From: an archaeon
GTDB lineage: Archaea > Iainarchaeota > Iainarchaeia > Iainarchaeales > CSSED10-239
Reading direction: 5' to 3'
NCBI GenBank assembly: GCA_035390665.1
Contig: DAOOUC010000004.1
Span: forward strand, 46,702-78,701
Length of the DNA: 32,000 bases
Part shown: one piece after another, positions 1-32,000 of the stretch
How the letters are laid out: every line of letters begins with the position of its first letter
Numbering within the stretch: the first letter of the stretch is position 1
Made by a program: the position numbers and the translations under genes
The notes under the pieces: model-generated
What the model saw: the letters and a program-made list of their open reading frames with translations, nothing else
Told to the model about the DNA's origin: nothing
The model's database searches: none

Positions 1-969
1 ATTATTCTCACTTAACATTGTATTAATTGCATTATTAAGATTATCTTTTAATTCTGAATCATAAGAATATAGGGCGGTTTTTGCTAAATAAAAATCCTGT
101 CTTGCTTTTATTTTAGATGCAAATTGATCTATTGTACTATTTGGTCCTGTTCTTTCAAATTCGGATACAATTTCTTGATAAAATTGACTTGTACTAGACA
201 AATATTCAGAAATTGTTGAAATTTCTGAAGATAGATTAGATGGTGCTTCAATATAGCTTAAAATTAATCGTTTTGTTGTTTCATCTAGTGTTTTATCTGC
301 TACAACAACCTCAATTATGTTGTTTATAGAGTCTTTGTAATTAACAGATTCTGAAATTAGTTTATTATATCCAGAAAATGACGTTTTATACAACTGTAAT
401 ATAGAATCCACTTTTTTACAATCTGCTGTATCTAAAAACACTGTTTGTTCTTTTTGTAATTTTACTAAATTTTTATAAAGAACATCTAATTGTGAAATTA
501 AAGAATCAACCTTTGATTTAGTTTCTGTGGTTCTTTGATTTATTGTAGTTGAATAATTGGATTTGATAATTCCGTCATATTTTGCACTTTTTGATTTTAA
601 TATGGTATTTAGATTATCTATTCTATCTAATAATTGCTGAGAAAGATAATTATTTCCTGATTTTGTATTTATTTGTCTATAAAGTTGTGCTGTTCTTAGA
701 ACATTTTTAGTGTTTTCGTTTGTTTGGTATAATACATTACCATTATTTGATTCTACTGGAATAAAGAAATTTAATGCCCCTTTTCCATCTACAATTCCAA
801 TCATATAATATTCATTAGAATCGCATTTTACATAATAAAAAGAAGAATCAATGAATTCATTAGATTGCATATATTCTTTTGCAACATCTTGTGCATTATA
901 TAATGATATACCATTAACCATTGGTAAAATAAAAATAATAAATATAAATATAAATTTTAAATTTTTCAT
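1..969 (-). CDS. Secreted protein of unknown function (C-terminus cut by window edge)
   Basis: Absent from the ORF track because it runs off the window. Hand translation from the ATG at 969..967 gives MKNLKFIFIFIIFILPMVNGISLYNAQDV..., a signal-peptide-like N-terminus. The frame stays open for all 323 codons down to position 1. It starts 2 nt after the stop of the 972..1931 gene, so it is probably in the same operon. Confidence 0.55.
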   Translation of the reverse strand, partial: MKNLKFIFIFIIFILPMVNGISLYNAQDVAKEYMQSNEFIDSSFYYVKCDSNEYYMIGIVDGKGALNFFIPVESNNGNVLYQTNENTKNVLRTAQLYRQINTKSGNNYLSQQLLDRIDNLNTILKSKSAKYDGIIKSNYSTTINQRTTETKSKVDSLISQLDVLYKNLVKLQKEQTVFLDTADCKKVDSILQLYKTSFSGYNKLISESVNYKDSINNIIEVVVADKTLDETTKRLILSYIEAPSNLSSEISTISEYLSSTSQFYQEIVSEFERTGPNSTIDQFASKIKARQDFYLAKTALYSYDSELKDNLNNAINTMLSENN

Positions 970-971
970 GA

Positions 972-1931
972 TTATCCTTTCTCTTCAAATATTTTATTAA
1001 ATATGGATACAAATAATGCATATACTAAAAATATAATACTTAGATAAGTATAAATAAAAGAAGACAAAAAAAGCATAAAGATTATAGCAAAGAAATTTTC
1101 AATTAAAATCATAATAGGTATGCTTTTTATTGTATCCATTACTTTAATTTTTACTTCTGTAGAATTAAGATTAGGATACAATTCTTCTATTTCTGAATTT
1201 GTTTTATTTTCTAGTGATTTATCATACAAATCATTTAAATATTCAGTAAATGCAATAGATTCTCGGTCTGTTTTTTTTTCTAGTGACTTAAATTGATTAG
1301 ATGATTTTAGGTGCTCTAGGTTAGCTTTTGTACACTGCGCACTTATTGTATATGATGTACCAATCCAAGGTCCTAAATCATCTGCAACAAATAATCCTAC
1401 CATTCCCGCTTCCATTTTTTCTGCATTTTCTTTTTGGTGTGGTAATATATAGAATGTGCCTGCTAAAAAAACAGCAATCAAGATAAACATTGTTAATTTT
1501 GATAATTGAGAACTTGATAGCTCATATAAATTTTTATATCCTTCTTGTGCTTTGTTTCTTACTAATACTGAAATAATTCCATGAGCAATAAAATAAAGCA
1601 CTAAAAATATAATAAAAAATAAATTTGGCTTAAATAAAATCAAAGAAATTATTAAAACTAAAAATAAAGAAATGACTAGTAATTTTATACTTTCCATTAT
1701 TTCTGAATTTATTGCCATAGATATTATGATTATTGAAGTTAATGGAAAGAAAATTAAAAACAATAGAAAATTCAAAGTAAATATGGAGTTAAAAACTGAA
1801 ATCAAATCAAATACAATTAATGTATCCATTGTTAATTTAGATGAAATTAAAAAATAGATCCAAAAAAGTGTAGAAAAGACAATTAAAGATATCTTAATAA
1901 TATTCTTTGTCTTAAATAATTCTTCACTCAT
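972..1931 (-). CDS. Polytopic membrane protein, unknown function
   Basis: 319-aa ORF with an ATG start that overlaps the map stop as ATGA. It has several long hydrophobic segments at both ends and a polar central region. I recognise no family motif. Confidence 0.5.
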   Translation of the reverse strand: MSEELFKTKNIIKISLIVFSTLFWIYFLISSKLTMDTLIVFDLISVFNSIFTLNFLLFLIFFPLTSIIIISMAINSEIMESIKLLVISLFLVLIISLILFKPNLFFIIFLVLYFIAHGIISVLVRNKAQEGYKNLYELSSSQLSKLTMFILIAVFLAGTFYILPHQKENAEKMEAGMVGLFVADDLGPWIGTSYTISAQCTKANLEHLKSSNQFKSLEKKTDRESIAFTEYLNDLYDKSLENKTNSEIEELYPNLNSTEVKIKVMDTIKSIPIMILIENFFAIIFMLFLSSFIYTYLSIIFLVYALFVSIFNKIFEEKG

Positions 1932-2845
1932 AATATCTCATCAATTTCTACAAAATCAATTGCTTCTTTGTCATTAACAAAAAATGTTGTTTCTGCTTGG
2001 GAAACTAATGACCCTGGTTTGTCTATTAAAACCGGATATGCTGCAATTATTTGTGCTTTTAATAGCTCTCTTATTGCAACCTTTCTTTCAAAAGAAGACA
2101 TTCCTTTTCCAATCCAGAATTCTGAAAATGCAAGACCATCAAAAGTTTTTATTTCTTCTAAAAGCTTTCTTGCATTTGGATTTCTTATTGGATATTCTTC
2201 TTCAAATTTAAAAATATAAACTTGATTTCCTTCTGTTACATAACCACTTCCGGTTGTTACAAATGGTTCTACTGCAAACCAAGAATCTATATCTTTAAAG
2301 TAAATATCTAGATTGTTTTTTACATTTGGAATAGACGGATAATTGTGTGTAGTATATCTTGTTATTGTGTGCCCTGTTAGATTTGAGACAGGTTTAAAGT
2401 TATAAGATATAATTTTATTCTCTATAATTTCTCCAAGTTTTGAAATTTTTGCAGTTTTTGGATTTTTAAAAAGATAGTCTTTTGCAGAAAGTAAAGCCTC
2501 AATACTTGCTTCTCTTAATTTCTCATTTTCTTTTTTAAAAACAAATGTTTGAGATGAGTCTGTGATATATCCTTCAATTGATACACCTACATCTACCTTT
2601 AAAACATCGCTTTCTTTAACAAGCACTTGCTCTTCAGGATTATAACTATTATGTGCTGCTTCTTGATTTATTGAGAGATTTACTGGCCAAGCAGGAACTC
2701 CTCCTGCTTCTCTGATAAATGTTTCAATCTTTGTTCCTATCTCTAAAAAACTTACACCTGGTTTAACTATTTTTTTTGCAAGCTTTTGTGCTTTATTATT
2801 AATTATTCCTGATTTTTTTAAAATTTCTATTTCTTCTGCTTCCAT
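1928..2845 (-). CDS. map: Methionine aminopeptidase, type 2 (archaeal)
   Basis: 305 aa with an ATG start. The pita-bread fold pattern typical of archaeal MetAP2 is present: ...AAHNSYNPEE..., VLKVDVGVSIEGYITDSSQTF, LTGHTITRY, FAVEPFVTTGSGYV. Confidence 0.85.
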   Translation of the reverse strand: MEAEEIEILKKSGIINNKAQKLAKKIVKPGVSFLEIGTKIETFIREAGGVPAWPVNLSINQEAAHNSYNPEEQVLVKESDVLKVDVGVSIEGYITDSSQTFVFKKENEKLREASIEALLSAKDYLFKNPKTAKISKLGEIIENKIISYNFKPVSNLTGHTITRYTTHNYPSIPNVKNNLDIYFKDIDSWFAVEPFVTTGSGYVTEGNQVYIFKFEEEYPIRNPNARKLLEEIKTFDGLAFSEFWIGKGMSSFERKVAIRELLKAQIIAAYPVLIDKPGSLVSQAETTFFVNDKEAIDFVEIDEIL

Positions 2846-2852
2846 AACTCAA

Positions 2853-3317
2853 TCATTTCTTTTTACTTATAAAAAACAAAACTAAGATTCCTGCAACTAA
2901 ACCTAAAGCAATAGGCATATCAGGAACAGGAGTTTTTCTTTGCCCTTTTGAAACAGTTATCCATTTTTGCATCATGTTGTTTGAAGGGTTATTATCAGAA
3001 TTTAATATAATTGCTCTAATTAAATGTGGAGAATTTGAGGCATTGCTATCTGTTACTATAATTGTGTGAACTTTTTTAAATGTAGAATTTGCATTAACGT
3101 CTATATCTTCTAGATTATCTTCTCTTATAATTGCTCCAGAAGGAGAATAAAAATAAACATTTAAATCTAAATCTTCTGTGTTTGTTGAATTGTTTACTAA
3201 ATCAATTTCTATAGAAATATTTTTATCTTCATAAGCAACTTTAGGAATAACCAGGTCACTTATATAATAATCCTCTGCAGAAATAAAACCAAATATTAAA
3301 ATTAAAAATATAGCCAA
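2853..3317 (-). CDS. Small secreted / C-terminally anchored surface protein (CARDB-like by eye)
   Basis: Hydrophobic N-terminus, Asn-rich beta-type middle with many N-x-S/T sequons, and a C-terminal PIALGLVAGILVLFFISKKK (TM helix plus basic tail). The track start is a TTG. There is no in-frame ATG, and the AAGGTGAT SD sits 21 nt upstream, so the true start is uncertain (see findings). Confidence 0.45.
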   Translation of the reverse strand: MAIFLILIFGFISAEDYYISDLVIPKVAYEDKNISIEIDLVNNSTNTEDLDLNVYFYSPSGAIIREDNLEDIDVNANSTFKKVHTIIVTDSNASNSPHLIRAIILNSDNNPSNNMMQKWITVSKGQRKTPVPDMPIALGLVAGILVLFFISKKK

Positions 3318-3420
3318 TAATATTTTTTTTATGATTAATCACCTTATAATATTATATTTATAATAATATAATATATGTAAGGTTTATAAAAATAGCTAAT
3401 TTAAAAGAAAAAGAAAAAAA

Positions 3421-3891
3421 TCAGTTGAGTTTAGAATCATACTCTCCTGAATTAAATGCTTTTAGAGCTTCTGCTGGTGTCTTTCCATCAATATTAACAC
3501 CAAGGGATCTACAAGTTCCCATAACTTCTCTAATTGCAGTTTTCATGTTTCTTGCATTTAACTGGTTATATTTTGCTTTTGTTATCTTTAAGATTTTATC
3601 AAAAGAAATATCTCCTGCGACGACAGACCCTGCTTTCCCTGATGCGGTCTTTAAATTTAATTCCTTTTTGATTAATGCGCTTGTTAATGGTGCACCGACT
3701 TCTATTGAAAAGCTTTTATCTGTGTTAACATGTACTTTAACTGGCACTTGCATGCCTTCTAAATCTTTTGTTTTATTATTTATTTCCTTAACAACATCAA
3801 CCGTGTTAATCCCAAGTGGCCCTAAAGCTGGACCTAATGGTGGACCTGCGTTTGCTTTTCCTGCATCTACTAAAACTTTTATTGTTGACAT
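3421..3891 (-). CDS. rpl11: Large-subunit ribosomal protein uL11
   Basis: The sequence KVLVDAGKANAGPPLGPALGPLGINTVDVVKEIN is the uL11 N-terminal signature. 156 aa, ATG start, directly downstream of spt5 as in the conserved archaeal cluster. Confidence 0.95.
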   Translation of the reverse strand: MSTIKVLVDAGKANAGPPLGPALGPLGINTVDVVKEINNKTKDLEGMQVPVKVHVNTDKSFSIEVGAPLTSALIKKELNLKTASGKAGSVVAGDISFDKILKITKAKYNQLNARNMKTAIREVMGTCRSLGVNIDGKTPAEALKAFNSGEYDSKLN

Positions 3892-3907
3892 ATTTTTTTC
3901 ACATCCT

Positions 3908-4345
3908 TTAGTTTAATAATTTAATATTTTCTGCTTTCATTGTTATTGGAACTTTAACTGTTGCATCAAATAATTCAATAACAACTTCTTCTTTTGCAAC
4001 ATTTACTCTTGTTACTTTTGCTCTTGAGCCTTTAAATGGACCAAGTATTATCTCAACAGTTTGTCCTGGTTTAATTGAGCTCATTAATGGTCTAGATTCT
4101 AATATCCCAGCAATCTCTTTAATGTTGATATTACCTGTAACAATTTGCCCTCCTTTAATGTGAGGAACATTGTGTATAAGTAACTCCACTGTCTTTTCAG
4201 AGTCTGCTTCAATTAAGATATATCCTTTAAGATCTGCCATCTCTACTAAAGAAAAAACAGGAAGTCCGTCTTCTTTTATCTTGTGATATAAAATATCTAT
4301 AACAACCCTTTCTTGACCAACTGTTGTTCTAACTGTAAAAATCAT
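3908..4345 (-). CDS. spt5: Transcription elongation factor Spt5 (NusG homologue)
   Basis: 145 aa. NGN domain (MIFTVRTTVGQERVVIDIL...GYILIEA) followed by a KOW motif (KPGQTVEIILGPFKGSRAKVTRV). Sits in the conserved secE-spt5-rpl11 order. Confidence 0.9.
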   Translation of the reverse strand: MIFTVRTTVGQERVVIDILYHKIKEDGLPVFSLVEMADLKGYILIEADSEKTVELLIHNVPHIKGGQIVTGNINIKEIAGILESRPLMSSIKPGQTVEIILGPFKGSRAKVTRVNVAKEEVVIELFDATVKVPITMKAENIKLLN

Positions 4346-4521
4346 ATCGCACCACTTATTATATTCATTATAAGTCTTACAATAAAGCCAATTACTCCAA
4401 TAACAACCATTCCAAGACCAACAACTTTTGCCATTGCCCAGAATTCTTTATTGCTTGGCTTTTTTGCAATCAATAATATTCTTTTTGAAGATTCAAAAAA
4501 TTCTTTTAATTTATTTGCCAT
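4342..4521 (-). CDS. secE: Preprotein translocase subunit SecE (Sec61-gamma)
   Basis: Below the ORF-track size cut-off; hand-translated from the ATG at 4521..4519: MANKLKEFFESSKRILLIAKKPSNKEFWAMAKVVGLGMVVIGVIGFIVRLIMNIISGAI (59 aa). It has the KPxxxEF motif plus a single TM helix. Its TGA overlaps the spt5 ATG (ATGA). The position between ftsZ and spt5 is the canonical one. Confidence 0.75.
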   Translation of the reverse strand: MANKLKEFFESSKRILLIAKKPSNKEFWAMAKVVGLGMVVIGVIGFIVRLIMNIISGAI

Positions 4522-4535
4522 TTTTTATCATCATT

Positions 4536-5651
4536 TTACATACTATCTATATCTAAATCAAGATTTTGTTTTTTCTTACCAATATTATTTCCAACAATGT
4601 CACTTAAGTAAGAAATATCTGCTCCTGCAATTACAGCCATAACTTTTATGGTGTTTCTTGGAACATCATCATCAACCATAGCACCCCAGATAATGTGTGC
4701 ATCAGGACTTATTCTTGATGCTACTGTTTCAACAATCAACTCTGCTTCTTTTAAAGTCATGTCTTGGCCACCTAAAACATTTACTAATGCTTTTGTGGCA
4801 TTACCTATCTCAATATCAAGCAAAGGAGAAGTTAAAGCATTCTCTACTGCTTCAATTGCTCTTGAATCATTATTGTTCTTGTGTGTTGCACTTTCGCCAA
4901 CACCAATCATTGCAAGACCACCATTTGTTAATATTGTTCTAAGATCCGCAAAATCAAGATTAATTATTCCTGCTTTTGTTACAAGTTCAATTATTCCTTT
5001 CACTGATTGAGTTAAAATCTTATCAACTTCTTGGAAAGCAATCTGTAATGGTAAATCTGGTGCAATTTCTAAAATCTTATCGTTTGGTATAATTATTAAA
5101 GTATCAACTTCTTTTTTTAATTTCTCTAAACCAGATAATGCATTTTCAATTCTTTGTTTTCCTTCAACAGCAAATGGTAAAGTTACAACACCAATACAAA
5201 GTGCTTTTTTTTCTTTAACAATCTTAGCCACTTCTGATATTGCTCCAGTTCCTGTTCCTCCACCAAGTCCACAAGTAACAAAGACCATGTCTGCATCTTT
5301 TAATACTGTTTTTATTTCTTCTTTTGATTCTTCTGCTGCAGCTCTACCAACTTCGGGGTTTGAACCTGCTCCTAATCCTCTTGTAGTTTTTTTACCGATT
5401 AGCATTTTTTTATCTGCTCTAATCTTTAATAGCGCTTGAGCATCTGTGTTCATTGCAATCATTACTGCGCCTTCGATTCCTGTTTGGTTCATCCGGTCAA
5501 GACTATTTCCACCAGAACCTCCAACACCAATAACATAAATGCTTGGTAATGATGCTCTTAAAAATTCCTCTAAGTCTTCATCGTCACTTCTTTGTACTTT
5601 CTCGCTATTTTTGTCTTGTGCAACTACTTTGCTGCTTGGTATTCCGCTCAA
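4536..5651 (-). CDS. ftsZ: Cell division protein FtsZ
   Basis: GVGGSGGNSLDRM and the tubulin signature GLGGGTGTGA are present. 371 aa. There is no in-frame ATG upstream of the GTP-binding motifs. The start is a TTG at 5651..5649, preceded at 7-nt spacing by GGGGGAG (complement of 5659..5665). Confidence 0.95.
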   Translation of the reverse strand: MSGIPSSKVVAQDKNSEKVQRSDDEDLEEFLRASLPSIYVIGVGGSGGNSLDRMNQTGIEGAVMIAMNTDAQALLKIRADKKMLIGKKTTRGLGAGSNPEVGRAAAEESKEEIKTVLKDADMVFVTCGLGGGTGTGAISEVAKIVKEKKALCIGVVTLPFAVEGKQRIENALSGLEKLKKEVDTLIIIPNDKILEIAPDLPLQIAFQEVDKILTQSVKGIIELVTKAGIINLDFADLRTILTNGGLAMIGVGESATHKNNNDSRAIEAVENALTSPLLDIEIGNATKALVNVLGGQDMTLKEAELIVETVASRISPDAHIIWGAMVDDDVPRNTIKVMAVIAGADISYLSDIVGNNIGKKKQNLDLDIDSM

Positions 5652-5739
5652 AACTATTCTCCCCCTTGTTGTCTTATCTTTATGCTCGCAAAAATTAATA
5701 TTATATAAAAAAAGATATAATATTTATAGATAAGAAACC

Positions 5740-5747
5740 TTTAAATA
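5740..5747 (+). promoter_or_regulatory. Putative TATA box (TTTAAATA) with purine-rich BRE-like AGAAAC upstream, for the 5788 gene
   Basis: TTTAAATA lies about 40 nt upstream of the ATG at 5788. It is the same GAAAC-TTTAAATA arrangement as the promoter proposed for the orphan RNA at 26505..26512. Confidence 0.35.
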
Positions 5748-5787
5748 TAAATCTATTTTATGTTTTATAAGGACAAAGGGATAATTT

Positions 5788-6693
5788 ATGGTAGATTTAG
5801 AAGTTTCAAGAGTGGCTAAAGACATTAAAGATATTAAGATACAAGGAGCAAGTAAGATTGAACTTGCTGCAATTAATGTTATTAAGGATTTTATAAATAG
5901 AAGTAATTTATCTGGAAATGATTTCTTGGGAGAACTTGTAATTAATATTAATCATTTAATTTCTCAAAGACCAAACGAGCCAAAGCTTAGAAATTCTTTG
6001 ACTTATATCTGGCAGGTTGCTAATAAATATTCAGAGATTAAAGACAGAAATTATCTTGTAGACTATATTGACAATTATGAGAATAATATTAGTAAAGGAA
6101 ACGAACAGATTTCTGAGTTTGCTTCTCAATTGATTACTAATGGCTCTATTATTCTTACTCATTGCCATTCTAATCTTGTAGAGCAGGCATTTAAGAAAGC
6201 TTACGACAGAGGAATTGACTTTGAGGTTTACTGTACAGAGACAAGACCTAGATTTCAAGGAAGAATTACTGCTAAGGCTTTGGCTGATTATGGAATCAAG
6301 ACAACACAGATTGTTGATTCTGCAGTTTCTGGTTATCTTAAAAAGATTGATTTTTTCTTGACAGGAGCAGATGTTGTTTTTCAAGATGGTTCTATTATGA
6401 ATAAAGTTGGAACACACACCATTAGTATTGCTGCTAAAAACTTTAAGACGCCTCATATTGTTTTAACATCAACACATTGTGTTGAAAGTGATGTTTTTGT
6501 TTCTTTAAACGAAAAGATAGAAGAAAGAGATATTGAAGAAATCTGGAAAGAAACAGACGGAAGACCAGAAAATTTAAAACTTAAAAATCCAAGTTTTGAT
6601 ATTGTTCCAAACGAATTAATTGACAAATTCATAACAGAAGAAGGAGTTTTCTCTCCTGAGACTTTAGCACTTTGGAATAGGAAAAAGAAATAA
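5788..6693 (+). CDS. eIF-2B alpha/beta/delta-family protein, probable ribose-1,5-bisphosphate isomerase
   Basis: 301 aa. Family motifs are ILTHCHSNLV (catalytic Cys context), CTETRPRFQGR, LTGADVVFQDGSIMNKVGTHTISIAAK. It is short like the e2b2/R15P-isomerase group rather than MtnA. An AMP phosphorylase is encoded in the same window (21648..23165). Confidence 0.7.
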   Translation: MVDLEVSRVAKDIKDIKIQGASKIELAAINVIKDFINRSNLSGNDFLGELVININHLISQRPNEPKLRNSLTYIWQVANKYSEIKDRNYLVDYIDNYENNISKGNEQISEFASQLITNGSIILTHCHSNLVEQAFKKAYDRGIDFEVYCTETRPRFQGRITAKALADYGIKTTQIVDSAVSGYLKKIDFFLTGADVVFQDGSIMNKVGTHTISIAAKNFKTPHIVLTSTHCVESDVFVSLNEKIEERDIEEIWKETDGRPENLKLKNPSFDIVPNELIDKFITEEGVFSPETLALWNRKKK

Positions 6694-6713
6694 AAATTAA
6701 AAGAATTAATAAT

Positions 6714-6872
6714 CTAACTATTGTTAATCATCTTACCAAATATGAATAATATTACTGCAACAATTAGAAACCAAAACCAATTGGAATTACCAACTAACGC
6801 AAGCATTCCTGCAATTAATACTGATACAGCGGCAGTTCCGTATCCAAATGCCCCAACATTCATGTTTTTCAT
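6714..6872 (-). CDS. 52-aa two-TM mini membrane protein
   Basis: Not in the track (<60 aa). A strong SD GGAGGTGA lies 4 nt upstream of the ATG at 6872..6870. Translation: MKNMNVGAFGYGTAAVSVLIAGMLALVGNSNWFWFLIVAVILFIFGKMINNS. It is the last gene of a four-gene minus-strand operon. Confidence 0.45.
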   Translation of the reverse strand: MKNMNVGAFGYGTAAVSVLIAGMLALVGNSNWFWFLIVAVILFIFGKMINNS

Positions 6873-6891
6873 TATTTCACCTCCGTTATAA

Positions 6892-7086
6892 TTATTCTTC
6901 TTTTATTACTAATGAAATTACTGCAAAGACAAATGCTACTAACCCAATAACCACAACCAATACTGTAGAAAATATGTTATCAGGGAACAAAATAGTCAAT
7001 AAAAAGAAAATTGCCTGTATTACTAAAATCCACCTTATACTGTCTTTATATTTTCTGCGGTTTTTTTGTTTCATATTAGTCTCCAT
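6892..7086 (-). CDS. 64-aa two-TM mini membrane protein
   Basis: ATG start 6 nt after the stop of the upstream coiled-coil gene. A basic N-terminus (KQKNRRKYK) is followed by two hydrophobic helices. Confidence 0.45.
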   Translation of the reverse strand: METNMKQKNRRKYKDSIRWILVIQAIFFLLTILFPDNIFSTVLVVVIGLVAFVFAVISLVIKEE

Positions 7087-7092
7087 TTACAA

Positions 7093-7845
7093 TCAATAAT
7101 CCATTGTTTCTAAATCTTGTTTTTTTGCTTTTTCAGCTTCTTCTTTTAGTTTTTTTACAGTGTCTTCAAATTCTTCTATTCTATAATATAATGTGTGGAT
7201 ATTAACTTTCATTTTTTCTTTTTCATCTGCTAATTTATAGAAAATACCTTTGTGATATCTCATATTTTTTAATCTTTCCTGACCTTCTTTTAATTGCTCT
7301 TTAAATCTCTTGATTTTATTTTCTGCTTCCATAATGTTTCTAGGCCAATATGATAATTCTTTTAAAACTTCAGAAATATGAAAATTATATTTCTTTTTTG
7401 TATCTTTTATTCCTTTTTCTACATCTTCTATTTTATCTAATATTTTTTTAAAACTGGATTTGGTAGCATATTCAGGGTATTTATCTAGATATTCTTGCAT
7501 TGCATTTATTTTTACATCATCAATGTCTGTATCCTTAAATTTTGGTTTTATTATTACTTTTGTTTTATTGGTTGCTTTTTTAGATGTAACTAGCATTTCT
7601 TTCTCGAAATTTTTTTCATCTTTCAATAAATTAAATAAATTTGTGTATAATGCGTGCTTCTCGTCTTCATCTGCAATAATGTCTTTCTTTAATTTCTGTA
7701 TAGCTGCAAGATTATCTTTTAATTTATGATTCATCATAAATAGCCAACTAACTTTTTTCTTTACATCTTCGTGTGCATAATTTAATGCATTTTGATATTC
7801 TTCTTTTATTGCCATTGCATCTTTTTTGCCGGTTATATCTACCAT
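7093..7845 (-). CDS. K/E-rich coiled-coil protein, unknown function
   Basis: 250 aa. ATG preceded by the SD GAGGGTGAT. The heptad-like charged composition runs throughout, with no TM segment and no motif I recognise. Confidence 0.5.
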   Translation of the reverse strand: MVDITGKKDAMAIKEEYQNALNYAHEDVKKKVSWLFMMNHKLKDNLAAIQKLKKDIIADEDEKHALYTNLFNLLKDEKNFEKEMLVTSKKATNKTKVIIKPKFKDTDIDDVKINAMQEYLDKYPEYATKSSFKKILDKIEDVEKGIKDTKKKYNFHISEVLKELSYWPRNIMEAENKIKRFKEQLKEGQERLKNMRYHKGIFYKLADEKEKMKVNIHTLYYRIEEFEDTVKKLKEEAEKAKKQDLETMDY

Positions 7846-7860
7846 TTAATCACCCTCAAT

Positions 7861-8028
7861 TTATTTAAAATAATCTTTTTCTTTTATATTTTTAGGTTTT
7901 ATTTCTACTTCGAAATGTTTCAACATAACTTTTATTGCTTCTTGTTTGGTCTTTAAGTTATTCATTAATTTATAGACTTCTACAATCTTGTCTTCTTTTT
8001 CCGATAAATCTATTTGAATTTTAACCAT
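7861..8028 (-). CDS. Small ribbon-helix-helix-like protein (CopG/DUF2683-like by eye)
   Basis: Not in the track (55 aa). Hand translation from the ATG at 8028..8026: MVKIQIDLSEKEDKIVEVYKLMNNLKTKQEAIKVMLKHFEVEIKPKNIKEKDYFK. An N-terminal beta-strand (KIQIDL) is followed by two helices, as in RHH antitoxin or repressor proteins. TAA at 7861..7863. Confidence 0.45.
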   Translation of the reverse strand: MVKIQIDLSEKEDKIVEVYKLMNNLKTKQEAIKVMLKHFEVEIKPKNIKEKDYFK

Positions 8029-8126
8029 ATAATTCCCTATATTGCCATATATCTTTATAATACAAAGTATTTAAAAATACTACTTTTAATTAAAAACAGA
8101 TAAATATTAAAAAACTTTTAAAAAAA

Positions 8127-10550
8127 TTAAAAGAATTCACCAAGACCTTTTTGCTTGGTGTTTGTTATTAGTTCGTCTTTTGTTACTCCAATTTCTTCCA
8201 TTATCGGAAGAAGGGCAGGGATTAATTGATTATTTATATAATATTCACTATCATAATCCTTCTCTTTAACAAACTCAGCAATTTGTGATTTTTCTGAAAT
8301 TGTTTTTCCTGCCTTTTCTGTTACAATGTATTCAACAAGATCTCCAACCTTAAATTTCTTGCCTTTGTCTTTTGCATTTTTTACAGCAGACATTGCAGGA
8401 TTTAAAGTCTTATAACTTTCAAGAGATTTATGAACAAATGTCTGAATAATTAATTTAGAGTTCGGTATTTCTTTTTTTTGTAAATCAGAAATAACTAATT
8501 GAAGAAACTTAAGTGCTTTCTTTGGGTCTTTTTCTTTTAGAATAATTTTTAAGATTTCTTTTTGCGTCTCTTTAACAAGAGGACACCAATCATGTCTTAC
8601 ATATTCAAAGCCTTTGATCTTAAGGTTTCCATTATAATCCAAAAGAGCATATTTCTTTTTTGCTGCTCTGTCTTTATCTCTTGATTGTACAAATATTCCA
8701 GATTGATAAATGTCTTCTAGTTCTAGAGTCATTGCCTTTGGAAGAGATGCATTTAAATTTTTCAGATCTTCTTTTAATTTCTCAATATTTCTAAACTCTA
8801 TAAAACAAGAATCTGTGTCTCCATAAACAACCCTATATCCTAGATTTTCAAGATCTTTAATAGTTTCTTGAATCTTTGAGCGCACTAAAGAATACATAAT
8901 TTCTAAAGTAGGTCTAGAATACCATCTTGCTCCTGCAAAACCCATATACCCGTAGGTTGATGCTAAAAATATCTTTAAAGCATACTGTTTAGCATACATT
9001 TCTCTATATTCTGTGCTTTCTTTTGGTAATGTCTTTGCTTCTTCTTTGTATTTTGATCTTAAAGCTAACAGTTCTTCAAGAAGAGTTGGGACAAAGCCTT
9101 TTTTCTTACAGGTGTAATGACTTCCAAGAACAACAAATGGCTCTTCTTTACAGCAGGGACAATCAACAGTTTCTGGACTTAGATTATAAGAGATAATCAA
9201 AGATATATGATAACTTCTAAAATCAAGAACTGCTAAGTTTTGATGCAAGCCAGAAATTGGAGCTTTAACAAAAGCACCACTAAATGAAAATTTTTGTCTT
9301 TCTCCTATTGTTTCTTGTGTTGGTTTGTTTGGTATTATCTTTTTGTTATTAAAATAATATTTTGTAAATAATCTTTCAACCATAACTCCTGCTGAAGAAA
9401 AAATCAAATCAGAAACTGGATAGTTAATAAATTCTGATATTTCAAAAACAATTTGATTATAGTTTTCTGCAAGTTCTTGAGTTGCATAGACATCATCAAG
9501 ATTATATTCTATAATTTTAGCGTAATCTCCTGAAAGATAAGCCTCTCGCATATCTAGAGGGGGAAGAGAAAGTTTTTTCTTTCCTGTGAGTTTTGAATAT
9601 AAGGTATTAAGATCCAGTTTTGGATAGTTAAAAACTTGAAGATATCTTAATAATTTCATAATCGCATAAACATCAATATGAACTATTCCTTCAAGATTTA
9701 CTCTTTTGTTTTTTCCTTTTGGATAAATTAGATGACTATTACCAAAAGTGAATTCTTTTCCTGTAATAAAGTTGTAGGCTTTTTTAAGATAATCAAAGTC
9801 AAAAATTCCATTATAGGTATAAACTACATCTGGTTCTTTTTCCTTAATAAACTCCATAAAGCTTTCAATCATTTCTCTTTCGGATTTGAAAAGATGTACA
9901 TTTGAAAACTTTGTAATTAACTCTCCTTGTTTTTCAGTTAGGTTTACTTCTTCTCCTGCTAAGAAGAAAACAGCACTTGTTTTATCTGAATCAAAATAAC
10001 TTATAGAGATGATTGGATCTTTTCCTGGTTCTGGAAACTTTAAGGTTTTAGAAACTAATACTTCTATATCAAAAGCACAATATTTAATTTTCGGTTTTTC
10101 TTTTGTTGTTGGTTTAATATCAATTATCTTTTGATTCTCAATTGTACATTCTACTTCACAAAAATTACTTAAGTTTTTGTCTAAGAAAAATCTAGAAACA
10201 AAAGGGATATCATACTCATAAAGCTTATAGTTTTTTCCTGGTAAAAAATCAGAAGTCAACAATTCATTTCTAGTTTTAACAAGGTCTTCAACTGTATTAA
10301 AAATCAATTTATTTATTTTTTCTTTTTTTTCTATATCTTTAATATTCAATCTTGTAATTTCTTCATTTGTTAAAGACTCTTGAGAAAAAAGATAAAAATA
10401 AGGATAAAAATCTACAGGATAGATTTCTTTCTTTTCTGTTTTTAGAACAACAAAAAGTTGATTGTCTTTATAGAAAGAATCTAGAAAGATTGCATTTTTT
10501 GAAATTTTGCAATCTTTTTTTTCTTCTTGTTTTTTAAAGATTTTAAACAT
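8127..10550 (-). CDS. polB: Family B DNA polymerase
   Basis: 807 aa. Exo I motif CAFDIEV, Pol motif A LDFRSYHISLIISYNLSPET, Pol motif C VYGDTDS. The C-terminus QKGLGEFF is a canonical PIP box. No intein-sized insertion. Confidence 0.95.
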   Translation of the reverse strand: MFKIFKKQEEKKDCKISKNAIFLDSFYKDNQLFVVLKTEKKEIYPVDFYPYFYLFSQESLTNEEITRLNIKDIEKKEKINKLIFNTVEDLVKTRNELLTSDFLPGKNYKLYEYDIPFVSRFFLDKNLSNFCEVECTIENQKIIDIKPTTKEKPKIKYCAFDIEVLVSKTLKFPEPGKDPIISISYFDSDKTSAVFFLAGEEVNLTEKQGELITKFSNVHLFKSEREMIESFMEFIKEKEPDVVYTYNGIFDFDYLKKAYNFITGKEFTFGNSHLIYPKGKNKRVNLEGIVHIDVYAIMKLLRYLQVFNYPKLDLNTLYSKLTGKKKLSLPPLDMREAYLSGDYAKIIEYNLDDVYATQELAENYNQIVFEISEFINYPVSDLIFSSAGVMVERLFTKYYFNNKKIIPNKPTQETIGERQKFSFSGAFVKAPISGLHQNLAVLDFRSYHISLIISYNLSPETVDCPCCKEEPFVVLGSHYTCKKKGFVPTLLEELLALRSKYKEEAKTLPKESTEYREMYAKQYALKIFLASTYGYMGFAGARWYSRPTLEIMYSLVRSKIQETIKDLENLGYRVVYGDTDSCFIEFRNIEKLKEDLKNLNASLPKAMTLELEDIYQSGIFVQSRDKDRAAKKKYALLDYNGNLKIKGFEYVRHDWCPLVKETQKEILKIILKEKDPKKALKFLQLVISDLQKKEIPNSKLIIQTFVHKSLESYKTLNPAMSAVKNAKDKGKKFKVGDLVEYIVTEKAGKTISEKSQIAEFVKEKDYDSEYYINNQLIPALLPIMEEIGVTKDELITNTKQKGLGEFF

Positions 10551-10561
10551 ATTTTATAACT

Positions 10562-11188
10562 TTATAAAAAAATAGAATTAAGTAAAATTGCAATAACAAA
10601 TATTAATATCATTAAAACTATTTTACCTATTGGATTTTTTATATCAAATACAATTTCAGTAAATTCATAGAACATAATTATACAATACACTATGAAAAAT
10701 AATGAAATTAAGGATAATAGAATTATACCAATAATATTAAATACAGTAAGTGTTGGAAACAATGTTGTGCTATTTATTAATGCAGGATTTTGAAAAACGG
10801 CTTGTATTACAGGTATAAAAGAATTTAAGAAAACCAAGAAAATTACTGCCGTAATTATAGAAAATATTATTGTAGGAATTCTAAAAGATGCTAAAGAAGA
10901 CAAAACTTTTTGAAAAGCATGCTTTGGTAATTTTTTTGCACCTCTTATAAAATACATTATTAAAAATAATAAAACTCCTAGAACAAACCAGTTAATTAAT
11001 ATAGACGAAAAAATCTCATATACAGAAACTGTTCCAAGATTTGGCATTTTAATAATTAAATAAAATAAAATATTTATTACAAAAGAAATCAGAACAACAA
11101 TTAAACTTTCAGTTAAACTAACCTTTTCATAAAAATGATCAATTAAAGCCTTTGGCCCTCTTTTTGCTTTATATACTTCATTTAACAT
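10562..11188 (-). CDS. Polytopic membrane protein (Yip1-like topology by eye), unknown function
   Basis: 208 aa, ATG preceded by the SD AGGTGAT, with about 5 hydrophobic helices after a short polar N-terminus. Confidence 0.45.
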   Translation of the reverse strand: MLNEVYKAKRGPKALIDHFYEKVSLTESLIVVLISFVINILFYLIIKMPNLGTVSVYEIFSSILINWFVLGVLLFLIMYFIRGAKKLPKHAFQKVLSSLASFRIPTIIFSIITAVIFLVFLNSFIPVIQAVFQNPALINSTTLFPTLTVFNIIGIILLSLISLFFIVYCIIMFYEFTEIVFDIKNPIGKIVLMILIFVIAILLNSIFL

Positions 11189-11294
11189 TAATAATCACCT
11201 ATTTTCAATAATATATTTTAGACAAAAGAATATATAAATGTTATGAATTGCTCTCAAATGCATTTAAATATTTTTATTATATTATATTTTATTA

Positions 11295-12371
11295 ATGGCA
11301 ACTAAAAAACAGGTTTTTTCTAAACCTTTTAATCTTGTTTATGAGAATAATTATCCTGATTTATTAGTTGGTCCTGGTTTTTTTAATAACCCTGGTAATG
11401 CAAAAGACTCTAGTCCAGATAAATGGATTAAACAAGACCCTAAAAAAATAGAACAAGAAAGAGCAAAGCAAGTTTTTTCTTTTAAAAGTTTTAAAAAAAC
11501 TGATGCTTCCAAATTTGATAAATCTCTTTTTGAAGTTCAATTATTAGCACAAACCGAAAACACCTCTGAACTTGAGATTAATATTAATCAAAAACCAAAA
11601 CTTGTTAAAGAAAACTATAGTGGAATAAATAACTTCTCTTATGAGTTTGAAGAACTTAAAGTTGTTGACAATATTAAGATTCCAACAATAATTGATAAAA
11701 CTGTTAATGATGGCGACTTAAAAGCAAAAGAAGGAATAATAAATATCTATAATAAACTTGATGATGTTTATAAGGTTGAACAAGTATTATCTCTTGGACT
11801 TCTTGGAAGAACAAAAAATAGAGTACTTGTTCCAACAAGGTGGGCAATTACTTCAACTGACGATATTATTTCTAAGGATTTGATTGAGAACACTCTTGTT
11901 GATTATCCAACGATAGACAAATATCTTGTATTTTCTTTTAGTTTTTATCAGAATATCTTTTATGTTCTGTTTATTCCAAGAATCTGGGGTTTTGAACAAA
12001 TTGAAATACAAGGCGAAAACATCTGTGAAGATTTTGAGATTAATGGACCAAGAAAAACCTATGCATCTTCAGTTACTGGTGGTTACTATGCTGCAAGAAT
12101 TGAAGTTGCTAAATATCTTTCAAGAAAGAAAAGACAAGCATCAGTAATTGTTTTTAGAGATATTTCTCCAGAATATAAATCAAAAGGAGTTTGGGTAATT
12201 AGAGAAACGGTTAGAGAAGCACTAACAAAAGAGCCTTTTGCTTTTGATACACTTGAAGATGCAAAAACATTTATTAATCAAAGAATAAGAAACGGAAGTG
12301 ATTATTGGTTAAAGCAATCAAAACTATATTCTGAAATAAAATGCCAAAAAAGACTTTTTGATTTTTTATAA
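11295..12371 (+). CDS. Nre-family (NreA-like, DUF650/DUF651-type) DNA-repair-associated protein
   Basis: 358 aa. The VLVPTRWAITSTDD motif and overall layout match my recollection of the archaeal Nre family. The C-terminus QKRLFDFL is a PIP box, as described for NreA. This is a family call from memory, not from a search. Confidence 0.5.
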   Translation: MATKKQVFSKPFNLVYENNYPDLLVGPGFFNNPGNAKDSSPDKWIKQDPKKIEQERAKQVFSFKSFKKTDASKFDKSLFEVQLLAQTENTSELEININQKPKLVKENYSGINNFSYEFEELKVVDNIKIPTIIDKTVNDGDLKAKEGIINIYNKLDDVYKVEQVLSLGLLGRTKNRVLVPTRWAITSTDDIISKDLIENTLVDYPTIDKYLVFSFSFYQNIFYVLFIPRIWGFEQIEIQGENICEDFEINGPRKTYASSVTGGYYAARIEVAKYLSRKKRQASVIVFRDISPEYKSKGVWVIRETVREALTKEPFAFDTLEDAKTFINQRIRNGSDYWLKQSKLYSEIKCQKRLFDFL

Positions 12372-13391
12372 AAATATAATAAATCCTGCTACACAAAATA
12401 AAACTTCTACAAGAAGAATACCTGTTGTTACTTGCTTTTCTGTAAAGCGTTTTTTCCAAAGGGTTGGTAGATACATCATTATGTGTGTCCAAGAATAGAT
12501 GTGCTTGTATGGTGCTTTTAATGTGCCGTCTTCTTGAAGATTTCCAAGACTTCTTACTTTTAGTTTTCCTCTAACTTTTAGAAGAATCTCTATTGCCCAA
12601 GGAATAAAAATAAAAAGCGCAAAGCTTTCAATGTTACCTACAATTGCAATTGTTGCAAAGGTTGCACCGAAAAGATATGTTAAAGAGTCTCCTGGAAGCA
12701 TCTTAGCAGGACACCAATTGTTCATTAGATAAGGTAAAACTGCACCTAGTGCTAAAAACGAAATAACGGCGGCTTCAGTTCTTCCATTAATTAAAGAATA
12801 AACCCCAAGAGAAAGAGTTACAATTGCCATTAAGCCTCCTTCTAAACCATTTGTTCCAGCAAGCATATTTGTAGAATTTGTTATAACAACAAATAATATT
12901 GGAACAATTAGTAAAGGATACCAAAAACCAAAATTAATTGTACCTATTATTGGAAGAGCCATTGTAAAGTCTCCAGCCATTATAGCAATCAGAGGTATTG
13001 CTGCTAATATTGTCAATAACGGCTTTAACCATTGAGGAAGACCAACTCTAATTTCTAAATCTCCATAAATGTTTTTTACAGGTTCTTTACTTACATTTAA
13101 ATCATCAAAAAAACCAACTAATGTTGCTAAAAGAATGGCAAGAACTGAAGAAATAATTATGGTGTTATCTACCTTAAAATAAAAACTTGATAACAAAACA
13201 AAAAACATAGAAGCAATAAAAAAACCAAAAAAAACAGGAATTCCGGCTGATTGTGGAAGAACTGGTTTTTGCTTTTTCTGTTGATCTACAGCAATTATTC
13301 CTCTTGTAACAAAAAATTTTTTAAATTGAGTTAAAGTAAAAAAAGAAATTAGAAAAGCAAGAACGAAACTAAAAAATAACAAATAAATCAT
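12366..13391 (-). CDS. Glycosyltransferase family 4, dolichyl/polyprenyl-phosphate HexNAc-1-phosphate transferase (AglH/MraY-WecA family)
   Basis: 341 aa, about 10 TM helices. Motifs are GFFDDLN and NSTNMLAGTNGLEGG. It starts immediately after the aglB stop, so the two are translationally coupled. Confidence 0.8.
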   Translation of the reverse strand: MIYLLFFSFVLAFLISFFTLTQFKKFFVTRGIIAVDQQKKQKPVLPQSAGIPVFFGFFIASMFFVLLSSFYFKVDNTIIISSVLAILLATLVGFFDDLNVSKEPVKNIYGDLEIRVGLPQWLKPLLTILAAIPLIAIMAGDFTMALPIIGTINFGFWYPLLIVPILFVVITNSTNMLAGTNGLEGGLMAIVTLSLGVYSLINGRTEAAVISFLALGAVLPYLMNNWCPAKMLPGDSLTYLFGATFATIAIVGNIESFALFIFIPWAIEILLKVRGKLKVRSLGNLQEDGTLKAPYKHIYSWTHIMMYLPTLWKKRFTEKQVTTGILLVEVLFCVAGFIIFL

Positions 13392-15368
13392 TTAGTTTCC
13401 CTCTAATAATTCTTTATTAACTTTGTAAACTCTAACTTTTCCAAAAGATTGTGCTTTTGTAACAATTGGCTCTAATGTTTTATCATCAAAAATCATTCTT
13501 GCAAAAATGGTTTTGTTTACTGCTGCATTTAATAAATAAATTTTAGAATTGTCTTTTTCTCTGTACATGTATATTGGAACATTCTCCATTACTTGATCTG
13601 GGGCTGTGTGATATTCTGTTTTTATTTTGTTTATTTCTACTTCCGATATTGCTTGATTTCCACAAATGTAATTAACTGTTCCAGATATCGCTTTTTCTTG
13701 CTTATAACAATCAACAACAACACCAAGATATCTTGTTATTTTTGGATCACTAAAATTTGTTGTCCAATAACCATAGATTGCAAAAGAGGACATTCTTTGA
13801 AGGTAGTCTGATTCTACCATTATGTAATCTGTATCATATTTCTTTAATATTTCTTTTGTATTGTTAATATCTTCAGAAATCATAAACTTTCCAAAATCAC
13901 TTGTTGCTTCTCCACTTGAGTTTGTGTTATCTGTACTTACTTTTCTTTCTGAGAAATATGCAATCCAGTGTCCATAATCCCACCAGTTTAATATTTTTGC
14001 ATCTGTTGGTGTATTATCATAAACCCAAAACATTGCATTTTGCCAATCTTTTTCTTGAGAGACCGGTGGTTGCTTACTTAGAACAAAAAAAGATCCGGCT
14101 GCAATTGCTCCAATCAAAAAGATTCCAGCAATTATTGTAAATGCTCTTTTATAATTTATTGATTTACTATCAATCCATTCTGTTGTTAAAAAGAACAAAA
14201 AACCAAATCCGGCTGCAATTGGAAGACCAAGAGTGTAAGTAAACTTTAACTTTGTCCAAGCCATAAATCCAGTAATTAATATCCAAAAGAAAATAATTAA
14301 AACAAAATAATCAATTTTTTGATTATGTTCTTGTTCTTCTTTTTCTTTGTTTTTGTATTTCCCAAATAACAGATATAATGGAATAATAAACAATGCTAAA
14401 AAAGGAATAACAACTAAAAGACTATACTTCTCATAGAAGAATTGCTTACCGGTATTTTCTTCACCAACAGTTGCCCCAACAACATCTGCTTCTTCGACAA
14501 CAGTTTTATTTATTCTTCCAACATTTGTTTCTGAAACTGGAAGATAATTTGTAACATACTCTGATGTTCTTTTTAACCAGCCTGTTCCACTATGTGCTGT
14601 TGTTATAATCGTAAATAATAAGAAACAAGTTAAGAAAACTTTTGAAAAAGCAAGTATTTCTTTTTTATTTATGTTTTTGATTAACATGTAAACAATCATT
14701 GTGCCAAAATAAGCTAATAGCACTAAAGGAATTAATAAAAACATATCCCAAGTTATTGCCATTAAATAAAAGAAAAGCGCTCCAATTATAGAATATATTA
14801 ACCAATTCTTTAATTTGTGTCTATTCTGTATTGCTGTTACCAAAAATATGAAACCTAGAACTAACCACAAGAAACCTAAAGCATCTTCTTCGAAGAATCC
14901 GCCCATTGTTCTATAAACAAAAGCAGGAACAGTTGCAGCCATTACTCCCATTGCAACGCCTGTTCTAGTATTATACATTTTCTTTCCTAAGAAAAACATA
15001 GCTACTGAAATTAATGCTCCAAAGATTGCAGGAAGCCATCTTGCATATTCCATTAATAGCCATTTATCGTAAGCTGCTCCAAATGTGGTGATTTTATAGA
15101 TTGCAGCAGTAAAGAACCACAAAAATGAAAATTTAGATTTATATGTTTGAATAGATTCTGATTGTAAATAGAAACCTAATGGATCACTTGTTGGAAGATT
15201 TCCTTGTACAACATATCCTGTTGCTCTAAGATGCCAATAAGGGTCAAATTCAAACATGTATTCATATCTTAAAATATGTGCTCTAATTCCAAGACCTAAA
15301 ATAAAAATCAATGAGATTATTAAAATGATTACCCAATGTTTAGAAAAAAAGTTCTTTATTTTGTTCAT
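13392..15368 (-). CDS. aglB: Archaeal oligosaccharyltransferase AglB (STT3 homologue)
   Basis: 658 aa. A multi-TM N-terminal half is followed by a soluble C-terminal domain carrying the catalytic NWWDYGHW (WWDYG) motif. Confidence 0.9.
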   Translation of the reverse strand: MNKIKNFFSKHWVIILIISLIFILGLGIRAHILRYEYMFEFDPYWHLRATGYVVQGNLPTSDPLGFYLQSESIQTYKSKFSFLWFFTAAIYKITTFGAAYDKWLLMEYARWLPAIFGALISVAMFFLGKKMYNTRTGVAMGVMAATVPAFVYRTMGGFFEEDALGFLWLVLGFIFLVTAIQNRHKLKNWLIYSIIGALFFYLMAITWDMFLLIPLVLLAYFGTMIVYMLIKNINKKEILAFSKVFLTCFLLFTIITTAHSGTGWLKRTSEYVTNYLPVSETNVGRINKTVVEEADVVGATVGEENTGKQFFYEKYSLLVVIPFLALFIIPLYLLFGKYKNKEKEEQEHNQKIDYFVLIIFFWILITGFMAWTKLKFTYTLGLPIAAGFGFLFFLTTEWIDSKSINYKRAFTIIAGIFLIGAIAAGSFFVLSKQPPVSQEKDWQNAMFWVYDNTPTDAKILNWWDYGHWIAYFSERKVSTDNTNSSGEATSDFGKFMISEDINNTKEILKKYDTDYIMVESDYLQRMSSFAIYGYWTTNFSDPKITRYLGVVVDCYKQEKAISGTVNYICGNQAISEVEINKIKTEYHTAPDQVMENVPIYMYREKDNSKIYLLNAAVNKTIFARMIFDDKTLEPIVTKAQSFGKVRVYKVNKELLEGN

Positions 15369-15482
15369 AGTTATTTCTCTTAAATATATTATATTATATA
15401 ATAAAGAAACATTATGTTTTTAAAAGAAATATATTTATGTAAAAAATTTAATAATTTTTTAAAAAATAGAAAATCACTAAAA

Positions 15483-15600
15483 TGTTAGCAACTAACTTGC
15501 CGCTCCAAGAAAGAACTTAGGGCAAACAATATCGGAGACAAACTTAACTTCTGGGTTCGGAAAGGGTCCAGGTGTTTCTCTATCCCTATGGTCGCTAACA
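15483..15600 (-). rRNA. rrf: 5S ribosomal RNA
   Basis: The reverse complement reads TGTTAGCGACCATAGGGATAGAGAAACACCTGGACCCTTTCCGAACCCAGAAGTTAAGTTTGTCTCCG...GTTGCTAACA. It has the conserved CCGAACCCAGAAGTTAAG core. The 5' and 3' ends form a 10-bp helix I (TGTTAGCGAC/GTTGCTAACA, one G-U). It is a GC-enriched island in AT-rich DNA, and no 16S or 23S rRNA lies in the window. Confidence 0.85.
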
Positions 15601-15621
15601 AATAATATATGTTTGAAAAGG

Positions 15622-15629
15622 TTTATAAA
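15622..15629 (-). promoter_or_regulatory. Putative TATA box (TTTATAAA) for the 5S rRNA gene
   Basis: TTTATAAA spans about -29 to -22 relative to the proposed 5S 5' end at 15600. It lies inside the 41-nt spacer after the tbp stop. Confidence 0.4.
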
Positions 15630-15641
15630 TGGTTTGTTTTA

Positions 15642-16184
15642 CTATTTTTCCTTAGCTCCTGCTAAAACCTTCTTTAATTTATTTAATCCTTTAACTATGT
15701 CTTCTTCTGACTTTGCGCCCGCACAAATTAATTTTCCATTCTTGAAAAGTAACATTGTTAGCTTTGGATTAAAGATTCTTACAATTGCACCAGGAAATTG
15801 TTCTGGTTCATATTCAATATTATCTAAAGTAACTGCTGCATTAAAAAGATCAATTTGTTTATTTAAGTTAGACGTTGCAACAAGGTTAACAATCTTATAG
15901 CTTACTCTGTCCTTTATTGTAACATTCTTTTGAACTTCGCTAATTATCTTTGAAGCTTTCTTTATTGCAGTCTTTATGTCTTTTTCACTTGATGCTCCGG
16001 AAATTATAATGTTTCCATTCTTGAAAAGAAGTAAAGAAACTCTTGGTTCATCCATTTTTAAAATTGCACCAGGAAATTGCTCTGGTTCATATTCAACTTC
16101 AGGTATTGCTGTTGCAAGATTATAAAGATCTAAGCCTGTACCAAGAGAACTAGATGCCACTAAATTAACAATTTTATATTCCAT
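15642..16184 (-). CDS. tbp: TATA-box binding protein
   Basis: 180 aa made of two direct repeats (KIVNLVASSSLG...EQFPGAILKM...LLLFKNGNIIISGA and KIVNLVATSNLN...EQFPGAIVRI...MLLFKNGKLICAGA). Confidence 0.95.
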   Translation of the reverse strand: MEYKIVNLVASSSLGTGLDLYNLATAIPEVEYEPEQFPGAILKMDEPRVSLLLFKNGNIIISGASSEKDIKTAIKKASKIISEVQKNVTIKDRVSYKIVNLVATSNLNKQIDLFNAAVTLDNIEYEPEQFPGAIVRIFNPKLTMLLFKNGKLICAGAKSEEDIVKGLNKLKKVLAGAKEK

Positions 16185-16425
16185 TTATTTTTCACCATTT
16201 TTTTATAAAAAGCAAATATTTATATATAATATTTATATATAAAAGCATTTATAAAGCAATTTTTTGTAATTTTTTCTTAACCTTTTTTCTTTTGAAAGTT
16301 TAGTTTTCTACGTTTTATGTGGCAAAAGGTTAGGCTTTTATTTCGTAAATCAACACCATATAAAAACTTTATGGCTCAATAATTATATATCATTTTAAAA
16401 AAAATAAAAAGGATAAGTGAAATAA

Positions 16426-16746
16426 ATGGCAAACAAAAAAGCAAAAGGAAAGAGATCTTTAACAAGATCAAGATATAGAAGAAATGTAAGAGCAAAGACA
16501 ACAGTCAATGAATTAATAAAACCAATTAAGGTTGATGATGTTGTTCAAGTTAATGCAAACAGTTCTGTACATAATGGATTACCACACAGAAGAATGGATG
16601 GTATAACTGGAAAAGTTATTGGCTTTCAAGGAGATTGTCCTATTGTTCAATTAAAAACAGGAAATAAAACAAAGAAAGTAATAACACACAGAGTTCACTT
16701 AAAGTTATTAAAGCAAATAGCAAAAGGTGAAAAGAATGATAAATAA
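16426..16746 (+). CDS. rpl21e: Large-subunit ribosomal protein eL21
   Basis: 106 aa. KGKRSLTRSRYRR...GLPHRRMDGITGKV...ITHRVHLK is typical of eL21. It is first in the conserved rpl21e-rpo4-DUF655-ksgA block. Confidence 0.9.
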   Translation: MANKKAKGKRSLTRSRYRRNVRAKTTVNELIKPIKVDDVVQVNANSSVHNGLPHRRMDGITGKVIGFQGDCPIVQLKTGNKTKKVITHRVHLKLLKQIAKGEKNDK

Positions 16747-17071
16747 TCCTAATTATATTGATGACTTAAGCCTTGCAGAAGTTAAAAAAATCTTAACTGA
16801 AAAAGGGAAAGACAAAGAGCTTAATTATGAACAAAAGCTTGCTTTAGAGCACGCTAAGCTTTTTGCTAAATTAACCCCATTAAAGGCAGAAAAATTAAAA
16901 AAGGAATTAATGGAATTGGATTTAAGTAGTGAGGTTGCTGTTAAAATTGTTGATATTTTGCCTAATGCAGTTGAATTAGATTTAATTGCTGAAAAAAATA
17001 AAACAATAACAGAAGAAAATAAAGAAAAAATTTTGGAACTTGTTTCAAAATACAAGAAAGATGAAGAATGA
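16736..17071 (+). CDS. rpo4: DNA-directed RNA polymerase subunit Rpo4 (RpoF)
   Basis: LSLAEVKKILTE...NYEQKLALEHAKLFAKL...EVAVKIVDILP matches the Rpo4/F helical domain. The track begins at a GTG (16727). I prefer the in-frame ATG at 16736, which is preceded by AAAGGTGA. Its stop overlaps the next ATG (ATGA). Confidence 0.8.
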   Translation: MINNPNYIDDLSLAEVKKILTEKGKDKELNYEQKLALEHAKLFAKLTPLKAEKLKKELMELDLSSEVAVKIVDILPNAVELDLIAEKNKTITEENKEKILELVSKYKKDEE

Positions 17072-17598
17072 TAGAGATTAAAAAAGAAGCAATTGTGCTT
17101 GACAAGGCCACAAGAGAAGTGCAGTTTAAACAAACACCTGTTATTCAATGTATAGGGGTAACTAATTTCTCATTACTTGAGATATATAGTGATGAGTCTC
17201 CTAAATTGCAAGAAACAATAAGCACAGATGAAAAAGTTGTAAAAAGAATAACCTTTGATAAACTTACAACCATTGCTAAAAAAGAACTTGAAAAAGCAGT
17301 TGAGACAATTGTTCTTAATAATCAAGATAGATTTGTTACTTTCTTTAATAATGCTAGACCAATTAATGCTAGAAGACATCAGCTTGATCTTCTTCCAATG
17401 ATTGGAAAGAAACACAGAATGGCATTAATGGAATATCTTGAAAAGAATGGGTCAATTAAAGAACTTAATGATCTTAAGAAAATTGAATTGTTCCCAGATC
17501 CAATAAAAGTAATTGTTAATAGGGTATTAACAGAAATTGAAAATAATGAAGAAGAAAAATATTTCTTGTTTACTGTTCCAATTATAAAAAAATTCTAA
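17068..17598 (+). CDS. DUF655-family protein (OB-fold plus helix-hairpin-helix, putative nucleic-acid binding)
   Basis: 176 aa. ARRHQLDLLPMIGKKHRMALMEY is the HhH-type motif I associate with DUF655. It holds the conserved position between rpo4 and ksgA. Confidence 0.65.
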   Translation: MIEIKKEAIVLDKATREVQFKQTPVIQCIGVTNFSLLEIYSDESPKLQETISTDEKVVKRITFDKLTTIAKKELEKAVETIVLNNQDRFVTFFNNARPINARRHQLDLLPMIGKKHRMALMEYLEKNGSIKELNDLKKIELFPDPIKVIVNRVLTEIENNEEEKYFLFTVPIIKKF

Positions 17599-17610
17599 TT
17601 TTGAGAGCTA

Positions 17611-18426
17611 ATGATTAAAGACCTATACACCCTAATGCTAAAATATAATTTTAAACCAAGTCATAAGCTTGATCAAAATTTTATTATTGACGATAATACA
17701 ATTCTACGAGTTGTTAAAGAACTTGAATTGAAAAAAACAGATGTTGTTCTTGAAGTTGGACCAGGTACTGGTTTTCTTACTAAAAAACTTTTAGAAGACT
17801 GTAAGCAAGTTATTGCAATAGAAAAAGACAAAAAAATGATTTATATTTTAGAACAAGAATTTGCAACAGAAATAAAAAATAAAAAACTTATTTTGATTAC
17901 TTCTGATTTTTTAACAATTGATTTAAGTAAATACAATTATACAAAACTTGCAACATTTCTACCATATTCAATTTCACAGGAATTTATTGAAAAAATTCTT
18001 GGAGAAAAAAAATTAATGGTTGGAGTTGTTCAAAAAGAATTTGCAGAAAAGCTTGTTTCTTTTCCAGGGTTTATTAACTATAATGCAGTTTCTGCACTTT
18101 CTCAAAGCTATTTCGAAGTAACAACAGTTAAAAACATAAGTAAAAAATGCTTCTTTCCTGTTCCATCTTGTGAGTCTGCAATTATTAAATTAAAACCAAA
18201 CAAAAAAGAGATGGATGAGAGATATAATTTGTTTGTAAAAAATTTATTTAGATATCCAAATAAAGACATTAGTAATGCTTTAAACCTTGTTTCTAGAGAT
18301 CAAAAGAATAGAGAAATTTCAGAAAATTCAAAAAATCTAAAATCAGAAATACTTGACAAAAAAGTAAGACAAATAGAAATTAAAGAACTTGAAAAAATCT
18401 ATTCTGTTGTTTATTCTATTGTATAA
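17611..18426 (+). CDS. ksgA: 16S rRNA (adenine-N6,N6)-dimethyltransferase KsgA/Dim1
   Basis: 271 aa. LDQNFIIDDN and the SAM motif VLEVGPGTGFLTKKLL are present. Its 3' end overlaps the 3' end of the convergent 18411..21596 gene by 16 nt. Confidence 0.9.
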   Translation: MIKDLYTLMLKYNFKPSHKLDQNFIIDDNTILRVVKELELKKTDVVLEVGPGTGFLTKKLLEDCKQVIAIEKDKKMIYILEQEFATEIKNKKLILITSDFLTIDLSKYNYTKLATFLPYSISQEFIEKILGEKKLMVGVVQKEFAEKLVSFPGFINYNAVSALSQSYFEVTTVKNISKKCFFPVPSCESAIIKLKPNKKEMDERYNLFVKNLFRYPNKDISNALNLVSRDQKNREISENSKNLKSEILDKKVRQIEIKELEKIYSVVYSIV

Positions 18427-21400
18427 AATGTTTCTGGACTACTTTGATTATTATATTCTGTTTCTATCCAATCTTCTGACAAATTTGTGTTTGAGACTCT
18501 TACATCATCAAATATACCTGAATGATAAACTGTTGCATAACCTGAACTTGCACCAGCACACGCACCAATCCAAAATTGTTGTGAATTCATAGAAAGATTA
18601 GCATTTAAACTTCCTTCATAAATATTATCTACATATAATTTTATTGAAGAACCATCATAAATTGCAACAATATAATGCCAAGCGTTATCATTAATTTTCT
18701 TGGTTGTAGATAAATAAGTTAGATCTGTTCCGCTAAGAAGTCCAGATAACATTCCGATATAGCCGTTGTTTGAGATTATTGCAAAATCATTAGATCCTGT
18801 TCCTGATGTTGTTTGACCAAATAATGTAGGACGTTGCCAATAGGTTGTACTTGATTTACTTTCTGTTGTTTTTACCCATAAAGACATCGTAAATCTATTT
18901 ATTCCAGATGTTGTTACCGATGGAATTGAAATATAATTATTAGTTCCATTAATTGTGGCCGCACCATCTATTGTGCCCGTTCCAATCTGTGGTGCTGAAG
19001 AAGATAAAGATCCGTTGTTTAAAAATTGAGTTGAATCTTGAACATTTAATGTCCCTGAACTATTTTTTAAATGCCAAATCCCTTTATAATTGCTATTCCA
19101 TACATTTGCATCATTAGATTCAGAAATACCTGTTCCTCCAAAATGCATATATATTTCCGTGTCTGTTGTTGATGATAATTCTGGAATTTTTACCCACGCC
19201 ACAAGTTCTCCTGTTTCTGAATTATAACTTTCAATCTCTCTTTTTAATTTTATTCTATCAGATGAAACAAAATAAATATCTGATGTATCACTTTGGGCAT
19301 ATGAAAGTAAATCAGAATCTGTAACTTTAATTAAAACAGGGAAATTAGATAAAGTTGCTGCAACTTTTGTGTGATCAAACAATATAGCTTTACTATATCC
19401 ATCGCCTATATTTACTATTATATTGTCTGTTTTTGTTTCTAATTGATCTGTAACTGTAAAAGTAATTATATGCGATCCTAAACTTAAATCTACATTAATT
19501 TCTTCACAATCAACTCCCAAATTGCCATCAATATCTGAATTCCATAAACAACTATATTCTCCATTATTATTTAATACTGTACTGGTTAATTTTAAATTTT
19601 GATAATATTGGAAAGAATCAGTAATTGGGCTAGTTATTTCTGGCTTTAATCCAATTGTATAAAATGTTTCTGGACTACTTTGATTGTTATATTCTGTTTC
19701 TATCCAATCTTCTGAACGATTTATATTTGATACTCTTACATCATCAAATATACCTGAATGATAAACTGTTGCATAACCGGAACTTGCACCTGCACATGCA
19801 CCAATCCAAAATGATTCTGAATTCATTGATGAATTTGAATTTAAACTTCCTTCATAAATATTATCTACATATAACTTTATTGAAGAACCATCATAAATTG
19901 CAACTACATAATGCCAAGAATTATCATTTATTCGTGTATTAGAAGACAAATAATTTAAATCTGAACTATAAAGTCCAGAAAGCATTCCAATGTAACCATT
20001 ATTTGTTATTATTGCAAAATCATTTGTGCCTAATCCGTCTGTTGTTTGACCAAATAATGTAGGGCGTTGCCAATAGGTTGTACTTGATTTACTTTCTGTT
20101 GTTTTTACCCATAAAGACATCGTAAATCTATTTATTCCAGATGTTGCTACCGATGGAATTGAAATATAATTATTAGTTCCATTAATTGTGGCCGCACCAT
20201 CCATTATGCCTGTTCCAATCTGTGGTGCTGAAGAGGATAAAGAACCGTGATTTACAAATTGAGTTGAATCTTGAGTATTTAATATCCCTGAACTATTTCT
20301 TAAATGCCAAACACCCGTATAGTTATTATCCCAAACTGTTAAATCATTCGGATCATTTACATCTGGATTTCCAAAATGCATATATATTTGTGTGTCTGTT
20401 GTTGAAGATAATTCTGGAACATTTACCCATGCGACCAATTTTCCTGTCTCGGAATTATAACTTTCTATTTCTCTTTTTAATTTCGTTCCTTCTGAAGATA
20501 AAAAATAAATATCGGAAGCATCATTTTGTGCAAATTCAAGTAAATCAGAATCTGTAACTTTAATTAAAACAGGGAAATTAGAAAGATTTGCTGCAACTTT
20601 TGTGTGATCAAATAATATGGCTTTATTATATTCTTCAATCACAGTTATATAAATTTGACTTGTTTGTGTTTCTAAATCATCAGTTACTTCAAATGTTATT
20701 GTGTGCTCACCAACATTTAAATCACTTATATCTAATTCGCAATCGTTTCCAAAAATTCCGTCGATATTAGATTCCCAAGAACAACTATAATTTCCGTAAT
20801 TATAATCTATAGAACCAATAAAAGAAATATTAAATCCCTTACTTGTTGTTATTTCTGATTCAGGAGATAATATTGATACCGCAAGATGTTGTTTAACAAG
20901 CACACTTAGGTTATAAGTTTCTGTTTCTGTTCCGTAATTAACAGTAAGTGTTATTTCGTGAGAACCAATATTTAAATCAGAGATATTAAAATCACAAGCG
21001 TCTCCGATATTTCCATTAATATCTGATTCCCAAGAACAACTGATTTCTTGCCCATTAGAAAATTTAAAATTTATATCCTCTTCTAAGAAAAACACAGAGT
21101 TGTCAGCAGGTAAAATTATTATTTCTGTTTCGACAATATTTCCTGCATTAAAATAATTTATATTCCTTAATAATATGAATTTATTGTCTGCTGTTTCTAA
21201 TTGAATATCTATTCGATTATCTGATATGTTTAGGGTTTCAAAATCAGTTAAATCTAAAATATTTAATCCTTCTTTTAATAGATATTCGGTATTTAGAGTT
21301 ATTGTTTGCGTTTCTGAATTTTTTTCTAATATTTTATATTTTATTATTCTTATATTATTAAAATTTGAATTGTCAGGAGGATAGAAATTAAATTGTAATA

Positions 21401-21596
21401 CCCCATTATTAAAATTTTTAGTAGATATAAAAAAACTAGCATCAGAAGATTTTAATTCTCCAAAATCATTAGCTTTATCTAAACTTTTATTTGTTGTGTC
21501 TTTTCCAAAAGACATAATCAAGGTTACAATTATAACTGCAACTACAATTAATAATATACTTGAAATTAATGGCTCTAATGCTTTTCGTTTAGTCAT
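18411..21596 (-). CDS. Large surface protein: archaeal type IV pilin-type signal, three PKD/Ig-like modules, two DUF2341-like plus LamG (concanavalin-A-like lectin) modules
   Basis: 1061 aa. The N-terminus MTKRKALEPLISSILLIVVAVIIVTLI fits the class III (prepilin-type) signal pattern [KR][AG]-L/V-x-P-[LV]-I followed by a hydrophobic helix. An SC(S/L)W(E/N)S(D/N)I(D/N)G...G(S/E)H(E/T/I)IT module occurs three times. NFPVLIKV...DIYF...LKREIESYN...LVAWV..PELSS..DT.IYMHFG (DUF2341-like) followed by WHL(R/K)NSSG...FTMSLWVKT...LYVDN (LamG-like) occurs twice. Confidence 0.8.
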   Translation of the reverse strand: MTKRKALEPLISSILLIVVAVIIVTLIMSFGKDTTNKSLDKANDFGELKSSDASFFISTKNFNNGVLQFNFYPPDNSNFNNIRIIKYKILEKNSETQTITLNTEYLLKEGLNILDLTDFETLNISDNRIDIQLETADNKFILLRNINYFNAGNIVETEIIILPADNSVFFLEEDINFKFSNGQEISCSWESDINGNIGDACDFNISDLNIGSHEITLTVNYGTETETYNLSVLVKQHLAVSILSPESEITTSKGFNISFIGSIDYNYGNYSCSWESNIDGIFGNDCELDISDLNVGEHTITFEVTDDLETQTSQIYITVIEEYNKAILFDHTKVAANLSNFPVLIKVTDSDLLEFAQNDASDIYFLSSEGTKLKREIESYNSETGKLVAWVNVPELSSTTDTQIYMHFGNPDVNDPNDLTVWDNNYTGVWHLRNSSGILNTQDSTQFVNHGSLSSSAPQIGTGIMDGAATINGTNNYISIPSVATSGINRFTMSLWVKTTESKSSTTYWQRPTLFGQTTDGLGTNDFAIITNNGYIGMLSGLYSSDLNYLSSNTRINDNSWHYVVAIYDGSSIKLYVDNIYEGSLNSNSSMNSESFWIGACAGASSGYATVYHSGIFDDVRVSNINRSEDWIETEYNNQSSPETFYTIGLKPEITSPITDSFQYYQNLKLTSTVLNNNGEYSCLWNSDIDGNLGVDCEEINVDLSLGSHIITFTVTDQLETKTDNIIVNIGDGYSKAILFDHTKVAATLSNFPVLIKVTDSDLLSYAQSDTSDIYFVSSDRIKLKREIESYNSETGELVAWVKIPELSSTTDTEIYMHFGGTGISESNDANVWNSNYKGIWHLKNSSGTLNVQDSTQFLNNGSLSSSAPQIGTGTIDGAATINGTNNYISIPSVTTSGINRFTMSLWVKTTESKSSTTYWQRPTLFGQTTSGTGSNDFAIISNNGYIGMLSGLLSGTDLTYLSTTKKINDNAWHYIVAIYDGSSIKLYVDNIYEGSLNANLSMNSQQFWIGACAGASSGYATVYHSGIFDDVRVSNTNLSEDWIETEYNNQSSPETFYTIE
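18414..19649 (-). repeat. Intragenic tandem duplication, unit B (aa 650-1061 of the surface protein)
   Basis: Aligns with unit A at an offset of 1233-1236 nt (one codon indel). The DUF2341/LamG part is about 95% identical at DNA level where I aligned it by hand, including an 82-nt perfect match (18832..18913 = 20065..20146). Confidence 0.85.
19650..20879 (-). repeat. Intragenic tandem duplication, unit A (aa ~240-649 of the surface protein)
   Basis: See unit B. The PKD-like part of the unit is more diverged than the DUF2341/LamG part. The plus-strand shadow ORFs 18389..18592 and 19655..19942 have near-identical translations for the same reason. Confidence 0.85.
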
Positions 21597-21647
21597 AATT
21601 TCTCAATTAAAAATATTTGTGATATTTAAAAATAAAAAAGAAATGAA

Positions 21648-23165
21648 CTAATTCATTTCTTCTAATATTATTTTTTCAACCTTTACTGTTTCTTCTAAAA
21701 TAGATTTTGAAAGATCTGTTGCAATCTTTAGTTTTTCTTTACTGTTTGCATATATTGTAAAGATTACTTCTCCTTCTTTAATTTTATCTCCTGCTTCTTT
21801 TGCTAAGATTAATCCCGCAAATGAATCACTTGGAGCACCAGAGGTTCTTGCAATCTTTGTTAAATTAGAAACATTTAGGCCTACAATTTTTCCAGAATCG
21901 ACTGCTTTAATTTCTTCTTTAAATTCAGCAAATGGAATTTTATCTGATTCAAATATTCTTCCATTTTGTGCTTTTAAAATTTCTTTAAATTTAGTTAAAG
22001 CTTTTCCTGATTGTAGTGTTTCTTTTGCTAAATCGTAACCTTTGCCCTCTTCAGTTCTTCCTACAAGCTCTAAAAGACTTCCTGATATCTCGCAGGCTTT
22101 TTCTGCTAGCCCATCAAAATATTTTCCTTCTAATACTTCTAAAGCCCCTCTTGCCTCAAGAGCAGCACCAAAGTATTTTCCACAAGGTAATGCCCCATTT
22201 GTTAAAACAACTTTTGTTTTAATTCCAATATCTTTACTAATTTTTATAAATTTACTTGCCCATCTTTCTCCATCTTCTTTGTTGTGTACTTTAACTGTTG
22301 GGCCAACAGGAATATCAATTATTAAGTGAGATGCAGAAACGCTTTTTTTCTTAGAAAGAACAGAAGCAATTACTAGGCCTTCTGGGTCTAACCCTAAACC
22401 GTGTCTAATCTTAATCATCTTGTCATCAGCTGGGCAAAGATCAACTTTTCCATTCCAAGCAACCATTCCTCCGTGTTCCTGAACCATTTTCTTAATGTCT
22501 TTTACATCAAAAGAAACATCAGCTAATACTTCCATACAATCTGCTGTTCCTGCTGCTGAACTTATTGAACGAGAAGCGGTCTTTGGCATATAATACCCTA
22601 GAGATGCTATTATTGGAGTAACAATCATTGATACTCTTCCATTTATTCCACCAATGGAGTGTTTATCAAGAATCTCTGCTCTATTAAAATCAATAATGTT
22701 TCCTGTTTGTGTCATTGCCTTACATACACTTGTAGTTTCATCTAGATTAAGGCCATTAATTGTTACTGCTGTCAAAAATGCAGAAATATCAATGTCTGAT
22801 AATCTATTATCAACAATGTCATTAATTATTTGAGTTAATTGTTTTTCATCTAGTGGTTTATTTCTAATTTTATCAACAATAAAATGAATAGATTCAGGAT
22901 TTGGGAGTAATGCCACTTCGACAAGATCTCCTGTTTTTAATTTTATTGCACCGGTTCTATCTTTATATAACCCTATTGTGTTTTCATCAACAAAGTTTTC
23001 TGTAATATCAACAATAAAGTTTTCTTCAATGTTTTTTAGTTTAACTGAAACTCTATTCTGTGTGTTTACTAACAAATCTTTTGCAGTTTTACTATTAAGT
23101 AAAGCAACTTTTTTATCTGCATCAATATCTAATATTTTTACTGTTAATTTCTTTATATAAACCAT
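21648..23165 (-). CDS. AMP phosphorylase (thymidine-phosphorylase family with N-terminal extension)
   Basis: 505 aa, the size of archaeal AMPpase rather than the ~430-aa bacterial DeoA. It has an N-terminal ~85-aa extra domain, then LDKHSIGGINGRVSMIVTPI and SRSISSAAGTADCMEVL (phosphate and nucleoside binding motifs of the family). Confidence 0.8.
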   Translation of the reverse strand: MVYIKKLTVKILDIDADKKVALLNSKTAKDLLVNTQNRVSVKLKNIEENFIVDITENFVDENTIGLYKDRTGAIKLKTGDLVEVALLPNPESIHFIVDKIRNKPLDEKQLTQIINDIVDNRLSDIDISAFLTAVTINGLNLDETTSVCKAMTQTGNIIDFNRAEILDKHSIGGINGRVSMIVTPIIASLGYYMPKTASRSISSAAGTADCMEVLADVSFDVKDIKKMVQEHGGMVAWNGKVDLCPADDKMIKIRHGLGLDPEGLVIASVLSKKKSVSASHLIIDIPVGPTVKVHNKEDGERWASKFIKISKDIGIKTKVVLTNGALPCGKYFGAALEARGALEVLEGKYFDGLAEKACEISGSLLELVGRTEEGKGYDLAKETLQSGKALTKFKEILKAQNGRIFESDKIPFAEFKEEIKAVDSGKIVGLNVSNLTKIARTSGAPSDSFAGLILAKEAGDKIKEGEVIFTIYANSKEKLKIATDLSKSILEETVKVEKIILEEMN

Positions 23166-23180
23166 AATCTTTTCTCTCCT

Positions 23181-23489
23181 CTATTTAACTGAATCCACAA
23201 ATGCCTTTAACATTGGTTTTGGAAGGGCTCCTGTTTTTTGTGCTACTGGCTTACCTTCTTTAAAAATTATTATTGTTGGTATTGACATGACATTATATTT
23301 TCCGGAAATTGCGGGTGCTTGATCAACATTAACTTTTGCACAAAGCACATCTGTATTTTCTTTTGAAAACTCTTCAAAGGTTCCAGCAAACATTCTACAA
23401 GGACCACACCATTCTGCCCAGAAATCCACTACTACAATTTTATTTTTTTTAATTGTTTCTTCAAAGTCTTTATCTGTTAGTTGTAACAT
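23181..23489 (-). CDS. trx: Thioredoxin
   Basis: 102 aa. VVDFWAEWCGPCRM (WCGPC active site) and MSIPTIIIFKEGKP (cis-Pro loop). SD GGGGGA upstream. Confidence 0.9.
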   Translation of the reverse strand: MLQLTDKDFEETIKKNKIVVVDFWAEWCGPCRMFAGTFEEFSKENTDVLCAKVNVDQAPAISGKYNVMSIPTIIIFKEGKPVAQKTGALPKPMLKAFVDSVK

Positions 23490-23505
23490 ATTTTTTCCCC
23501 CTATT

Positions 23506-24315
23506 TTATATTAAAGCAATTAAGATATAGGCAATACCTAGAATAAAACAAAAATAAGAAAAGTCTAATTTTTGCGCAATCTTCATAAGTATGCCGATTG
23601 TAATGTACCCAAAAATAAATGCAAACAATATTGAAACTAAAATTAATGGATTAAATGAAAATCCTGTAAGTAATAATATTCCAAGTTCTGCAATAAGTAT
23701 TGTTGGAATTGAAATTAAAAAACTATACTTAAAAGCGTTTGTTGGATTAAATCCTTGAAATAACATGGTGCTTGTAGTTATTCCTGATCTACTAATTCCT
23801 GGAATTGCAGAAAACCCTTGAGCGATACCAATAAAAAAAGCATTGCTTGCTTTTAGGTTTGGAATTAATTTTTCTGCTTGTTTGATTTTTATTTGCATAA
23901 CTCCTGTTAGAATCAATAATACTCCAATTGCAATTGTTAGAGTTGTTATTTGAAAAGCAGTTATGCTATTTCTTAATAAAAAATAAATTGGAGTTCCAAT
24001 TAATACTGTGAAAAATACAGAAATTATAATAAATCGTGAGGAACTTGTAGCATAATCAAACTTTATATTTTTCTTGAAATTAAAAAGGTCTTTTATTTTT
24101 GTTTTTGAAAATATATCTTTAATCTCATCAAAGAAATAAACAAATGCAGCCAAGAGGGTTCCAAAATGTAAAAATATTGACATATCTAAAGCATTTTGTG
24201 CAGATACTTTAAAAAAATTAGTTAAAACAACAACTGAAATCCCTTGAGAGCTTATTGGAAGCCATTCAAAAATTCCTTGTAATATTCCAATTACTATAAA
24301 TTCTATAATTTCCAT
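23506..24315 (-). CDS. uppP: Undecaprenyl(polyprenyl)-diphosphate phosphatase UppP/BacA
   Basis: 269 aa, 8 TM helices. Motifs are QGIFEWLPISSQG and AIPGISRSGITTSTMLF. Confidence 0.85.
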   Translation of the reverse strand: MEIIEFIVIGILQGIFEWLPISSQGISVVVLTNFFKVSAQNALDMSIFLHFGTLLAAFVYFFDEIKDIFSKTKIKDLFNFKKNIKFDYATSSSRFIIISVFFTVLIGTPIYFLLRNSITAFQITTLTIAIGVLLILTGVMQIKIKQAEKLIPNLKASNAFFIGIAQGFSAIPGISRSGITTSTMLFQGFNPTNAFKYSFLISIPTILIAELGILLLTGFSFNPLILVSILFAFIFGYITIGILMKIAQKLDFSYFCFILGIAYILIALI

Positions 24316-24402
24316 GTCTTTTCACTTAAATAATGTTATCCAAAACTATTATAAATAGTTAAATATAATATATATTTATTAAAACATTTAAAAAAAGATA
24401 GC

Positions 24403-24846
24403 ATGAATAAAATAAATCACATATTATTTGCAAGTTTGTTATTTATTGTATTCTATTTCTTTTTTGTAGATATATTATCAATAACTGGGCCAAACATGTT
24501 TTTGGCTTTTGTTTTCTGTGTGCTTTATTCTTTGATACCTGATTTAGATCTTAAAAGTTCTTGGATTAAGGGGCAATTTAATATTATTGTGCTTTATGCT
24601 ATTGTAATACTTGGAATAATATATTTGTTTGTTTCTCCAAATTTTACTTACCTTTTAATTATTGGAGTTTTAGTTTTAATTGAAATATTTTTACTACTTG
24701 TAAAACATAGGGATATCTTACACACTCCTTTAGTAGGAGTACTTTTTGCAATCCCTTTATTATTTGTTGATTATCCAAATATTGTTTATTTCTTAGCAGG
24801 TAGTATTGGAATACTATCCCATTGGCTACTTGATAAAATTAGTTAA
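24403..24846 (+). CDS. Membrane-bound metal-dependent hydrolase, DUF457/YdjM-like
   Basis: 147 aa, 4 TM helices. N-terminal His (NHILF), IPDLD, HRDILHTP and SHWLLD motifs match the DUF457 pattern as I remember it. Confidence 0.55.
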   Translation: MNKINHILFASLLFIVFYFFFVDILSITGPNMFLAFVFCVLYSLIPDLDLKSSWIKGQFNIIVLYAIVILGIIYLFVSPNFTYLLIIGVLVLIEIFLLLVKHRDILHTPLVGVLFAIPLLFVDYPNIVYFLAGSIGILSHWLLDKIS

Positions 24847-25788
24847 TTATTTTTTTGCAAAAATAATTAAAATAATCAAAATTATAAAAATTGCAAGCAA
24901 AACATGTGTTTTTGAGTCGTCCATTTTAAATAAAGAACTATTAATTTTTGGAAGACTTAAAAAACCTGTAATGTTATTTTCTTCTGGCTGAACTGATGTT
25001 TGTAAAATTTCTTTTTGAGTTTCTTCTTTTGGAGTATATCTTATCTTTATTTCTTTAATGTCTATTGTCTCATAACCATCTTGTAATTTACAATTTAAGA
25101 AATAATCATTAGCTTCTATTGATTTATTTTTATCAATTGAGAGATTGATGTCTATTTTTTGAGAATTTATATAATTATAGTTAACAACTATTGCTGGATT
25201 ACTGGTAATACAATCTAAAGAATAAGTATTTCCTTCTTCTTTATTTACATAAATAGAAATTAAATCACTATCTTTCTTTCCATTAATTACAGCAATTGAT
25301 CTTGAAAGATTATAACCTAAGATTCTTGGTCTTGTGTGGTTAATTGTATAGTTATAATATTCTTCCGAATTGTTTGGAATTATTGTAATATATTTCTGTG
25401 TTGTTTTTATTTTATTATTATATTTATCTAAAATTTCTACTTTTAATTGTAAGGTTTTATTCTCTGTTAAGGTTTTGGTGTTAACATATATTTTTTCTTT
25501 AGTGTCTAAATTATTATAGAAATAAAACTCTTGTGTTGAAACTAATGCACTTATTTCTGAATCATTTGGAAAAATACTTACAGAAATATTTACTTTTCCT
25601 TCTTTTAATTCTTCTGATAAGAACTTAATTCTAAAGTCTATTTCTTTTGTGCTATTATTTGAAACATAGAAGGTACTTGGTTTGTCTTGAGAAGATTGTA
25701 TATTAACATTTAAACTATCTGCAAAAATAAACGGAAAGATAAATACACCAAATATTAAAAATACCAAAATTAGTTGTTTTTTATTCAT
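24847..25788 (-). CDS. Secreted, C-terminally anchored surface protein, unknown function
   Basis: 313 aa. Signal peptide MNKKQLILVFLIFGVFIFPFIFADS, an Asn-rich beta-type body with many N-x-S/T sequons, and the C-terminal helix VLLAIFIILIILIIFAKK. Confidence 0.5.
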   Translation of the reverse strand: MNKKQLILVFLIFGVFIFPFIFADSLNVNIQSSQDKPSTFYVSNNSTKEIDFRIKFLSEELKEGKVNISVSIFPNDSEISALVSTQEFYFYNNLDTKEKIYVNTKTLTENKTLQLKVEILDKYNNKIKTTQKYITIIPNNSEEYYNYTINHTRPRILGYNLSRSIAVINGKKDSDLISIYVNKEEGNTYSLDCITSNPAIVVNYNYINSQKIDINLSIDKNKSIEANDYFLNCKLQDGYETIDIKEIKIRYTPKEETQKEILQTSVQPEENNITGFLSLPKINSSLFKMDDSKTHVLLAIFIILIILIIFAKK

Positions 25789-25909
25789 TAAATAATTATA
25801 GAGAGTTACTGCTTTTAAATATATTGTTTACAATAATTTTATTAAAAACTAACAAATTCACAAAAATATTAAAAGTTGTTTTTATTAATCTCTTAAAAAA
25901 TAAATATAT

Positions 25910-26398
25910 ATGATATTTGATATTGATGTAAGTGGGGAAGATATTTTAAGTGGAGACTATGCTGTTTGTATATCTGATAATAATCAAATAATAAAAGCAT
26001 TTAAGATGCATCCAAAAACCGTAAATCAAATAAATAAGAATTTTAATTTAGGTAAATACACAAAATATAAACCAACTCTTAAGAAAAAGAAAGATTTGAA
26101 AATTAGAATTTACTCTATAATTATCTATTATATATTTAAAGAATTAAACCTCAATTCCAATATAGAATTAAAAATATGTAGAGATTTTTATAATAGAGAA
26201 CAAGATATAATTTATAATCTGGAATATTTTTTAATTACAAAATTAAATTTAAGAATTAATAATATAGAATTTTGTAAATTAGAATCCAAATCTTTAGCAC
26301 ACAAATATTCTTATTTAATAAGAAAAAATCTTATAGATTCTAGAAAATATCTTATTAAAATTAGTTTAGAAGAAATTGAATTATTTTTATCTAAATAA
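25910..26398 (+). CDS. Hypothetical protein (orphan, 162 aa)
   Basis: ATG start preceded by an AT-rich promoter-like spacer. I recognise no motif. The extreme K/N/I/Y composition means coding status itself is not certain. Confidence 0.4.
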   Translation: MIFDIDVSGEDILSGDYAVCISDNNQIIKAFKMHPKTVNQINKNFNLGKYTKYKPTLKKKKDLKIRIYSIIIYYIFKELNLNSNIELKICRDFYNREQDIIYNLEYFLITKLNLRINNIEFCKLESKSLAHKYSYLIRKNLIDSRKYLIKISLEEIELFLSK

Positions 26399-26483
26399 TG
26401 TACCTGAGAGCACTACTGTGAGTGTCGCAACCCTAGTCTATCCCTTCAGATTTGACTGAACGAATTCGCTAGCAACAGGCACA
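26393..26483 (-). ncRNA. Unclassified small structured RNA candidate (~90 nt)
   Basis: About half G+C by hand count, in a window that is otherwise strongly AT-rich, with no plausible ORF. On the minus strand it is preceded by AGAAAACA-TTTAAATA (BRE/TATA) at the canonical distance and followed by UUAUUU. The ends pair as an 8-bp helix UGUGCCUG/CAGGUACA. The G-U in that helix would be an A-C mismatch on the plus strand, which supports minus-strand orientation. Internal hairpins are UUCAG-UCAAAU-CUGAA and CACU-CACAGU-AGUG. Confidence 0.4.
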
Positions 26484-26504
26484 TATATATTATGGGTAAA
26501 GACA

Positions 26505-26518
26505 TATTTAAATGTTTT
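26505..26518 (-). promoter_or_regulatory. Putative BRE plus TATA box (AAAACA-TTTAAATA) for the orphan RNA
   Basis: The reverse complement of 26505..26512 is TTTAAATA. It ends about 22 nt upstream of the first base of the terminal helix (26483), with a purine-rich AGAAAACA immediately upstream. Confidence 0.4.
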
Positions 26519-26618
26519 CTTTGATTTTTTTGTGAAATTGATAAATAGTTAATAAATATTTCAATATCACAAAAACTAAAAAAACATAACAAAAGAAAAG
26601 CTTTCGCAGATAACATCG

Positions 26619-26625
26619 AAATAAA
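26619..26625 (-). terminator. Oligo-T (TTTATTT) possible terminator of the tRNA-Ser transcript
   Basis: This is the first T-rich run downstream of the tRNA 3' end on the minus strand, about 50 nt after it, directly following the GGCTCGCGCGCA element. Confidence 0.3.
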
Positions 26626-26673
26626 TTGCGCGCGAGCCAATTATAGTTTTTCTTTTGGGGGGAATGGGCTTTA

Positions 26674-26762
26674 CGCAAGGGATGGGATTTGAACCCATGT
26701 GTGGTATTACCCACATCTAGTTTTCGAGACTAGCACCTTCAACCAGACTCAGTCACCCTTGC
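26674..26762 (-). tRNA. tRNA-Ser (anticodon CGA), class II, no encoded CCA
   Basis: Reverse complement: GCAAGGGTGACTGAGTCTGGTTGAAGGTGCTAGTCTCGAAAACTAGATGTGGGTAATACCACACATGGGTTCAAATCCCATCCCTTGCG. Acceptor stem is 7 bp (GCAAGGG/CCCTTGC). Anticodon stem is CTAGT/ACTAG with loop CTCGAAA. The long variable arm has a 5-bp stem. T arm is ATGGG-TTCAAAT-CCCAT, and the discriminator is G. Confidence 0.9.
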
Positions 26763-27088
26763 TTATACAAGTAGTCGTTAATAACTTTTAATAGGTCTGT
26801 TAGCATAGTTTTTGCAACTTTTTCTTGAGTTGTGTCTCTTATTATTATTTTTAAAGAACTAAATATTGTTATTGTTCCTTTTTTTGTTTTTAGAACAATT
26901 AAAAATGGAGAGTTATCTTTTTCTATAAAATAATTCTTTGCTCTTAAAGTCATTAATAATTTCTCTAAATCAATCTTTGTTGATTTCTTTGGATAAAATT
27001 CAAAACCAGGTGTTGCTTTACAACTATCTAAAATAAAAGAATCAACTGTAAGATTTTTATCTTCTTTTTTATTAAGTAGGTTTAACAT
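26753..27088 (-). CDS. Small protein with a TBP-repeat-like strand-strand-helix core, unknown function; partner of the upstream ATPase
   Basis: 111 aa from the ATG at 27088, or 115 aa from the GTG at 27100, which lies 3 nt after the ATPase stop. The core KKGTITIFSSLKIIIRDTTQEKVAKTMLTDLLKVI resembles by eye the TBP repeat unit (..LLLFKNGNIIISGASSEKDIKTAIKKASKII). Its last 10 nt, including the TGA, lie inside tRNA-Ser. Confidence 0.5.
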   Translation of the reverse strand: MLNLLNKKEDKNLTVDSFILDSCKATPGFEFYPKKSTKIDLEKLLMTLRAKNYFIEKDNSPFLIVLKTKKGTITIFSSLKIIIRDTTQEKVAKTMLTDLLKVINDYLYKQG

Positions 27089-27103
27089 ATGATTTTTCAC
27101 TTT

Positions 27104-29749
27104 TTATGCATCAATGATTTGACCAAGAACTGCATCAATAAGAATTGTTCTGTCATTTGCTCTTTTGTCTCTTGAGGTTATATCCCAGATTGGCCAATAT
27201 ATTTTTTCTATATTTTCTATTTCTATGTTTTGCCATAATTTTTCTAGTCTTTTAACTGTCTCTTCCTCAGGGATGTCTTTATCAATATCTGTTTTAGAAA
27301 TTAATTGTTTTCTTAGTGGCAAATTATCTACAGAAGAAAGAATTGTATATCTTGGAGAGAATGGCAAATCTATTCCTCTCTTAATTCTAAATTTTTCTTC
27401 CTTGTTTATTATTGAAACATCTACTATGTCTTTATTAACTAAAGATACTAAATCTTCCTTTACTTCTTGCTCTGAAGCATTTAATATCTGTGAGAGTTCT
27501 TTTGGTGTAATCCACCTTTCAAGATTATCTAACAGAACAATGTCATCTGTTGAGATATCTTCAACAATATCAAGGCCTGTTGATTCTTTAAAAATTCCAT
27601 CATAATGTAAGAATTCTCCAGTAACTGAATCCACATAACAACAAGACTTTGTGTAATTTTCTTCATCATCAAAAATATTATAATTGATTTTATAGATTTC
27701 TCTATAAAGTAATTTTATTTCAGAAATAAACTCTTCTTCTTTTAAAAATATTAATTTTTTCTTATTTGTTCTGCTTGCTATATTAATTGCAATTTCTCTT
27801 GAGATTCTTGAAGGAAGTATTGGAACTGTTTCTGGTTCTATTGTTTCTGGAGTTATTGCTGTCTCTAGTTGTTCTCCTTGCTCTTCAACTAAATTAGAAT
27901 ACTCAATTGCTTGATTAATATTTTGTACTTCTTCTTTAGAAATTTCTGCTTTTTGTTTTTTTTCTGCAAATAATAATATTTTTTCTTTTTCAACAATCCC
28001 CATCTTACTTAAAGAAACAAGTAATTCGTCAAAAGTTACTTCGCTATTATATTTCGAATTAACAACATCAAGAATATCTTTTGCATCACTTACTTTTAAA
28101 GTTTTTGAAGAAAGTAATTTCTTATAAATCATGTCTGAAGAAAAGTTAATTATTTCTTTTTTAGAAAGCTTTGGAACTTCTCTTATAGTTTCTGCATCTC
28201 TTCCTTCGTGTTGACTTAATCTTGGTTTAATCTTTAGAATAAACGCTCTTTTTGTTTCTTCGCCACGATCACCAGTTAGAGCAACACCCACAGGTAAAGT
28301 CTTTATGAAGTTTGGATCTTTATAAACGTCAGGAATAATTGCAGGCATTCTTTTCTGGACTGCGTGAATATCATCATTAAATACAAGCTTATGGCTTAAG
28401 AAGATATCAACCTGAGACAATACCTTAGAATTGATTGCTGATGGTTGTTGAGTTGCAAGAACCATAGAACATCCTGGTCTTCTTCCTTGCTTAACGTATT
28501 CTATGATGGCATTAGTTGCTGGAGTTATGGTGTTACCTGAAGGAATCAATGTGTGAGCTTCATCAATATACACCCATGTTGGTGGAATTGAAATCTCAAG
28601 TAACTCATCTGGGCTCTCTGAAGTTGAATCAAACTTTTTAATTGCATCTTGCCTTGTTACTAGTTTTCTTGCTGCTAGTATTCTTCTTGCTAATATTCCA
28701 ATGACAAGAGCAGTAATATTATCATCTAAAAAACTTGTATCAAGAATTGTTAGTTGCTTTTCTTTTGATAATTTTGATAATGGAGTCCCATGATCACTAA
28801 ATATTCCCCAGGACTTTGCAGCTTCAAATCTTGAAACTAAAGCTCTAATTGAATCTTGCTTATAGCCTGATGATGATGACTTAAATTCATAAGCATTTTG
28901 CAAGCAATAAATAATATCTTCTAAAGTGTAAAGATTTCCTTTAGCTGGAATTTGTTCTATCTCTATTTCTTCATTAGTTGGGTCTCCGGCCTTATATCCG
29001 TGTTTTACAAAAGATAGTGTTTTCTCAAGAAGTAAACCAGTTGGATTAAATCTATCAATTCCAAAAGTTAGACACCAATCTTCAGCTAGAAGCATTGAAG
29101 GATACATTGAGAATGTTTCATCAAAGGTTTCTTTAGAAACTTTACCTACAACTCCTTCTGGAACAAAAACTTTTAGATTGTTTAAACCTTTAGGTGCTAG
29201 TCCCCAATTTGCAAGATCCTCTATTTCTTTCTTTTCTTGGTTTGGGTATTTCATGGACCAAAAGACACCTACTGGATCAACAACAACTTGACCAATATAA
29301 GGGTTGTTGACAGCTAACTCTTCAGCAATTACACCAAGGCCATAACTTTTTCCTGAACCTCTTGAACCGTCTATAAAAACTACGTGGGGGTTTAAGCCAT
29401 CAAGATAAACCTTTTTATCCCTTTGATCGTCTTCAAAAACTTTTCCTAAGAATGCACAAGATCTTGAACCATGTTCTTTCAGAACAGATTTTTTTCTTCC
29501 AATATAGACTATTTCAGAATCCTCTGGATCTGTCAAAAACTCTAGTTTTGGAGTAATCTCTTTGAGCCGGTTTCGCTCGGACTCGCGCGCAGTGATATTT
29601 TCTTTCTTTTTTATTTCTGACTTTTTTGGTTTTTCTAAATCTTCAGGGTTAAGGGTTGGAAGTTCTGTCTGATAGATACTTTCATCATTTTCGATTTTAT
29701 CAAAAGGATTGATACCATCACTTTTAGATTTTTCAACAGCCATAACCAT
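27104..29749 (-). CDS. HerA/FtsK-superfamily (DUF87-type) P-loop ATPase with ~350-aa non-canonical C-terminal extension containing an HTH-like segment
   Basis: Walker A GSRGSGKS (29345..29368), Walker B WVYIDEAH, and the family-typical ATQQPSAINSKVLSQVDIFLSHKL. The track start is a TTG at 29752; an ATG follows at 29749. The C-terminal part has an acidic linker and two modules ending VDSVTGEF and IDAVLGQI. These flank ITPKELSQILNASEQEVKEDLVSLVNKDIV. Confidence 0.8.
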   Translation of the reverse strand: MVMAVEKSKSDGINPFDKIENDESIYQTELPTLNPEDLEKPKKSEIKKKENITARESERNRLKEITPKLEFLTDPEDSEIVYIGRKKSVLKEHGSRSCAFLGKVFEDDQRDKKVYLDGLNPHVVFIDGSRGSGKSYGLGVIAEELAVNNPYIGQVVVDPVGVFWSMKYPNQEKKEIEDLANWGLAPKGLNNLKVFVPEGVVGKVSKETFDETFSMYPSMLLAEDWCLTFGIDRFNPTGLLLEKTLSFVKHGYKAGDPTNEEIEIEQIPAKGNLYTLEDIIYCLQNAYEFKSSSSGYKQDSIRALVSRFEAAKSWGIFSDHGTPLSKLSKEKQLTILDTSFLDDNITALVIGILARRILAARKLVTRQDAIKKFDSTSESPDELLEISIPPTWVYIDEAHTLIPSGNTITPATNAIIEYVKQGRRPGCSMVLATQQPSAINSKVLSQVDIFLSHKLVFNDDIHAVQKRMPAIIPDVYKDPNFIKTLPVGVALTGDRGEETKRAFILKIKPRLSQHEGRDAETIREVPKLSKKEIINFSSDMIYKKLLSSKTLKVSDAKDILDVVNSKYNSEVTFDELLVSLSKMGIVEKEKILLFAEKKQKAEISKEEVQNINQAIEYSNLVEEQGEQLETAITPETIEPETVPILPSRISREIAINIASRTNKKKLIFLKEEEFISEIKLLYREIYKINYNIFDDEENYTKSCCYVDSVTGEFLHYDGIFKESTGLDIVEDISTDDIVLLDNLERWITPKELSQILNASEQEVKEDLVSLVNKDIVDVSIINKEEKFRIKRGIDLPFSPRYTILSSVDNLPLRKQLISKTDIDKDIPEEETVKRLEKLWQNIEIENIEKIYWPIWDITSRDKRANDRTILIDAVLGQIIDA

Positions 29750-29826
29750 CAATAAATATATTTTAGATAATATTATAAGAAACTAAAGAAATATAATATA
29801 TTAGGGTTTTTAAAGATAACTGGAAA

Positions 29827-30657
29827 CTATATAGTGATACTTTTATTTACAAATAAAGTTGGATGAGTAATATTTTGGTCTATTGTTTTTGTATTTAATG
29901 CATTAATCCGTTTTATAGTAAGATCTAAATATTTCTTATCTAAATCGATACCAATATATTTCCTAGAATACATGCGTGACACTAAGCCCGTTGTTCCTGA
30001 ACCATTAAATGGATCTAATACTGTGTCTCCTTTATCTGTTGTTGAAAGTATTATTCGTTTAAGTAATTCTAGGGGTTTTTGAGTTGGATGCTTTCCTAAT
30101 TTTTTTTCTTGCTGTGGGGTTAAAGGTATATTCCAAACACTTCTCATTTGTTTTCCAGATTCACTTATTTTATCATCCCATTTTTTCATAAGTTCATAAT
30201 TAAATTTGTGTTTTGATTCTTTTTCTTTTCTTGCCCAGATTAATGTTTCGTGACTATGTGTAAAATATCTACAACTTAAATTTGGAGGCGCATTAGGTTT
30301 ATACCAACAAATTTCATTAAGTATTTGATAATTTTGCATTTGTAATGCATAACCAACTTGATAAATATTGTGCATCGTTCCAGAAATCCAAATGCTGCCG
30401 GTATTTTTTAGAACTCTTCTACATTCAGATAACCAGCTAAAGGTAAATTCAAAATCTTTATTCATACCGTTTGATTTATCCCAATCAGCTTTATTTACTG
30501 ACACCATTTTTCCTGCTCTACAAGAAATACCCCCATTAGATAAAAAATAGGGCGGGTCTGCAAAAATTAGATCCACTGAATTGTCTGGTATTTCTTTTAA
30601 AATATCTAAACAATCCCCTTGATAGAGATTGAAATCTAGAGAATTATAGTGTTTCAT
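29827..30657 (-). CDS. Beta-class N6-adenine/N4-cytosine DNA methyltransferase (R-M)
   Basis: Motif IV DLIFADPPYF lies near the N-terminus and motif I VLDPFNGSGTTG near the C-terminus, which is the beta-class order. The track ORF begins at a TTG (30714) abutting the nuclease stop. I prefer the ATG at 30657 (MKHYNSLDFNLYQGDC...). Confidence 0.85.
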   Translation of the reverse strand: MKHYNSLDFNLYQGDCLDILKEIPDNSVDLIFADPPYFLSNGGISCRAGKMVSVNKADWDKSNGMNKDFEFTFSWLSECRRVLKNTGSIWISGTMHNIYQVGYALQMQNYQILNEICWYKPNAPPNLSCRYFTHSHETLIWARKEKESKHKFNYELMKKWDDKISESGKQMRSVWNIPLTPQQEKKLGKHPTQKPLELLKRIILSTTDKGDTVLDPFNGSGTTGLVSRMYSRKYIGIDLDKKYLDLTIKRINALNTKTIDQNITHPTLFVNKSITI

Positions 30658-30714
30658 AAAATATATAGTATATTTATTATTTATATACCTTTCTAGGGTA
30701 GATGTCCAGTGCAA

Positions 30715-31236
30715 TTAAGGATTTGGTAATCCTAAAAAGTCTAAAGGTATTTCATTAAAGAAATAATAACAATTTACTGATTTTATGTAATCTAAAACAT
30801 CTTTGTATTCTTGTTTTTTAAACCAGTCGTTTAGAACATAACAATATTTTACTTTTATATTTAACGGCTTAAATAATTTATTATATTGTTTATTTTTGAA
30901 ATCACAAGTTTGTAATTTTTCATCTACTGATCCTGAAACTTCTTGAAATTTTATTTCAATAATAAATAAAGTGTTTTCCTTCATAACAAAAATCGCATCA
31001 TCTGGTAATAATTTTTTAGAGATGTAATTTAGATAATTTATGCCTTTTGGTTCTAAAAAGTTTTTATAAATTTTATTTTTTTGATAAAATGTCGCTATTT
31101 TTTTATTATCAAAAAACACGTCTTCTCCTTTAATTTCATACCTTTTCATTCCGGAAAATATTTGCTTTAAAGAGATTCTTTCTTCAAATCTTAATCCTGT
31201 TATAGTCCTTCCGCCACCAACGCCACTTTTTATCAT
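30715..31236 (-). CDS. Putative type II restriction endonuclease, PD-(D/E)xK fold (173 aa)
   Basis: LPDDAIFVMKENTLFIIEIKFQ supplies a PD...ExK catalytic pattern. The gene is sandwiched between two DNA MTase genes, with the SD AAGGTGAT before its ATG. No family-level recognition. Confidence 0.5.
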   Translation of the reverse strand: MIKSGVGGGRTITGLRFEERISLKQIFSGMKRYEIKGEDVFFDNKKIATFYQKNKIYKNFLEPKGINYLNYISKKLLPDDAIFVMKENTLFIIEIKFQEVSGSVDEKLQTCDFKNKQYNKLFKPLNIKVKYCYVLNDWFKKQEYKDVLDYIKSVNCYYFFNEIPLDFLGLPNP

Positions 31237-31246
31237 TTTATCACCT

Positions 31247-32000
31247 TTAATAATTTTTTATCAAAACTTCTTTTATATTGTTTCTTTTAGCACCATCACA
31301 GTTTATCATTCTTTTTGCAGATATTTCTTTTATTTTATAATTTTTATAAAGATTTTTTATAAAATCAGTAGAACTATTACTTTCTAGTACAAAACACCCT
31401 TTTTTATCTAATGCTCCATAAACTTCTTTTAATCTCATTTGATCTTTTCTTGTAAAATTGTTACTAGTATAACTAACAAAACTATTTTCGGTTATTTGAT
31501 CATAAGGTGGATCAAAATATATAAAATCTTTTATTTTTGCTAAATGCAATGTATCCTCAAAAGGCATAACTTTTAATTCTACATTTTGCAATAATATAGA
31601 GGTTTCGATTATATTTTTTTTATTAAATATCTCTGGATTTTTATATCTACCTATTGGAACATTAAACTTATTGTCTTTGTTTACACGATAAAGACCATTA
31701 AAACAAGTCTTATTTAAATAAATAAATCTGGCTGCTTTTTCTACTTCTCCTAAATGTATATTAGAATCACTTAGTGTAATTCCCATTCTTTGTGTAGCTG
31801 TTGTTTCTAAACCTCTAACTGTATAATAAAATTCTGAGGAGTGTTGTGATTTATAATATTCTAATTCTTTAATCAATTTCTCTGGTTTTGTTTTAATAAT
31901 ATTATAGGTATCTATTAATTCCACGTTAATATCAGATGCAATTACTTTTTTTGGATTATAATTTTCTAAAATATAGAATAATAAAGCTCCACCACCAAGA
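31247..32000 (-). CDS. Alpha-class (Dam-like, D12) N6-adenine DNA methyltransferase, N-terminus cut by window edge
   Basis: The track starts at an internal GTG (31924), but the frame stays open to 32000. Hand translation of 31925..31999 gives LGGGALLFYILENYNPKKVIASDIN, which is SAM motif I plus the ADIN-like motif of Dam. Motif IV FIYFDPPY lies in the C-terminal half, which is the alpha-class order. Confidence 0.85.
   Translation of the reverse strand, partial: LGGGALLFYILENYNPKKVIASDINVELIDTYNIIKTKPEKLIKELEYYKSQHSSEFYYTVRGLETTATQRMGITLSDSNIHLGEVEKAARFIYLNKTCFNGLYRVNKDNKFNVPIGRYKNPEIFNKKNIIETSILLQNVELKVMPFEDTLHLAKIKDFIYFDPPYDQITENSFVSYTSNNFTRKDQMRLKEVYGALDKKGCFVLESNSSTDFIKNLYKNYKIKEISAKRMINCDGAKRNNIKEVLIKNY

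What the first reader, a model, noticed from the sequence alone, without database searches (positions are those of the whole stretch)
26753..29752. HerA/FtsK-type ATPase with an HTH-bearing C-terminal extension plus a small TBP-fold-like partner: candidate uncharacterised two-gene module in a defence-island context
The N-terminal half of the ~881-aa protein is an unmistakable HerA/FtsK-superfamily ATPase (GSRGSGKS, VYIDEAH, ATQQPSAINSKVLSQVDIFLSHKL). The C-terminal ~350 aa is not part of canonical HerA. It has an acidic linker and then two beta-hairpin-like modules with a shared ending: LLYREIYKINY...CCYVDSVTGEFL and KIYWPIWDITS...ILIDAVLGQII. These bracket a helix-turn-helix-like stretch (ITPKELSQILNASEQEVKEDLVSLVNKDIV).

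A motor plus a C-terminal DNA-reading winged helix is the design logic of FtsK. HerA-family motors also drive several described systems when paired with an effector (NurA in repair; Sir2 or DUF4297 in anti-phage defence). None of those partners is present here. Instead a 111-115 aa protein follows within 3-15 nt. Its core looks, by eye, like one TBP-type repeat; compare it with the genuine TBP at 15642..16184.

The pair has its own AT-rich promoter spacer (29753..29826). It sits between a three-gene R-M cassette and a tRNA gene, which is typical accessory or defence-island context.
Basis: partly seen in the sequence, partly recalled or inferred. Interest (0 to 1): 0.75.

Follow-up and report, generated by a model that had tools for sequence, protein, structure and literature searches.

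The report
Archaeal HerA-like motor with TBP-like partner
This is a conserved chromosomal gene pair of a small-genome archaeon (Iainarchaeota): an undescribed kind of HerA-type ring ATPase with a tail containing a DNA-binding-type fold, followed by a tiny protein made of half a TATA-binding protein. It looks like core DNA-handling machinery of unknown role, not an anti-virus defence module.

Summary
ORF 27104..29752(-) encodes an 882-aa HerA-clade P-loop ATPase with a roughly 350-aa extension. ORF 26753..27100(-) encodes a 111-115-aa protein that is a genuine single TBP repeat: Pfam TBP above its cutoff, family profile against M. jannaschii TBP E=2e-9, and an AF2 model (pLDDT 90) that matches TBP structures.

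The two "beta-hairpin modules" are PepSY-like domains flanking a TrmB/ArsR-type winged helix. A second winged helix and two acidic disordered stretches are also present.

The defence-island interpretation is not supported:
- The ATPase is present in 275 species genomes. The best 80 are essentially all Iainarchaeota, including two complete genomes and the reference single-cell genome Ca. Iainarchaeum andersonii.
- It sits in conserved housekeeping synteny, is highly conserved, and sometimes carries an intein in its Walker A loop.
- It is absent from viral contigs.
- The adjacent R-M cassette is absent from 86 related loci.

The PepSY-wHTH-PepSY module is always attached to DUF87/HerA-like ATPases in other archaea (Hadarchaeota, Theionarchaea, Nanoarchaeia, Aenigmatarchaeota), again among housekeeping genes. 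The TBP-like gene is phylum-wide. It is operonic with the ATPase in this subclade and within about 6 kb in many others.

Most likely this is a hexameric DNA motor for chromosome maintenance, with a TBP-fold DNA-binding accessory. The function is untested.

The parts
27104..29752 (-). CDS of the 882-aa HerA-clade ATPase (probable true start is the ATG at 29749, giving 881 aa)
   Evidence: ORF. Pfam DUF87. More than 875 homologues at 43-99% identity over the full length. AF2 model with pLDDT 84.6. HerA structures are the top Foldseek hits.
29567..29752 (-). N-terminal disordered tail (aa 1-62). It is acidic and variable in length across the family.
   Evidence: pLDDT below 50. The family median is 169 aa with net charge -20, reaching -75 at the extreme.
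29399..29545 (-). Short N-terminal beta domain (aa 70-118) in the position where HerA carries its HAS-barrel
   Evidence: The AF2 model shows three strands and one helix at pLDDT above 90. Mean column identity is 0.60.
28199..29395 (-). RecA-like ATPase core (aa 120-518). Walker A GSRGSGKS lies at 29345..29368 and Walker B VYIDEAH at 28556..28576.
   Evidence: Invariant G129, G132, G134, K135, S136, D397, E398, Q435, Q436 and R424 in 96 sequences. Mean column identity is 0.76. The PADLOC mad8 profile is matched end to end, E=1e-15. In P0091 an intein is inserted between K135 and S136.
27968..28162 (-). First winged-helix-like domain (aa 531-595)
   Evidence: AF2 secondary structure of three helices plus a hairpin, pLDDT about 90.
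27833..27967 (-). Acidic, poorly conserved linker (aa 596-640)
   Evidence: pLDDT below 50. Median net charge is -8 and column identity 0.23.
27584..27832 (-). PepSY-like domain 1 (aa 641-723), ending in the invariant ...DSxTGEF motif
   Evidence: The AF2 model shows a helix plus a four-stranded sheet. Pfam PepSY is hit in 6 of 16 members, best E=5.9e-9. S724, G726 and E713 are invariant.
27383..27574 (-). Winged helix-turn-helix 2 (aa 727-790), TrmB/ArsR/MarR type
   Evidence: Pfam TrmB in 8 of 16 members, best E=4e-7. PDB profile hits to HlyU, ArsR and AdcR, E=2e-4. Net charge is about neutral across the family and -8 in this copy.
27107..27346 (-). PepSY-like domain 2 (aa 803-882), ending ...IDAVxGxxI
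   Evidence: AF2 model. Conserved W840, P854 and G877.
26753..27100 (-). CDS of the single-repeat TBP-domain protein (115 aa from GTG; probable start is the ATG at 27088, giving 111 aa)
   Evidence: The family motif is F..D.CK.TPGFEF.PK ... SPF ... F.SLKII, with F22, C27, E34, F35 and A96 invariant.
26674..26762 (-). tRNA-Ser(CGA). Its 5' end overlaps the last 10 nt of the small gene. It is a conserved neighbour, not part of the protein machinery.
   Evidence: ARAGORN. The same arrangement is found in L001, L007, L008, L010-L013, L015, L017 and L024.
29753..29826 (-). 74-nt AT-rich intergenic spacer upstream of the ATPase, the probable promoter region (inferred only)
   Evidence: Sequence. No archaeal promoter tool was available.

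Best explanation
The large gene encodes a member of an undescribed, widely distributed archaeal subfamily of HerA-clade ATPases.

Architecture, in order:
- an acidic disordered tail
- a short N-domain
- the ATPase core
- a winged helix
- an acidic linker
- a subfamily-defining PepSY-like / winged-HTH / PepSY-like module

In Iainarchaeota (DPANN) it is a core chromosomal gene. The next gene encodes a monopartite TBP-domain protein that is also phylum-wide. It is co-transcribed with the ATPase in this subclade and loosely linked to it elsewhere.

Shown: the folds, the intact catalytic motifs, the conservation, the distribution, the synteny, and the absence of defence or mobile-element signatures.

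Inferred: like other HerA-clade proteins, the ATPase forms a hexameric ring that translocates or remodels double-stranded DNA using ATP. The C-terminal module positions or regulates the ring on DNA or on a partner. The basic TBP-fold protein, perhaps as a dimer that recreates a TBP-like saddle, serves as a DNA-binding adaptor. The process served is chromosome maintenance (repair, replication-associated processing or segregation), not immunity.
For: HerA clade: Foldseek top hits are T. kodakarensis HerA-NurA (E=9e-18), S. solfataricus HerA, and SIR2- and DUF4297-HerA. The Walker A, Walker B, sensor and Arg residues are invariant in 96 sequences.

Core-gene behaviour:
- 275 GTDB species genomes carry it. 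The best 80 are all Iainarchaeota, including the complete genomes CP045477 and CP010424.
- The ATPase core has 76% mean column identity.
- There is one copy per locus, in conserved synteny with glmS/glmM/glmU, BacA, thioredoxin and AMP phosphorylase.
- The window itself carries FtsZ, PolB, Nre, AglB and TBP.
- Some orthologues carry an intein exactly in the Walker A loop.
- It is absent from viral contigs.
- The R-M genes are not shared by relatives.

The module is subfamily-defining: an exhaustive profile search finds it only C-terminal to DUF87 ATPases, some with SAP DNA-binding domains. These are in Hadarchaeota, Theionarchaea, Nanoarchaeia, Aenigmatarchaeota and Thermoprotei MAGs. Their neighbours include ribosomal genes, CDC48, an rRNA operon, DNA ligase and an XPD-like helicase.

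Partner: the TBP fold and homology are established, and most members carry net positive charge. The gene is adjacent in 24 of about 80 loci. In the reciprocal test it lies within 10 kb of the ATPase in 10 of 17 informative loci.
Against: No biochemical or genetic data exist for any member. Oligomeric state and DNA translocation are inferred from the superfamily only.

The winged helix is not consistently basic, and in this copy it has net charge -8. It may therefore bind protein rather than DNA.

PepSY-like domains have no known DNA role.

The ATPase-TBP-like link could be inherited synteny rather than function. The two genes are separated by oppositely oriented glm genes in much of the phylum. 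Relatives outside the phylum lack a TBP-like neighbour.

The nearest profile in a defence database (mad8) and a 30%-identical short ATPase in a BREX-like plasmid locus show that close cousins of the core do occur in defence contexts.

I could not scan whole genomes to see whether Iainarchaeota also keep canonical HerA-NurA.
Confidence: 0.55

Rival explanations
1. Two-gene anti-virus or anti-plasmid defence module. A HerA-type motor pairs with a new TBP-fold effector or sensor, within a defence island next to an R-M system.
For: HerA-family motors drive SIR2-HerA and DUF4297-HerA systems, and those structures are among the fold hits. The PADLOC mad8 profile is matched end to end. A 389-aa relative (30% identity, E=1e-46) lies in a BREX/PglZ-like, PD-(D/E)XK plasmid locus in Haloplanus. 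An R-M cassette is adjacent here.
Against: The R-M cassette is unique to this genome among 86 related loci. The gene is phylum-wide, in fixed housekeeping synteny, and very strongly conserved. An intein sits in the P-loop of some orthologues. The gene is absent from viral contigs. The small partner has no PADLOC hit and no predicted enzymatic or toxic domain. NCBIfam anti-phage HerA models score 29-38 bits against cutoffs of 800-850.
Confidence: 0.08
2. The two genes are independent. The ATPase is a core DNA motor. The monopartite TBP-domain protein has a separate role, for example a transcription-related or RNA/DNA-hybrid-binding factor. Their adjacency here is a by-product of genome streamlining within an old syntenic block.
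For: In most Iainarchaeota the genes are 1.5-6 kb apart with glmU/glmM/glmS on the opposite strand between them. About 40% of informative loci show no ATPase within 10 kb of the small gene. ATPase relatives in other phyla have no TBP-like neighbour. Monopartite TBP-domain proteins exist in Thermococcales with no stated link to ATPases (PMC3597702).
Against: Tight same-strand adjacency, with gaps of -31 to +59 nt, is kept across a subclade whose ATPases have diverged to 53% identity. It recurs in two or three distant loci: L026, L084 and L108. Linkage within 10 kb in 10 of 17 loci is more than expected for unrelated genes across this much divergence.
Confidence: 0.27
3. The ATPase remodels protein-DNA complexes rather than tracking along DNA, following Mot1/BTAF1-like logic. 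It would load, strip or recycle the TBP-fold protein (or TBP itself). The long acidic tails would act as DNA mimics that occupy the basic concave face of the TBP fold.
For: Acidic disordered N-tail and linker are a family feature, with medians of -20 and -8. The partner has a TBP fold and is basic. Winged helices in some members hit TFIIE-alpha and TrmB.
Against: This is entirely inferential. HerA-clade motors are known as DNA translocases. Most family members outside Iainarchaeota have no TBP-like partner nearby. Acidic tails are common and non-specific.
Confidence: 0.07
4. The cytoplasmic motor of a DNA uptake, export or secretion apparatus (Ced/VirB4-like), as might suit a host-dependent DPANN cell.
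For: Weak NCBIfam similarities of relatives to CedB, CedD, VirB4 and EssC, and weak Pfam TraG and TrwB P-loop hits in relatives. PepSY domains are usually extracytoplasmic.
Against: No transmembrane segment is evident in the translated sequence, and the AF2 model shows only soluble domains plus disordered acidic stretches. No conserved membrane or pilus genes lie next to the gene in about 100 loci. The hits to secretion ATPases are far weaker than those to HerA.
Confidence: 0.03

Closest known systems
Archaeal HerA (HerA-NurA DNA end-resection motor; PDB 4d2i, 9x1m)
   Same: Best structural match for the ATPase half (Foldseek E about 1e-17, prob 1.00). It has the same Walker A, Walker B and sensor layout, a large helical insertion between Walker A and B, and presumably a hexameric ring that pumps dsDNA.
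   Different: Identity is only 13-19%. NCBIfam HerA equivalogs score 38-46 bits against cutoffs of 800-970. The N-domain is about 50 aa with three strands, not a full HAS-barrel. No nurA, mre11 or rad50 lies within 6-10 kb in about 100 loci. A roughly 350-aa C-terminal wH / PepSY-wHTH-PepSY extension and acidic tails are added.
Anti-phage HerA systems (SIR2-HerA/Nezha, DUF4297-HerA, TdpAB) and the MADS mad8 ATPase
   Same: Same ATPase clade. The PADLOC mad8 profile aligns over its whole length. A short relative sits in a BREX-like plasmid locus.
   Different: There is no effector (Sir2, DUF4297, nuclease) and no other mad genes nearby. The gene is phylum-wide and syntenic rather than patchy and island-borne. 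The C-terminal module is absent from those proteins.
FtsK (motor plus C-terminal winged-helix gamma domain)
   Same: Same superfamily, and the same design idea of a ring motor carrying a C-terminal winged helix.
   Different: No FtsK_SpoIIIE Pfam hit, and the fold is closer to HerA. There are no membrane anchor or alpha/beta domains. The winged helix here is embedded between PepSY-like domains and is not consistently basic.
Monopartite TBP-domain proteins of Thermococcales and haloarchaeal TbpA (Brindefalk et al. 2013, PMC3597702)
   Same: About 90-115 aa, a single TBP repeat, divergent from the cell's own TBP, function unknown.
   Different: This is a different lineage (Iainarchaeota). It has a family-specific N-terminal strand and an invariant F..CK..(P)GFEF motif, and it is genetically linked to a HerA-like ATPase. 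I could not test whether the Thermococcales proteins are orthologous or similarly linked, because their sequences were not retrievable with these tools.
RNase HIII N-terminal domain / DUF3378 (TBP-like nucleic-acid-binding domain)
   Same: A single TBP-like fold used as a nucleic-acid-binding module. There are weak Pfam DUF3378 hits and a Foldseek hit to RNase H3 (rank 41). JGI labels some homologues 'ribonuclease HIII'.
   Different: No RNase H catalytic domain is present. Similarity to true TBP is stronger than to the RNase HIII domain.

Membership tests
FtsK-HerA superfamily of P-loop ATPases | Walker A GxxGxGK[ST], Walker B hhhhDE, and a conserved polar sensor and Arg residues in a RecA-like core | tested here: met
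   GSRGSGKS, VYIDEAH, ATQQP and QGRRPG are invariant in 96 sequences. Pfam DUF87 E=1e-10. The fold matches HerA hexamers.
Canonical HerA (DSB-repair helicase) | Scores above the equivalog cutoff of the NCBIfam HerA models | tested here: not met
   For the window protein the canonical HerA equivalog models (NF040819, NF040937) give no hit at E<=0.1. The Hadarchaeal member scores 46 bits against a cutoff of 970.
Canonical HerA (DSB-repair helicase) | N-terminal HAS-barrel of about 100 aa | tested here: inconclusive
   The AF2 model shows only about 50 structured residues (three strands, one helix) before the core. No residue-level superposition was available.
Canonical HerA (DSB-repair helicase) | NurA partner and linkage to mre11/rad50 | tested here: not met
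   None is present within 6-10 kb in about 100 loci. The SMC_N-type neighbour in L089 is SMC, not Rad50. Whole genomes were not scanned.
Anti-phage HerA systems (SIR2-HerA, DUF4297-HerA) | An adjacent Sir2 or DUF4297 effector, and a score above the NF042943/NF042944 cutoffs | tested here: not met
   Scores are 29-38 bits against cutoffs of 800-850. No such neighbour was found.
MADS (methylation-associated defence system) | mad8-type ATPase together with the other mad genes in one operon | tested here: not met
   The mad8 profile is matched. No other mad component was found among the six neighbouring proteins of the window scanned with PADLOC. The adjacent MTases are ordinary type II and are absent from relatives.
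FtsK/SpoIIIE | FtsK_SpoIIIE motor domain and a gamma winged helix | tested here: not met
   No FtsK_SpoIIIE hit in Pfam or NCBIfam at E<=0.1. The structural neighbours are HerA proteins.
TBP domain (Pfam PF00352, helix-grip fold) | Score above the Pfam gathering cutoff, with beta1-alpha1-beta2-5-alpha2 topology | tested here: met
   23.9 bits against a cutoff of 22.9, and 12 of 19 members hit. The profile hits archaeal TBPs at E=2e-9 to 2e-5. The AF2 topology is E-H-E-E-E-E-H with one extra N-terminal strand. Foldseek matches TBPs with prob 1.00.
TATA-binding protein proper (general transcription factor) | Two tandem TBP repeats forming the saddle | tested here: not met
   There is only one repeat in 90-123 aa in all 177 clusters. 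The genome has its own two-repeat TBP at 15642..16184. NCBIfam TBP scores 17.8 bits against a cutoff of 181.
PepSY domain (PF03413) | Pfam hit, with a helix packed on a four-stranded sheet ending in a ...D..tGe.. motif | tested here: inconclusive
   6 of 16 family members hit, best E=5.9e-9, and the AF2 topology fits. The window copy itself is below threshold, and no separate fold search of this domain was possible.
Winged HTH (TrmB/ArsR/MarR type) | Three-helix bundle plus a beta wing, with a profile match | tested here: met
   TrmB in 8 of 16 members, best E=4e-7. PDB profile hits to HlyU, ArsR and AdcR at E=2e-4 to 6e-3. AF2 places H735-742, H750-757, H761-773, E777-782 and E785-790. DNA binding itself was not tested.

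The most novel reading that the evidence does not exclude
The pair is the core of a previously unrecognised archaeal DNA-transaction machine. A HerA-clade ring motor carries a PepSY-wHTH-PepSY module that defines a new, phylogenetically broad subfamily. In Iainarchaeota this motor works with a monopartite TBP-fold protein. This would give single-repeat TBP domains (proposed stepping stones in TBP evolution) a concrete function as adaptors or substrates of an ATP-driven motor. In streamlined DPANN genomes the machine might replace HerA-NurA, or act as a Mot1-like remodeller.
Probability: 0.2. Interest if true: 0.75.

Novelty: new variant of a known kind. Interest (0 to 1): 0.55.

Why it matters
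HerA-clade motors are currently known from two settings: DNA end resection with NurA, and anti-phage systems with Sir2, DUF4297 or nuclease effectors. This locus points to a third lineage, conserved in several archaeal phyla. It has its own domain architecture, no nuclease partner, and the signature of a core gene. It is therefore probably an unstudied piece of archaeal chromosome biology, and it is retained even in roughly 1-Mb DPANN genomes.

The locus also supplies the first genomic-context clue for monopartite TBP-domain proteins. Their existence has been used in arguments about the origin of TBP, but their function is unknown.

There is a practical lesson too. Proximity to one R-M cassette and a tRNA gene was a misleading defence-island cue.

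Tried and rejected
1. Defence reading. It was tested with PADLOC, context comparison across 86 or more loci, viral contigs and plasmids. I rejected it for this orthologous group. Only a short ATPase-only cousin sits in a defence-like plasmid locus.

2. Canonical HerA. Rejected on NCBIfam scores and the absence of nurA, mre11 or rad50 neighbours. A Rad50-like neighbour in three loci proved to be SMC.

3. tRNA as an integration site. Rejected, because the tRNA-Ser overlap is conserved in relatives.

4. Truncated Dam MTase. Rejected, because the ORF simply runs off the window end with its FGGGA motif in frame.

5. Literature. Searches on HerA with DPANN, NurA, wHTH, PepSY or dark matter found no description of this family. 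The Iyer 2004 FtsK-HerA paper is not held. The MADS preprint gives no function for mad8.

7. Winged helix as a DNA reader. This is left open, because its charge is neutral to acidic.

Full report
OBSERVATION

The region holds two same-strand ORFs on the minus strand. The first is 27104..29752, 882 aa from TTG. An ATG one codon in gives the 881 aa of the 99%-identical database protein P0001. The second is 26753..27100, 115 aa from GTG. The ATG at 27088 gives 111 aa, the length of most homologues. The gap is therefore 3-15 nt.

tRNA-Ser(CGA) lies at 26674..26762 and overlaps the last 10 nt of the small ORF. Upstream, after a 74-nt AT-rich spacer, come three genes:
- an N4/N6 DNA methyltransferase
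- a 173-aa protein with a weak PD-(D/E)XK signal
- a Dam-type methyltransferase, whose ORF in fact runs off the window end with its FGGGA motif in frame

WHAT THE LARGE PROTEIN IS

Pfam gives DUF87/HerA central domain (E=1e-10). PADLOC gives several HerA profiles plus an end-to-end match to the 314-position mad8 profile. An AlphaFold2 model built on 96 homologues has mean pLDDT 84.6 and resolves these parts:
- a disordered tail (aa 1-62)
- a short three-strand N-domain (aa 70-118)
- the ATPase core (aa 120-518)
- a winged-helix-like domain (aa 531-595)
- a low-confidence acidic linker (aa 596-640)
- a helix plus four-stranded-sheet domain (aa 641-723)
- a winged HTH (aa 727-790)
- a second helix-plus-sheet domain (aa 803-881)

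Foldseek against the PDB puts HerA structures first: T. kodakarensis HerA-NurA at E=9e-18, then S. solfataricus HerA, SIR2-HerA, DUF4297-HerA, D. radiodurans HerA and TdpA. Identity is only 13-19%. The protein is HerA-clade, not FtsK or VirB4.

It is not canonical HerA. For the window protein the canonical HerA equivalog models give no hit at E<=0.1, and the anti-phage HerA models reach 29-38 bits against cutoffs of 800-850. A Hadarchaeal member reaches 46 bits against 970 for canonical HerA. The N-domain is about half the size of a HAS-barrel.

Walker A, Walker B, the ATQQP sensor region and several arginines are invariant in 96 sequences.

THE C-TERMINAL EXTENSION

I scanned 16 diverse C-terminal regions individually. 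Pfam TrmB wHTH is hit in 8 (best E=4e-7) and PepSY in 6 (best E=6e-9). A profile of the region hits ArsR, HlyU and MarR winged helices in the PDB (E=2e-4).

The winged helix is not consistently basic. The family median net charge is +1, and this copy is -8, so DNA reading is unproven. The N-terminal tail and the linker are acidic and highly variable in length. The tail has a median of 169 aa with net charge -20, reaching -75.

An exhaustive HMMER search of 1.84 billion representatives with the C-terminal profile found 306 proteins. In every one I examined, the roughly 250-aa PepSY-wHTH-PepSY module sits at the C-terminus of a DUF87/HerA-like ATPase of about 520-1470 aa. Some also carry DUF835 and SAP domains. 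Named members come from Hadarchaeota, Theionarchaea, 'Euryarchaeota', Nanoarchaeia, Aenigmatarchaeota and Thermoprotei MAGs. The module therefore defines a broad archaeal subfamily.

WHAT THE SMALL PROTEIN IS

- Pfam TBP scores 23.9 bits, above the gathering cutoff of 22.9. It is hit in 12 of 19 family members.
- A family profile hits M. jannaschii TBP at E=2.3e-9 and Pyrococcus and Sulfolobus TBPs at about 1e-5.
- The AF2 model (pLDDT 90.1) has TBP-repeat topology with one extra N-terminal strand.
- Foldseek returns TBP structures with probability 0.99-1.00 and TMq 0.45-0.55, as expected for half a TBP.
- It aligns to both repeats of the genome's own two-repeat TBP at 15642..16184.

The family has 177 clusters at 90% identity, all 'archaeon' or Diapherotrites where named. 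It has invariant F22, C27, E34, F35 and A96, and most members are net basic.

Monopartite TBP-domain proteins have been described in Thermococcales and haloarchaea, with unknown function (PMC3597702). I could not test orthology with those.

CONTEXT AND DISTRIBUTION

A scan of one genome per GTDB species found 275 genomes with a relative of the ATPase. The best 80 (43-79% identity, full length) are Iainarchaeota. They include the complete genomes of Ca. Forterrea multitransposorum and AR10, and the single-cell genome of Ca. Iainarchaeum andersonii. Three contigs are labelled as bacterial bins, which is probably mis-binning.

In the closest relatives (77% identity) the pair and the downstream genes are syntenic with the window. 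Those downstream genes are tRNA-Ser, a 313-aa protein, YdjM, BacA, thioredoxin and AMP phosphorylase. The R-M cassette is absent there, and unrelated genes lie upstream. Across 86 related loci, the window's Dam MTase and 173-aa gene have no homologue. The N4/N6 MTase has one, located elsewhere in L010.

The window itself is core chromosome, carrying FtsZ, PolB, Nre, AglB and TBP. The tRNA-Ser overlap is conserved in at least 10 relatives. No relative occurs in IMG/VR viral contigs. The only notable plasmid hit is a 389-aa ATPase-only protein (30% identity, E=1e-46) in a BREX/PglZ-like, PD-(D/E)XK locus of a Haloplanus plasmid.

Some orthologues carry a LAGLIDADG intein inserted exactly between the K and S of Walker A. 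This insertion site is typical of slowly evolving, important ATPases (established knowledge).

Outside Iainarchaeota, subfamily members sit beside varied housekeeping genes, with no TBP-like or nuclease partner:
- mevalonate kinase and an apparent rRNA operon
- CDC48
- the L11-L1-L10-P1 ribosomal cluster
- an XPD-like helicase and DNA ligase

IS IT A TWO-GENE MODULE?

The small gene directly follows the ATPase on the same strand, with gaps of -31 to +59 nt, in 24 of about 80 species loci. That set comprises nearly every locus whose ATPase is at least 53% identical (L022 is the one exception), plus L026 and L084. Elsewhere in the phylum the usual order is ATPase(+), then glmU/glmM/glmS(-), then the small gene(+), 1.5-6 kb apart.

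I also ran the reciprocal test. Starting from distant small-gene homologues in metagenomes, 10 of the 17 loci with at least 7 kb of upstream sequence have the ATPase within 10 kb. Nine of those are upstream on the same strand, and one is 68 nt away. The linkage is therefore real and old, but not obligatory. It is confined to Iainarchaeota.

INTERPRETATION

Shown:
- a new domain architecture within the HerA clade
- intact catalytic motifs
- phylum-wide, syntenic, highly conserved distribution
- a genuine single-repeat TBP-fold neighbour
- no defence or mobile-element signature for this orthologous group

Inferred: the ATPase is a hexameric dsDNA translocase or remodeller that serves chromosome maintenance. 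The C-terminal module positions or regulates it. The basic TBP-fold protein acts as a DNA-binding adaptor in Iainarchaeota.

Rivals, with my estimated probabilities:
- the two genes are functionally independent (0.27)
- a defence module (0.08)
- a Mot1-like remodeller of TBP-fold proteins that uses the acidic tails as DNA mimics (0.07)
- a DNA-uptake or secretion motor (0.03)

VERDICT

The defence-island framing rests on a strain-specific R-M insertion and is not supported.

The finding is a new variant of a known kind: an uncharacterised, widely conserved archaeal HerA-clade subfamily, linked in one phylum to a monopartite TBP-domain protein. It is moderately interesting, and I found no published description of it.

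Noticed in passing
window 26753..26762 (overlap of the small CDS and tRNA-Ser 26674..26762, minus strand); also L001, L007, L008, L010-L013, L015, L017, L024: The last three codons and the stop of the TBP-like gene (K-Q-G-TGA) lie inside the 5' acceptor stem of tRNA-Ser(CGA). The overlap is conserved in at least 10 relatives. In some database proteins (P0136, P0151) the ORF reads on into the tRNA (...YKQGWLSPVEGASLEN). The tRNA is therefore probably co-transcribed with, or promoted from within, the small gene.
   Followed up: partly
P0091 residues 220-656; L089 1..4256 (1462-aa product): Some orthologues of the ATPase carry a roughly 437-aa LAGLIDADG intein inserted exactly between the K and S of the Walker A motif (GSGK|S).
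   Followed up: partly
window 29827..32000 (minus strand): The cassette comprises a Dam-type MTase, a 173-aa protein with a weak PD-(D/E)XK hit, and an N4/N6 MTase (CcrM-like, 264 bits). It resembles a two-methylase GATC-type R-M system. The Dam ORF is not truncated: it continues in frame past the window end (…LGGGALLFYILENY…). The cassette is absent from 86 related loci, so it is a recent insertion.
   Followed up: partly
P0314, P0328, P0340, P0355 (1200-1470 aa); L093 7001..10747: Long members of the same ATPase subfamily carry an inserted DUF835 domain, and often a SAP DNA-binding motif, between the ATPase core and the PepSY-wHTH-PepSY module. In L093 the gene sits next to the L11-L1-L10-P1 ribosomal protein cluster.
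   Followed up: partly
L095 (Haloplanus sp. HW8-1 plasmid NZ_CP098519.1, 116089..117258): A 389-aa ATPase-only relative (30% identity, E=1e-46; matches PADLOC mad8 end to end) lies between a protein annotated 'BREX system ATP-binding domain-containing', a PglZ-like protein, a PD-(D/E)XK nuclease and a helicase. It is a possible defence-system cousin of the core ATPase.
   Followed up: partly
L028, L036, L049 (GTDB contigs JAFCCG010000001.1, JAFCBY010000010.1, CAMTXJ010000014.1): Contigs assigned to Chloroflexi, Falkowbacteria and Peregrinibacteria bins carry this archaeal gene at 45-47% identity. L049 shows the same match coordinates, identity and contig range as L050, which is labelled 'uncultured archaeon'. 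The contigs are probably mis-binned.
   Followed up: no
L005, L006, L089 (about 3.6-7 kb downstream of the ATPase): An SMC gene (TIGR02169, 584 bits in L089) recurs downstream of the ATPase in three distant Iainarchaeota loci. This may be only synteny.
   Followed up: partly
L154 2371..9886: In a genome carrying a short (518-aa) subfamily member (unnamed; other ~520-aa relatives are named Nanoarchaeia and Aenigmatarchaeota), the gene lies between an XPD-like helicase and an ATP-dependent DNA ligase. This is a DNA-repair-flavoured neighbourhood, but it is a single example.
   Followed up: no
L001 7324..7917 and the equivalent 197-aa ORFs in L007, L010, L015: In close relatives the gene directly upstream of the ATPase is a conserved 197-aa protein. 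It has faint RNase H-fold / PolB-exonuclease-like similarity (Pfam RNase_H_2 faint; NCBIfam Pol II exo region E=4e-4). In the window the R-M cassette occupies this position.
   Followed up: partly
window 24847..25788(-) and 25910..26398(+): Two ORFs have no significant family hit: the 313-aa ORF none at E<=1e-5, the 162-aa ORF only chance-level hits (E about 0.05). The first is a 313-aa protein with an N-terminal hydrophobic segment, many N-x-S/T sites and a C-terminal hydrophobic anchor (conserved in 18 related loci). The second is a 162-aa lysine-rich protein found only in L011.
   Followed up: no
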